Shown here: piece by piece, positions 1-48,045 of the stretch | Layout of the letters: the number at the start of each line of letters is the position of its first letter | Position numbering within the stretch: the stretch's first letter is position 1 | Notes under the pieces: model-generated | Told to the model about the DNA's origin: nothing | What the model saw: the letters and a program-made list of their open reading frames with translations, nothing else | Database searches by the model: none | IMG/VR virus record: IMGVR_UViG_3300020045_001019 | Location: 1 to 48,045 of that record | Origin: a virus | Taxonomy: Duplodnaviria; Caudoviricetes | DNA: 48,045 nucleotides | Direction: 5' to 3' (one strand) | Made by a program: the position numbers and the translations under genes

Positions 1-2
1 AG

Positions 3-380
3 CTAGAAGGTGTAGATAAACGATTAGTTGATATTGTAGAAGAAGTTGGTAAGACTAGGGACATTATTGTAATTGAAGGAGTACGAACTCTAGAACGACA
101 GAAAGAGCTTTATGCTCAAGGTCGTACTAAGCCAGGTAAAATGATTACTTGGACGTTAAAAAGTAAACATATTGAGGGTAAAGCTATTGATGTATGTCCT
201 TACATTAATAGGACAATTCCTTGGAATGATACGATTGCTTTTATGGACTTAGGTATTGAAATGCTTGATGTTGCACATAAGAAAGGTATCCTTATTCGTT
301 GGGGATATGACTGGGATGGTGACGAAAAGCTTTTAGAAATAGGAGAGTCCGACGGACCTCACTTTGAGCTAAGGGAATAA
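3..380 (+). CDS. Endolysin, M15 L-Ala-D-Glu peptidase family (5'-truncated by window edge)
   Basis: Frame open from base 3: LEGVDKRLVDIV...EGVRTLERQKELYAQGRTKPG...SKHIEGKAID...DGPHFEL. Contains M15 Zn motifs SxHxxGxAxD and DxPHFEL. The track start at 141 is internal. Confidence 0.9.
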   Translation, partial: LEGVDKRLVDIVEEVGKTRDIIVIEGVRTLERQKELYAQGRTKPGKMITWTLKSKHIEGKAIDVCPYINRTIPWNDTIAFMDLGIEMLDVAHKKGILIRWGYDWDGDEKLLEIGESDGPHFELRE

Positions 381-381
381 T

Positions 382-822
382 ATGAGTTTCTGGGGAAAAG
401 TATTTGGAACAGATGAAGCTATTACAGCCACTGTTGGGGCTGTTAGGGATGGTCTAGACTCTCTTGTTTATACGAATGAAGAGAAAGCTAACGACGCTGC
501 TAAAGAACGCTCAGAAGCCCGTTCAATGCTTGTACAGTGGATGGAAGCTACACAAGGACAGAACCTAGCACGTAGAGTTATTTCGTTGGCTATTACAGGT
601 GTATGGCTTCTCCAATACATTGTTGCTCAAATTGCTTCTTCTATTGCAATTTTCTGGACAACAAAATCGAGTGAATTAAATCAACTCGCTAAAGTACAGA
701 TGGATAGTGCGGAAGCTATGTCTTCTGCTGTTATGTTAATTCTTGCTTTTTATTTTGCAGCACCACATATGGGTGACTTCGCTAAAGCAGTAATTACTAA
801 ATTTGAATCAAAGGTTAAATAA
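382..822 (+). CDS. Putative holin
   Basis: Two hydrophobic segments (VISLAITGVWLLQYIVAQIA; AVMLILAFYFAA); directly follows the endolysin. Confidence 0.7.
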   Translation: MSFWGKVFGTDEAITATVGAVRDGLDSLVYTNEEKANDAAKERSEARSMLVQWMEATQGQNLARRVISLAITGVWLLQYIVAQIASSIAIFWTTKSSELNQLAKVQMDSAEAMSSAVMLILAFYFAAPHMGDFAKAVITKFESKVK

Positions 823-2919
823 ATGGCAAAACTAGAACTTTCAGATACGGTTAGTGGATATAATCTTTCTGTACTAAATGATAATTTTCAAAAGATTGAA
901 ACAGAGCTAAAAGACAAAGTTGTATATCGGGATGAAGTCTCTCCCATGGAGCGTACTCTTGATATGAATGGTAATAAAATTATTAACCTAGGAACTGCGG
1001 TACATAGTGGAGAAGCTGTTCCCCTTAATCAGCTTATCAGCCTAATTGATGTTATTGATGCTGCTGAGATTGATCCCTTTATTCGATCAGAACTTATCGA
1101 TATATCTGGTGCAGGGATGGTTGGGAGTGATGATGGCGCTAGTGGGACTAAATGGACGACTGTAGAAGGTTTTGTTGAAAAAACCTCTTCTTCCTCTGGT
1201 TCATCTGTAGTAGGACATCTCCCTACCGGGGCTGGTTCAATACCAACTACAGTTCAAGAACAACTAAGACTTATACAAGATTTCACTATTAACGTGAAAA
1301 ATGCCCCTTATTATGCAAAAGGAGATGGAGTAACGGACGACGGCCCTGCAATAAATGCAGCAATAGCGTATGCAAAATCACTGAGCGCCCCCGGAGGAGG
1401 GACTTATAGAGCGGTAATAGAGCTTCCTGCTGGCTTTTACTACACAACTGTTCCAATTAATCTAACAAAGATTAACGGTATATGCTTACGGGGAGTGGGC
1501 TCACGTTATGTAAATACAGGCATCATTGGAAACACTTCTGGAATTATTATTGATGCCGTAGGATCGTCATCATGTTTAATTGAAAATCTTAGCATTCTCT
1601 CCTTGGCAGGATTTGGAGCTACTAGGTCAACTATTGGGGTTCTTTTGGCCCTGGCTGAGGATGGTGGATTGAATTGCCGAGTATCAAACTGTTATATTAG
1701 TTTGGATGATTTTCCAACAGCAAATTCCGGGGTTGGTAGCATTGGAATTGCAAACTCTAGAAGTGAAGAATGTGCATACGATAACTGTATCGTGAAGGCT
1801 AATGCGCCACTCATCTTCACCGCTAATCCAGATTTAACTACAACTGGATACTTATCATTTGTCATTAGCAGCCCAAATGCCACGGTGACCCCGGGATATG
1901 GATCAATGGGGGTAGCTAAGATGGCAGCAGCAAGTATTGTTGCGTACGAAAAACGCCAAGCTGCAATTACTCTTAATGCTACAAATAGTATTAACTTTGA
2001 TGGCTATATAAGCAGGGTCGGATCCGGTTTAGGCGATGTTGAGTACGCAATCATGTCTAGCAACCAATGCAGTAATTTGAGATTCAATGGAACTATTGAG
2101 AATTTTTCAACGGCATTCAAGAATATCAATTCTAGTGTGCTTAATAGCTCAATTGATCTTGTTATAGCAAATATAACTAACAATACTTTTCCGGTTTTTG
2201 ATTTTACAGGGACAAGCACTATCTTAGGTGGACACTATTGCGCATCAATTCCTAATATATCTGAGCGGAATCGCATGATTGCTTACACTGCGCCTGTAGC
2301 GGGAGGGGACGTAGCGGTTAGCACCTACGTAAATAATGTGGTGTTTTGTGCCCCAGACACTGTGGATAATAATTACATGATGTCTTCTAACTTGCGTAAG
2401 AACTGCACTAACGTAGTTTTAAACAGTTCTTCACAACCAACTAAGATGGGTAGTGGAAAAAATGTCGCAAACTTTACCCAAAAAGTAGCAGCGGGTCAAA
2501 TTGGCAGCCCGGCACAATGCACTGTTATGCGGTTTTCTACTGCTGATAAGTTGACTACTACTAGCGGCAACGGGGGAGTTTACGCAGTAAAAATTAGAGG
2601 CATCGTGCAAGTTGGTGCATACGGGTCTGGAACCCATACATCCCAGTCTTTTGATGCAACAGTGATCTTATCACAAGCACAAAATGGAGGCCATGGGCCT
2701 ATCGTACCGTCCGTGACTCTTGGGGCAAAATCCGCAGTTGACGTCTCAAATGCGGATATTACTGGAGTAACTGTGAATATTTCCATTACAGGAACTATCG
2801 GATCAGTTCTTGTTTTACCTGCTACAGCCGGTACAGGCGTTGGGGAGCCAATATATGTAACCGCTGAGGTAGAGATATTTAGCGACTTTGCAGTTAATTC
2901 CAGCATTTTATTTGCATAA
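823..2919 (+). CDS. Tail fibre/tailspike with pectin-lyase-like beta-helix (possible depolymerase)
   Basis: Podophage fibre-type N-terminus (LDMNGNKIINL); beta-helix cap INVKNAPYYAKGDGVTDDGPAINAAI; Asn/Ser/Ile-rich body. Confidence 0.8.
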   Translation: MAKLELSDTVSGYNLSVLNDNFQKIETELKDKVVYRDEVSPMERTLDMNGNKIINLGTAVHSGEAVPLNQLISLIDVIDAAEIDPFIRSELIDISGAGMVGSDDGASGTKWTTVEGFVEKTSSSSGSSVVGHLPTGAGSIPTTVQEQLRLIQDFTINVKNAPYYAKGDGVTDDGPAINAAIAYAKSLSAPGGGTYRAVIELPAGFYYTTVPINLTKINGICLRGVGSRYVNTGIIGNTSGIIIDAVGSSSCLIENLSILSLAGFGATRSTIGVLLALAEDGGLNCRVSNCYISLDDFPTANSGVGSIGIANSRSEECAYDNCIVKANAPLIFTANPDLTTTGYLSFVISSPNATVTPGYGSMGVAKMAAASIVAYEKRQAAITLNATNSINFDGYISRVGSGLGDVEYAIMSSNQCSNLRFNGTIENFSTAFKNINSSVLNSSIDLVIANITNNTFPVFDFTGTSTILGGHYCASIPNISERNRMIAYTAPVAGGDVAVSTYVNNVVFCAPDTVDNNYMMSSNLRKNCTNVVLNSSSQPTKMGSGKNVANFTQKVAAGQIGSPAQCTVMRFSTADKLTTTSGNGGVYAVKIRGIVQVGAYGSGTHTSQSFDATVILSQAQNGGHGPIVPSVTLGAKSAVDVSNADITGVTVNISITGTIGSVLVLPATAGTGVGEPIYVTAEVEIFSDFAVNSSILFA

Positions 2920-2937
2920 AATATATACATATAAAAT

Positions 2938-3435
2938 ATGAATAAACAAGAACTTATGCTAGATAGTATGGGTAAGTTTCGTACCCAATCTCTTTTTTTA
3001 GAACTTGGGTATACTGAAGGCTCCTTATTTACCCTTAAAGATGAAGATTATACTTATAATGAAAGAGTATATCCTTCGTTAAAGAAACTATACCTAGAAA
3101 CTGCTGATCCTACTGAATACCTCTTTGCCAAGGAATACCTCCTTGGCTGGAGGCATTGGCAGAGGATGTGTGAAAACCAAGCTATTCGTAAACATATCGA
3201 CGAATGGCGTGAAGAACTGGAAGTTGCTCTTCGTTCCAAAGCAATTGGTGATGCTATTACAGCAGCTAAGACAGGAAACTTTCAAGCTGCTAAATGGGTT
3301 GCTGATCGTGGATGGAGTACACGAGGAGCTGGACGGCCCACTAAGGCTGAACTAGAACGAGAAAAGAAAATACAGTCTGCTATTGGTGAAGAATACAATA
3401 GCGATGTAATTAGAATGTTTCAAAAACAAGGTTGA
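2938..3435 (+). CDS. Probable terminase small subunit
   Basis: 165-aa helical protein immediately upstream of TerL; C-terminal RGAGRPTKAE motif. Confidence 0.65.
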   Translation: MNKQELMLDSMGKFRTQSLFLELGYTEGSLFTLKDEDYTYNERVYPSLKKLYLETADPTEYLFAKEYLLGWRHWQRMCENQAIRKHIDEWREELEVALRSKAIGDAITAAKTGNFQAAKWVADRGWSTRGAGRPTKAELEREKKIQSAIGEEYNSDVIRMFQKQG

Positions 3436-3438
3436 TGA

Positions 3439-5052
3439 ATGGCACAAGATGATGAAATCTGGCGCAAGGAAGCTAAACTAAAACTTGAAAGAATGCCACA
3501 AGAGGCTAAAGAGATTAGGGAAACTGCGCTTAATGATCTCTTCTTCTTTGCTCGTTTAATCAATCCTGGATATCTTTATGGAGATGTTCATAAAGATATT
3601 TTTAAATGGATGGAGGCTTATACCCTTTATGGGCAAGGTGCCATTAATGTAACAAATAAGCTTATTATGCTTCCACGGGCCCATTTAAAGAGTCACATGG
3701 TGGCTACATGGGCAACTTGGATTATTGCCAGGCATCCTGAAGTAACTATTCTATATGTTTCAGCTACCTCAGGTCTTGCTGAGACTCAGTTGTTTGCTAT
3801 TAAGAATATTCTAGAGAGTCAAGTATTTACTCGTTACTTCCCTGAATACATTAATCCACAAGAAGGTAAACGAGAAAAGTGGAGTCAAACATCAATTTCT
3901 ATTGATCACGTTAAGCGACGTAAAGAAGGCATTCGAGATGCCACTATCTCTACAGCAGGTTTAACAACTAATACGACAGGATGGCACGCTGATATTCTTA
4001 TTCCAGATGACTTAGTTGTTCCTGAGAATGCATATACAGAAGATGGTCGTTTAAGCGTATCTAAGAAAGCTTCTCAATTTACTTCTATTCTTAACGCAGG
4101 TGGCTTTACAATGGCTTGTGGGACTCGTTACCACCCTTCTGATATTTATGCAGATTGGAAGAAACAAGAATTTGACATTTATGATGAGAACGAAGATATT
4201 GTAGATCGAATGAATGTATGGGAGATTAAAGAGTATGCTGTAGAGCATGATGGAATCTTTATCTGGCCTCGTACAGTTAGACCTTTAGATGGTAAGTCTT
4301 TTGGGTTTAATAATCAGACACTCGCTAAGATTAGAGCTCAGTATGAGGATAGGATTCAGTTCTATGCGCAATACTACAACGATCCTAATGATCCTGGTTC
4401 TAATCGTATTAGTAGGGATAAGTTTCAATACTACGATAGGAAGTTTCTAAAGCAACAGTATGGGCATTACTATTACAAGAGTAAGAAATTAAACGTATAT
4501 GCTGCTATTGACTTTGCTTTTAGTTTATCTAAGAAGTCAGATAATACAGCCATTGTAGTTATTGGTATTGACGAAGAAGGTTACATCTATGTGTTAGATA
4601 TTGATGTATTTAAGAGTGATAAAATCTCTGAATACTTCAGACATATTGCAGACCTGCACTCTAAATGGGAGTTTAAAAAACTAAGAGCTGAAGTAACAGT
4701 TGCACAAGCTATTATTGTCAGAGATTTAAAAGATACCCTTCGTTCAGAGGGATTGCAGTTGTCTATTGATGAACACCGTCCTACACGTAATGAAGGAACT
4801 AAAGAGGAACGTATCTCTTCTGCTTTGGAACATAGGTATGATAATCTATCTATTTGGCACTTTAAGGGTGGTTACATTGATATGCTCGAAGAAGAATTGG
4901 TCTTGGCTCGTCCTGCTCATGATGACATTAAAGACGCTCTTGCATGTGCTGTAGAAATTGCAGTTAAACCTAAAAGGTCTAGACGAGATGAGTTTAAAGA
5001 AGAAAGAAATGTTTTATATCATCCCCGTTTCGGTGGAATCAGGTATGCCTAA
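3439..5052 (+). CDS. terL: Terminase large subunit
   Basis: Walker A variant MLPRAHLKSH, Walker B ILIPDDL, motif III CGTRY, nuclease acidic motifs AAIDFA...DNTA and HDDIKDA. Confidence 0.93.
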   Translation: MAQDDEIWRKEAKLKLERMPQEAKEIRETALNDLFFFARLINPGYLYGDVHKDIFKWMEAYTLYGQGAINVTNKLIMLPRAHLKSHMVATWATWIIARHPEVTILYVSATSGLAETQLFAIKNILESQVFTRYFPEYINPQEGKREKWSQTSISIDHVKRRKEGIRDATISTAGLTTNTTGWHADILIPDDLVVPENAYTEDGRLSVSKKASQFTSILNAGGFTMACGTRYHPSDIYADWKKQEFDIYDENEDIVDRMNVWEIKEYAVEHDGIFIWPRTVRPLDGKSFGFNNQTLAKIRAQYEDRIQFYAQYYNDPNDPGSNRISRDKFQYYDRKFLKQQYGHYYYKSKKLNVYAAIDFAFSLSKKSDNTAIVVIGIDEEGYIYVLDIDVFKSDKISEYFRHIADLHSKWEFKKLRAEVTVAQAIIVRDLKDTLRSEGLQLSIDEHRPTRNEGTKEERISSALEHRYDNLSIWHFKGGYIDMLEEELVLARPAHDDIKDALACAVEIAVKPKRSRRDEFKEERNVLYHPRFGGIRYA

Positions 5053-5062
5053 GAGGAAATAA

Positions 5063-6808
5063 ATGGCTAATAAACCCCTACAGCTCGCGTCAGTTAGAGA
5101 AGACCTTGCTAAATATGTTGCATTTGAATGGCATCGTCATAACTCTCAACGACATGAGAAGATTGCTCTTTGGAAAGAACTTCGTAATTATGTCTTTGCT
5201 ACAGATACAACAACTACCACTAACAAATCGCTTCCTTGGAAGAACAGTACAACTCTGCCTAAGCTTTGTCAGATCAGAGACAATCTCCATTCCAATTACA
5301 TCTCTGCTCTTTTTCCAAATGATGAATGGCTAAGGTGGGAGGCCTATACGCGTGATGATGCTGCTAAAGGTAAAACTGAGGCCATAGTAGCATACATGTC
5401 AAACAAAGCGCGTGAGAGCCATTTTAAGATGGAACTTAGCCAGTTGTTGTATGACTACATTGACTACGGCAACGCTTTTGCTACAGTAGGCTTCCAAAGC
5501 TCATATGCTGATGATGGTAAAGGTAATAAAACAACTAACTATGTTGGTCCTCGTATCCATCGTATTAGTCCTTTAGATATTGTGTTTAATCCTCTAGCTA
5601 ACTCTTTTCGAGAAAGTTATAAGATTATTCGTTCTATCAAACCTATTGGTGAACTTATTCGTATGGCTAAGGACAACCCTAGTCAATACGGATTTTTTGA
5701 AGAAGTTTTTATTAAACGAAATAAAGTTATGCAGTATGCAAATGCTTATGGTATTGAGGATAATGACAAAGCAGAAGGTTTGCAAGTAGATGGGTTTGGT
5801 AATTTTAATGACTATCTTCAAAGCGGATATGTAGAGCTTCTTACGTTCTATGGTGACTTGTTTGATAATGAGACAGGTAAGCTAGAAGACAACCAAGTAG
5901 TAACCGTCGTAGACCGCATGTATGTGTCCGACAAGCGCCCGTTAGACACGTGGTTAGGTCATGCCCCCATCTATCACGTTGGATGGCGTAAACGCCCGGA
6001 TAACCTGTGGGCTATGGGTCCATTGGATAATCTGGTTGGTATGCAATATCGGATTGACCACTTAGAGAATCTTAAAGCAGACGCAATGGATTTGGCTGTT
6101 CTTCCTCCTCTTGTTATTGCAGGTGAAGTGGAAGAGTTTGAATATGCTCCCGGTAAAGAAATTCACATTGACGAGAATGGTTCAGTAACAGAACTTGGTA
6201 AGAATGCCCAATGGGTTATTACTGCTGAGAATGGTATTGACAAGCTTGAGATGCGAATGGAACAATACGCAGGTGCTCCACGAGAAGCTATGGGTATTCG
6301 TTCAGCAGGGGAGAAGACAGCATTTGAAGTACAACAGCTCAACAATGCTGCTGGTCGTATCTTTCAAGAAAAGGTTAGTACGTTTGAAACAGAGCTGTTA
6401 GAGCCCTCTCTTAACGCTATGTTGGAAGCTGCTAAACGAAACATGGATATGACAGATTGGGTTAAAGTAATTGATAATGATTTAGGTGTTACTCAGTTTA
6501 TGGAAATTACGAAAGACGACATTACAGCATCTGGTATTCTTCGTCCTATTGGTGCTAGACACTTTGCTGCTCAATCTCAGCTTGTACAAAATCTAACATC
6601 TATCTCTAATACACCTATCTGGCAACAGATTGCCCCCCACGTTAGTTCTAAACGTCTAGCGACATTGGTAGAGGACGTATTGAATCTCAATCGTCATCAG
6701 CTTATCCGTCCTAACGTAGCTATCACAGAGCAACAAGAAACAGCTAGACTTGGTAATCAAGCTAGTGAAGACCTTCAAGTTGAACAATCTATTCCTGTAC
6801 AACCTTAA
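5063..6808 (+). CDS. Portal protein
   Basis: 581 aa after TerL; RISPLDIVFNP, WAMGPLDNL and KTAFEVQQL segments typical of podoviral portals. Confidence 0.88.
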   Translation: MANKPLQLASVREDLAKYVAFEWHRHNSQRHEKIALWKELRNYVFATDTTTTTNKSLPWKNSTTLPKLCQIRDNLHSNYISALFPNDEWLRWEAYTRDDAAKGKTEAIVAYMSNKARESHFKMELSQLLYDYIDYGNAFATVGFQSSYADDGKGNKTTNYVGPRIHRISPLDIVFNPLANSFRESYKIIRSIKPIGELIRMAKDNPSQYGFFEEVFIKRNKVMQYANAYGIEDNDKAEGLQVDGFGNFNDYLQSGYVELLTFYGDLFDNETGKLEDNQVVTVVDRMYVSDKRPLDTWLGHAPIYHVGWRKRPDNLWAMGPLDNLVGMQYRIDHLENLKADAMDLAVLPPLVIAGEVEEFEYAPGKEIHIDENGSVTELGKNAQWVITAENGIDKLEMRMEQYAGAPREAMGIRSAGEKTAFEVQQLNNAAGRIFQEKVSTFETELLEPSLNAMLEAAKRNMDMTDWVKVIDNDLGVTQFMEITKDDITASGILRPIGARHFAAQSQLVQNLTSISNTPIWQQIAPHVSSKRLATLVEDVLNLNRHQLIRPNVAITEQQETARLGNQASEDLQVEQSIPVQP

Positions 6809-7066
6809 ATGAAAACAGTCTGGACATCTGGACTGAAGGACAAGGAGAAGCAAGAAATCATACAAGATTTTAAGGCTTCTCCCGCCCTTCGGTCACGCTT
6901 AATTAAAATTCTCGACGGTAAGATAGGGGCTACAAGAGCCTCTTCTTTATCAAAAGATATGTATTTATCCCCTTCGTGGGCGTACCAACAAGCTGACGCA
7001 GTAGGATACGAACGAGCTTTACGAGAGGTTATATCACTTTTTGACGAAAAAGATGTCGATAAGTGA
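6809..7066 (+). CDS. Hypothetical protein after portal
   Basis: 85-aa ORF abutting the portal stop; SPSWAYQQAD motif. Confidence 0.7.
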   Translation: MKTVWTSGLKDKEKQEIIQDFKASPALRSRLIKILDGKIGATRASSLSKDMYLSPSWAYQQADAVGYERALREVISLFDEKDVDK

Positions 7067-7084
7067 TTAAAATCTAGGTATAAG
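7055..7084 (+). promoter_or_regulatory. Putative phage late promoter GTCGAT-N18-TATAAG
   Basis: Same motif and 18-nt spacing as the copies upstream of four HNH genes; precedes the tRNA/scaffold/capsid genes. Confidence 0.6.
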
Positions 7085-7097
7085 TAGTCACTTACAA

Positions 7098-7150
7098 GTA
7101 TACTTACTCCCGAGTGAACGAAGTGAAAGAGTGAGTAAGAATAAATACTA
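7098..7150 (+). repeat. Hairpin element copy A
   Basis: CTTACTC...GAGTAAG stem enclosing AGTGAACGAAGTGAA (7113-7127), which is identical to 46223-46237. Confidence 0.7.
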
Positions 7151-7167
7151 GTATATCTAACATATAC

Positions 7168-7242
7168 AGGGGTGTGTTGTAATGGTAACATACAGGTCTC
7201 CAAAACCTTGAGATGAGAGTTCGAGTCTTTCCACCTTTGCCA
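7168..7242 (+). tRNA. tRNA-Trp (CCA)
   Basis: Acceptor stem AGGGGTG/CACCTTT, D loop AATGGTA, anticodon arm CAGGT-CTCCAAA-ACCTT (CCA at 7200-7202), T arm GAGAG-TTCGAGT-CTTTC, encoded 3' CCA. Confidence 0.92.
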
Positions 7243-7265
7243 GTAATTAACATAGAAAAGAATAA

Positions 7266-8099
7266 ATGTCTGACCAGACTACACAATCTTCAATCTTTAA
7301 TAAAGAACAATCGACTGAACAACAGTCAAACACGACTATTAGCACTAGTCAAACTCAATCGTCACCTGATCCTCTGAATGACCTTCTAGGACAGATTAAG
7401 AACGAACGAGGAGAGCCGAAGTACAAATCGGTTCAAGATGCTTTAAACGGCTTGCTTCACGCTCAAAATCACATCCAAACACTGCTGACTGAAAAAAGGC
7501 AAGTGGATGAAGAATTGAATACATTGCGTCCAGTAGCTGTTAAGGTTTCTGAACTTGAGAAAGTCGTAGAGAGGCTCACTCAACCTAGTCAATCCCAAAC
7601 TGTTACACCAACAGCACAACAAGGATTTACGGAAGAGCAGGTTGCTAAACTCGTTGAACAAACGATGACACGTAATCAACAACAGACAGTAGCTAAAGCT
7701 AACTTGGAAAGTGTTGTGAACAGTGTCAAAAAGTACTTTGGAGATAAGGCTGAAGAAGTCTTTTACGCTAAAGCTGCTGAGCTTGGTATGAATCAAGCAG
7801 AGATTAATGCACTTGCTGCACGTACTCCTGCTGCTACTTTGAAACTTCTAGGTATTACTGCTGTTACTCCAGCGTCTCCTAACATTCAAACTAGCTCAAT
7901 TAATACCTCTGCTTTGGAACCTAACAGACAGACATTCATTAGCCGAAACGCAACAAAACTTGAAGTTGGAGCTACCCATCAAGACATCATGAGGGAAGCG
8001 GAAGCCTCCCGTAAAATGGTTGAAGAGATGGGGCAACAAGGGATGTCTATTGATGACTTAACAAAGCCATCAAATTACTTTAAATATTTTGGAAAATAA
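7266..8099 (+). CDS. Capsid scaffolding protein
   Basis: Low-complexity Q/S/T N-terminus, coiled-coil character, immediately upstream of the major capsid gene. Confidence 0.8.
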   Translation: MSDQTTQSSIFNKEQSTEQQSNTTISTSQTQSSPDPLNDLLGQIKNERGEPKYKSVQDALNGLLHAQNHIQTLLTEKRQVDEELNTLRPVAVKVSELEKVVERLTQPSQSQTVTPTAQQGFTEEQVAKLVEQTMTRNQQQTVAKANLESVVNSVKKYFGDKAEEVFYAKAAELGMNQAEINALAARTPAATLKLLGITAVTPASPNIQTSSINTSALEPNRQTFISRNATKLEVGATHQDIMREAEASRKMVEEMGQQGMSIDDLTKPSNYFKYFGK

Positions 8100-8108
8100 G
8101 GAATAATA

Positions 8109-9062
8109 GTGGCTCAAAATCGTGCTAATAGCACTGCTTTTATTGAAGCAGAGCAATACTCTGCATTCATCTTGCGTAATCTGCATGATGGTATGCTCCC
8201 TGGTGTTATGTATCGTAATGTTACCGACTTCGGTTCTGGTAGCACTCTCCACATCAAAACTGTTGGTTCTGTAACCATTCAGGATGGTGCTGAAGAAGTC
8301 CCCTTCGCATACTCTCCTATCGAATCTGGTGAAGTGACTCTGACTATTACTGACTATGTTGGTGATGCTTGGTATGTTACTGACGAGCTTCGTGAAGATG
8401 GTGCTCAAGTGGAAGCTCTGATGTCTGCTCGCTCTAGCGAGTCTACTCGTGCTATCCAAGAAGTGTTTGAAACTCGTTTCTTGAAGAAGTGTAACACCTC
8501 TCAAGTTAATGCTAATGCAAACTTGGTCAATGGTTTTGCTCACCGTATCGCTTCTGCTGTTGCTACCGTTGGTAGTGAGAACACAGCAACGACTGCTCAC
8601 TTCATTCAAATGAAGCTTGCTTTTGACAAGGCTAATGTTCCCATGGCTGGCCGTGTTGCTATCGTTGATCCTGTGGTTGGTGCTACGATGGATGGTTTGG
8701 TTTCTATCAGTCGTGATGTTACCCCATTTGGTCAGAAGATTCTTGAGAACGGTTTTGATCGTGATCACACCTTCTTGATGAACCTGTATGGCTGGAACAT
8801 CTTGACTTCTAACCGTCTGGATAAAGGTACTTTCTCTGATGGTACGACTTCTGTTACTGGTGCTGTTGCTAACGTGTTCATGAGCGTTGCTGATGACAAC
8901 AACAAGCCTGTGATGGCAGCATGGCGTCGGATGCCTAAGGTTGAAGGTGAACGCAATAAAGACCTTCGTCGTGATGAATTTGTAACTTCTGCTCGTTGGG
9001 GCTTTGGTACGCAACGTGTTGACACACTTGGTGTTCTCATCACCTCTGCAACCAAAATCTAA
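8109..9062 (+). CDS. Major capsid protein (GTG start)
   Basis: 317 aa after scaffold, SD AAGGA, strongly biased codon use, VPMAGRVAIVDP and C-terminal RWGFG motifs. Confidence 0.88.
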   Translation: MAQNRANSTAFIEAEQYSAFILRNLHDGMLPGVMYRNVTDFGSGSTLHIKTVGSVTIQDGAEEVPFAYSPIESGEVTLTITDYVGDAWYVTDELREDGAQVEALMSARSSESTRAIQEVFETRFLKKCNTSQVNANANLVNGFAHRIASAVATVGSENTATTAHFIQMKLAFDKANVPMAGRVAIVDPVVGATMDGLVSISRDVTPFGQKILENGFDRDHTFLMNLYGWNILTSNRLDKGTFSDGTTSVTGAVANVFMSVADDNNKPVMAAWRRMPKVEGERNKDLRRDEFVTSARWGFGTQRVDTLGVLITSATKI

Positions 9063-9077
9063 TTAAGGAAATTATAA

Positions 9078-9548
9078 ATGTCTTACGAAAATGGTACGGG
9101 CCTTGGTGTATATAATCAGTATGGCGCACGCTCTACTGGTGGTGCATATGGCAAGGAAACAGGTGATGGCAGCACTTTCCGTGTTGTCGTTGACTTGACT
9201 GGTGAAATGTTGAACAGTGGTTTTATCCCTCCTGTTTATGTGCCTAAGGGTGCATTGCTGGAAAAGGCAATGCTGGACGTTGATGAAGTGTTTGTTGTTT
9301 CGGCAGCAGGTACTGTGGCAATCGGTGGCACAGCCCCCGGCACTAATGGTGTTGTGTTGACTGAAGCCAAGCTGGAAGCAGTTGGTACTTCGTTGGTTAG
9401 CTCTCTTGCTATTGGTACTTGGGCTACGGCCTCTGCCACTGGCACTACGGCTTCTGAGAAGATTACTAAAGCAATCACTGGTACTGTAGCAGCTACCTCT
9501 GGTAAAGCTACGCTGGTGATGGACTTCTTCACCAAGACTAAAGCTTAA
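9078..9548 (+). CDS. Probable capsid decoration/minor virion protein
   Basis: G/T/A-rich 156 aa between the capsid gene and a terminator; capsid-like codon bias. Confidence 0.6.
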   Translation: MSYENGTGLGVYNQYGARSTGGAYGKETGDGSTFRVVVDLTGEMLNSGFIPPVYVPKGALLEKAMLDVDEVFVVSAAGTVAIGGTAPGTNGVVLTEAKLEAVGTSLVSSLAIGTWATASATGTTASEKITKAITGTVAATSGKATLVMDFFTKTKA

Positions 9549-9558
9549 TAAATAATAG

Positions 9559-9596
9559 AAGGGGACTTGCTTTTAGCTTGTCCCCTTTTCTTTTTT
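9559..9596 (+). terminator. Rho-independent terminator after capsid operon
   Basis: AAGGGGAC (9559-9566)/GTCCCCTT (9580-9587) stem followed by TTCTTTTTT. Confidence 0.85.
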
Positions 9597-9611
9597 GTAC
9601 AAAGGATAAAT

Positions 9612-10235
9612 ATGGCCGTGCAACATGTTGACATTCCAGACGCAGAAATCCATGAACCAAAGGGCATTGTTAGCGCAGTAAATCGTTCTATTTATGTAGC
9701 TGATGGTATTGGGTCAGGTGACTGGAGAAAGCTTACAGAGGCTGATGTAGATTATTCTGTATACACTGATAACAAGTTTGGTTGGCACCATCGTAAAGAT
9801 ACGCAATATGTATCAGGGGCACCTCTTGCAATTGCATCAGGAGTAAAGACAGCTTTGCCAAATAATGGACTCCATCCTCTTACTAATGTAACCCGTCCAC
9901 TAGGGATTGTATATACGAGTACATATTTTACACCTAGTTCTCTTAACGCTTCTTATATTATCCGTATCAATGCTAAAATTACAGCCGCAGCAGTGGCTGG
10001 CACCCCTTATGTAATTAAAGTTACGATGGAAGGTGGCGCAGTTCCTCTTGCTTTTGATACTCAAGATATGTTCTTGAAAGGTGGTGGATATGTAAATGAC
10101 ATGTGTCTTACTTTCATGTTCTATACAGGAGCCCTTAATACTAACCAACCTGTTAGAATTCAGTTTACACCAGATACAAATGTTTCAGTGTATGACATTG
10201 GATATATGATTCAGCGAACATATTACGAGGGTTGA
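9612..10235 (+). CDS. Virion structural protein
   Basis: ATG at 9612 after SD AAGGA (the track start lies within the terminator); N-terminal EIHEPKGI...YVADGIGSGDW motif. Confidence 0.7.
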   Translation: MAVQHVDIPDAEIHEPKGIVSAVNRSIYVADGIGSGDWRKLTEADVDYSVYTDNKFGWHHRKDTQYVSGAPLAIASGVKTALPNNGLHPLTNVTRPLGIVYTSTYFTPSSLNASYIIRINAKITAAAVAGTPYVIKVTMEGGAVPLAFDTQDMFLKGGGYVNDMCLTFMFYTGALNTNQPVRIQFTPDTNVSVYDIGYMIQRTYYEG

Positions 10236-10236
10236 G

Positions 10237-10986
10237 ATGAAGAAAACCCTTTTTGAAATTGTAGACTACATACTTAATGAAATGGATGCAGATCAAGTAA
10301 ATAGTATTACTGATACTGTGGAATCTTCTCAAGTAGCTCAGATTGTTCGTTCTTGCTACGAAGAGATGATGAGCAATCGTAACTGGCCGCATCTTCGTAA
10401 GCTTATACAACTAGAATCTCTGGGGGATGTTGATAAGCCTAATTATCTAAAAGCCCCCGATCTTCTTAAAGAGATGGTGTTCTTTAAGTATGATGTACAG
10501 AAACTTGGTGCAACCCTTCCTGTATTTGATGATATTAAGTTCAAATATCCAGATGAGTTTCTTAATCTTACAGCTAAGCGCACAGGTGATAATGTACAGC
10601 AAGTGGTGGATTTCAGTGGATCAACTCTTTTAATCTATAATGATCGTGCTCCTCAATACTGGACATCTTTTGATGACAAGCATATTGTTACAGATAGTTA
10701 TGACAACGAAGTAGATGACACACTGAAGAAGTCCAAGACACAAGCTCTTGCTTTTATGTTTCCTTCATGGAGTCACCTAGATAATTTTGTTCCTGATCTT
10801 CCAGCAGAAGCATTCTCAGCTCTCATTGAAGAAGCTAAAAGCACAGCATTCTTGACACTTAAGCAGATGGCTAATCAGAAAGCTGAACAGAAAGCTGGCA
10901 GACAAAACAGATGGCTGTCTCGTAAAGCTTGGGAATTGAGTGGTGGTGTGAGGTATCAAGATTATGGTCGTAAAGGGCGTAAATGA
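10237..10986 (+). CDS. Tail tubular protein A / adaptor
   Basis: N-terminus TLFEIVDYILNEMDADQVNSI; position and size match a T7 gp11-type adaptor. Confidence 0.72.
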   Translation: MKKTLFEIVDYILNEMDADQVNSITDTVESSQVAQIVRSCYEEMMSNRNWPHLRKLIQLESLGDVDKPNYLKAPDLLKEMVFFKYDVQKLGATLPVFDDIKFKYPDEFLNLTAKRTGDNVQQVVDFSGSTLLIYNDRAPQYWTSFDDKHIVTDSYDNEVDDTLKKSKTQALAFMFPSWSHLDNFVPDLPAEAFSALIEEAKSTAFLTLKQMANQKAEQKAGRQNRWLSRKAWELSGGVRYQDYGRKGRK

Positions 10987-11198
10987 GATTTGAACACAAA
11001 GGTTATTACGTAACCCCTCATCCTCTTTGTCCTAGCTGTTATGTTATTTCTACAGAAGGACGTGGTGGTAAAATCCCTAAAGTGATGGAAGGTTTGTTTA
11101 ATACCCGAACTATTGCTAACAATGTAATTGATTTGTATGTAGATATTCCCAAAGAGGAACCTGTAAATGACAAAAAAATCCTCAAGAGGGGAGTTTAA
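10983..11198 (+). CDS. Hypothetical protein
   Basis: 71-aa ORF overlapping both neighbours. Confidence 0.6.
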   Translation: MRFEHKGYYVTPHPLCPSCYVISTEGRGGKIPKVMEGLFNTRTIANNVIDLYVDIPKEEPVNDKKILKRGV

Positions 11199-13428
11199 TA
11201 GCTTCGTAAAAGGTCTTGTTACTGAAGCAAGTGTACTTAACTTCCCTGAACAAGCTGCAAGTGATATTAATAACTTTCAATTAAATAGAGACGGCTCTCT
11301 TAATAGACGTCCTGGGTTTAGTTTTGAAAACGGATTTGAATATATTGAAACAGGTCTAACACAAGATCAGCTTGATAATGGCTTTTTTTCATCTTACGTG
11401 TGGGAAGACCCTGCTGGTCAATCTGGCGAGAAATATCTTGTAATTCAAGCACGGGATATAATTAAGTTTTATAATTTAAATAGTGATATTGTCTCATTAG
11501 ATGGATTTCTTGGAAGTGTTCCTTTTACCGCAGGTAATAAAAAGCTTAATAAAAGCTCGTATGCATCTGTTGATGGTAAGTTAGTAATTGCTACAGGTGA
11601 TTATGTTGTTTATCTGGTAGAATATAATTCTACATCACTTTCTTTTTCTATCTCTACTTTCTCTCTTAAAACAAGAGATATTTGGGGTGTATCTGATCCA
11701 GATACAGACAATGATCCTTTACTCCGACCTACTACACACAACGTAAATCATATATATAACTTATATAATCAAGGATGGAATGTAGAACGTAAAGTCTCAG
11801 GAGGAGCATTTAAAGATGCTTCTGATTTTATATTTACTTCAGGATTATCTAAATACCCTTCTGACTCTGATACGGTATGGTCAGGGATCATCACTATACC
11901 TGATGGATCAACTCCTCAAGAAGTTTTTACACTAGATGCATTCAGGGAGAATACAGGGACTACTTCCTCTACCTCTCGTGGTTCTTTTATTATTGATCTC
12001 CTTAAAAGGAGTGAGGCAAGACAATTAGCAGTAGAAGCTAACTATAGTAAATATCCATCAATGCTTCTTACAACTTTTACAGCGCCTATAGATTATACAG
12101 CTAAGGGATCTTCAGTTGTAAGTGAATATGCTGGTCGTATCTGTTATGCAGGATTTGGTCCTACATACCAAGGTGATGCTAGAAGCCCTGATCTCTCCTC
12201 TTATATTGCATTTAGTAGACTTATCCGTAATAAGGATGATTTTAGTAAGTGTTACCAAGAAGGTGATCCAACCTCTCGTGATGCCAGCGATATTGTGGAT
12301 ACAGACGGTGGTCTTATTCGTATTGCAGGGTGTTCTACTATCCGTAAAATGATTCCACAAGGGTCAAACTTAATTGTATTTGCAGATAATGGAATCTGGG
12401 CAGTACAAGGTGGTTCTGATTACGGATTCACTGCTACTAACTATAAAGTAGATAAGATTTCTGACTTTGGTATTGTCAGTGCAGATTCAGCAATCACAGA
12501 TGGATCAAAAGCATATTATTGGGCAGCAGATGGAATTTATGCTATTGGTAAGAGTGAGATTGGAGATCTAGGTCACCAAAACATTTCAGACGTAACCATA
12601 GGAACATACTATAGAGAGATACAGAATCTTGATAAAGTGGTTGCTAAGGGTGTGTACGACAAGGTTTCTAAGAATCTTCGTTGGATTTATCCAGAAACAA
12701 ATGTAACTAGAGAGTTAGTTTTTAGTCTTGACCTGGGTGCTTACTATATCAATACAGTAGAGAATTTAGATAATACATCTATTTCTTTTATTTTCAATAG
12801 TTCACCTTTTAGTGCTGAAGATACAGTAGATCAAGTGTTAGTAGGGGTGGATGAGGTTTATTCAGAAACCGATCAAGTATTTATTAATGTACAAGAGATT
12901 TCTAATAGCCTCCAGACAGTTAAGTACCTATCAACCATTACAATTGCAGGTGAAGTTAAACTTGCCATTGGTTGGTATAAAGACTCTTCATTTAAAGACT
13001 GGAAAAGTGTAAATAATGTTGGAGTAGATGCTAAAGCATATCTTACAACAGGATCAATTACAGCAGGTGATTCTTCTATCCATAAGCAAACCCCTTTATT
13101 GGTTATGCATATGAAAAGAACAGAGAATGAGGTTGATGTTAACTATAACCTAATGAATCAATCAGGGTGTCTTGTTCGTACAAGCTGGGATTTTGCTTCA
13201 AGCTCTGTCTCAGGTAAAATTAGTCCTCTGTTCCAAGCCTATAGCTATCGTAGACACATTGTACCTTTTGGTGTAGGTGCATTTGATAATGGGTATTCTG
13301 TTGTCACCACTCGTAATAAACTACGAGGTCGAGGAAGGGCTCTTTCTATTTATATGGAATCTGAACCTTCTAAGGATTGTAAAATCATTGGATGGAACTT
13401 AAGCATAAATGGAAACACAGTCTCATAG
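11167..13428 (+). CDS. Tail tubular protein B / nozzle
   Basis: 753 aa, beta-rich; N-terminal FVKGLVTE...NFQLNRDGSLNRRPG typical of gp12-like nozzles. Confidence 0.75.
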   Translation: MTKKSSRGEFNSFVKGLVTEASVLNFPEQAASDINNFQLNRDGSLNRRPGFSFENGFEYIETGLTQDQLDNGFFSSYVWEDPAGQSGEKYLVIQARDIIKFYNLNSDIVSLDGFLGSVPFTAGNKKLNKSSYASVDGKLVIATGDYVVYLVEYNSTSLSFSISTFSLKTRDIWGVSDPDTDNDPLLRPTTHNVNHIYNLYNQGWNVERKVSGGAFKDASDFIFTSGLSKYPSDSDTVWSGIITIPDGSTPQEVFTLDAFRENTGTTSSTSRGSFIIDLLKRSEARQLAVEANYSKYPSMLLTTFTAPIDYTAKGSSVVSEYAGRICYAGFGPTYQGDARSPDLSSYIAFSRLIRNKDDFSKCYQEGDPTSRDASDIVDTDGGLIRIAGCSTIRKMIPQGSNLIVFADNGIWAVQGGSDYGFTATNYKVDKISDFGIVSADSAITDGSKAYYWAADGIYAIGKSEIGDLGHQNISDVTIGTYYREIQNLDKVVAKGVYDKVSKNLRWIYPETNVTRELVFSLDLGAYYINTVENLDNTSISFIFNSSPFSAEDTVDQVLVGVDEVYSETDQVFINVQEISNSLQTVKYLSTITIAGEVKLAIGWYKDSSFKDWKSVNNVGVDAKAYLTTGSITAGDSSIHKQTPLLVMHMKRTENEVDVNYNLMNQSGCLVRTSWDFASSSVSGKISPLFQAYSYRRHIVPFGVGAFDNGYSVVTTRNKLRGRGRALSIYMESEPSKDCKIIGWNLSINGNTVS

Positions 13429-13870
13429 GTATGAAGTAAAAGCTGTTGATGAAAATAGTATTACGTGGTTTGTAGAAGTAGCATCTATTAATATGTTGCA
13501 AAACGAGCTTTGTAGACCAGAGCTTATTTGCATTCCTACTCTCTACTCCTTAGCCAACAGAGGAATGGAGAGTGGTACAGCTTTCGTAGTGTACTTAAAC
13601 GACAAGCCTGTTGGAGCTATAGGGGCTTTGATTGTACCTAATTTATTTAATCCTTTAATTACTACACTTGCTGAGGTATTTTGGTACATACTCCCTGAAG
13701 CAAGAAATACAAGAGCAGGCTTCTTACTCTTAAAGAGACTTGAAGAAAGAGCTAAAGAAGTTGCTGATGAGCTTACTCTTTCCCTTCTTGCTGCTGGTGA
13801 TGTTAATATTGATACGTTAGAGAAACGTGGGTTTTATTTTGAAGAACTCGGTTTCAGAAAGAAATTATAA
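13409..13870 (+). CDS. GNAT-fold protein in the tail module
   Basis: EVFWYILPEARNTRAGFLLL (motif A-like) and LEKRGF; T7 gp13-like position. Confidence 0.7.
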   Translation: METQSHRYEVKAVDENSITWFVEVASINMLQNELCRPELICIPTLYSLANRGMESGTAFVVYLNDKPVGAIGALIVPNLFNPLITTLAEVFWYILPEARNTRAGFLLLKRLEERAKEVADELTLSLLAAGDVNIDTLEKRGFYFEELGFRKKL

Positions 13871-14376
13871 TGGCAGCTATATCAACAATAATTGCAGCAG
13901 CGGCACTCACTGCTACTGTCTACTCAGTAACAGAGCAAAAGAAGCAAGCAGGTAAACAGGCTGATGCACAGAATAAGATACGTAATGAAGACATTGCTAG
14001 TAATAAAGCTAAACAAATGGCTGAACGTAGGCAACAGATTCGTGAAGAGCGAATTAAAAGGTCACGAGTATTAGCTGCTTCTGAAGCATCTGGTACAGTT
14101 GGTAGCTCTGGTGAAGCTGGGGCAATTGGTAGCATGAATACACAGCTTGGGTCAAACGTTGGAACAAATCAAAGCATGATTCAGTCAGGGCAACGGGTAA
14201 GTGTATTTGCTCAAGATGCTGCAAGTGCTCAGTTGGCGGGACAACAAGCTGGTATGTTTGGTCAACTAGTTAATGCAGCAGCTCCTGTGGCTGGGAGTAT
14301 TTTTAGCACAAGTCCTAGTACATCCTCTGGTAGTGTATTTGACGCAAGCGCAGAACAGAAACGTCTACAAGGATAA
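13870..14376 (+). CDS. Internal virion (ejection) protein, gp14-like
   Basis: Hydrophobic Ala-rich N-terminus, A/Q/G/S-rich; first of the ejection cluster. Confidence 0.65.
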   Translation: MAAISTIIAAAALTATVYSVTEQKKQAGKQADAQNKIRNEDIASNKAKQMAERRQQIREERIKRSRVLAASEASGTVGSSGEAGAIGSMNTQLGSNVGTNQSMIQSGQRVSVFAQDAASAQLAGQQAGMFGQLVNAAAPVAGSIFSTSPSTSSGSVFDASAEQKRLQG

Positions 14377-14378
14377 AT

Positions 14379-17300
14379 ATGAACGAATTGGAAAACCTGA
14401 TGGGTGCTGAAACAGCTCCTTTGGATTTGAGTGAGTTGGTAAGTAAACCTAACTATTCACTACAACTTCCTTTAGCTGCTGTTCGTAATAGAGCATCAAC
14501 CCTCTCTCTTTTCTCTAACGACTCAACAGAGGCTGTGGATAAATTTCAACTGATGATGTCAGAAGGAACGAGTGGATCGTTTGACTATACTAATCATCAG
14601 GAAAACCAACTTAGTGAAAAGATTAGTGCTGAAGATAGGGCAACCTACTTGAAGATGTTAGGTGATCCTTCTGTAGGATTTGAACAGAAGCAGCAAATTA
14701 TTCAATCAATGAAACTAGGTCCTGTTAAAACAGACCCTACTTCAGGACTTGCTAATGAGCTTCTTATCCAGCCTAGTAAAGGAGAGTCTCCTGAGAATGA
14801 AAATGCTCGTGTTAGTGTGGCTGATGCTATTGGAGAAGTTTACAAAGCCAATCAAACTATCCAAGGATTGGTTAATTCTCATGCTGCCAGTTTAGACAGT
14901 TCCACTCCCGGAGCTATTCTGGATATGACAGAGCTTTGGGTTGCTCCTTTTGGTAACAGCATGGCTGTCTCAACACTTGCAGGAGGGATTGAACAGAACG
15001 CTTCTCTTTGGAAACGAGTAAAGAGCTTCTTCCTCCCAGGTACTGAAATTGCAGATGTACGTAAAGAACTGGAAAACCTTCCTCCTCAGGAACGTGTAGC
15101 ATTTGCTCAGTCAATTATCAGTACTATATCTGGTAACCCTAACTTCGTATTTGCTGGTAAGAATCAGTTTGCAGAGTATGAAAAGGCTGTACAGATTTTT
15201 AGGGAAGGTGGTTACTCTAGTATAGAAGAGTTTATTGATAATACTTCTGTGCTACTTGATGTTATTGGGCTAGGAGCTGCTGTGCGAGGCTTCACAAAGG
15301 GCTTTAAAGGGGTTGTAGCAGCTTCTCAGACACCTACTGGTATTAGTGTACCTCCTGCTGGAAAAACAGCTCCTACGGTCTCTAAAGAGGTTGTCACTGA
15401 AGCTCCTTCTCCTACAGATTTTAAATACACTATTCGTGAAAAGACAACAGAAGAAGTTGTATCTGATGTAAGTGGATATAATGCTAAATCTGTCAATAAG
15501 CTTGAAGCTGAACGAGCAACTCTTATGGAAGACCTCGGTAAGGCTCTTGAGCCAGGGGATGTTCGTAATCTGGAAACTGAACGTAAGGCTATTGAACTTC
15601 GTCGTATTACAGATACTAATACTCTTGCTAAAGACATTCAAGGCTCTCTTGGAATCACTTCTAAAGAAGCTAAGAAAAGAGCTGTTAAGCAAGCTGAAGA
15701 AGCTAATGCTGATGTAGAAGCTTCTCTCCAACGTATTGACAACCAACTGGAAGGTAATAAGCTTGCAGCTAAAGCCAATCAGAAGATTGCAGATATTGAT
15801 AAGGATTTGGAAGTTCTTCGTAAACAAGTAACTGTTCCTAGTCGTCTTACTCCTATTGCAGATATTATCAAACGCCTAGAGGTCAATGGTGTTGTTCGTA
15901 TTGAACACCCTGTATCTCCTCACGCTACAGCTAAACAAGTTAATCCTGAGAAAGCAAGGGAGTTGTTTGAAACTATTGTCAAATCAGATTCAGACGAAGT
16001 AGCTCAAGCTTTGACAGGCGTTAAGCGTGAACAAGCTATTGTTAATGATGCCTATCCACAAGCTGTTACAAGCACTGGTCATGTTGTAGCACAACCTACA
16101 GATATTCAGCGTAACCTTCGTATCAAGGACATGATTCCAGAGAAGACCAAAGACTACATCTGGTCTACTGGCCGTGTAGATATTACTGATGCTGAACGAG
16201 TAGCTGCTAGGGCACACGTTGTACGTAAGTTTGAAGATGCTGAAGGTATTACGCTTGAGCCATCTATGAGCAGCTTTACTGAGGACGGTGGACGTATCAA
16301 GATTGGAGCAATGTATGGATTGCCTGAAGGAGCCTTTGCTAATGGTGTAGATGCTATTAACCAAGCTAAAGCAGCTCTTCGTCACATGAATCTTACGGAT
16401 GACGAACTTATCTTGATGAAACGAGAAGGACGAGATTACGTACCAGTTAGTATTGAAGAAGGGAATACTCCCGGAAGTTATTACGTTAAAGTAGAGACTT
16501 CTCACGAAATTGATCCTACTGACATTACTAACTTTGATAAGTTTGGTGTACGGTTTAACTTCTTTGATAGAATTGCACAGTCAATCAGCGGTACAGCAGG
16601 TAGCTTACAAAGGCACATCATGGATGCTGCTTCAATGCTTGATAAACGTCTGACAGGAGCTGCTTCAACAGCTACAGACAGAGGTTCTAAACTCGAACAG
16701 TATTTGCTTGAAGAAGCAAGTAAGTATTCTGATAAGTATAGTCACCTTGATAACGTCGAGAAGGGTGCTGTAGACAAGTATATCCTTGAAGCTAATAAGA
16801 ACGAATGGGCTCTTGATGTTGTAGATTTAGTAGCTCGTGGGTTTAATAATAAACAGATTGATGCTCTTGTATCTTGGAGAGAGTTCTGGGATGGTCATTA
16901 TTATCTAGAAAATCTTGATTTAGTACGTACATTACGTGTACAGAAATACCAGAAACTAGATACATCTAACACTTCTGTCTTTGCTCGTCCTGTAACTAAG
17001 AACATGAGTAATAACTACGTGTACGATCCAGAGACAGATATGGTGCTGTCCTTAACTAAACAAGGTATGGATGACCTGTATGACAACGGAGGCACCGTAG
17101 CTAAGCTACGTCGTCCTTCAGAGTTTAATGGAGAAACTATAGAATACATTGCTGTTAAGAATAATGCTAATTCTTACCTAAAAGATATTAGAGACCATGA
17201 CATGGCTCTTAATTATCGAGATGGCTATTATAACATTCAATACTCAGCTCCTCGCTTTGTAGATGAGATTATTGTTGATAAGAGTGGAAAAGAGATTCGT

Positions 17301-19481
17301 AGAGCAGTTGCTGTAGCAGGGGACACTCCTGAAGCACAGCGGTTTGCTTCTCGTATGTCTACTAATTCACTCAACGGTGAACGATATGAAGTCAGGGCTG
17401 ATGATCGTGCTTTACGTACAGGATCAGACGATTGGTTTGATGTTAACTCAGCTAAGGGTCGTATTGCTCAAAGGAATCGTGGGAAGCTTCTAGAAGACGG
17501 GTCAGGTATGAATCATCTTGGTGATGGTTCCTACATTGTCGATCCTGTCTCTTCTGCCATCCATGCAGCTAAGAGTATTGCAGGGCGTACAGTTAACCGT
17601 CCTATGCTTGAAACAGCTAAGGCTCGGTTTGTAAGCCAGTATGGTGATTTCTTGACAGCTAAAGAAGGTATTAAACACTTTCCTTCATCTGTTGATGAAA
17701 TTGGTGCTAAGGGTATGCAGTTTACTAAAGATGTAGCAGATGCCCGTACTACTTTTGAATATATTCGTTATTTAGAGAATGGATATATTAACAGTGTTGA
17801 CAACTTCTTTAAAGCAATGATGCACACTCTCTCAGGGGCTGTAGGTTCCTTAGGAGCTAAGCATAATATTAAAGGAGCTGCTGCTGTTGAACGAGGTGCT
17901 GAATATATCTCTTCTATTAACCCAATGGGTTTAGGTAAGAACGGTGTGTTTCACGCATACATTGGTACTAATTTCCTTCGTCAACTAATTGTACAACCTC
18001 ATCAAGTTGTTCGTACTTGGTTCTATAACCCTGTAGGGGCTCTTAGTGGATCAACTACTAAATACAGTATGGAGTACGTTGCTGGCTTGCTGGATATTGG
18101 AAGGAAAACTGATTTCTTTAAGTTTGTAGATGAGAGTGGTGTAGCTTCAGCCATTGATAAACAAAACTTGGTAAGAGGAAGTCTTACAGATGCTGCTGAT
18201 AATAGCAACAAAGTTGTTAAAGCAGTAGGTAAAGTTCTTAACGTACCTCGTAGGATTGGCTTTGATACAGGCGAACACGCTAATATGGTTGGTCACATGG
18301 CTTCTGTTTACGACAGATATAAAAGAGCTGGTAAGGATTTGTCTAATAAAGTTGTACGAGAAGAAGCCCATGCAGAAGCTCGTGCCCTAAGCTATGACAT
18401 GAACTTTGCTGGTGACATGCCTTATAACCAAAACTTTGCTGGATTGGTTATGCAGTTTATGCAAGTTCCACACAAAGCACTTCTTCAACTAACGAATAAT
18501 AGAATTCCTTTCAAACAACGTATGCAGCTTCTTGCTGGAGACTTAGTGTTCTGGGGACCTCCTACGTTACTAGTCAGTGAACTTCTTGGTGGAGATATTC
18601 TACCTGAAGATAAGGAAACACGGGAAGCTGTTGTATATGGTATGGAGAGTTTGATTCTTAATCAGATGTTTCGTAACATGACAAGAGATGAAGACACTAA
18701 CATTGACTTTACTTCGTTGGCTCCTTACGATATGACAGGTTGGGGTGAGATGTTTAAAGCTGTTCTCGAAGAAGGAACGCTTGGCATTATCTCTAATAGT
18801 CCAGCAGGTCAGTTGTACTCTCCAGATGGGAAAGTCTCTAAGTTTGTTCAAAGCACTCTTCGTTTCTTTGGTATGCAGGAAGATATTGAGGAAACCCCTG
18901 AGCAATTCCAAAGCGTTGTTACAGAGCTTCTGAGTATCTCTTCTGGATTCTCTAGTGGGATGAAATCCTATTTGGCTCTTAAGACAGGTGAACGGTATGA
19001 TAAGTATGGTCAAGAAATTGATACATCTACTAATCGTGCAGAGGCTGTTCTAGAGGCTTTCGGGTTTACTGATGCTACACGTAGGGATTTATTTTTAGCT
19101 TCTCGTAAAGCTCGCAAGAACATTAAAGAGCATACGGACGAAGTTACTAATGATGTTAAGTTTATCTTGGATCACGTAACTAAGCGATTAGAAGGTGGTA
19201 ATGCTGATGAGCGTACAATTGAAACATTGAAACGTACGACAGCATATGCACTTTCTAAGTATAAGCTTGATCCAGAAGCACAATCCATTTTTCAGAAACA
19301 ACTTACTTTACGTATGCGCAATCCTAATGATGGTCTTTTGTATTCTGTTATGAAAGCAAGTGGACTTCCCACAGGAGATAGTATTAAAGACTCTATTCGT
19401 TTATCTTCAGCAACTGAGGAGCAGAAACAACAACTCATTCAGCGAATTGAAGATATTGGAAAACTAAGACAAGGTGAATAA
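14379..19481 (+). CDS. Large internal virion (ejection) protein, 1700 aa
   Basis: Size, position and helical composition; no catalytic motif recognised. Confidence 0.65.
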   Translation: MNELENLMGAETAPLDLSELVSKPNYSLQLPLAAVRNRASTLSLFSNDSTEAVDKFQLMMSEGTSGSFDYTNHQENQLSEKISAEDRATYLKMLGDPSVGFEQKQQIIQSMKLGPVKTDPTSGLANELLIQPSKGESPENENARVSVADAIGEVYKANQTIQGLVNSHAASLDSSTPGAILDMTELWVAPFGNSMAVSTLAGGIEQNASLWKRVKSFFLPGTEIADVRKELENLPPQERVAFAQSIISTISGNPNFVFAGKNQFAEYEKAVQIFREGGYSSIEEFIDNTSVLLDVIGLGAAVRGFTKGFKGVVAASQTPTGISVPPAGKTAPTVSKEVVTEAPSPTDFKYTIREKTTEEVVSDVSGYNAKSVNKLEAERATLMEDLGKALEPGDVRNLETERKAIELRRITDTNTLAKDIQGSLGITSKEAKKRAVKQAEEANADVEASLQRIDNQLEGNKLAAKANQKIADIDKDLEVLRKQVTVPSRLTPIADIIKRLEVNGVVRIEHPVSPHATAKQVNPEKARELFETIVKSDSDEVAQALTGVKREQAIVNDAYPQAVTSTGHVVAQPTDIQRNLRIKDMIPEKTKDYIWSTGRVDITDAERVAARAHVVRKFEDAEGITLEPSMSSFTEDGGRIKIGAMYGLPEGAFANGVDAINQAKAALRHMNLTDDELILMKREGRDYVPVSIEEGNTPGSYYVKVETSHEIDPTDITNFDKFGVRFNFFDRIAQSISGTAGSLQRHIMDAASMLDKRLTGAASTATDRGSKLEQYLLEEASKYSDKYSHLDNVEKGAVDKYILEANKNEWALDVVDLVARGFNNKQIDALVSWREFWDGHYYLENLDLVRTLRVQKYQKLDTSNTSVFARPVTKNMSNNYVYDPETDMVLSLTKQGMDDLYDNGGTVAKLRRPSEFNGETIEYIAVKNNANSYLKDIRDHDMALNYRDGYYNIQYSAPRFVDEIIVDKSGKEIRRAVAVAGDTPEAQRFASRMSTNSLNGERYEVRADDRALRTGSDDWFDVNSAKGRIAQRNRGKLLEDGSGMNHLGDGSYIVDPVSSAIHAAKSIAGRTVNRPMLETAKARFVSQYGDFLTAKEGIKHFPSSVDEIGAKGMQFTKDVADARTTFEYIRYLENGYINSVDNFFKAMMHTLSGAVGSLGAKHNIKGAAAVERGAEYISSINPMGLGKNGVFHAYIGTNFLRQLIVQPHQVVRTWFYNPVGALSGSTTKYSMEYVAGLLDIGRKTDFFKFVDESGVASAIDKQNLVRGSLTDAADNSNKVVKAVGKVLNVPRRIGFDTGEHANMVGHMASVYDRYKRAGKDLSNKVVREEAHAEARALSYDMNFAGDMPYNQNFAGLVMQFMQVPHKALLQLTNNRIPFKQRMQLLAGDLVFWGPPTLLVSELLGGDILPEDKETREAVVYGMESLILNQMFRNMTRDEDTNIDFTSLAPYDMTGWGEMFKAVLEEGTLGIISNSPAGQLYSPDGKVSKFVQSTLRFFGMQEDIEETPEQFQSVVTELLSISSGFSSGMKSYLALKTGERYDKYGQEIDTSTNRAEAVLEAFGFTDATRRDLFLASRKARKNIKEHTDEVTNDVKFILDHVTKRLEGGNADERTIETLKRTTAYALSKYKLDPEAQSIFQKQLTLRMRNPNDGLLYSVMKASGLPTGDSIKDSIRLSSATEEQKQQLIQRIEDIGKLRQGE

Positions 19482-19482
19482 A

Positions 19483-21339
19483 TTGGCAGAGTTTGGAATT
19501 AAAGCAACAGAGCTATCATCCCCACAAGGGGCAGGTAGCTCTCCTGTCTCTCCTGTTCAGGTAGATGATACAGGTTGGATGAAGACAGTAGGTGAAGGAT
19601 TAAATATCTTTGCCAAAGGGCTAGGAATTAAAGAGAAAGAAGAAGCTGGGAAGCAGGAATCTACTATCATTAATTCCTACTCTCGTAAACTTTCTGAGAT
19701 TAATAGTGCTCTTTCCACAGGGCAGATTACAGCAGCAGAAGCTGGTATGCGAAGTCGAGCTATTAGTAATGAGTATATGGGGGGTTATGGTGAACTGGCT
19801 GAAAAACTTAGCAAAGTTTCTAAAGCTTTTGCAGGTTCTACTGAGCTTGGTACTGCCGAGAAAGAAATAGAGACAGCAGCTACTCTTTACAATAAAGCTC
19901 TTACTGACACTCAGAGTGCAGGTTATCCTATTTATGACTGGATGACCAAATCTCAGAAAGACTCAGCTATTAGGGCTTACCAAACAGGCGTACAAGCTGA
20001 TAAGGAATTCTCTCGTTTAGCAGCTAAGACTGCTGAAGATAGAGCATCTGGTAAATACAATCAGGATGTCTCTGATCGAGAGAAGAAAGACTTTTCTATT
20101 CGTTTGATCGGTGACATTGTGGGAACTAACTTTGAAGCTTCTTACGACCAAGTGAATAGCCTATCTGCTGGTGTATCTTCTGGTAAAATTACCCCAGAAG
20201 AAGCTCAGATGGAATGGGCTAGGAAGATGGGACGTATTAATTCTCAGATTCAACTCGTATCTGGAACTAACCCGGAGCTTGCCTCCCCCTACCGTTCCCT
20301 GTTTGCAAATTTAGAAACACTTGGAAAAGACCTTCTTGATCCTGCTAAAACCAGTGACAAGCTTAAGTCTGAAATTGATTTACTACAGAACCAAGCTAAG
20401 CTTTTAATCCTTCAGCAGCCCGGAGCAGCTAATGTAATTGCAGCTTCTCAGTTGTTTGGTCAGAATGCTCAGGTTGCTCTCGGAAGTTCTCCTACAGTTG
20501 CTAAAGTTATTACTAACATTATTAGTAATCCCGTAGACAGTCCTTCAGCTAAAGAGCAAGTGATTGGTAACCCTGAAGTTCAGAAAGACACGTTTAAGTT
20601 CTTGAGTAAATCTCTTAAGGATTTAAATTCTGGTAAATTCAAAGATAATGTAAAAGCTAATGAAGAAGCAACCAATGGAGTTAATAATATTCTCCAACAG
20701 GTTGGTGACTCTCTTGGACGAAGAGGAGTAACAGCTACTTACTTAAAAGACTCTGCTTCTTTCTTTGCTTCTCCTGAGTTTGGTCAATATGTAACTACAG
20801 CTAAGATCGATAATGAAGCTCTTGCTGGCGCTACTAAGACATTCCAAGTACAATATCAGAACGAAGTAATTACAGGTGTTGATAAAGAAGTTCAACGTGT
20901 ATTTACTACAATTGATAAGTTTGGTTCTAAGTCAGCTCTTGACATTGCTGCTGAAGCTAAAGCTAAGGGTGGCCCTGTTAAAGAAGTTTCTGTACAAAAA
21001 CAGACAGAAGCAGAGTTTGACGTATCTAAGGTGGTGCCTACATTCACAGGAGCAGGTGTTGCTTTCTCATATGCAAACCCTTCAAGCAACCCCGCTACAG
21101 CTCGTCAAGAAAGAGAAATATTAGGTCAACTAAAAATATCTCAGACAGCTCTTACACAACTTGTGCATATTGGAGCACACATGGAAGGAACAACTAATTA
21201 TTCTAAATTTTGGGAAGAAAATAAACATGTTCTCCTTCCTCGTTTCTTCTCTAAGTATGAGGGATTGGAGATTGGTCAAGTGGTCAATGGTAAGCGTTAT
21301 TCTGGGGGTGATGCTAATAACCCCAGTAACTGGAAGTAA
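19483..21339 (+). CDS. Internal virion protein (probable TTG start)
   Basis: SD-like AAGGTG 6 nt before TTG at 19483; helical ~620 aa. Confidence 0.62.
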   Translation: MAEFGIKATELSSPQGAGSSPVSPVQVDDTGWMKTVGEGLNIFAKGLGIKEKEEAGKQESTIINSYSRKLSEINSALSTGQITAAEAGMRSRAISNEYMGGYGELAEKLSKVSKAFAGSTELGTAEKEIETAATLYNKALTDTQSAGYPIYDWMTKSQKDSAIRAYQTGVQADKEFSRLAAKTAEDRASGKYNQDVSDREKKDFSIRLIGDIVGTNFEASYDQVNSLSAGVSSGKITPEEAQMEWARKMGRINSQIQLVSGTNPELASPYRSLFANLETLGKDLLDPAKTSDKLKSEIDLLQNQAKLLILQQPGAANVIAASQLFGQNAQVALGSSPTVAKVITNIISNPVDSPSAKEQVIGNPEVQKDTFKFLSKSLKDLNSGKFKDNVKANEEATNGVNNILQQVGDSLGRRGVTATYLKDSASFFASPEFGQYVTTAKIDNEALAGATKTFQVQYQNEVITGVDKEVQRVFTTIDKFGSKSALDIAAEAKAKGGPVKEVSVQKQTEAEFDVSKVVPTFTGAGVAFSYANPSSNPATARQEREILGQLKISQTALTQLVHIGAHMEGTTNYSKFWEENKHVLLPRFFSKYEGLEIGQVVNGKRYSGGDANNPSNWK

Positions 21340-21340
21340 T

Positions 21341-21973
21341 ATGGCAGAACAGGAAACTAAGGCAGAGATGCCTTGGGAGAAGAGCTGGATCATGAAGAAG
21401 GTCCAGCCTCTTGTTGATGCTGTAGCAGATGCTAAGAATGGGACAATGCCTTGGGAACGGCAATGGAAAGAGAGGGCTACACAGCCTTCTTTGAAGACCC
21501 TTGATCCAGTCAAGAGTGCACCTGTTATGAGTAAAGAAGACTACTTCTCTACACTAGCTAAAGTGGAGAGTGGAGGTAATGCTAAAGCATCTGCCAGTAC
21601 AAGCTCTGCCGTCGGGTTATATCAATTCACCGAGGGAACTTGGAGTGATATGACCAAGAAGATGGGTGTTAGCTATTCGCTTGCAGATCGTACAGACCCT
21701 AAAAAATCAAGGCATGTAGTTGAAGCGTTCACAGCTAAGAATGAAGCAAAGGCTACTCGTGATTTAGGGAGGGCTCCTGAAAATCATGAGCTTTATATGT
21801 ACCATTTACTTGGTAGTGCAAAGGATATTCTTACAGCTCCTCTTACAGAACCTGCTGCTGATTATGTACAGGCGCAACAGGCAAGGGCAAATAAGAATGT
21901 ATTTTTTACAGAAGATGGAAAACCACGATCTGTAAAGGAAGTCTTAACAATGTTTAAGAGGAAGTTTCAGTAA
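21341..21973 (+). CDS. Lytic transglycosylase/lysozyme-like virion protein
   Basis: Catalytic LAKVESGGN, AVGLYQFTEGTW and LYMYHLLG motifs; ATG at 21341. Confidence 0.82.
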   Translation: MAEQETKAEMPWEKSWIMKKVQPLVDAVADAKNGTMPWERQWKERATQPSLKTLDPVKSAPVMSKEDYFSTLAKVESGGNAKASASTSSAVGLYQFTEGTWSDMTKKMGVSYSLADRTDPKKSRHVVEAFTAKNEAKATRDLGRAPENHELYMYHLLGSAKDILTAPLTEPAADYVQAQQARANKNVFFTEDGKPRSVKEVLTMFKRKFQ

Positions 21974-22245
21974 TGCCAGCAAAAGGGAAATATTCAAAAT
22001 CAGCTACAGAGGACTCTATTCGTCAACGTAAGTATAACTCTAAGCCTTCTAGTAAGAAGGATAGAGCTTCTCGTAACTCTGCTCGTAGTGAAGCTATGAA
22101 GGATGGTAAGGTACGAAAGGGTGATGGCCTCGACATCGACCACAAAGACTCAAACCCACGTAATAACAAGAAGAGTAACACCCAAGTGATGTCTGCCAGT
22201 AAGAACAGAGCACTTAACCAGTTTGATAAAAGGAAAAAGAAATAA
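21973..22245 (+). CDS. Small basic HNH protein
   Basis: DIDHKDSNPRNN...N...NR HNH core in a K/R-rich protein. Confidence 0.75.
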   Translation: MPAKGKYSKSATEDSIRQRKYNSKPSSKKDRASRNSARSEAMKDGKVRKGDGLDIDHKDSNPRNNKKSNTQVMSASKNRALNQFDKRKKK

Positions 22246-23582
22246 TGGCAATTGAACCTAAAGGCCCAGGTGGTGTAGGTAGTTCATATGGAACTCGTAC
22301 AACTATCCCAGCTCCCCAGATTGACTCAGCAAATGAGCTACGTCCTAATTACACAGAATTTTCTCAAGGAGAAGGCTTTCCTGTAGTTGCACAAACTAAT
22401 CCTCTCACCGGGGTGGTTGAAATTTTAGACCCGGAAACAGGGTTGCCTATTTCCTTGGGAGGCGGGGATGTCGCTACCGAGTCTGGGTGGGTGAACTTTG
22501 TTACGGGGACTGCATCACCGCGCGACATGCTGACAGCTGCTGGGGACACGACAGCCACATCTATGATGTCAAAAGAAGCGCATATCTCTCGCGCCGCTGT
22601 TACGTCACTCAAGATTGTGGTGCCAAACTACTACTTTAACGGAGCGTCTGGGGACTCTGCGCCGGGAGATGCAACCGCAACTTGCACCGCATCGATTGAA
22701 TACCCCGCTGGCACTTACACGCAGGTAAGGTTCGGCGGTGATATTACTGGCCCTCTGCCGAACGGCGGGCTGCTTACGTCAGATGATGTTGCGGTAACAA
22801 TCCCAAATGCAACAACCTTCTGGGTGCGGATTTATAGGGCAGGATTCACCGCTGGTAAAGTCCCGTTTATAAATGGTGGAAATAGCACGATGGGTGACAT
22901 AGCCAACTACGGCACATCGGTAACTGACATGACGATGGGGGGCGTGATTGGCAGTAGCGGAAGCCCAAAATTCCGCTGTGCAGCAATCATCTCAAAAGTA
23001 GCAGGCGTGAAAAGCTACCTACTGCTGGGGGACTCACGGGTGATGGGTACGGGCGAAACTTACAGCCCTACAAACATGGATTTCGGCATACTGGCCCGAG
23101 GAATTGGACCCTACGCGGCCTACTGCAACATCGGAACCGGGAGCGACCGATCAGACTGGTTTGTGTCAAATAGTGTTATGCGCCGTCAGTTGGCTCAATA
23201 CTGCACGCACGCTGTGGGCGCTTATGGGGTTAACGACCTTGGGGCAGGGCGTACCCCAGCGGCTATCGTCGCATCTATCCAAGCCATGCGCGGACTGTTC
23301 CCATCACTTCCTTTTTACCAAAGTACCATTCATGCAGCTACCAACGCAGGAAATACAGCGGCGCTGTCATACGAAGCAAACCGGGTGGCGCTTAACGACT
23401 TGATCCGCTCAGGCATCAGCGGGCTGTATGGGTGGGTGGAAGGGGCTGACCCCGTTGAATCAGCGAGAGACTCCGGGCTGTTTGCATCATCGACGTATAC
23501 AACGGACGGCCTGCATATGTCTCAAGCGGGATACCTTGCGCTGGCAAAAAGCGGGAAAATATTGCCGCAACTGATGCCGTAA
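22245..23582 (+). CDS. SGNH/GDSL esterase-domain protein (probably virion-associated)
   Basis: Blocks LLGDSR, NIGTGS, YGVNDL and DGLH; sequence becomes visibly GC-richer after 22400. Confidence 0.85.
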   Translation: MAIEPKGPGGVGSSYGTRTTIPAPQIDSANELRPNYTEFSQGEGFPVVAQTNPLTGVVEILDPETGLPISLGGGDVATESGWVNFVTGTASPRDMLTAAGDTTATSMMSKEAHISRAAVTSLKIVVPNYYFNGASGDSAPGDATATCTASIEYPAGTYTQVRFGGDITGPLPNGGLLTSDDVAVTIPNATTFWVRIYRAGFTAGKVPFINGGNSTMGDIANYGTSVTDMTMGGVIGSSGSPKFRCAAIISKVAGVKSYLLLGDSRVMGTGETYSPTNMDFGILARGIGPYAAYCNIGTGSDRSDWFVSNSVMRRQLAQYCTHAVGAYGVNDLGAGRTPAAIVASIQAMRGLFPSLPFYQSTIHAATNAGNTAALSYEANRVALNDLIRSGISGLYGWVEGADPVESARDSGLFASSTYTTDGLHMSQAGYLALAKSGKILPQLMP

Positions 23583-23878
23583 CCTAATCCCCTCACCGGG
23601 GGGAGTGATTTATCAACCGACGTGGCGACACTGAAATTACCTGCTGGTGTGACAGATTTGACATCAGGGGTAAGCGGTGGCGCTGTGACGCACAAAGCGC
23701 GCATGTCACTTCCGGCAAACATGGCAACCGCTGGCTATGGTCAGCTTGGGTTTGATACCACTGGTGCATTGCTCGCAACCCCTGTTTTAGGCGTATTGGA
23801 GGCAGTCGGTGACGTGCTCTATTACACGACAAGCACGGGTCGAAAGACTGTGACACTAGTCTAAATCTAATCCCCTCA
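22396..23878 (+). repeat. Three direct repeats CTAATCC(C/T)CTCA(CCGGGG) bounding two cassettes
   Basis: 22396-22413 and 23584-23601 are 17/18 identical; 23867-23878 matches the first 12 nt of copy 2. Confidence 0.85.
23583..23864 (+). CDS. Orphan C-terminal cassette, in frame with the SGNH gene after its stop
   Basis: Reads PNPLTGGSDLSTDVATLKLPAG...VLYYTTSTGRKTVTLV*; an alternative GTG start exists at 23622; GC-rich. Confidence 0.6.
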   Translation, partial: PNPLTGGSDLSTDVATLKLPAGVTDLTSGVSGGAVTHKARMSLPANMATAGYGQLGFDTTGALLATPVLGVLEAVGDVLYYTTSTGRKTVTLV

Positions 23879-23936
23879 TCACAATGATTCAAAAACAACC
23901 TATCTGTTTAAGGTGGGTTAACTCTTAAGGAATTAA

Positions 23937-24608
23937 ATGGCAAGTTCTAAACTAGCTCGTCAACGTCAAGTTGTTGAACCTATTCGTGGCTTTATAAGTG
24001 TAGAGCCTAAGAATTTAGCTCAGCAGCTCTATCTTGAAGCTATTCAAGAGAATGATGTTGTGTTTGGTGTTGGTAGTGCAGGCACAGGGAAAACCTATGT
24101 TGCAGCTTCATACGCAGCGGAGAAGCTTTTCTACAGGGAGATAGGGCAAGTGATTGTCACTAGACCTAATGTTGAGGCGTCACGTTCTATGGGGTTTCTC
24201 CCTGGTGAGCTTGAAGAGAAATATGCTCCTTATCTGGAGCCTTTTGATGGAGTGTTTGAGAGAGCTTTTGGTAAGTCTATGTATGAGCTGCTCAAGAAGC
24301 GAGGACAAATTGCTCCTAAGCCTTTAGGCTTTATGCGAGGAGCTACATTTGATAATGCTATTGTCCTTGTAGATGAATGTCAGAATATGACTGAACGAGA
24401 GTTTAAACTTATTCTTACACGAGTTGGAGAAGGAACTAAAATCATCTTCTCTGGGGATAGTAAACAGGTAGACATTCCAGACTCTGGACTGAATAGTACG
24501 ATTGATCGGTTGAAGAGGATTCCTGGAATCTTTACAGTGGAGTTTACTCCTCATGACATTGTTCGTAGTAGGTTGTGTAAAGAAATTATTATGGAGTATG
24601 AGCGTTAA
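23937..24608 (+). CDS. phoH: PhoH-family ATPase
   Basis: GSAGTGKT, GFLPG, FMRGATF, VDECQN, GDSKQVD and DIVRS motifs. Confidence 0.95.
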   Translation: MASSKLARQRQVVEPIRGFISVEPKNLAQQLYLEAIQENDVVFGVGSAGTGKTYVAASYAAEKLFYREIGQVIVTRPNVEASRSMGFLPGELEEKYAPYLEPFDGVFERAFGKSMYELLKKRGQIAPKPLGFMRGATFDNAIVLVDECQNMTEREFKLILTRVGEGTKIIFSGDSKQVDIPDSGLNSTIDRLKRIPGIFTVEFTPHDIVRSRLCKEIIMEYER

Positions 24609-24609
24609 T

Positions 24610-24750
24610 ATGGCAACAAGCAAAGCAATGAAAGAAGGCATGAAAGAGAAAAAGACTGGTAAGTCTGGTTCTAAGATGCACGAGAAAAAAGAAACTAAAT
24701 CATATAAAAAGGCTGAAAAGAAAGGCATGGGTAAGAAAGGTGCCTGTTAA
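24610..24750 (+). CDS. Small lysine-rich protein (46 aa)
   Basis: ATG at 24610: MATSKAMKEGMKEKKTGK...KKGAC. Confidence 0.7.
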   Translation: MATSKAMKEGMKEKKTGKSGSKMHEKKETKSYKKAEKKGMGKKGAC

Positions 24751-24862
24751 TAAGTCTAAAATGGATGCTATGAAAAAGCAATATGGCGCTAAGAAGGCTA
24801 AAGAAGTCTATTACGCTATGGAGAATAAAGCTAAATCTTCTAGTAAGAAAAAGAAGAAGTAG
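24740..24862 (+). CDS. Small lysine-rich protein (40 aa, not in track)
   Basis: GTG start overlapping the previous stop: MPVNKSKMDAMKKQYGAKKAKEVYYAMENKAKSSSKKKKK. Confidence 0.7.
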   Translation: MPVNKSKMDAMKKQYGAKKAKEVYYAMENKAKSSSKKKKK

Positions 24863-24870
24863 AAACGAAG

Positions 24871-24918
24871 AAACCCTTAGACGACTTGGAGCAATCCTTG
24901 GTATCTAAGGGTTTTTTT
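24871..24918. terminator. Terminator between the convergent arms (probably bidirectional)
   Basis: AAACCCTTAGA/TCTAAGGGTTT stem, T-run on +, A-rich 5' flank, internal GGA-GCAA-TCC hairpin. Confidence 0.85.
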
Positions 24919-24922
24919 GTTT

Positions 24923-25303
24923 CTAAGTTAATGTATTAGCAATGTACTCAAATATATTATATGCTATTGGGTTTTTTATTTTGAAATAGTAATGGTGGAC
25001 ATTACCTAATGGTGTTGTCCATTCTAAATTATCTACTTTATTATTAGTTGGATCATTGTCTTTATGATTTACAACATTACACCCTTCAATTTTAGGAATG
25101 AATGCATTAGCCACCAGTCGATGCACGCTGCACTTCTTTATAGCACCATTAATACGTAAATCTACTCTCTGATGAAGAGAGCCACTAGAAGTGTACGTTT
25201 TCATCACTTTTTCTTTACGTGAATTCCCGTTACCGTGAGATATTACTACTCCTTCATCAGAGATAGAATATTGACCATCAGAATCATCAATTTCTTTAAA
25301 CAC
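24923..25303 (-). CDS. NUMOD4-HNH homing endonuclease
   Basis: FKEI...YSISDEGVV (NUMOD4); VHRLVANAFI...VNHKDNDPTNNKVDNLEWTT. GTG start after AAGGGG. Confidence 0.88.
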   Translation of the reverse strand: MFKEIDDSDGQYSISDEGVVISHGNGNSRKEKVMKTYTSSGSLHQRVDLRINGAIKKCSVHRLVANAFIPKIEGCNVVNHKDNDPTNNKVDNLEWTTPLGNVHHYYFKIKNPIAYNIFEYIANTLT

Positions 25304-25380
25304 AAAAAACCCCTTTTTGAAAAGATACAACTACTATACTTTAGTAAGTAGTGTTTCTCGACTAGAAGGGGTTTCTTTTT
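25304..25380 (-). terminator. Terminator / RBS-sequestering hairpin after nrdJ
   Basis: Minus strand AAAAGAAACCCCTT...AAGGGGTTTTTT; the 3' arm contains the HNH SD. Confidence 0.65.
25333..25362 (-). promoter_or_regulatory. Putative late promoter GTCGAG-N18-TATAGT
   Basis: Exact motif inside the hairpin upstream of the NUMOD4-HNH gene. Confidence 0.7.
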
Positions 25381-25389
25381 GCCTATTTA

Positions 25390-27378
25390 TTATCGAACAG
25401 GACATGCTCCAGAAGAGCAGTCATCTTCAATAGGAGCATCAATGTCGTTGGCTTGCTCTAGGTCAATAGGTTGAATGAGGGATACATATTCCTCAAATCT
25501 ACTCTTCATAACTACTTCTTGAGGGAGGTATTTATATCCAAGATCTTTGGCTGCTTTGGTGGGATCAGCCCGAAATAGGAAAGAGACTCCAACATAATTA
25601 TCCCAGTTAGTATATAACCAGTCCACAATTTCATTAACTTCCTCCACAGAATAAGAGATAGTAGCTGATACATTCTGTTGACACCAGTTTGTCATAAGTA
25701 ATTTGTAACGATCTAGTTGTGTGATAGCACTCTCTGAGTTAACCTCCAGCACTTCTCCATCCTTTTCAAACTTGTCAAAAGGTACTTCATCCCATTTAAC
25801 AGGGAAGGTAATTAAAACAGAGGAAGGGTCAGTGGGGTTATCTACAACTTTATACCCTGCTGAGCGACAAAGGGGTACAAGTGGATCAAACTTACCAAAG
25901 TTAACATTGTTAAAAATATATTTACCCAAGGGTTTGTGCATTCCCTCTGTAGTATCCATAATCTTACTTAATGTCCCAGATGGTTTAATCGTAGTTACAT
26001 TTTTTGGACGGGGTGTCCCGAGTTCATCAGCCATACAATAAGCTGCTGAAGTCGCTGTACGTTGAAGTTCTTGGTAGTCGTACTCTCGAAGGTCTGGCCG
26101 TTGTACGATACCTGTAAGACCGACTCCACAAAGTCTGAGGAATTGATTATTAAGGTGCCAGGCTTCTTGGAGAACTCCATCCAATAGATTGACACAGGTT
26201 TGTCTATAGTTGGCTCGTGCGGCAATATAAACTGCTCTACGAAGTCCTGAAGAGTTACCTTTGAATTTTGCAATGTCTACCTCACTTAGGTTACAGAATG
26301 ATTTATTTCCAAGAAGGATTTCAGCGCACGGATTTACGCCCTTAAACCAAGGCGCTCTTTTTCTTGCAGCTACCCCATTAATGAACCCAGGCTCACTTCC
26401 ACCTGAATCAACCATTAGCTTAAATATACCTTTAAGGTTTTCCTTACTAGGTTTCAAGTTAAACACAAGACTGTTATTTGACTGGGCTCGTTGTATATTC
26501 TTATCCCACCATTGATTCTTAGCTACAGAAAACTCTTCCCATTCATCTTCCCCATACTCAAATAAAGCAATTTCTGCAGAACGACGAGAGGAGAGAACAG
26601 TACCAAGCCAGTTAACAATGTCAAGAATGTCAATCCGGCTAAGCAAGCTTCCAGAACGCCTGTTAAGGATAGTAAAGATTGAACTATATGCTTTACTAAT
26701 TGATTCATCACCGCTACTAATCCATCCATACCCCTTAAGCCTTTCTCCTGCTGGCCTGATTTGAGAGAAGTCAAGCACAAGCTTGGTAGCTGGAAATTTA
26801 TGAGCTATTAGTTTTCCAATAGATTTACTCCAAGCTTCTGCTGAATCACCAATAGAGATGGTCCACACCCCTGTTGATTCATCATATGTTTCGCTATTGG
26901 ATTGATTACCCTCCCTATCTTTACGACTAGAGCGAACTATTTCCAGTTCTTCAATGGGTTTTTGAAACCCTGTAAGCTGACCTACAATAGGACGAAATCC
27001 AACACCACACCCTTGCATTAAAAGCCAGAGTACATCAACTACATCATACACAGTCTCTACATTGGTAAAACTGCAATTAAACTGACTAGCTTCCCTTCGT
27101 TTAGCTACTTCTGTACCCCCAAGCCAGAGAGTACGACCAGAAAGAAGAACCTTACGATCAAGCATGAGTTGTTTAAGTTCATTCAGCTCTTCAAACGCTA
27201 TATCACTACCTTCAGTGTGACCTAGAGCACGATCCCACAGCCATTTCTGATGACCAATAACACGATCTACAGTTTGTTCAAATGTTTCAAACTGTGTCCC
27301 TTCTTCATTCAAGGGCCTATTGTATGTTCGTCGAGCAATTAACTGTGCTCGGAGAGATGGTTTATTTAGTTCTGTCAT
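25390..27378 (-). CDS. nrdJ: Class II (adenosylcobalamin-dependent, monomeric RTPR-type) ribonucleotide reductase
   Basis: SGRTLW, QFNCSF, VNPCAEI...FCNLSE, TTIKPSGT and C-terminal CSSGACPVR cysteine pair; no nrdB in the window. Confidence 0.92.
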   Translation of the reverse strand: MTELNKPSLRAQLIARRTYNRPLNEEGTQFETFEQTVDRVIGHQKWLWDRALGHTEGSDIAFEELNELKQLMLDRKVLLSGRTLWLGGTEVAKRREASQFNCSFTNVETVYDVVDVLWLLMQGCGVGFRPIVGQLTGFQKPIEELEIVRSSRKDREGNQSNSETYDESTGVWTISIGDSAEAWSKSIGKLIAHKFPATKLVLDFSQIRPAGERLKGYGWISSGDESISKAYSSIFTILNRRSGSLLSRIDILDIVNWLGTVLSSRRSAEIALFEYGEDEWEEFSVAKNQWWDKNIQRAQSNNSLVFNLKPSKENLKGIFKLMVDSGGSEPGFINGVAARKRAPWFKGVNPCAEILLGNKSFCNLSEVDIAKFKGNSSGLRRAVYIAARANYRQTCVNLLDGVLQEAWHLNNQFLRLCGVGLTGIVQRPDLREYDYQELQRTATSAAYCMADELGTPRPKNVTTIKPSGTLSKIMDTTEGMHKPLGKYIFNNVNFGKFDPLVPLCRSAGYKVVDNPTDPSSVLITFPVKWDEVPFDKFEKDGEVLEVNSESAITQLDRYKLLMTNWCQQNVSATISYSVEEVNEIVDWLYTNWDNYVGVSFLFRADPTKAAKDLGYKYLPQEVVMKSRFEEYVSLIQPIDLEQANDIDAPIEDDCSSGACPVR

Positions 27379-27381
27379 ATA

Positions 27382-27717
27382 TTACCGATAATCCCCTGAC
27401 CCCTGAAGAGTGTTATTTGCTTTTCGTTTATAAAGCTTCATGATATTACTATTAGCAATATCAGAAAGTGTCCATCCATTATCTGTTGCAATGGCTGCTA
27501 GGAACCAAAATACATCTCCTAACTCTTTCTTTAGTAACAGACTGTGATCAGGTTTCTCACCATCCCTACGAGCTTTGGCAAGGAGGGAGAAAAGCTCCCC
27601 TACCTCACCAACCAACCCGTCTAGAGCATATCGATCATCTGCTGAGTCAAGCCTAACACCCATTGCAGCCGCTTGATAATCATTCAGTAAATACACCATA
27701 CCCCATTTATTATCCAT
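27382..27717 (-). CDS. MazG-like NTP pyrophosphohydrolase
   Basis: GLVGEVGE...KKELGDVFWF...NIMKLYKR...LQGSGD. Confidence 0.88.
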   Translation of the reverse strand: MDNKWGMVYLLNDYQAAAMGVRLDSADDRYALDGLVGEVGELFSLLAKARRDGEKPDHSLLLKKELGDVFWFLAAIATDNGWTLSDIANSNIMKLYKRKANNTLQGSGDYR

Positions 27718-28474
27718 ATTTCTTTTCCAAGTAAGTTAATGAAACCGGCATAATGTCAAATTGACCATCATTAACTTCATGTAACATCAAGCATCCACGC
27801 CAGTGCTTATTTGACTGAGGTCCCATATAATCCTCATCATGCTCGTAACATGAGCCTGCAATAATTGACGTAAGTCGCTTACCATCAGCACGATGGGCTG
27901 TAGCAATTTGAAGCCCTTGCATATGTCCAGCAATACATGACATGTGTTTCTTATTCAACTGAGCGCTTGCTGAAGAAGCTGGCCGCCCCATTACGCCTGA
28001 TGTAAAGTAGTGACTATAAGCAATACCGTCAATCACAACTACATCAAGAAACGGATATACTTCCCACCCTAGTTTTTCATACTCTAAGTCCTGATCACTA
28101 ATTACCCCTTCGATTTTAGGGTCATTGTCAATAGCTCGTTGAATACGATTTTCATGATTACCAAGGGTCATTACCATACGAGGATTGTATGTTTTCTTCT
28201 TATTCTTAGTTTGTTGACGATTATAAATATGTAGAGGAAGCATAAGCTGAAACATAGCATCATGAGCAGCTTTAATGTCATCTACATACCTACGTCCTTC
28301 AAACTGCCTCTTACCTACGTCATATGAGCTAAGAGAAGGCATGTCTGCAAAATCCCCTAGGCATACAATTACTTCAGGTTGTTTATCTACAATGTATTGA
28401 CCAATCCTATTAAGGAAAGTGAAATCATTTCCAGGCTTTGCTTGGACATCTGGTAGGACGAAGTGTTTAGTCAT
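27710..28474 (-). CDS. Calcineurin-like metallophosphoesterase
   Basis: PDVQ, LGDFAD, LGNHE, YSH and AGH motifs. Confidence 0.88.
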   Translation of the reverse strand: MTKHFVLPDVQAKPGNDFTFLNRIGQYIVDKQPEVIVCLGDFADMPSLSSYDVGKRQFEGRRYVDDIKAAHDAMFQLMLPLHIYNRQQTKNKKKTYNPRMVMTLGNHENRIQRAIDNDPKIEGVISDQDLEYEKLGWEVYPFLDVVVIDGIAYSHYFTSGVMGRPASSASAQLNKKHMSCIAGHMQGLQIATAHRADGKRLTSIIAGSCYEHDEDYMGPQSNKHWRGCLMLHEVNDGQFDIMPVSLTYLEKKYG

Positions 28475-28492
28475 TTAAATTCCTTTAGGGAT

Positions 28493-28882
28493 TTAATCAT
28501 CTTGTTCTTCCTCATCATCATACTCCTCAGGAATATAAGGAGTAACAATGACAGTTTCTTTCTTAAGGTCTGACATTACATTAATCATATGTTGTGTCCC
28601 TTTAGACTTACCATCCCAGAAAGCAATAAGCCCATCAGCATATTTTCCCATATCAGCATTACGTTTAAACCCTGCTCGTTTACCTAGCGTCTTCCAATCA
28701 GCAGGAAACCGCTTAACATCAATATTATTACTATAAGCCCAAAGTTCCCCGTATTTATCAACTCCAATAGCACTCCCTGAAACTACTTCTTCAGTTTCTA
28801 AGGGATCAACTAATTCGTCAAGAACACTTGAAACTTGTTCTTGAGTAAACCCTGACCTACTCCCTGCTACAATAAGTTTCAT
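28493..28882 (-). CDS. SLOG/YspA-like (DUF2493-type) protein
   Basis: IVAGSR, VVSGSAIGVD, AGFKRNADM and AFWDGKSKGT motifs. Confidence 0.85.
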   Translation of the reverse strand: MKLIVAGSRSGFTQEQVSSVLDELVDPLETEEVVSGSAIGVDKYGELWAYSNNIDVKRFPADWKTLGKRAGFKRNADMGKYADGLIAFWDGKSKGTQHMINVMSDLKKETVIVTPYIPEEYDDEEEQDD

Positions 28883-29535
28883 TTATTCTCCATCAGGGCT
28901 TGATAAGAAATTGGAAATAACTGTTCTACATATTTACTAAGTTGCTTAGCTACTTCTTGTGTCTCTTGTTGAGTATGAGGATCAAGACGAAGTTTAAGCA
29001 TCTTAACGAAAGCAAACAATGTACCACTCCAAATCCAAGAGGTCATCATGTTTTGAGGTAAAATCATACGAGCTTGTTCAGGGGCTATATTCATGCTTAG
29101 TAGCTCTTCATAAAGCTGTTTGGACTCCTCAGTAAAAATATTACACCTATCAACAACATACATATTATTATAAATAATATCTCCACTTCCTTGTTTGATA
29201 CTTTCTTGTGGACGACTTCTCCATTCTTTAGGGACATAAAATTCTACTTCTTCATCTACATACCTTCGACTCACTTCATTCCAAGGAAGGTACTCGTGCT
29301 TCACAAGCTGCCTGGCACAAAAGAGTGGAGCCTTTACACGAAAGGAAAGAAAGGCGTGGTTAAAAGGAGATTTATGATTGTGTTTAGCTAGGTATTGGAT
29401 TAGTTTAGTATCTTTTTCAGAGAGAACACTTTCTTTCTTACTCTCTCTGTTAAAGCTAACTCTTGCTGCATTAACTACAGAAATGTCCGACCCGCAATGG
29501 TCAATGTATTCTACAGTAATATCAGATGACTTCAT
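28879..29535 (-). CDS. thyX: Flavin-dependent thymidylate synthase
   Basis: VNAARVSF, HKSPFNH, ARQLVKH...WNEVSRRY, PEQARMILPQ and HTQQE motifs. Confidence 0.93.
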   Translation of the reverse strand: MKSSDITVEYIDHCGSDISVVNAARVSFNRESKKESVLSEKDTKLIQYLAKHNHKSPFNHAFLSFRVKAPLFCARQLVKHEYLPWNEVSRRYVDEEVEFYVPKEWRSRPQESIKQGSGDIIYNNMYVVDRCNIFTEESKQLYEELLSMNIAPEQARMILPQNMMTSWIWSGTLFAFVKMLKLRLDPHTQQETQEVAKQLSKYVEQLFPISYQALMENK

Positions 29536-29847
29536 TTATTTACCATCCCGTTCATAAATAGCTTGACGAAGGTAAACAACTAGGTCTAGAGCTTCTTCGT
29601 AAGCATCTTTCAAAGCGTCACGTCCATTAAAAGGTTGGAGAGGTGTTCCATATTTTTTTACACCCATGTGGTTACGATTAACACAGTCAATTAACACTTT
29701 ATTCCACATAATAGGTTGATCATTTTTAATAGGGTCTGGTTGACCCCATTGTTGATTCTCAGGAAAGACAGGGTCTTTGACTAAGCCTTGTTCCATAGCC
29801 CGTCTTTCATATGCAGCATCAAGGCTGCTGAGTTTGTGGGTTAACAA
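29536..29847 (-). CDS. Hypothetical protein
   Basis: GVKKYGTPLQPFNGRDALKDAYEEALDLVVYL helical motif; abuts thyX. Confidence 0.7.
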   Translation of the reverse strand: MLTHKLSSLDAAYERRAMEQGLVKDPVFPENQQWGQPDPIKNDQPIMWNKVLIDCVNRNHMGVKKYGTPLQPFNGRDALKDAYEEALDLVVYLRQAIYERDGK

Positions 29848-30085
29848 TTAAAAATCCTTTATCAGTCATAAATTTAGCAAAGGCTACAGAAGCTTCTTTA
29901 CGCTCTTCTACAGGGATTGAAGAGAAGTAACCCATTAATAATGCAGCTCCTTTAGGGGTTATTTTCTTATCTTCAGTTAGGTGATCTTCAGCTATATTAG
30001 AAAGTACTACACCACGATTACGTGTACGTAAGACTTGCCCTTGATCATTGAAAAGGGAATATCCACGGTAATTATTTTGTTCCAT
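29819..30085 (-). CDS. Hypothetical protein
   Basis: 88-aa ORF in operon context. Confidence 0.65.
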   Translation of the reverse strand: MEQNNYRGYSLFNDQGQVLRTRNRGVVLSNIAEDHLTEDKKITPKGAALLMGYFSSIPVEERKEASVAFAKFMTDKGFLIVNPQTQQP

Positions 30086-30441
30086 TAATTCTTTCGTTCT
30101 TGTTGGCTTTTAATTTTATGACATGGAACACATAGGACTTGTAGATTATCTGTCTCACAGAATAACTCGTTAATGAAGTCATCCCATGTCCTGTCCTTTC
30201 CCATAGGCTTTATATGATCGACTTGGACTGACTTAGCAACAAATTCACCGCCGCAATGATTGCATTTAAAATGCTGGGCAATTCTGCCTGAAGCTGGGTT
30301 AACTCGTTTATCTGTTCTTGCATTTGCCAAAGCTTGATATTTAGGAGGCCAACGTCTACTACCAGAGCGAAGCAGACTAGTGATAAAGCTATTAAACCTA
30401 CCTTGGGTCCATTGAGAGCCATTCCATACCTCACGTTTCAT
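30085..30441 (-). CDS. Zn-binding HNH endonuclease
   Basis: CNHC...VQVDHIKP...NLQVLCVPCHKIKS. Confidence 0.85.
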   Translation of the reverse strand: MKREVWNGSQWTQGRFNSFITSLLRSGSRRWPPKYQALANARTDKRVNPASGRIAQHFKCNHCGGEFVAKSVQVDHIKPMGKDRTWDDFINELFCETDNLQVLCVPCHKIKSQQERKN

Positions 30442-30581
30442 TCAAGTTCGTCTTTAATAACCATCCATCCAGAGAAAATAGCAGCTGTAGTAAACAACAA
30501 GCTAATCCAGATATTTTCTACTAAGGTACTCATAATCAGAGCACCCCAGAAATCAATAGTCCATGTGTTGTATTTATTCAC
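30438..30581 (-). CDS. Small membrane protein (47 aa, not in track)
   Basis: GTG start: MNKYNTWTIDFWGALIMSTLVENIWISLLFTTAAIFSGWMVIKDELE; fills the gap and overlaps both neighbours. Confidence 0.6.
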   Translation of the reverse strand: MNKYNTWTIDFWGALIMSTLVENIWISLLFTTAAIFSGWMVIKDELE

Positions 30582-31356
30582 TTGGAAAACTCCATAATAT
30601 AGGAGAGCCATCTTCGTTAAGCTCTCTAGTCATCCATAACAATCTACCAGACTCTAAGAGATATTCATCTCCAAAATCCCCGTAGAGGCCCTTATAAGCC
30701 TCTCTGACACGATTAAAAGCCTCTAGGTATGTCTTACTACCTTCTAAGATTTTAAAGGCTCCTACAGCTCCTGTTCTTTCTAATCCAAGTATCGAATCAG
30801 TTGCATCACCTGTGAGTAGCTGTGAGCAGAAAAACAGTAAACCCTCACCTTTGATGGATTTTCTGTTATTAGACAATCGGATTGATCCATCACCCTCCAC
30901 AAACAACGGGCCAACTTGTGGCTGATTACCCAACTCCCAACCAAACTGCCAACCCGATACACTTCGCAAGTCTTTGTCTCTTGTACAGATGATTGTCCCT
31001 GTTCCTCGTTTGGTTTGCTCAATTGACATGAGGTCGTCGGCTTCAAGTCCCTCTTGTATTCTACAGTCGTACACGGCTTGCATGTAGGCTGTGAGGTTCT
31101 TGAAGTGCCAAGGCTTTTTTCCAGCTCTTGTTTTATACGGCTGGCGTTTAGCAATGTCATTGCGGAAATTGCTCTTTCCTGTAAGGAAAAGGATTGGGGG
31201 TTCTGTAGCATTTGTGATAGCACATATGTGGTTAATCTTATTTGTCAAAAGCTCCTGTACATACTCCCAAGGAGGAAAGCCAGGGTGTTGCCACCCGGCT
31301 TCAGCAGCATAGCCGCATTCATAGCGTAAAATATCTCCGTCTAAAAGAGGCTGCAT
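30574..31356 (-). CDS. 5'-3' exonuclease (T7 gp6/FEN-like)
   Basis: LLDGDILRY, YKTR, LEADDLM, TRDKDL and LLTGDATDSI motifs. Confidence 0.9.
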   Translation of the reverse strand: MQPLLDGDILRYECGYAAEAGWQHPGFPPWEYVQELLTNKINHICAITNATEPPILFLTGKSNFRNDIAKRQPYKTRAGKKPWHFKNLTAYMQAVYDCRIQEGLEADDLMSIEQTKRGTGTIICTRDKDLRSVSGWQFGWELGNQPQVGPLFVEGDGSIRLSNNRKSIKGEGLLFFCSQLLTGDATDSILGLERTGAVGAFKILEGSKTYLEAFNRVREAYKGLYGDFGDEYLLESGRLLWMTRELNEDGSPILWSFPSE

Positions 31357-31358
31357 AT

Positions 31359-32033
31359 TTAATAAGGAGCGTCTTCGTCAACCTCTTCTTTAACTACTCG
31401 TGTAACTTTAAGAGGCTTAACAGGCTCATCCTTACCACCAAGAAGCTTATCAAGAGCACTTCCTTTGAACTCTAGATTGGCTTTAATCTTGTCACGAAGC
31501 CATTCAGGAAGAGCGTTAAACACGTCAATGCTAGGCTTATCCAAATCAAACAGCTTAGGAGGGTTCTTCAGAGTAGGACATTTATCAACGTCCTTAGGAC
31601 GCATAGGAGAGATTGTAGCTACATTATCATACACTTTCTCCCCTACAGCGTTGTTAACGATTGTGACGTTAATAGGAGACTCAATAAGAGCTGCGAAGTC
31701 GCCACCGTGCTCTTCTGTAGGATCAAAAGCTTTATATCGCTGAGTGCTCTTAGCCTTGTCAGCATACAAGCCAAAGAATGGAAGAGTTTCTGAAATCCAA
31801 CGAGGCTTGTCCTCCAGTTCCTCACCTTTCTCATCAAGCATGAAACAATCAACCAACTCGTAGGTCAGCATTATTTCTCTAGCCGGAGGCTTATCTTTAC
31901 CTTGATAAGGACGCTGTGCTTGCAGTCCAAGGTCTAAGATTTGAACAAGACGAGCTGGATAGGTTCCTGGCTCAATGTTAGCTTGAGGGATGAAATTCCC
32001 CTTGGGGGCGCCTTTGGGTGCAATTAAAGCCAA
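31359..32033 (-). CDS. Probable single-stranded DNA-binding protein (TTG start)
   Basis: SD AGGAG 7 nt before TTG at 32033; acidic/aromatic C-terminus EEVDEDAPY; replication module. Confidence 0.65.
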   Translation of the reverse strand: MALIAPKGAPKGNFIPQANIEPGTYPARLVQILDLGLQAQRPYQGKDKPPAREIMLTYELVDCFMLDEKGEELEDKPRWISETLPFFGLYADKAKSTQRYKAFDPTEEHGGDFAALIESPINVTIVNNAVGEKVYDNVATISPMRPKDVDKCPTLKNPPKLFDLDKPSIDVFNALPEWLRDKIKANLEFKGSALDKLLGGKDEPVKPLKVTRVVKEEVDEDAPY

Positions 32034-32037
32034 TTGA

Positions 32038-32217
32038 TTACTCCTGTGTAAAAATAACTTCGTCAACGCGATCAGATGGGTAGATGTACATAACACCATT
32101 CTTCATCTGAACTCCAATAAAACCACTACCTAGTTGGTAGCCAATAATGTCATAAAACACTTTCGATTCTGGAACTCCTCGAAAGTAAATTTCAATTTTC
32201 TGTGTAGCTTCTTCCAT
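32038..32217 (-). CDS. Hypothetical protein
   Basis: ATG at 32217 after AAGGA: MEEATQKIEIYF... Confidence 0.6.
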   Translation of the reverse strand: MEEATQKIEIYFRGVPESKVFYDIIGYQLGSGFIGVQMKNGVMYIYPSDRVDEVIFTQE

Positions 32218-32224
32218 ATTTCCT

Positions 32225-34867
32225 TTAATGTGTTTCGTACCAGTTCTTACCAATTTCAGACTCCCCTGCATGAGGGCAAGTGATATTAAAATGCTCTCCT
32301 GCAGCTTTAATAGCCCACCTACAAACCTCCCCTACTTCTTCAGCTATTTCTTCACGACACTCTATCTGAATCTCATCGTGAACCCACCCTACAATGCCGA
32401 AATCAACACCCCAAGTAAATCGCTTACTTAACTCTGTGAATGTTAAACAATAAGCTTTCGACATGTGCAGGGCTTCATCTGATTGTAACAGATAAACGAG
32501 CAACTGATGCTCTGATGTAACCCTAATCGGTCTTCCATCTAAACCTGTTATGTACCCATCATAATACTCCATCTTATTAAACTTAGGATTGAATCTCTGC
32601 CTAGCTGTTTCTCTCCATTCTTTCGTTATTCGTTCAACAAGAGCACCAAGGCCGTCCAGCCCACGATACAGCTTACTTCGCAAATCAGCACCACTACCAA
32701 CAGGTTTCTTAGCAGTCTTTGCCAGTTTGACATCACCTCCTCCAAATAAGAGACAATTACCTGTGATTGTAATTGTATTACCTTGCCGGATAACGAAAGA
32801 CTCATTATCTGTAGACAGGCACCAAACTTTCTGTACAGGGTGTACCTCCTTTACCATCTTCATCATTGTCACGTGTGGTTTCTTGCTTATCTTAGAAGCA
32901 TGCATTGTTTTACCATTCTCCATAACACGTGAACTTGTATAGATATATCCAGAGGATTCAATAAAAGAAGCAGTGAGAGCAGCTTCAAACAACGGGCCAT
33001 CTAATTGAGCAAATTGCCAATTACCTTGTTCAATCCAATACCCATCTGCAATCAAGAAACCAGCTAAGAATCCTTTCCTCTCAGCAGAGCTTGCTTGACA
33101 CACTCTTTTCGTCCAGTTAGTAGCATATTTACTAGTATTCCATTCAAAAGCAGTAATACCATAGTCTTGTGACATGGGTGCATTTGTGATGATATTAGAC
33201 TCTTTATTTAATTCATCAGTTGTCCTGATTTGGTAGTCCATATATCTACCGTTAACTTTACCGTAAGAACTAGATGTAGGCATGAACCTCCTTTGTTTTA
33301 CAAACCATCTATGATCCCTTGTTGAGCGAATAGAGAAACCATGTCCGTGTTTCATTTCTATTACTTCATCATACTTCTCATGTAAAGCAAGGATTGGTTT
33401 CCATTCCTTCATCTGAGATTTCTGATTATATGTTAGAACCTGCTCACCTATAACTAAATCTGAATAGTGTTTCCACCCATCCCTTGTAAGGGCTTGTGTG
33501 TCCATTGGTACACAGTAAATGACATTCTTAGCCACATCCCTACTTTCAAGCTCACCAATATCTCTTGTAAGAGAGTGGTTATCTGTACCATCTTCTTTTC
33601 GTCCTTCAATAAGAGCCTTGGTGTATACAGGGCTCCCCATTCGTGCAGCTAACTGGCGAAGTTGATTCCCTGCTGAATCGGTTCCAACAAGTACAAAGCC
33701 TGGCTTACTGGTAAAGATGCTTCGCATTTGCTTTCCATAGAAGCTTCCTGCTTTTGGTATGTTGACGATGTTTCTATGAGTTGCTCTACCCGTGACTGCG
33801 AGAGTATTAACAACACTTGCAATTCTCCCATCTTCTCGAATAAGTCCAAATAAACCCTCAATAATTCCACGCCGTTGCCTACATTGGACTCGTCGTGCAA
33901 CAATGTGCCCAAGTTTGTCCTCAATTCCCTCAAAAGGGTCATCTTTCGATAATTTAGGACTTGTTCTGTTCCCTTTATCATCTGTGTTCCACTCAAGGGG
34001 CTCCCATCCAAGGGAGAGGAGGTAGTCTTTAGTTTCATATGAGGAGTTTAAATCCGTAGGTCGAAAGTTAATACGGCTAAAGCAACCCAAAACGGGCTTG
34101 TCGCTGCTGCCAAGGCCAACCCTAGAGCACCAATCAATAACGCTTTGGGAATAATTCCCACTTTTAAGGAAGGGTTTTCGGATGTAATTATATTCACCAT
34201 CTTTCTTAGTTTCTTCTATTTCTAGAATCTTAGGGAGTCTAGGGACAACAGCTCTGTCAATCAAACCAATCCACCTAGTGAGTTGTTTAACACAACTTTC
34301 CATGTGTTGTCTGTCAACAAGCCATCCGTATTCTTCTTGCTTCTGGAGATGTTCAAAGAGTTCAAACGTAAGAAGGAAAGCATTACGCCACTTACCACCT
34401 TTTGATTCTTTGAGAAGCTCTTCGTACACAAGTTCTAGAATCTCAGTATCTTCTGAACACCTATGCATCATATCTTCTGAGAAGTTCTCCCAGTCGTTAT
34501 GTTCTGGCTTACCTCGTCCTACACGATAACCCCAAGCTGCAATAGAATGAGGACCAATTCCTCTCTCTGGACAATCATATGGGACAAGACGCTTAGGATT
34601 TAACAACCTACTCATCAACAGAGTATCAACTTTCTTACCTTTGAATTCCCAATTATATAATTTCTTTAGGAGAGGAAAGTCATACCCAATTCCATTATGA
34701 GCAATAAGAACATCATAGGATTCTAGTTCTTCAAGAAGTTCTTTAATCTGATAAGGACGAAACTTCTTAATTACGCCAGATTTATATTCCTTTACAGCTC
34801 CACAATGTACTTTAGTAGCTTGTCGTAATAGTCCGTTTGCCTCAAGATCAAAGAGTCCAATTTTCAT
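32225..34867 (-). CDS. polA: Family A DNA polymerase with intein
   Basis: Exo I FDLEANGL, Exo II AHNGIGYD, motif A GTDSAGNQLR, motif B AKNVIY|CLLFG (split by the intein), motif C VHDEIQ. Confidence 0.95.
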   Translation of the reverse strand: MKIGLFDLEANGLLRQATKVHCGAVKEYKSGVIKKFRPYQIKELLEELESYDVLIAHNGIGYDFPLLKKLYNWEFKGKKVDTLLMSRLLNPKRLVPYDCPERGIGPHSIAAWGYRVGRGKPEHNDWENFSEDMMHRCSEDTEILELVYEELLKESKGGKWRNAFLLTFELFEHLQKQEEYGWLVDRQHMESCVKQLTRWIGLIDRAVVPRLPKILEIEETKKDGEYNYIRKPFLKSGNYSQSVIDWCSRVGLGSSDKPVLGCFSRINFRPTDLNSSYETKDYLLSLGWEPLEWNTDDKGNRTSPKLSKDDPFEGIEDKLGHIVARRVQCRQRRGIIEGLFGLIREDGRIASVVNTLAVTGRATHRNIVNIPKAGSFYGKQMRSIFTSKPGFVLVGTDSAGNQLRQLAARMGSPVYTKALIEGRKEDGTDNHSLTRDIGELESRDVAKNVIYCVPMDTQALTRDGWKHYSDLVIGEQVLTYNQKSQMKEWKPILALHEKYDEVIEMKHGHGFSIRSTRDHRWFVKQRRFMPTSSSYGKVNGRYMDYQIRTTDELNKESNIITNAPMSQDYGITAFEWNTSKYATNWTKRVCQASSAERKGFLAGFLIADGYWIEQGNWQFAQLDGPLFEAALTASFIESSGYIYTSSRVMENGKTMHASKISKKPHVTMMKMVKEVHPVQKVWCLSTDNESFVIRQGNTITITGNCLLFGGGDVKLAKTAKKPVGSGADLRSKLYRGLDGLGALVERITKEWRETARQRFNPKFNKMEYYDGYITGLDGRPIRVTSEHQLLVYLLQSDEALHMSKAYCLTFTELSKRFTWGVDFGIVGWVHDEIQIECREEIAEEVGEVCRWAIKAAGEHFNITCPHAGESEIGKNWYETH
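32756..33514 (-). mobile_element. Intein (253 aa, residues 452-704) in polymerase motif B
   Basis: Starts CVPMDTQALT; block B STRDHRWFV; LAGLIDADG-like FLAGFLIADG; block F VWCLST; ends ITGN followed by Cys+1. Confidence 0.92.
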
Positions 34868-35334
34868 GAGTATAGTTCTTTTAGTTCATTCTTAAATCGT
34901 TGAATAATTTGATGAGCCTTAGCATAAGAGCAATCAATTTGCCTACTAATATCAATAGCTGAATATCCTTGCTTCAGATGCAACATCAACACTTCAATTT
35001 GAATCTCACTCTTAGTATCAATTAACTCATAGATTTCTCTAATGACATGATTGGGATAGGAAGAACACTCGATAGTTCCTTCATTCTCATCCTCTTCCAT
35101 GTGAACATAACCCTTTTCAGAGTTCTTATAGTCACGAAGAGAGTTGTTTAGAAGCATAGAAAACCATTGATCAAAGCGAGTAGGGTCACAGCTTCGGTGG
35201 TAACGAAGGGCTCTCTCATATGCTGTTTGTACAACATCCTCACCAGCTTCAAGAGTTCCAGCTCGAAACCTCATCTTCTTTACAAACCTAGAGAAGTTCT
35301 TCTCATAGTGCTTAGCTATGTCAGGGACTTGCAT
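34864..35334 (-). CDS. Sigma-70-family (ECF-like) RNA polymerase sigma factor
   Basis: Region 2-like AGEDVVQTAYERAL...FDQWFSMLLNNSLRDY; region 4 HTH QGYSAIDISRQI. Start may extend to 35349. Confidence 0.82.
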   Translation of the reverse strand: MQVPDIAKHYEKNFSRFVKKMRFRAGTLEAGEDVVQTAYERALRYHRSCDPTRFDQWFSMLLNNSLRDYKNSEKGYVHMEEDENEGTIECSSYPNHVIREIYELIDTKSEIQIEVLMLHLKQGYSAIDISRQIDCSYAKAHQIIQRFKNELKELYS

Positions 35335-35375
35335 TACCCTTCCTTTCATGTGTTCTCGACACTTTATTATAAAAT

Positions 35376-35870
35376 TTACTGATGTCTTGTATAATCACCG
35401 TGGTACTTTATACGGGCTTCTTTCATGACTTTTTCAGCTTCCTCTTGTGTTTTGTAACACCCAAGGTACTTTCTTCCTTCGTTAGTGTGTATTCGACAAA
35501 CCCATTGACCACCTGATTTGTTCCGGTAGTTGACGCCTTTAATACCAGAACGATTGTCAGACCTGATTTTTGAGTTACGTGTATTTTCACTATGCGTTGC
35601 AAGCCGTAAGTTAACTCTTCTATTGTCATCTCTGATCCCGTTTACGTGATCTACTATTTCGTTAGGATAAACACCATCTGTATATAGAAGAGCTAGCTTG
35701 TGCAGTTTATAACTTTTCCTGTCAAGAAATACGGTTAAATATCCGGTATGGTGTTTAGAACCAATCACTGATCCGATTTTTACACGATTAGCTGCTTTAG
35801 CTTTCCATATAAAAATCCCTGTATTTTCGTCATAGTTAACGAGTTCTTTCAGTCTGTCTTGAGTAATCAT
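35376..35870 (-). CDS. HNH-AP2 homing endonuclease
   Basis: TQDRLKELVNYDENTGIFIW; VDHVNGIRDDNRRVNLRLAT; AP2 domain SGIKGV...YLGCY. ATG at 35870 after AAGGA. Confidence 0.9.
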   Translation of the reverse strand: MITQDRLKELVNYDENTGIFIWKAKAANRVKIGSVIGSKHHTGYLTVFLDRKSYKLHKLALLYTDGVYPNEIVDHVNGIRDDNRRVNLRLATHSENTRNSKIRSDNRSGIKGVNYRNKSGGQWVCRIHTNEGRKYLGCYKTQEEAEKVMKEARIKYHGDYTRHQ

Positions 35871-35886
35871 AATATCCTTAAACATT

Positions 35887-35916
35887 ACTATACTCTCCAG
35901 GAAGGCAATACTCGAC
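35887..35916 (-). promoter_or_regulatory. Putative late promoter GTCGAG-N18-TATAGT
   Basis: Exact motif between the primase stop and the HNH-AP2 start. Confidence 0.7.
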
Positions 35917-35917
35917 A

Positions 35918-37582
35918 CTAATGGTTGATTTCTTGGAAAAGACCTGTATTATTATCCCAGTACAGTTTGAAACGACCATTCTCGCCGAAATTTCTGTCTT
36001 CCAAAATTACAATCTGCCTCATATTCCGCTCTTCAGCGGGTAGATTAGGATCACGATTACCCTCAAGTCCAAGAAGAAGGTGACACGAGCGAGCCATAGC
36101 CCTACTCCCAGCCATTTGATTGCTTAGAACGTGACCCCCTAGTTCATGAGGTATACCTGATTCAGGATTTCTAACGTGACAAGTTAAGAACATTACAATG
36201 TTAAGATCGAGAGCTAGAGCAGCGGCTTCCTGTGCTATTTTTTGTAGAAGCACATTAGCATCCGCAGCGGACATTCCATTTGAATAATTAGTTAATGGGT
36301 CAAGGAATACAGCTTTTACCCCCTCTGCTACAGCAGCTCGTATATCTGTTTTTGTAGTCTCCCAATCAACTGCTTGGTACAAATTCAATAGAATGAGGTT
36401 ATCTTGTATGATAGCACCAGCTTCTTCAAACGAATCCTCATCAAACTCTTTATTAGGATCGTGGAAAAACTTACCCACAAGCTTACCCGCAACCATTTTA
36501 TAAGTTCTTTTGTTCTCCTCCTCAGGCTTAATAAGGAACACGTTCCAACCATGTTCTTTAATAAAATGAGCAGCAAGTGTATTGACTACATCCGACTTAC
36601 CCATTTTCTGAGGAGCACCTAAATAGATTGTCTCCCCAAACCTAATACCACGTGTTGCTTTGGTTAGATGCGACCAAGGCCAACTAAATCCCATCTTAGG
36701 GCGTTCTTTAGCAGCTTCGTGTAAGGAAGAGGCATAAATCAGACGAGTATTCTTAGGTTTCTGGGCATTAAACTGGCAAGCATTATACGTAGCAATACTA
36801 CGCCCATCAATTAATGCTTGGTTAGCATCCTTAGATGGAATAGAAGCTACTAAAGCATCTGGAAGAATCTTTAATACTTCTTCTACAGCTTTCTTACCCG
36901 CCTCATCATTATCAAATACTAGAACGACTTCCTTAAACTGTTTTCTAATTTCAGGAAGCATCCTAGAGATTTGCTTAGCTGCTCCTGCTGACCCGTTGGA
37001 GATAGATACAATAGCTGGATTTAGGTCAGCATATTGTGTAGATTTATTCTTATCTTTAAAGATTTGAAACAAGGCTACACAATCCTCTTCACCTTCAACA
37101 CAAAACAGCTTCTTACCGCCTGCTAAGATGGCTTGATTCCACCCAAAGAAATCAGACTCCTTGGTTGAACCAATAGCCCACATCTTCTTTTCATCAATAA
37201 GTTTGACCTTATAACCGATAAGCTTACCGTTTTTGTAATATGGGAAATAGCAACTACGGGGTGTTACGCCATCAGTCTCCGACATGCCTATCTTAATACC
37301 AAAATACTCTAGTGTTTCTTTCCTAAGCTTTCGTTTAGGAAGGTCAACAGTTTGATATTCTTTTACTTCGTCTAGCTCTGCTTGGATTTCTTCATCAGAC
37401 TTAATAGATACTTTAGGCTTATATCCTTCAGGCTTATCTCCATAGGGAGATTCTACTCGTGTTCCACATTTAAAACAGTAGCCTGTGTATCTCCCATCAG
37501 CTTCAAGGAACACTTGTAAGCCGTCTGAGCTATTACACTTATCTGTCCTGTGTGGTAGTTTCTCAATACATTTAGAACTCAC
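35918..37582 (-). CDS. DNA primase-helicase (T7 gp4-like)
   Basis: N-terminal Zn finger (C...YCFKC), TOPRIM VEGEED and FDNDEAG, Walker A GAPQKMGKS, VFLDPL. Confidence 0.93.
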   Translation of the reverse strand: MSSKCIEKLPHRTDKCNSSDGLQVFLEADGRYTGYCFKCGTRVESPYGDKPEGYKPKVSIKSDEEIQAELDEVKEYQTVDLPKRKLRKETLEYFGIKIGMSETDGVTPRSCYFPYYKNGKLIGYKVKLIDEKKMWAIGSTKESDFFGWNQAILAGGKKLFCVEGEEDCVALFQIFKDKNKSTQYADLNPAIVSISNGSAGAAKQISRMLPEIRKQFKEVVLVFDNDEAGKKAVEEVLKILPDALVASIPSKDANQALIDGRSIATYNACQFNAQKPKNTRLIYASSLHEAAKERPKMGFSWPWSHLTKATRGIRFGETIYLGAPQKMGKSDVVNTLAAHFIKEHGWNVFLIKPEEENKRTYKMVAGKLVGKFFHDPNKEFDEDSFEEAGAIIQDNLILLNLYQAVDWETTKTDIRAAVAEGVKAVFLDPLTNYSNGMSAADANVLLQKIAQEAAALALDLNIVMFLTCHVRNPESGIPHELGGHVLSNQMAGSRAMARSCHLLLGLEGNRDPNLPAEERNMRQIVILEDRNFGENGRFKLYWDNNTGLFQEINH

Positions 37583-37773
37583 TTATCCCCTTTCAGTAAA
37601 ATAGGAACTTGTTTGACCTGTTTTTTATGAATAAGTTCCATCTTTTTAATGAATTTTTCAAGGTTTTTTAGAGACTGCTCTGAGTGAGTACAGGAATACA
37701 AGTCCCATAAATCAGAGAAAGTTTTCTTAAAATCTACACCATCCCAGTCTTTTTCATCAACAAATTGAGTCAT
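37579..37773 (-). CDS. Hypothetical protein
   Basis: 64-aa ORF with overlapping start/stop. Confidence 0.55.
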   Translation of the reverse strand: MTQFVDEKDWDGVDFKKTFSDLWDLYSCTHSEQSLKNLEKFIKKMELIHKKQVKQVPILLKGDK

Positions 37774-37958
37774 TTTGATTCCTTGATATAAAGCTCACAC
37801 TCATCCTCTTTTAATGGAGGGTTTACATAAGACTGTCTGAAAGGGCTTCCTTGAGAGGTTCGTCTAGAGCAAGTTATACATAGCTCATTTAACTCGTGTC
37901 CAAAAGGAACAGGTTTATAGCTCCCTGTGCACCTTGCAAAGTCATAATGGAGGGTCAT
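37770..37958 (-). CDS. Small Cys-containing hypothetical protein
   Basis: DFARCTG...CITCSRR...ECELYI; SD GAGGAG. Confidence 0.6.
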   Translation of the reverse strand: MTLHYDFARCTGSYKPVPFGHELNELCITCSRRTSQGSPFRQSYVNPPLKEDECELYIKESK

Positions 37959-37976
37959 AGGAACTCCTCAAATTGT

Positions 37977-38582
37977 TCAACATAGGCTACGAGGGTAGCC
38001 CCAGCTAGGACTGTCATTCTTGATCCTTTTTAGTACGTATTTAGAAAAAGAAATAAGTTCCTCCATCGATGCATTACTTTTCATTGTATTAGCTTTACGA
38101 GATATAATTTGTACATTATCTTTTGTATAACCTTTTAAAGGATCAATTCGATCTATTGATGCATTTGTTGGCAATTGACCTTGACCTAGTGTATAAGTCA
38201 ATTTCAATCCGAGATAAGGGCAATGGGTTGGAAAGACAATATCTTCTGCGGATAAATTGAAATCCCATCCACATTCCTCTGCACGATACCTAGCCCTTGT
38301 TAGCATCTTTTTTACCCAGTTTTCGGGACGAGAGTAGTAAGCTTCAGTGTGGGCTTTTTGATTATTTTTAAACTTAGCATATCGAGTAAGATTTCTGCCA
38401 CGCATTATTTCAATGTTATTGTGATAATACTCTTTTTTCTGCGCGAGAATTGCTTCTTTATTATCCTCTCTCCACTTCTTAGTGCAAGACCTACAATGAT
38501 AAGCTCGACCATCTTTGTTACGAGATAATTTAGAGAACATTTCGTACTCTTTTTCTATTTTACAGCAAGTGCATGTTTTCAT
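37977..38582 (-). CDS. Zn-finger HNH-type homing endonuclease
   Basis: KTCTCC...CRSC; CPYLG...SIDRIDPLKGYTKDNVQIISRKANTMK. Confidence 0.85.
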   Translation of the reverse strand: MKTCTCCKIEKEYEMFSKLSRNKDGRAYHCRSCTKKWREDNKEAILAQKKEYYHNNIEIMRGRNLTRYAKFKNNQKAHTEAYYSRPENWVKKMLTRARYRAEECGWDFNLSAEDIVFPTHCPYLGLKLTYTLGQGQLPTNASIDRIDPLKGYTKDNVQIISRKANTMKSNASMEELISFSKYVLKRIKNDSPSWGYPRSLC

Positions 38583-38625
38583 TGTGGTATATTTAGCTGT
38601 TAATTCATATTAAAACTTACATCTA

Positions 38626-38655
38626 CCTATACCATGAATACCTAGAACTCTAGAC
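38626..38655 (-). promoter_or_regulatory. Putative late promoter variant GTCTAG-N18-TATAGG
   Basis: One mismatch per box, same spacing, upstream of an HNH gene. Confidence 0.55.
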
Positions 38656-39381
38656 AAATTGTCTGAAAACTTCTACATATTTATCCAGTGTTGTACCTGA
38701 GAGCCCAGGAGCCGTGTTGCACTCCAGCACATAATACATATCTTTAGCTTCGTTGTATATAATATCCACTGCACCAAAGTCAAGACCTAGAAGTTTAACA
38801 GATGTGATAGCTGCTTCTTTAGCTTCTTCTTTGACATCCACATTTTGATTAGCAAAGATGAAGCCGTTCTTGTGATTTCGGATTTTCCAATTAACATTTT
38901 CTACCTCTTTATTTCTGGCTTTACGTTGAATGAAGAACACTTTGTCACGAAATACGTGTAGACGATATTCCTCTTTCTTAGGAATGTATTTTACATAAAG
39001 AGGAGCTTTCTTAATTTCATCTCCTTTATTATATAAAATAATCCCCTGCCCACTATGTCCATTAAGAACAGTACGGGCTACAATGGTAAAACCCTCAGCA
39101 AGCCACTTATTAGCCTCTACAAGCTCCTCTGTCCACTCAGGTATACTAGTGTGGCCTTGTAGTGTCTTAAACGATTCTAGCTTGTTTGAAGCCTTCTTAA
39201 CAGAGTCTGGTTTATTTAGTATATTGTCAGTAATAATCTCTCTGTTAAACGTAGAGGCTCCCCAATTCAGGACACAATCTGGTTTGATACGCTTACCATA
39301 GTGCTTGATACGCTTAATGTTAAGAGCTTTGGATATAAGCTTAGCACTCTCAGATGCTAAATTGTATGGATAGAGTTTCAT
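38650..39381 (-). CDS. ATP-grasp (RimK-like) ligase
   Basis: GHSGQGI, EEYRLHV, LGLDFGAVDII...VLECNTAPG. Confidence 0.88.
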   Translation of the reverse strand: MKLYPYNLASESAKLISKALNIKRIKHYGKRIKPDCVLNWGASTFNREIITDNILNKPDSVKKASNKLESFKTLQGHTSIPEWTEELVEANKWLAEGFTIVARTVLNGHSGQGIILYNKGDEIKKAPLYVKYIPKKEEYRLHVFRDKVFFIQRKARNKEVENVNWKIRNHKNGFIFANQNVDVKEEAKEAAITSVKLLGLDFGAVDIIYNEAKDMYYVLECNTAPGLSGTTLDKYVEVFRQFV

Positions 39382-39401
39382 ATGGTTACATTCATACCAA
39401 G

Positions 39402-40247
39402 TTAAAATGCTAAAGGCACAATATTAAGAAGGGCCTCTTTGACAGAGTAAGCATGAGGAAGTTCCAAAGAAATACTAAAATTCTTACGAACATCTTGCAC
39501 CATTCCTTCGTATGCAAAGTCTTCATACACATCGTCTAACACCATACGAACGAAACCCTCTGGTGTATTGCTTACAAACAGGTCATGAATTTCATGTACA
39601 TTGGTATGTTCCATAGCAAATGTGCGAAGATTACCAAGAGCACAAATCCATGTTGTGAGCACATCAATATCAAGAGTCCCCCTCATACTCCTAATCTCAA
39701 GACTCCCATATTTAGGGATGCTTGAAATATTTAAAGCAGCGTATCTTACATCGTGTGCATGGAAATTCTTAGCTGATACTACACCAAGCCTGAACATATG
39801 ATGGAGATAGTCTAGTGCACCTTCTCCATCACATACGCTTAGACAGAATCGGTTGGCCTTGCGAGAAGGCCCACAGAACTTAAGAAGCACCTCTTCGATA
39901 AGGATATAAGTATATATAAAGTTAAGAACTTGATCCTCTGTAAGTTCTTGTACATTAACGTGTACATGAGCACTAGTACGATAAGAGAAGGAAAGGGATG
40001 CTTTATTTTTTTTCTGAGATAGAGCAAGGCTATTTAATGCTTTTACAGTATTTACAAAAGACAATGGTTTATTGAAAACCCACTCAGCCCTGCTGTGAGG
40101 AAACTCACCACGAAGAGAGCCATCATCTACTGTCTTCCAAAACACTGTATCCATCTCTTTGAGATTCTGACCTTCGCATTCAATCTCTACACCAAATGTT
40201 CCAGATTCCTTGGTTAGATTAGGAAATATTTCAATAAGCTTTTTCAT
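39402..40247 (-). CDS. Phage amidoligase
   Basis: FGVEIECE, DDGSLR, TSAHVHVN, RYAALN and GSLEIR motifs. Confidence 0.85.
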   Translation of the reverse strand: MKKLIEIFPNLTKESGTFGVEIECEGQNLKEMDTVFWKTVDDGSLRGEFPHSRAEWVFNKPLSFVNTVKALNSLALSQKKNKASLSFSYRTSAHVHVNVQELTEDQVLNFIYTYILIEEVLLKFCGPSRKANRFCLSVCDGEGALDYLHHMFRLGVVSAKNFHAHDVRYAALNISSIPKYGSLEIRSMRGTLDIDVLTTWICALGNLRTFAMEHTNVHEIHDLFVSNTPEGFVRMVLDDVYEDFAYEGMVQDVRKNFSISLELPHAYSVKEALLNIVPLAF

Positions 40248-40269
40248 ATTAACTCCTTATGGTTGTTTG

Positions 40270-40752
40270 TTATAACTCACCCGTTTCAAAGGATTTTTCC
40301 GAGCTTTTAAGCACAAGTGCTTTGATAATGTGGGCAATATTTGCGTCATATGCATCCTGTGTCAGCGGCACATACTCATCCGAATCATCCCCCAGCATGT
40401 CAGCGTTCATCCCGGCTTCGTATGCCTCGCGTGCAATTTGCTTGCTGCCCTTGCCTGCCTGCGGCAACTCTGAGTACCAGCTTTCAAACTTTGAGTCGCC
40501 AACGCGTTTGCGCTCAGCTCGTTCTCCTGTTGGCTCATGCTTGTCCCAATCAAACACCACTCCAAGCGCGGCGTTTAGTTGATCCTTTCGTTCTGGATCA
40601 GGTTCTGCCAGTGCTGAACTCAGAGCCACCACAGCATCAGCGTGCTCTTTCCACCCTGTTCGACGGTAGTCATCATCCCCATCTCTAGCGTCTGGGACTG
40701 ATTTTGACAGCGCATCCAGCCCAAGCTGTACGGCTTCACGTAATTTGCTCAT
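40270..40752 (-). CDS. Hypothetical protein, GC-rich insert
   Basis: SD AAGGAG; visibly GC-richer than the flanking genes. Confidence 0.65.
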   Translation of the reverse strand: MSKLREAVQLGLDALSKSVPDARDGDDDYRRTGWKEHADAVVALSSALAEPDPERKDQLNAALGVVFDWDKHEPTGERAERKRVGDSKFESWYSELPQAGKGSKQIAREAYEAGMNADMLGDDSDEYVPLTQDAYDANIAHIIKALVLKSSEKSFETGEL

Positions 40753-40785
40753 TTCATAAGCTCCTTTATTGTGGTGTGCATGGTT

Positions 40786-41409
40786 TCATTTACTTTGACT
40801 GAATGTTTTGATGGTTTTTTCATAAGATTGTAAGAGTGGTAGTTCTAAATAAGAATACTCAGGATAAAGGATGATAGCATCAACTGTGTTACATTTCTCG
40901 GGTATCTTACCTACTAGTTTATTTTTATACCAAATCCTATTATGGAAGTCAACAGCAAACTGCTTATCAAAAGCATACACCCCTCTCTTTTTAATAGCTT
41001 GTTCTAAAGCTTTTTCAAATTTCGGGTAGATATTACGCATAGCTTTTGCTATCGTCTTATGTTCCATCTTATTAAGTTGATATTGAAAATTGAGACAATC
41101 ACCATCAACTACACAAGGACAGGCTTTAATGCTTGTATTACTCCTGTTAACTCCTACAGCATATTGGCGAAGAGGCTTACGTGAGAAGTAGAAAGCATGA
41201 TTTCCGTGGTTGACATATCCAATACGCCCAACAGGAGCACCAAAATCAGACAACCTAAAAGGAACAGTTACTTCGTGTGCATTCTCCAAGTAATAAACAG
41301 TTACTTGTTTATTGTGATTACACTCTTTAGCTTTAACAGGGTCTCCTTTATATGTACAAAGAGAATCAACAAAAAGAGTACGAATATCTTCTACTGAAAT
41401 CTCATCCAT
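40786..41409 (-). CDS. Hypothetical protein of the ligase cluster
   Basis: ATG at 41409 after GGAGG; GYVNHGNHAFYFSRKPLRQY motif. Confidence 0.7.
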   Translation of the reverse strand: MDEISVEDIRTLFVDSLCTYKGDPVKAKECNHNKQVTVYYLENAHEVTVPFRLSDFGAPVGRIGYVNHGNHAFYFSRKPLRQYAVGVNRSNTSIKACPCVVDGDCLNFQYQLNKMEHKTIAKAMRNIYPKFEKALEQAIKKRGVYAFDKQFAVDFHNRIWYKNKLVGKIPEKCNTVDAIILYPEYSYLELPLLQSYEKTIKTFSQSK

Positions 41410-42193
41410 AGCAAACCTCCAACCCTTCAGCTTGAATAATTTTCCTTGCCTCTGTCTTATCACTGTTGTTAATGATGTCTTGAATATCTCCATATTTCTG
41501 TGAAAGATTAACACCATTAGACAAATCAGTCATACCTTTAACCGCACTACGGTAAACCCATCGGATTAAGTTCTCACTCTTAAGCCAAGCGTTAGATAGT
41601 GTACGGTATTCAACACCATAAGTCTTAGGGCGGAAGCAGCCAGCCTTGCCATACATTTCTCGACGAAGCTTATCATCATCATACTCCAAGCTAGGAAGCC
41701 CCAAATAGAAATCCATTTGTTTAACAGCTTCTTTAGCCATCCCTTGGTGTACAGGATCATCAATATCCTTATTATTGGTCCACCCAATATGAATATGACC
41801 AGCAGCAGTACGCATAGGACGTTCTCCGTCTGGTTTATTGTTCACTTCATTAAACCATGCATTAAAATCAGGGTCGCACCCAAGTTCTTTAGCTGCTTCT
41901 GGCTGAGCACGAATATACTCAAGTGTGAAATGAGCTACAGGAGTAGCCACCACTTCAAACTCAGGAACCATAAGGCACAATTGTGTGTATACGTCCTGTA
42001 CAGTGAAAGCAAACTCATCTTCGTTACTTGCTGGATCAATGTTAAATTCCAGCGCCATACCATCCACTTGAACAGCACCACTACGAATCTTTTGAGGATT
42101 CTTCTTATCCCCTTGAATCAATCCATGTGCTGAGTGGAACACACCGTTCTTTTTGACAAAAATTTCAGGGTCACATCCAATAAGAAAATTCAT
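41402..42193 (-). CDS. phiEco32-like COOH-NH2 ligase
   Basis: IGCDPEIF, DGMALEFN, GCDPDFNAW, AGHIHIG, RREMYGKAG and GVEYRTLSN motifs. Confidence 0.88.
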   Translation of the reverse strand: MNFLIGCDPEIFVKKNGVFHSAHGLIQGDKKNPQKIRSGAVQVDGMALEFNIDPASNEDEFAFTVQDVYTQLCLMVPEFEVVATPVAHFTLEYIRAQPEAAKELGCDPDFNAWFNEVNNKPDGERPMRTAAGHIHIGWTNNKDIDDPVHQGMAKEAVKQMDFYLGLPSLEYDDDKLRREMYGKAGCFRPKTYGVEYRTLSNAWLKSENLIRWVYRSAVKGMTDLSNGVNLSQKYGDIQDIINNSDKTEARKIIQAEGLEVCYG

Positions 42194-42213
42194 GTTAATA
42201 CTCCTTGGTTAAA

Positions 42214-43512
42214 TTAAATAGCTTTCTCGACAAACCTAGTCAATGATACTGTGTGTTTCACATCCTTAATATCCATACAACAGTCACAAAATGTCTGACC
42301 GGAGCTACTCATAGCGTGTTTGTCAGTAGGGAGAATCACTTGCCCGCACCATGAACACTCTCCGTGTTTAGATGTCCAGTCGTTAAATGACAACATCCTA
42401 CCACGAAACCCTTCATATAAAGTTTCCTCTTCTTCTTCAGGGACATCAACAAATCTAACAGAAGATGCTGATACTTTATAATAGGTTGCATCACTCCCTC
42501 TTTCAATCTTACCACCAATGTCAGCAACAATCTCCCGGCCAATAGCCTCCATCGGATTAATTGATCGTCCATAGTACCAACGGATTGTAGCATGTTCAGC
42601 TAAAGGGTCTAGACAAGAAAGGTAAGAACTCCCATAGTCATCCCTATCAACCAGCGACAAGACCTCCAGCACGACATCAAGAGATGAGGCGTAGCAGTCT
42701 TTTAGAGAGACTGGTGGTGAGGGAACCACCCCCTGTTTTTTTACCTCAGAGACAGGTATAGGTGGTTTATGATAGCTACCCACTACTTGTGCAGGTTTGT
42801 GTACATATGGAACGTATGTTGATGGCATTGGGTTAGCTTTAATATCAGAAATCACACCCTCTTCATTAATAGCTACACACAGGTGTACATCTTCTCCTAG
42901 TTGAAATGGTTCCTTATATTCTACGCCATTACGACGAAGTACCCCCTCCAACATCCACAGCTCTGATGCCCAGAACAAAGTATCGTTACTCTTAGTGAAA
43001 GCAATCCATAAAGGACGTTCCTTATTACGAAGGAAGTTAAGAGTTTCTTCTCCTTTATCCCACCACACTAAAGCCCATGCACCACCCATATGGTTCATTA
43101 GATGGGGTAGTCCATGTACCTCCATGTGATTGTACAATGCTTCGGAATCAACCTTAAAACTATTCCCATTTTCAAGGCTCCACTTTGTTGTGAGTGTACC
43201 ATTATGTACCCCTACAAGAGAGTCAAAGTCAAAGGGGTGAGCAGTACGCTTACTGATACCCCCTGATGTACCAAAGCGATTATGCCCGATAATAGCTCGT
43301 TGAAAACCAAGAAAAGCCTTATCAGTAGCTGGAATATCCAGGAGTTGATATGGGTCACCAACCTGTTTAGTAATTTTGACATCACCTTTCCTAGGTATAA
43401 CAGCAATACCTGTACTGTCAGTCCCTCGTAGAGAGTCAACAATAAGAAGTTCTTTAGAGATACGTTCTTCTTTTGCGGTAAGTTTACCAGCACATCCAAT
43501 AAGTCCACAAAT
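42214..43512 (-). CDS. Class II (Ntn) glutamine amidotransferase, ATT start, 432 aa
   Basis: Frame extends 125 codons above the track start: (ATT)CGLIG...RGTDSTG...GHNRFGT...HPF...HNGT...DSE. SD GAGGAG 7 nt upstream; C-terminal CSWC...CDCC. Confidence 0.88.
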   Translation of the reverse strand: MCGLIGCAGKLTAKEERISKELLIVDSLRGTDSTGIAVIPRKGDVKITKQVGDPYQLLDIPATDKAFLGFQRAIIGHNRFGTSGGISKRTAHPFDFDSLVGVHNGTLTTKWSLENGNSFKVDSEALYNHMEVHGLPHLMNHMGGAWALVWWDKGEETLNFLRNKERPLWIAFTKSNDTLFWASELWMLEGVLRRNGVEYKEPFQLGEDVHLCVAINEEGVISDIKANPMPSTYVPYVHKPAQVVGSYHKPPIPVSEVKKQGVVPSPPVSLKDCYASSLDVVLEVLSLVDRDDYGSSYLSCLDPLAEHATIRWYYGRSINPMEAIGREIVADIGGKIERGSDATYYKVSASSVRFVDVPEEEEETLYEGFRGRMLSFNDWTSKHGECSWCGQVILPTDKHAMSSSGQTFCDCCMDIKDVKHTVSLTRFVEKAI

Positions 43513-43523
43513 AATATATCTCC

Positions 43524-43997
43524 TCAGCAGTTACCAAGAAATCTACTTGTTATCCTGCAATATTTACCAATTAAAATATCACTAACCCTACGCGAGTCAA
43601 TTCCCACAAGGATTGCAATCTCTTTATTTGAAAGCTTATTTGTAGATTTTAATTCTATAACTCTGTGAATCTTATCAAGAGTTATAATCTTAAATGTTCT
43701 ACCTCTTTCATCTCTATCTCTAGCGTTATCGGCTGGTGTACCTTTCAATAGGTGTAAAGGATTGATACATTTTATATTGTCACAAGTGTGTCTAACAACA
43801 CATCCTGAAATATCTTCTTTATTATAAAGCTCAAAAACTAACCTATGTACTTTAACGTTACCACCCATTCGGGGATATCCATCTGTATTAAAGCACCTAA
43901 TCCATTCCATACATTCAACATTAAGTGATGTATTAGAAAGTAAATCTTTGAGCTTATCTTCTTGTGTCAGTGATGTGTTTTGAATGATTTGTTTCAT
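43524..43997 (-). CDS. HNH homing endonuclease
   Basis: ECMEW...KVHRLVF...VRHTCDNIKCINPLHL...NARD, plus a C-terminal HTH-like tail. Confidence 0.88.
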   Translation of the reverse strand: MKQIIQNTSLTQEDKLKDLLSNTSLNVECMEWIRCFNTDGYPRMGGNVKVHRLVFELYNKEDISGCVVRHTCDNIKCINPLHLLKGTPADNARDRDERGRTFKIITLDKIHRVIELKSTNKLSNKEIAILVGIDSRRVSDILIGKYCRITSRFLGNC

Positions 43998-44028
43998 GTT
44001 TATATGTGTGGTTGGTTGTGTCACACAT

Positions 44029-44058
44029 ACTATACCTATGAAACTTTACTATCTCGAC
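44029..44058 (-). promoter_or_regulatory. Putative late promoter GTCGAG-N18-TATAGT
   Basis: Exact motif upstream of the HNH gene. Confidence 0.7.
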
Positions 44059-44183
44059 ATGTAATTTAACTCCATCCTGGCCACATACACATTCTCCAAT
44101 AGGGTTAGAAGGCCATTAGAAAGGCCTACAGTCGTTTATTTATTTAAGTTGATACCAGCATAACCTAAATCATTTTAATTGGT

Positions 44184-44801
44184 TTAAACCCCTAAATACT
44201 TAGTTAGTAATTCACCAAAATAAACTTTAAGTTCTTTATAGCTAATTCCATAGAACTCAGGATGTGGTTGGAAGCAAAGAGAACGAGTGTGTGCATAATA
44301 CACAGCTTCTACATCTTCTTCTGAAGTTTCTCGTACAAACTTACGTCCATCCCAATATTCACGATAACCAGAAAGACCTGCAATAGCAACTATCGTAGCA
44401 TCATCAGAAGGACTCATCATCTGGTGATGAGTAGATGTGGCCCAAATCATCTCCCCTGTATCAATATCCATAATGGAATGGGATTGACAGTGATTAGATA
44501 CATCTTGGTACATAGTACCACCAGAGAGTACATTAAGTAGCTGTCCGCCTCTACAGATTCCACACATAGGAATTGTGATAGCTAATGCCTCCCGGAAAAT
44601 AGCTGACTCTTTTTCATCACGTTGAATATTACTGAATGTCGTAGCATGTTTACTATGACCGTAATAGGAAGGAGAGACATCACTACCACCTGTAAAGCAA
44701 ATGAAGTCTGCTGTATGCCAAGTGTCTGCAATGGCATATCCAAGGTCTAGAAACAGCTTGTCATAATTAGGATCACTGTTAATAATAGCTACTCGTTTCA
44801 T
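44184..44801 (-). CDS. Class I glutamine amidotransferase-like (peptidase C26) protein
   Basis: FTGGSDV, GICRGGQLLN, STHHQ and FQPHPE (Cys-His-Glu triad). Confidence 0.9.
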   Translation of the reverse strand: MKRVAIINSDPNYDKLFLDLGYAIADTWHTADFICFTGGSDVSPSYYGHSKHATTFSNIQRDEKESAIFREALAITIPMCGICRGGQLLNVLSGGTMYQDVSNHCQSHSIMDIDTGEMIWATSTHHQMMSPSDDATIVAIAGLSGYREYWDGRKFVRETSEEDVEAVYYAHTRSLCFQPHPEFYGISYKELKVYFGELLTKYLGV

Positions 44802-44953
44802 TTTAGTTCCTCACGTTCTTGCTTGGTTGTAGGCTTGCCTTGTTGATGCTTACGTCCTGGCCCTTTCTTCGTGCTGTTAGCCCAAGGGCGTTTAGGAATA
44901 GCTGCACGAAACAAAGCATACACTTCAAACAAATTGCTGATATACGGAGTCAT
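44798..44953 (-). CDS. Small basic protein (51 aa, not in track)
   Basis: SD AAGGA; MTPYISNLFEVYALFRAAIPKRPWANSTKKGPGRKHQQGKPTTKQEREELK; ATGA overlap with the next gene. Confidence 0.6.
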   Translation of the reverse strand: MTPYISNLFEVYALFRAAIPKRPWANSTKKGPGRKHQQGKPTTKQEREELK

Positions 44954-44962
44954 AATATTTCC

Positions 44963-46141
44963 TTAATTAACTAATGAACAAATCTTAGCACATACTTTCA
45001 CAAGTGACTTATCACCCTTCATCTTATACGTGACAAAACCCCAACCCTCTTCACACTCTTCTATTCCTTTAATCTTTTTGATAAAGGATTTTACATCTGT
45101 TTTACCATAAATATCAAGAGAGGAAACAGTACTCAGCACTGATTTAAAATTGTTTGGGTTAGTTCGATAAGGTGTACCTTTTTCATCCTTGATTCCTTCT
45201 TTAAAGAATTTAAAAAGTTCTTCTGATTTCTGAGAACTTGCAAGGAAATGATGAGAGCCTGGGAAATTGTTGAACAACAACCCGTCCTTTTCATCAAAGA
45301 ACGTGGAAACAAACATAGCTGTGTTTCCATCAAACCCGATATCCATAATCTTACTAAATAAAGCCCGTTTCTTAAGAAACTCTGTGAAATGACGGGTAGC
45401 GATAGCAGCAGTAAATACTTCAGAGGGTGTCTTATCTACATTAATAAGAACACCATCTTTAACCATATCATCTACAGGACGACTAATAAAACACTCTTTC
45501 AAAGGACTGTCGTTAACAATGTAATTAAGAAATACTTTATAATCTTCTTTCGTTTGGTCATCATATCCTTTGTAATGACCAGAAAAATTAAGAGCTACGT
45601 GTGTAACTTCTTTAACATCACAAGTAATACGAGCATGACAAATATCTCGTATATTCCAAATCTTTTTTCCTTCTTTTGTTATGATAGCATAAGAACACAC
45701 ACCTGGGTCATCACCCACTTTTGCAGCAAGCTCCTTAAGAAGTTCATTACCAACGTCTTCAACAATAGGCTCGCCTTCATAAGCTACAAACGAGAGAAGT
45801 GGGAGTGTGTTACTAATACCTTTAAGCTTAACTCTACCATCTACTATAGATTGGATAAGGTAAATATTTCCTTGGGTAACTGATTTGAATTTATCAGAGG
45901 TACATATAACGTAGTCCCCCTTAACTAATCCCTCAGGTTCTTGATTTACAATTTTGAGACGCCAAGTGTAAAATAAAAGAACTCTCCCGCCTTCATCTAG
46001 TACAGATACACGATCATGATAAAGACCATTGACAGTAAAAATCTTTCCTATATTACTGTTAAACTTTCTATTTTCTTCTCCATTAGGTAAGAGCTTTCTC
46101 ATATGAACAACATCACCAACTTTAAAAACAACTTCTTCCAT
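44963..46141 (-). CDS. Early hypothetical protein with N-terminal SH3/KOW-like repeats
   Basis: ATG at 46141 after AGGAG; FKVGDVV and LVKGDYVIC beta-barrel-like starts. Confidence 0.65.
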   Translation of the reverse strand: MEEVVFKVGDVVHMRKLLPNGEENRKFNSNIGKIFTVNGLYHDRVSVLDEGGRVLLFYTWRLKIVNQEPEGLVKGDYVICTSDKFKSVTQGNIYLIQSIVDGRVKLKGISNTLPLLSFVAYEGEPIVEDVGNELLKELAAKVGDDPGVCSYAIITKEGKKIWNIRDICHARITCDVKEVTHVALNFSGHYKGYDDQTKEDYKVFLNYIVNDSPLKECFISRPVDDMVKDGVLINVDKTPSEVFTAAIATRHFTEFLKKRALFSKIMDIGFDGNTAMFVSTFFDEKDGLLFNNFPGSHHFLASSQKSEELFKFFKEGIKDEKGTPYRTNPNNFKSVLSTVSSLDIYGKTDVKSFIKKIKGIEECEEGWGFVTYKMKGDKSLVKVCAKICSLVN

Positions 46142-46204
46142 GTAAATTCTCCTAAAACAGTCGAGAAACAGCAAAATTTGGGGTAGTACACGTACCCCCG
46201 TTAC

Positions 46205-46270
46205 TAGTGTGTATATTACTCTAGTGAACGAAGTGAACGGATGAGTGAAACGAATGAGTAATAAATACTA
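46205..46270 (+). repeat. Hairpin element copy B
   Basis: TATTACTC...GAGTAATA stem enclosing AGTGAACGAAGTGAAC and GAGTGAAACGA; related to 7098-7150. Confidence 0.7.
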
Positions 46271-46483
46271 TAACCCTTTATAACTAAATTTACTCCAGTA
46301 GTTATGTCCCTGAGGTGTGTCATACCAAACGAAAGCAAGTCTAAGTGTTGACTCATTAACTTGGAACCTAGTGTTAAGGTTATTTGCTAGTTTATCTAGC
46401 TCTAAGAGAATCAGATCATCATCAGATTTCTTTTCTATCTCCTTATAAACAACACTATTTCTTATTTCTTGTAAAGTTGCCAT
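46268..46483 (-). CDS. Early hypothetical protein
   Basis: ATG after GGAG; C-terminal AFVWYDTPQGHNYW motif. Confidence 0.7.
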   Translation of the reverse strand: MATLQEIRNSVVYKEIEKKSDDDLILLELDKLANNLNTRFQVNESTLRLAFVWYDTPQGHNYWSKFSYKGL

Positions 46484-46495
46484 AGTAATCTCCAA

Positions 46496-46642
46496 TCAAG
46501 CCAGAGCGTTCATCAACCCACAGCTATCATAACATTTCATCCTAGCCGAGGTGAATAAAGCGTTTGACAATCCAAACTTCCCTTGATTAAACCAAGCATC
46601 GCGTATAAGAGTATCCAAGATTGTGACATGGTAATGATGCAT
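46496..46642 (-). CDS. Small early ORF (48 aa, not in track)
   Basis: SD GGAG; MHHYHVTILDTLIRDAWFNQGKFGLSNALFTSARMKCYDSCGLMNALA. Confidence 0.45.
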   Translation of the reverse strand: MHHYHVTILDTLIRDAWFNQGKFGLSNALFTSARMKCYDSCGLMNALA

Positions 46643-46664
46643 TACATTCTCCAAATTTAGAACG

Positions 46665-46708
46665 AACAAAAGCCCTACAGTGTAAAAGCTGTAGGGCTAT
46701 TTTTATTT
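46665..46708. terminator. Intergenic hairpin (terminator or processing site)
   Basis: Perfect 10-bp stem AGCCCTACAG/CTGTAGGGCT with T-rich runs on both strands. Confidence 0.65.
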
Positions 46709-46721
46709 ATAGGGCTATGTT

Positions 46722-46925
46722 TTAGATAGCACCAATATTACGTAAGAGTTTAACAGTCTTAGGCGATACGTTGTAATTAAATTCACGTTCTTTTACAGTG
46801 CCTGCTCCTTTGAAAATCAAGTCAACAATTTTCAATTCAAATTCACCAGCTTTACTAACTGTCTTATCAGACACTGCCTTAATAAAGGCTTCGGCCATTG
46901 TAGTGTAACGGTTAAATGTTTTCAT
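46722..46925 (-). CDS. Early hypothetical protein
   Basis: ATG at 46925 after AGGA: MKTFNRYTTMAEAF... Confidence 0.6.
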   Translation of the reverse strand: MKTFNRYTTMAEAFIKAVSDKTVSKAGEFELKIVDLIFKGAGTVKEREFNYNVSPKTVKLLRNIGAI

Positions 46926-46929
46926 AATA

Positions 46930-47490
46930 TTATTCCTGCTCAGTTGTTGTAAATTCCAAACCCATATGCTCAAAGGCAACCATTACCGCGTCAGGTTCAA
47001 TACCTGCACTGAATACAGCTTCCAAGATCGACGCTTGGCTAACCTTATCTTTTGCAGCTTTTGCAAGCCACTTGCTAACATCATCTTTGATACGGTCAGT
47101 AAGTGAACGCTCAGGTTTCTTTTCTACGTTCAAATGACGTTCACTCCAACTCCAAAGGTTATTCATTGGATTTTCAAGGAAAGCAATGGCTAATACATGC
47201 TTAGCATCATAGGTTTTCTTATGTTTTTTGGTAAAACGCTTTTCAGCTTCATCAAACATGAATCCACCAAAGGATTTAAAGAATTCCACCATGGCACGAT
47301 GATTGATAGGTGACAGTGTGGGAAGCAAACGATTGATATATTGAACATCCTCGGTGGCGTGATGAGCTTCTAACACACTACGGGATAATCCACGTAGCAT
47401 ATCCTTCGTGATTTTTTCACTGCCTGCCAGTGTTTCCAATGCCGTGGCAAAGGTAATAGCAAATTGTTCTTTGTTAAAATTTACATTCAT
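46930..47490 (-). CDS. First early hypothetical protein
   Basis: 186 aa, SD GGAG; first ORF after the long non-coding end. Confidence 0.75.
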   Translation of the reverse strand: MNVNFNKEQFAITFATALETLAGSEKITKDMLRGLSRSVLEAHHATEDVQYINRLLPTLSPINHRAMVEFFKSFGGFMFDEAEKRFTKKHKKTYDAKHVLAIAFLENPMNNLWSWSERHLNVEKKPERSLTDRIKDDVSKWLAKAAKDKVSQASILEAVFSAGIEPDAVMVAFEHMGLEFTTTEQE

Positions 47491-47770
47491 AATATATTCT
47501 CCAGTTGATTAATAGGCCGGTTTGTGTTAGAAAACACATTATAGCAGACTGTCACTCTGCTACCGTTTGTTATCTACGTTCGCTAGAGACTTAATTCTAG
47601 CATAGATTAAAACAACCATAAGCCTTGACACGATGGCAAGTCTAGCGGGTAAGCATAACAATAGGGATAGGAAACAATCAATAAGAACTAGCATCCTAGT
47701 GAATCTGCTATCATGTTTCATATGGGACATTGTCATTGGCTGTCGCTTGTCTAGGTTTATGGGTATAAAT

Positions 47771-47782
47771 TGTTAATGAACT
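47771..47782 (-). promoter_or_regulatory. boxA-like element 2 (AGTTCATTAACA)
   Basis: Shares GTTC(T/A)TTAACAATT with element 1; sits in the linker between the two structured domains. Confidence 0.5.
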
Positions 47783-48013
47783 ACTAATTAATGGCTGTAA
47801 TTACACATCCAACATAGCCGGATGTGGTCTGACGGACTATTGAAACACTGTATGTAAACCCATGTTGATCTCTTCCCTGTTACTATCGGAGGATGTGAAC
47901 TGCCAGCCTAGGATGCTAGGGCGTGACAATCCATACCACGACACAAATAGTCTTTGGTACTAAAGGAACAACATGGCATACGTGAACAACTTCACGTCTA
48001 ACCATTAATCAAT

Positions 48014-48025
48014 TGTTAAAGAACA
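48014..48025 (-). promoter_or_regulatory. boxA-like antitermination element 1 (TGTTCTTTAACA)
   Basis: 11/12 match to the rrn boxA TGCTCTTTAACA. Confidence 0.65.
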
Positions 48026-48045
48026 TAGGTGCTAATTCACGATGG

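Follow-up and report, generated by a model that had tools for sequence, protein, structure and literature searches.

It has long been asked how phages exchange non-homologous C-terminal domains of their host-contact proteins at exact, in-frame junctions, and the usual answer is unspecified recombination. The question arises in concrete form in a 48-kb virus record that is 97% complete (48,045 nucleotides, analysed as a whole and referred to here as the window), where a short repeat, read in frame as NPLTG, lies at the passage from an AT-rich gene start to a GC-rich extension, and where related repeats return downstream. The original prediction was that these repeats allow the C-terminal domains of a virion protein to be exchanged. 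Here, we compare the window with other viral contigs and conclude that the system is real, widespread and site-precise, and that its pool of cargos is common to several phage families. The repeats are probably the ends of exchangeable cassettes that are joined in frame to a short anchor across dozens of unrelated phages, likely via an arm-less, lambda-integrase-like tyrosine recombinase borrowed from a co-resident phage.

Anchor, sites and cassettes in the window

The genes of the window include those for terminase, portal, capsid, PolA, primase-helicase, a B12-dependent ribonucleotide reductase and PhoH. Its capsid protein is 65-69% identical to capsids of Salinivibrio phage CW02, Klebsiella phages and Vibrio phages, and two records syntenic with the window are classed as Zobellviridae; no close relative of the window region was found among named phage records. 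The region of interest lies between an HNH-like gene of 90 amino acids at the end of the virion gene block (21973..22245, + strand), which was used to find relatives, and phoH (23937..24608, + strand; Pfam PhoH, E 2.6e-61). A scan of positions 21900-23900 gave no promoter-like match on the + strand upstream of or inside this region. Elsewhere in the genome, two small lysine-rich ORFs lie 3' of phoH (24553-24862, + strand), with similar ORFs adjoining the HNH gene in L247-L249, and the 880-aa PolA (32225-34867, - strand) carries a weak intein-splicing match (E 0.004) between two polymerase matches.

The repeats start at 22396, 23584 and 23867, where they had been placed originally, with spacings of 1188 and 283 nt, and they bound the sole GC-rich island of the genome. 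The step in GC content first noted at the repeats is borne out: cassettes 1 and 2 have 54.7% and 53.4% GC, against 40.7% and 41.3% in the flanks, 44.4% in the anchor and 40.2% in the whole genome, and the highest value of any 600-nt segment elsewhere is 48.3%. GC3 is 0.17 in the anchor, 0.56 in cassette 1 and 0.50 in cassette 2. A 12-mer search of the window with two mismatches allowed found eight matches, against 8.3 expected by chance. Site profiles built from other phages score 34.5, 34.2 and 25.4 bits on sites 1, 2 and 3, while the maximum scores in 30 shuffled windows are 15.3 for the left profile and 17.7 for the right.

The anchor is a constant N-terminal segment that spans codons 1-54 (22245..22406, + strand), is AT-rich and ends in NPL. 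We predict that it attaches the protein to the virion; its residues 1-44 are of low confidence in the structure model, and the ESM Atlas returned no match to it at 0.8 or above. A search of viral contigs with the anchor gave one match, which was spurious. Near its start the anchor reads GPGGV (22263-22277, + strand), a resemblance to the [GS]PGG junction of the variant sites described below that is possibly a coincidence.

Site 1 (22396..22420, + strand) is of the left type and consists of an arm (22396-22404), the spacer TCACCGG (22405-22411) and an inverted arm (22412-22420). It encodes NPLTG at codons 52-56 of a 445-aa ORF (22245-23582), exactly as first read. Cassette 1 (22405..23592, + strand; stop codon 23580-23582) comprises 1188 nt, or 396 codons, and fuses a beta-sandwich and SGNH esterase cargo in frame to the anchor. 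The cargo matches phrog_8480 (E 4.5e-41) and Pfam GDSL_2 (E 9e-7, at a score of 30 bits that lies below the cut-off of 32.9). Its SGNH catalytic set is intact: G262-D263-S264 and H424 are invariant, D421 is conserved at 90% or more, and both the serine of the GDS motif and the DxxH dyad lie within an SGNH fold. The model of cassette 1 (pLDDT 84) resembles the carbohydrate acetylesterases 7toh and 9kr1; cassette 1 also resembles phage proteins annotated as minor tail or SGNH.

Site 2 (23584..23608, + strand; spacer 23593-23599) begins one base past this stop in the same frame, and the frame is open to 23864, in agreement with the original reading. It is of a junction type, made up of a cassette-end arm, the left spacer TCACCGG and a cassette-start arm, which is the form predicted for the joint of a cassette circle; a stop just upstream of the left site was found in none of 69 other left sites. 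Cassette 2 (23593..23875, + strand) measures 283 nt and continues in the anchor's frame for 89 codons after NPL. Its first ~30 residues match the leaders of other cassettes (P0003; L016, 68% over 28 aa), its last 65 are 88% identical to the C-terminus of P0002, a 641-aa protein without NPLTG, and the two halves join at a common GVS..GG stretch. Judged from these sequence matches, cassette 2 would have arisen by internal deletion, and it is likely a silent remnant. The cassette array that had been proposed is present in the window, with its two units, but arrays are not the rule, as none of the 69 left sites is of the junction type; because arrays are this rare, a resident that has since decayed is a likelier account of cassette 2 than an alternative kept in store.

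The third repeat was originally taken for a shortened copy of the other two. Sites 1 and 2 carry the same spacer, whereas site 3 (23867..23891, + strand) belongs to a second, right type, with an arm (23867-23875), its own spacer TCATCAC (23876-23882) and a degenerate inverted arm (23883-23891). It scores 25.4 and 23.8 on two profiles. The same spacer recurs in L090, L094, L287, L305 and L306, in the first two of these upstream of recombinases, and the bases 3' of site 3 are alike in the relative L248.

Paired sites and exchange among phages

Each site spans 25 bp: the 9-bp arm CTAATCCCC comes first, and a 7-bp spacer separates it from an inverted arm that is imperfect. The sites of phage lambda have a 7-bp spacer between inverted arms, and we take the order of arm, 7-bp spacer and inverted arm seen here to be the layout of lambda-type core sites. 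Left sites carry the spacer TCACCGG, read as NPLTG, and right sites carry TC[AT][GT]CAC just after a stop codon; the two spacers have only their first two to three bases in common. The outer arms are weak: right sites adjacent to recombinases match the inverted arm at 3.1 of 9 positions on average, against 2.3 in the background.

An exact 18-mer scan of viral contigs gave eight distinct matches in seven contigs, all eight in frame near the start of an ORF, and the second site type lies just past the stop in three of the seven. The sites were defined from scans with the right site (51 loci; 49 loci) and with a looser left site (71 loci). In the 51-locus scan, 19 right sites end an open frame of at least 390 codons, among them those of L019, L046 and L056; the remaining matches were rejected as short-frame or chance-like. 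These three loci form one family with L052, which has neither left site nor GC step and was kept out of the site profiles; five weak left-site loci and the duplicate L054 were dropped from the unit set.

The two site types occur as pairs. Among 69 distinct left-site loci, 49 have a complete frame of at least 150 codons, and a right site lies within 110 nt past the stop in 34 of these, against a background of 0.8% and with about seven of the loci having also trained the profile; the other 15 complete ORFs have no right site within 110 nt at threshold. When loci are picked by their right site, a left site lies upstream in 31 of 44 distinct cases. Nearly all loci hold exactly one cassette between one left and one right site. 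The reading frame breaks soon after a left site bearing a G-run in L047, L072, L311, L312, L317, L337 and the second unit of L006, which could reflect either assembly error or an on/off switch by slippage. L006 and L044 also share a tandem duplication of anchor-plus-cassette units with an unrelated ORF of 170-190 aa between them.

Anchors and cargos combine freely. The 69 non-redundant intact units and the window (70 units) fall into 51 anchor clusters and 62 cargo clusters; in nine of the ten anchor clusters with several members all members have different cargos, and in four of the five such cargo clusters all have different anchors. That one N-terminus would carry differing C-termini from NPLTG onwards was part of the original prediction, and several relatives of the window agree with it. 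The N-terminus of P0159 is identical to that of the window at 53 of 58 residues and unrelated after NPLTG; L248, found via the HNH-like gene, has an anchor 61% identical to the window's, a left site, an unrelated cargo of 476 codons and a right site; and P0164, P0165 and P0170 carry the window anchor with other C-termini, although some of these three proteins may be fragments. Homologues without the motif (P0166, P0168) indicate that the anchor family exists also without the site. Conversely, P0125 has the window cargo at 72% identity from NPVTG on, behind an unrelated anchor from another phage group.

The ends of exchanged segments fall at the sites themselves. L018 and L031 share 93-94% identity through the final base of the left spacer, and the identity resumes 11 nt before the right spacer; L006 and L044 have the same pattern. 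The common cargo of L036 and L048 runs to the final base of the right spacer. L167 and L169 are identical over a stretch of 1,524 bases that stops at this same point of the right spacer, beyond which lie recombinase genes of 68% identity and then different phage genes. Comparison of the sequences thus establishes the sites, their pairing and exchange with breakpoints inside them.

Cargos are 275-1089 aa long, with one cargo per slot. Among 41 cargo-bearing or cassette-2-related proteins, Pfam identifies 17 SGNH domains, five polysaccharide deacetylases, one CotH and one rhamnosidase, with 17 giving no match, and a capsid cement domain is one of the anchors. The cassette products are predicted to be virion-displayed enzymes that act on host surface polysaccharides. 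Neighbouring genes have a virion or packaging family as best match in 34 of 48 proteins (45 of 57 ORFs listed at 30 hand-picked loci, and three others), and the sites adjoin six major-capsid families and six portal families; they are also present in a Zobellviridae-like phage without the recombinase. Among ten loci downstream of an HNH-like gene (L243-L252), sites occur only in L248, while L250 is incomplete; in L242 the slot after the HNH-like gene holds no gene. The slot is therefore optional. A search of GTDB for a cassette library in host chromosomes, with one junction pattern and one genome per species, gave eight matches, all of them chance-like and without cassette context, which is weak evidence that such a library is absent.

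Departures from the single-cassette form are few. Two segments were found only in the window, L110, L027 and L051, within up to 8 kb per locus. In L110 (5451-6124; also L092, 1-206) the second segment lies between two right-type sites and contains a pair of small ORFs, each with a start of its own; another phage matches the end of this segment at 99.5% identity as far as the site. L349 is the sole empty site seen, with the anchor followed directly by the right spacer, and is the reciprocal of window site 2. It is one short contig, which differs from L090 at four positions in 293 nt; in its arm it agrees with the right arm of L090 and not the left, its downstream genes are unlike those of L090, and the junction may have formed by microhomology deletion or misassembly. 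With the errors in this contig and its differing downstream genes, L349 is weak evidence for an empty site.

A linked tyrosine recombinase

L054 encodes a tyrosine recombinase of 307 aa whose gene begins just past the right site. The protein has PF00589 and PF22022 and matches lambda Int (PDB 1z1b, E 3e-41) over residues 75-348 only; as the match begins at residue 75, the recombinase lacks the arm-binding domain. Its match to XerD is weak (NCBIfam, E 7.7e-5). There are 588 homologues at E of 0.001 or below, a count that includes other integrase relatives, and the 120 homologues listed are 274-323 aa long. R156, K178, H252, R255, H275 and Y284 are invariant in 33 aligned members, which form a complete lambda-type catalytic set.

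The link between enzyme and site was measured with a profile whose training set was 19 right sites, all from loci without the recombinase. Of the 28 non-redundant homologues with at least 54% identity, 25 have a right site no more than 130 nt upstream, against 0.12% of 7,733 random windows; none of 69 full-length integrases has one in the 400 nt upstream. Below 54% identity the right site type is present in two of 13 homologues, and many deeper members are without a site. In a tree of 80 rows, with 12 long integrases kept, the short recombinases form one group (support 100/100). A variant site with the spacer TCGCGCG is confined to one recombinase clade, in seven of seven cases (support 100/98).

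The variant-site loci (L117, L118, L123, L179, L187, L189, L193) have an extra C in the arm, and at their left junctions [GS]PGG takes the place of NPLTG. In L027 and L051 the variant site lies inside, with a right site of the standard form outside it, while in L075, L182, L184 and L194 the cassette gene is on the opposite strand, converges on the 3' end of the recombinase and ends in the variant site. The recombinase that follows the right site of L086 is truncated, possibly a stage on the way to its loss.

The window itself had been read as lacking a recombinase, and this stands: a Pfam family search for PF00589 and tblastn with the candidate recombinase both came back empty for the window record, at its 97% completeness. 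Two complete records that bear cassettes are likewise free of PF00589, and a recombinase gene lies within 4 kb in only five of the 69 left-site loci, so that action in trans must be assumed for most. Such an enzyme in trans was suggested from the outset, and the family linked to the right site provides a candidate. We infer that the linked recombinase performs the exchange and that it does so in trans for phages without its gene.

Route of exchange, alternatives and known systems

In the route that we propose, a rare left-by-right crossover would free a cassette as a circle and leave an empty site behind. The joint of the circle would carry the left spacer, and the circle would for this reason insert readily at the left site of another phage, ahead of the resident cassette. 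The displaced cassette would fall silent and then be excised or decay. The window would be an intermediate, in which the new SGNH esterase of cassette 1 is expressed and the old cassette 2 has been reduced to a remnant. Neither a recombination event nor a free cassette circle was observed in the sequences compared, and the signs of circles, site 2 and the empty site of L349, are indirect.

The same recombinase and sites could also act by another route, in which two phage genomes inside the same cell cross over twice, left site with left site and right with right, and no circle forms; this would be a natural form of recombinase-mediated cassette exchange. We regard this as a serious possibility, while leaning somewhat against it. 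The differing spacers would then prevent loss of the cassette, and tandem and empty forms would be accidents; it differs from the best explanation only in route. A double crossover fits the single cassette between left and right site at nearly all loci, which it explains equally well as the circle route, and it fits left and right spacers that are hardly ever confused, the end of identity at spacer edges in exchanged pairs, and the identical cassette beside different recombinases in the unrelated prophage contexts of L167 and L169. Site 2, the empty site of L349 and the right-right tandem of L110, however, each need a left-by-right crossover, the reaction that also makes circles.

It is improbable, in our view, that no enzyme acts now, with the sites as relics, short-homology recombination at the 12-18 nt motif and NPLTG turn, and the recombinase as a hitch-hiker. 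Most cassette-bearing phages are without the recombinase, the junction of L349 falls within a common 7-nt stretch, and a beta-turn is plausible for [ND]PxTG, given hairpin 48-61 of the model, so that protein selection could conserve the left motif. Against this reading, synonymous positions in the left spacer TCACCGG are fixed, at profile frequencies of 0.91-0.95 that the search pattern in part determined. The right site is non-coding and nevertheless conserved, with an invariant spacer pattern; the site is tied to one recombinase group and absent from the 69 full-length integrases; site variant and recombinase clade covary; and the catalytic residues of the recombinase are intact. Recombination without an enzyme is made less likely by the conservation of a non-coding right site that tracks the recombinase.

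Attachment sites often adjoin integrase genes, and the right site could on this ground be the attP of an integrase for the whole phage or a small element, with the cargo adjacent by coincidence. G001-G003 (91-100% complete), where the recombinase is the sole PF00589 protein, would suit this reading, which we nonetheless find very hard to sustain: a further PF00589 protein, separate from the recombinase, is encoded in two recombinase-bearing records, the locus is internal in provirus G005, the loci lie among varied virion genes, there is no conserved site 3' of the recombinase, and the left site is left unexplained.

A shufflon like Rin or Min, which inverts stored C-terminal alleles within one genome, is equally remote, despite the similar anatomy of Rin in the excerpted text of PMC6109161 (constant N-terminus, a site in the gene and another after the stop, an arm-less recombinase on the far side), and among the loci examined it is refuted: in 428 kb, the 42 recombinase loci of a non-redundant set hold 21 right and 22 left sites, all on the recombinase strand (0-2 in shuffles), none of the 43 is inverted, nor is any in the window, and no stored allele set occurs within up to 8 kb.

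With neither inverted sites nor stored libraries, the system that we describe is neither a shufflon nor an integron; it behaves as a shufflon with a single slot, or an integron of domains, would, and belongs to neither family. According to PMC6109161, the Rin shufflon of Bifidobacterium prophages inverts several stored alleles of 95-100 aa in one genome, with sites in both orientations. Shared with it, in the same excerpts, are a virion protein with constant N-terminus and variable C-terminus, a site in the gene and one directly 3', and an adjacent arm-less tyrosine recombinase (absent from the window itself), and the rix repeat TTCCCTAACCC resembles an arm variant found here, CTAACCCCC (PMC6109161). 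Unlike Rin, the present system has direct sites, two spacer types, one cargo, cargos common to unrelated phages, and mostly carriers without a recombinase. Its recombinase is lambda-Int-like (E 3e-41), which may set it apart from Rin, and no Bifidobacterium phage is among the matches listed of 179 tblastn records.

Integrons, as outlined in extracts of PMC8618304, combine a tyrosine recombinase with a site after each stop, place the newest cassette first and include CALINs that are served in trans. The likeness lies in the post-stop site, likely circular intermediates, newest-first order and arrays without a recombinase (PMC8618304, same extracts). Here, in contrast, there is no IntI, the PDB matches of the recombinase being lambda Int only; cassettes lack a start codon and are fused in frame to an upstream anchor ORF rather than expressed from a cassette promoter; and there is usually one cassette, in a phage virion region. 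The 25-bp arm-spacer-arm sites are presumably also unlike attC sites with their folded bottom strand. Of the integron-like or orphan-module system first envisaged, the exchangeable cassettes survive.

The pdif modules of Acinetobacter, according to PMC9771954, use host XerC/D to move whole genes on plasmids between inversely oriented sites. They resemble the present system in carrying cargo between two short tyrosine-recombinase sites, in moving between replicons and in an enzyme that can act in trans (PMC9771954), and differ from it in that the enzyme here is phage-borne, lambda-like, non-Xer and linked to the sites, the sites are direct, and domains are fused. Phage receptor-binding proteins are described, in two surveys of domain shuffling (PMC10684548 and bioRxiv 10.64898/2026.05.12.724579), as constant N-terminal anchors with non-homologous C-terminal enzyme domains, SGNH hydrolases included; the words 'site-specific' and 'recombinase' have no occurrences in either text. 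Fixed nucleotide junctions and a linked recombinase set the present proteins apart from that description. Lambda integrase (PDB 1z1b) shares the core-binding and catalytic domains (lambda residues 75-348) and the intact catalytic set, whereas the recombinase is ~300 aa long, without arm-binding domain, encoded among virion genes and placed in a group separate from full-length integrases (100/100). According to PMC8138268, Rci is likewise without an arm domain, and lambda Int is distinct from other tyrosine recombinases. A search of the open-access literature found no description of this cassette system.

On balance, we favour the view that these elements form a community-wide domain-exchange network, in which the recombinases of some phages load cassettes onto the anchors of any co-infecting phage with the two sites, recombinase-less members of other families included, so that the library is the community and the window a frozen replacement intermediate. 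For the exchange of non-homologous domains, the system offers a concrete enzyme family and two defined 25-bp sites. With a compact recombinase, two naturally distinct spacers and a left site readable as protein, it could serve as a tool for in-frame domain exchange. If our reading is true, unrelated phages draw on one pool of surface-acting enzymes via the recombinase of others.

Follow-up and report, generated by a model that had tools for sequence, protein, structure and literature searches.

The packaging RNA (pRNA) of phage phi29 is transcribed from an early promoter near the genome end and makes loop-loop contacts, and the put RNA of phage HK022 acts independently of protein factors. T7-type RNase III sites are formed by a stem that extends through an internal loop. 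Among larger RNAs, ROOL and GOLLD are phage-encoded, have long-range covarying helices, kissing loops and many pseudoknots, often lie beside tRNA islands and assemble into homo-oligomeric nanocages (PMC12286853). The leader of bacterial rrn operons has the order boxB-boxA-boxC, is served by Nus factors, SuhB and S4 and is associated with RNase III stems. According to PMC8632103, where the EAR RNA of Bacillus is also named, a Rho-resistant Nus/SuhB complex is nucleated on rrn boxA, and this complex keeps the 5' end of the transcript and delivers it to its distant complement, thereby bridging the 5' and 3' halves of the helix. The complex also raises RNase III processing (bioRxiv 2026.03.17.712431). 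Assemblies of short RNAs (bioRxiv 2026.07.01.735769) and the long RNAs of Herelleviridae (PMC10383478) are analogues only.

The DNA analyzed in the present study (hereafter the window) is a whole IMG/VR virus record of 48,045 nt, a contig from a Zobellviridae-like podophage whose right end cuts inside the early leader. The 40 ORFs scanned include a large terminase, a head protein, a primase/helicase, a DNA polymerase, a sigma factor and an amidoligase cluster. The terminase, which falls into PHROG 38, is 60-70% identical to those of CW02, PA11, O4 and VPMCC5 (Zobellviridae), and the window was placed with this family on the basis of the gene set and terminase identity. Late genes occupy the plus strand and early and middle genes the minus strand, from 47490 downward; the stretch of interest (47520-48025) is directly upstream of the first early ORF. 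It had been thought to lie at the early genome end. The right end turned out to be a contig break with no genome end shown, and a close relative, L001 (anchor protein 96% identical), runs approximately 500 nt beyond it; judging from this alignment, the element starts upstream of the window. The upstream part of L001 has an extended -10 promoter at 396-404 (assigned by eye and absent from the promoter scan list), then another segment that folds (z = -2.58) and, right before the first boxA, a hairpin. By eye, positions ~1-118 of L001 are an inverted copy of 396-511, the segment just after the promoter, explicable by a terminal inverted repeat or by misassembly. The left end of the window apparently falls inside an endolysin gene and also looks like a contig break. 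Elsewhere in the window, a tRNA-Trp(CCA) gene (7168-7242) separates the head-tail adaptor region from the head gene that follows, and the middle arm carries one sigma-factor gene and three HNH/endonuclease genes (at 34864-35349, 35376-35918, 37977-38582 and 43524-44024).

The 506 nt of the minus strand fold at -148.8 kcal/mol (z = -5.63), better than all 100 shuffled controls, and the plus strand of the same stretch gave a z of -3.04. The stretch contains no ORF of at least 60 aa, and a coding explanation was dropped because the longest was 58 aa. The RNA had been regarded as not assignable to a known family, and this held in the Rfam search, which gave no match at the gathering threshold and none within 47500-48045 up to an E value of 10; over 40 related loci, tRNAs alone matched. 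The full-text literature searched, which lacks most subscription papers, yielded no account of this RNA and none of boxA in Zobellviridae. Lists of candidate motifs outside Rfam, such as that in PMC8040213, could include it. As far as sequence comparison goes, the element represents a class of large phage RNA absent from the catalogues, in which a single inter-domain kiss with strong covariation is set in an rRNA-operon-like frame (Table 1). It is a conserved, gene-free cassette in the style of an rRNA operon. The stand-alone RNA that it likely makes would be protected and folded by host Nus factors and then probably set free to serve as scaffold or decoy early in infection; we hold this explanation with about even confidence.

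Table 1. Positions in the window of the leader RNA elements and adjacent downstream features.
Feature	Position	Strand	Remarks
Putative boxB-like hairpin remnant (loop and 3' arm)	48026..48045	minus	Cut by the contig end; from the alignment to L001
boxA1, exact GYTCTTTAANA	48014..48024	minus	The window has just one other exact match, both strands counted
Domain 1, closed by P1 (48000-48013 with 47783-47796)	47783..48013	minus	Predicted three-way junction, long irregular arm
Short junction helix P2 (47995-47998 with 47831-47834)	47831..47998	minus	Assigned by eye; 4/4 pairs kept in L001
Helix 47969-47976 with 47860-47867	47860..47976	minus	Nested in the domain 1 arm
Asymmetric internal loop, GUGUCGUG (47937-47944) opposite CCUCC (47888-47892)	47888..47944	minus	Conserved; anchors of alignment A3
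Domain 1 apical hairpin	47907..47920	minus	Kissing hexamer GCAUCC at 47911-47916
Hairpin P5 (47804-47826) and junction strand UAAUUACA (47796-47803)	47796..47826	minus	Junction strand conserved
boxA2, one mismatch	47771..47781	minus	A in place of U at position 6 of boxA
Domain 2, long irregular rod	47616..47762	minus	Closed by 47748-47762 with 47616-47630
UCCC bulge of domain 2	47724-47727	minus	By eye; CCC bulge in other loci, by eye
Domain 2 apical hairpin	47687..47700	minus	Kissing hexamer GGAUGC at 47691-47696
Small hairpin after domain 2	47582..47601	minus	5/6 pairs kept in L001
GUGACAG-capped hairpin	47529..47575	minus	Upper stem of 8 bp above a 4x4 internal loop and a lower stem; loop at 47549-47555
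First early ORF, 186 aa	46930..47490	minus	Anchor for the homologue search
Intrinsic-terminator-like hairpin	46671..46698	minus	Two genes downstream; counterpart in L001

A blastn search with the element against 50,697 phage records returned no match; homologues were therefore sought through the 186-aa anchor ORF, whose protein matched no known family, together with motifs. At least 25 divergent contigs share the layout boxA, domain 1, boxA, domain 2, with or without the GUGACAG hairpin, and the predicted conserved, two-domain, structured non-coding element of approximately 500 nt is thus borne out across homologous contigs. The median identity of domain 1 among loci is 54% (80% between the window and L001), and a search for exact 20-nt patterns found the L001 contig only. 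A model (R1) was built on alignment A3 of 14 loci; it scores sequence only since RNAalifold returned no pairs on A3. R1 found seven non-training loci at an E value of 1e-5 or better (L043, which resembles the training locus L042, and L033, L030, L024, L118, L026 and L023) and also L179. In phiEco32, which has four boxA sites, it found boxA stubs only, and it had no match in stretches from O4, ICP2, CVT22, GP100, VpV262 and MEP401, the last being a stretch without the leader. In a pattern scan of 119 loci, 19 passed a loose boxA filter, and 5 of these were judged to be new members and 5 to be repeat contigs; a second scan of 53 loci added three contigs (L196, L205 and L214), the rest being repeats or lacking boxA2 (8 examined), and matches from pattern scans were mostly due to chance. 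L004 (anchor failed) and L097, L016 and L048 (truncated or near-duplicate) were left out before counting. The covariation support for domains 1 and 2 given below consists of swap tests comparing cognate with swapped partners, which differ from an R-scape-type statistic.

The most telling feature of the element, which the original prediction overlooked, is a boxA at the head of each domain, matching the rrn-type consensus GYTCTTTAANA (PMC5725501). In 25 loci that were chosen by eye, as were the boxA positions, boxA1 was exact in 15 and had at most one mismatch in 23, while the corresponding counts for boxA2 were 5 and 21; the boxA-like sites are 206-321 nt apart and domain 1 is 205-320 nt long. 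In an unselected set of 39 loci, the 71,594 nt lying upstream of the anchor ORF held 42 exact boxA sites, versus one in 310,480 nt elsewhere. The junction word YAATTRCA followed by boxA with at most one mismatch was found in 13/27 cases upstream versus 0/42 elsewhere. Regarding the features of an rrn nut site, the boxA consensus is present, a complete 8-bp hairpin precedes boxA1 in L001 (522-543), and a long-range closing helix has its 5' strand directly after each boxA, with weaker support in domain 2. This arrangement, repeated twice in series, resembles the rrn leader and the 16S-23S spacer. In contrast to an rrn operon, the cargo is a fold of 150-300 nt and not rRNA, the closing helices are 7-18 bp, and the ORFs scanned in this podophage include no integrase. 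A comparable layout was noted in Pseudomonas phage O4 (L171 3830-4390, minus strand; ~49.3-49.9 kb), in which a boxA-like site, a 24-bp stem, an exact boxA and a 26-bp stem follow one another, the first stem enclosing ORF O4_76 and the second ORF O4_75. The cassette is therefore separable from its cargo, and by analogy the O4 layout would fit a cassette for delivery and processing.

Several boxA copies per leader, with boxA2 in an unpaired linker between two stable domains in the predicted fold, are also what would be expected of an abundant, stable RNA that draws NusB/NusE off host rRNA operons and slows ribosome synthesis. We consider such a sponge improbable: it leaves the covarying kiss, the junction strand and the internal-loop motifs unexplained, boxA2 is often off consensus, and a stable complex needs both the polymerase and boxBAC according to bioRxiv 2026.03.17.712431. 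The boxA2 of the window has a transversion at position 6, and transversions there are reported not to be tolerated in the E. coli/lambda system (PMC3177189). The same variant heads the 16S leaders of 7 operons in 3 of 401 genomes of one phylum, a count of this form alone. The 16S starts of these three genomes look betaproteobacterial, which gives a weak hint at the phage host.

All helices checked from the original prediction were present at their predicted positions on the minus strand. In domain 1, the 11-bp helix 48000-48010/47786-47796 within P1 has 11/11 pairs in the window and keeps 10/11 in L001. P1 is 7-14 bp long among loci, and for its 5' strand the cognate 3' strand was the best partner in 20 of 25 loci (-14.7 versus -6.0 kcal/mol). 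On its 5' side P1 is typically followed by GAR, and on its 3' side it typically stops after UAAUURCA, a word that P5 immediately precedes. P5 itself has 10/10 pairs in the window and two compensatory changes in L001, and the predicted hairpin at 47981-47996 has 6/6 pairs in the window. Together with the short P2, P1 and P5 give a predicted three-way junction; an automated search for P2 over the homologues was unclean, with ambiguous recovery. GUGUCGYG lies opposite CUCC in the minimum free energy (MFE) structures of 12 of the 16 loci carrying GUCG, and not in the window's own. The median z of domain 1 is -2.9 (21 loci, 25 shuffles each), and the sense strand folds better in 18 of the 21. The junction strand may resemble loop B of the hairpin ribozyme or the UAA/GAN motif, and CCUCC may resemble an anti-Shine-Dalgarno sequence; neither likeness enters the interpretation given here.

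The closing helix of domain 2 has 13 of 15 pairs both in the window, as predicted, and in L001. It is less specific than P1, its own partner being the best in 8 of 24 loci, and domain 2 has a median z of -2.7 (21 loci, 25 shuffles each), with the sense strand folding better in 10/21 only. The small hairpin that follows has 6/6 pairs in the window, as described. The word GCTATCAY, found at 47707-47714 of the window and, in either orientation, in domain 2 of most loci, recurs through early regions; it showed no enrichment upstream (34 in 71.6 kb) versus downstream (59 in 109.8 kb) of the anchor ORF and is possibly a DNA-level site.

The apical hairpins CCUAG-CAUC-CUAGG and ACUAG-GAUG-CUAGU were confirmed, with 5/5 pairs in each stem and 4/4 complementary loop positions. 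The complementarity of the loops stood, CAUC/GAUG being replaced by the compensatory CAUA/UAUG in L001; the size of 4 bp did not, since the real kiss is 6-7 bp. When position was unrestricted, the MFE loops of domains 1 and 2 shared at least 6 Watson-Crick pairs in 12 of 29 cognate combinations versus 27 of 812 swapped ones, and none of 20,000 permutations reached 12 cognate kisses. Ten of these 12 were at the homologous position. In a second test at this position, the windows for which were set after the unrestricted test, at least 6 bp were found in 23/25 cognate versus 119/600 swapped pairs; thus, the proposed covariation of CAUC/GAUG was observed in homologues, with failures in L033 and L041. 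The loci new to this test (L030, L179, L196, L205 and L214) passed in 5/5 cases, and members found from the 5' half of domain 1 alone had boxA2 and the kiss as predicted. The loop words are highly variable and may trade places between the domains: the window has GCAUCC/GGAUGC, L023 the same pair reversed, L021 GUAGUC/GACUAC and L205 GCCUUGU/ACAAGGC. Loop positions are fixed at +95 to 111 in domain 1 and +80 to 103 in domain 2. In the first test, a kiss of 6 bp at the homologous position was absent from L002, L003, L005, L006, L009, L012 and L014 (marine and enterobacterial Zobellviridae) and from L032 and L109; these loci and the truncated L097 were left out of the 23/25 test, and the junction is present in L002, L005 and L006 although they have no kiss.

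The two apical hairpins are also full 12-bp reverse complements in the window and L001, and over 11 bp in L023 and L026, which would allow the supposed kiss to be a long-range duplex switch in folds that only stabilize or process early mRNA through 5' protection and RNase III punctuation. The plain closing stems around ORFs in O4 are in keeping with this view. Across ten loci, however, outer pairs are kept in 53/60 cases for the hairpin stems versus 40/60 for the extended duplex, which fails in L018 (2/6), L020 (1/6) and L036 (3/6) while both hairpins and the 6-bp core hold; loop positions are, moreover, fixed in both domains, and we regard this alternative as quite doubtful. Since the hairpin stems hold better than the duplex across loci, the contact is read from these alignments as a loop-loop helix of 6-7 bp that includes the closing G-C pair and may be intra- or intermolecular alike. 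Overall, two boxA sites, closing helices, a junction strand and a covarying kiss of 6-7 bp are shown by comparison of the loci.

The two other crossings proposed for this RNA did not survive comparison with L001. The pseudoknot GACUAUU/AAUAGUC (47946-47952/47835-47841) has 7/7 pairs in the window, and two of them are broken in this closest homologue with none compensatory; a nested alternative, 47947-47951 with 47882-47886, is kept there with one compensatory change. The inter-domain pairing AUUGUCA/UGACAAU (47924-47930/47729-47735), also 7/7 in the window, has three pairs broken in L001 without compensation. The CCAUGUUG/CAACAUGG helix, which the former was said to cross, was upheld as a helix (8/8 pairs in the window; two compensatory changes and one broken pair in L001) and not in its pseudoknot role, as it is nested. 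The term multi-pseudoknot is therefore justified for one crossing, the loop-loop contact, and not for three.

These results bring the RNA close to ROOL and GOLLD as a large phage-encoded RNA with long-range covarying helices and kissing loops. It differs from them in that the window and the 40 loci gave no match to their Rfam models, one crossing is supported along with paired boxA sites, and the window holds a single tRNA-Trp (7168-7242); tRNAs occur in 8 of the 40 related loci and none lies inside the leader RNA. The RNA also appears to form a family distinct from that of phiEco32, where R1 matched the boxA stub only; here, a boxA heads each of two kissing domains. With its two domains, three-way junction and complementary loops, it likewise recalls the early pRNA of phi29, and the early promoter near the genome end is a further shared feature. 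A packaging RNA that forms a portal ring through intermolecular loop pairing would be permitted by the non-palindromic complementary loops, which allow head-to-tail oligomers. It nevertheless seems highly improbable: there was no Rfam match, the terminase is of the Zobellviridae type and not a phi29-type ATPase, so that the packaging motor differs, and the loops are in separate domains. The RNA is also patchily spread among phages with similar terminases, those of O4, ICP2, CVT22 and GP100 being 61-67% identical with no domain 1 match.

On the 3' side, the predicted hairpin at 47543-47561 was found as an 8-bp stem forming the upper part of the GUGACAG hairpin. Within 500 nt upstream of the anchor ORF, GTGACAG is in a stem of at least 7 bp in 9/11 cases, versus 0/13 elsewhere. 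In nine loci and the window, rows picked for having the stem, 70/70 cells are paired and 7/7 pairs are compensatory. The hairpin is present in a minority of loci and usually extends through an internal loop; on structural grounds, it is a candidate 3' processing or protein-binding site, and its putative RNase III role is suggested by shape alone. Its loop may resemble an anticodon or T-loop, a likeness on which no reading here relies. An intrinsic terminator at 47541-47563 was rejected since the tail is not U-rich in L001. No conserved terminator was found among the loci at the 3' end of the RNA, which is therefore continuous with the early mRNA.

Two functions had been offered for the element, a stand-alone RNA and an antiterminator leader, and comparison of the loci suggests that the first fits somewhat better. 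As a cis-acting processive antiterminator, boxA and the docked fold would modify the polymerase for read-through over the early/middle arm of ~23 kb, in the manner of put and EAR, likewise structured RNAs between an early promoter and terminator-like sites. The position at the head of the early arm, the sigma factor being found with no match to an RNA polymerase core subunit among the 40 window ORFs scanned, the terminator-like hairpins downstream (46671-46698 and 46180-46198) and a kiss that can form only after domain 2 has been transcribed are in its favor. However, put and EAR are far shorter, the present RNA being about five times longer, carrying boxA and having no Rfam match. Furthermore, O4, ICP2, VpV262, CVT22, GP100 and phiEco32 share promoter-boxA arrays with no match to the domain 1 model, from which it follows that early expression does not need this fold. 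The spacing from the RNA to the anchor ORF varies from ~290 to 1300 nt among loci, and in L036, L046 and L048 a consensus-like promoter lies between domain 2 and the anchor ORF, with other genes intervening. The RNA is thus not tied to a single gene, and a stand-alone product is favored; the antiterminator is rather unlikely in our assessment.

In the favored explanation, that of a guarded and released stand-alone RNA, host sigma70 RNA polymerase would start at the early promoter ~140 nt upstream of boxA1, outside the window, and NusB/NusE on boxA1 would build the rRNA antitermination complex and shield the untranslated RNA from Rho. The complex would hold the 5' strand until its P1 partner emerges ~230 nt later, and boxA2 would do likewise for domain 2. 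The two rods would then dock via the kiss, either intramolecularly or from one molecule to the next in head-to-tail fashion, and the GUGACAG hairpin, whose shape recalls phage RNase III sites, would serve to detach the RNA from the early mRNA. Once freed, the RNA may work in trans as a particle, either compact or oligomeric. Several observations count against this sequence of events: boxA2 is exact in 5/25 loci only and has the position-6 transversion in the window, the closing helix of domain 2 is less specific, the GUGACAG hairpin is in a minority of loci, and there is no conserved terminator. P1, with its 7-14 bp, is also shorter than is usual at RNase III sites. In an extension of this explanation, which is unlikely on present evidence, a miniature rRNA operon would load the host machine twice to fold two RNA subunits, and these would assemble through a co-evolving code of loops into a ring, filament or cage made of RNA only that acts as infection begins. 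If the extension is true, this would be the first non-ribosomal structural RNA shown to be built by the rRNA antitermination and chaperone complex. With the element, the large phage RNAs gain a further class that is well supported, not yet catalogued and endowed with a swappable tertiary contact. The element also provides a natural test of whether that complex chaperones non-rRNA, in which boxA, the closing helix and the kiss may be mutated separately; phage O4 offers a cultured system with the same layout around ordinary genes.

Other early leaders were encountered during the survey. A different gene-poor leader of ~1.2-1.5 kb, which contains conserved blocks but neither a visible boxA nor any match to Rfam, is present in L007 (2050-3460), L010 (940-2450) and L015 (800-2410), which belong to the Vibrio phages VPMCC5 and 464E53-1 and an oyster phage; it is possibly another large RNA. 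The word GATAAA(G/C)ACGTTAAAAC after an early promoter is conserved in five phages (L002 2590-2610, L004 715-735, L005 2765-2785, L009 1675-1695 and L016 455-475). The Pseudomonas phages O4 (L171) and GP100 (L174) have in common an extra gene-free segment of ~400 nt with conserved blocks before the first long early ORF.
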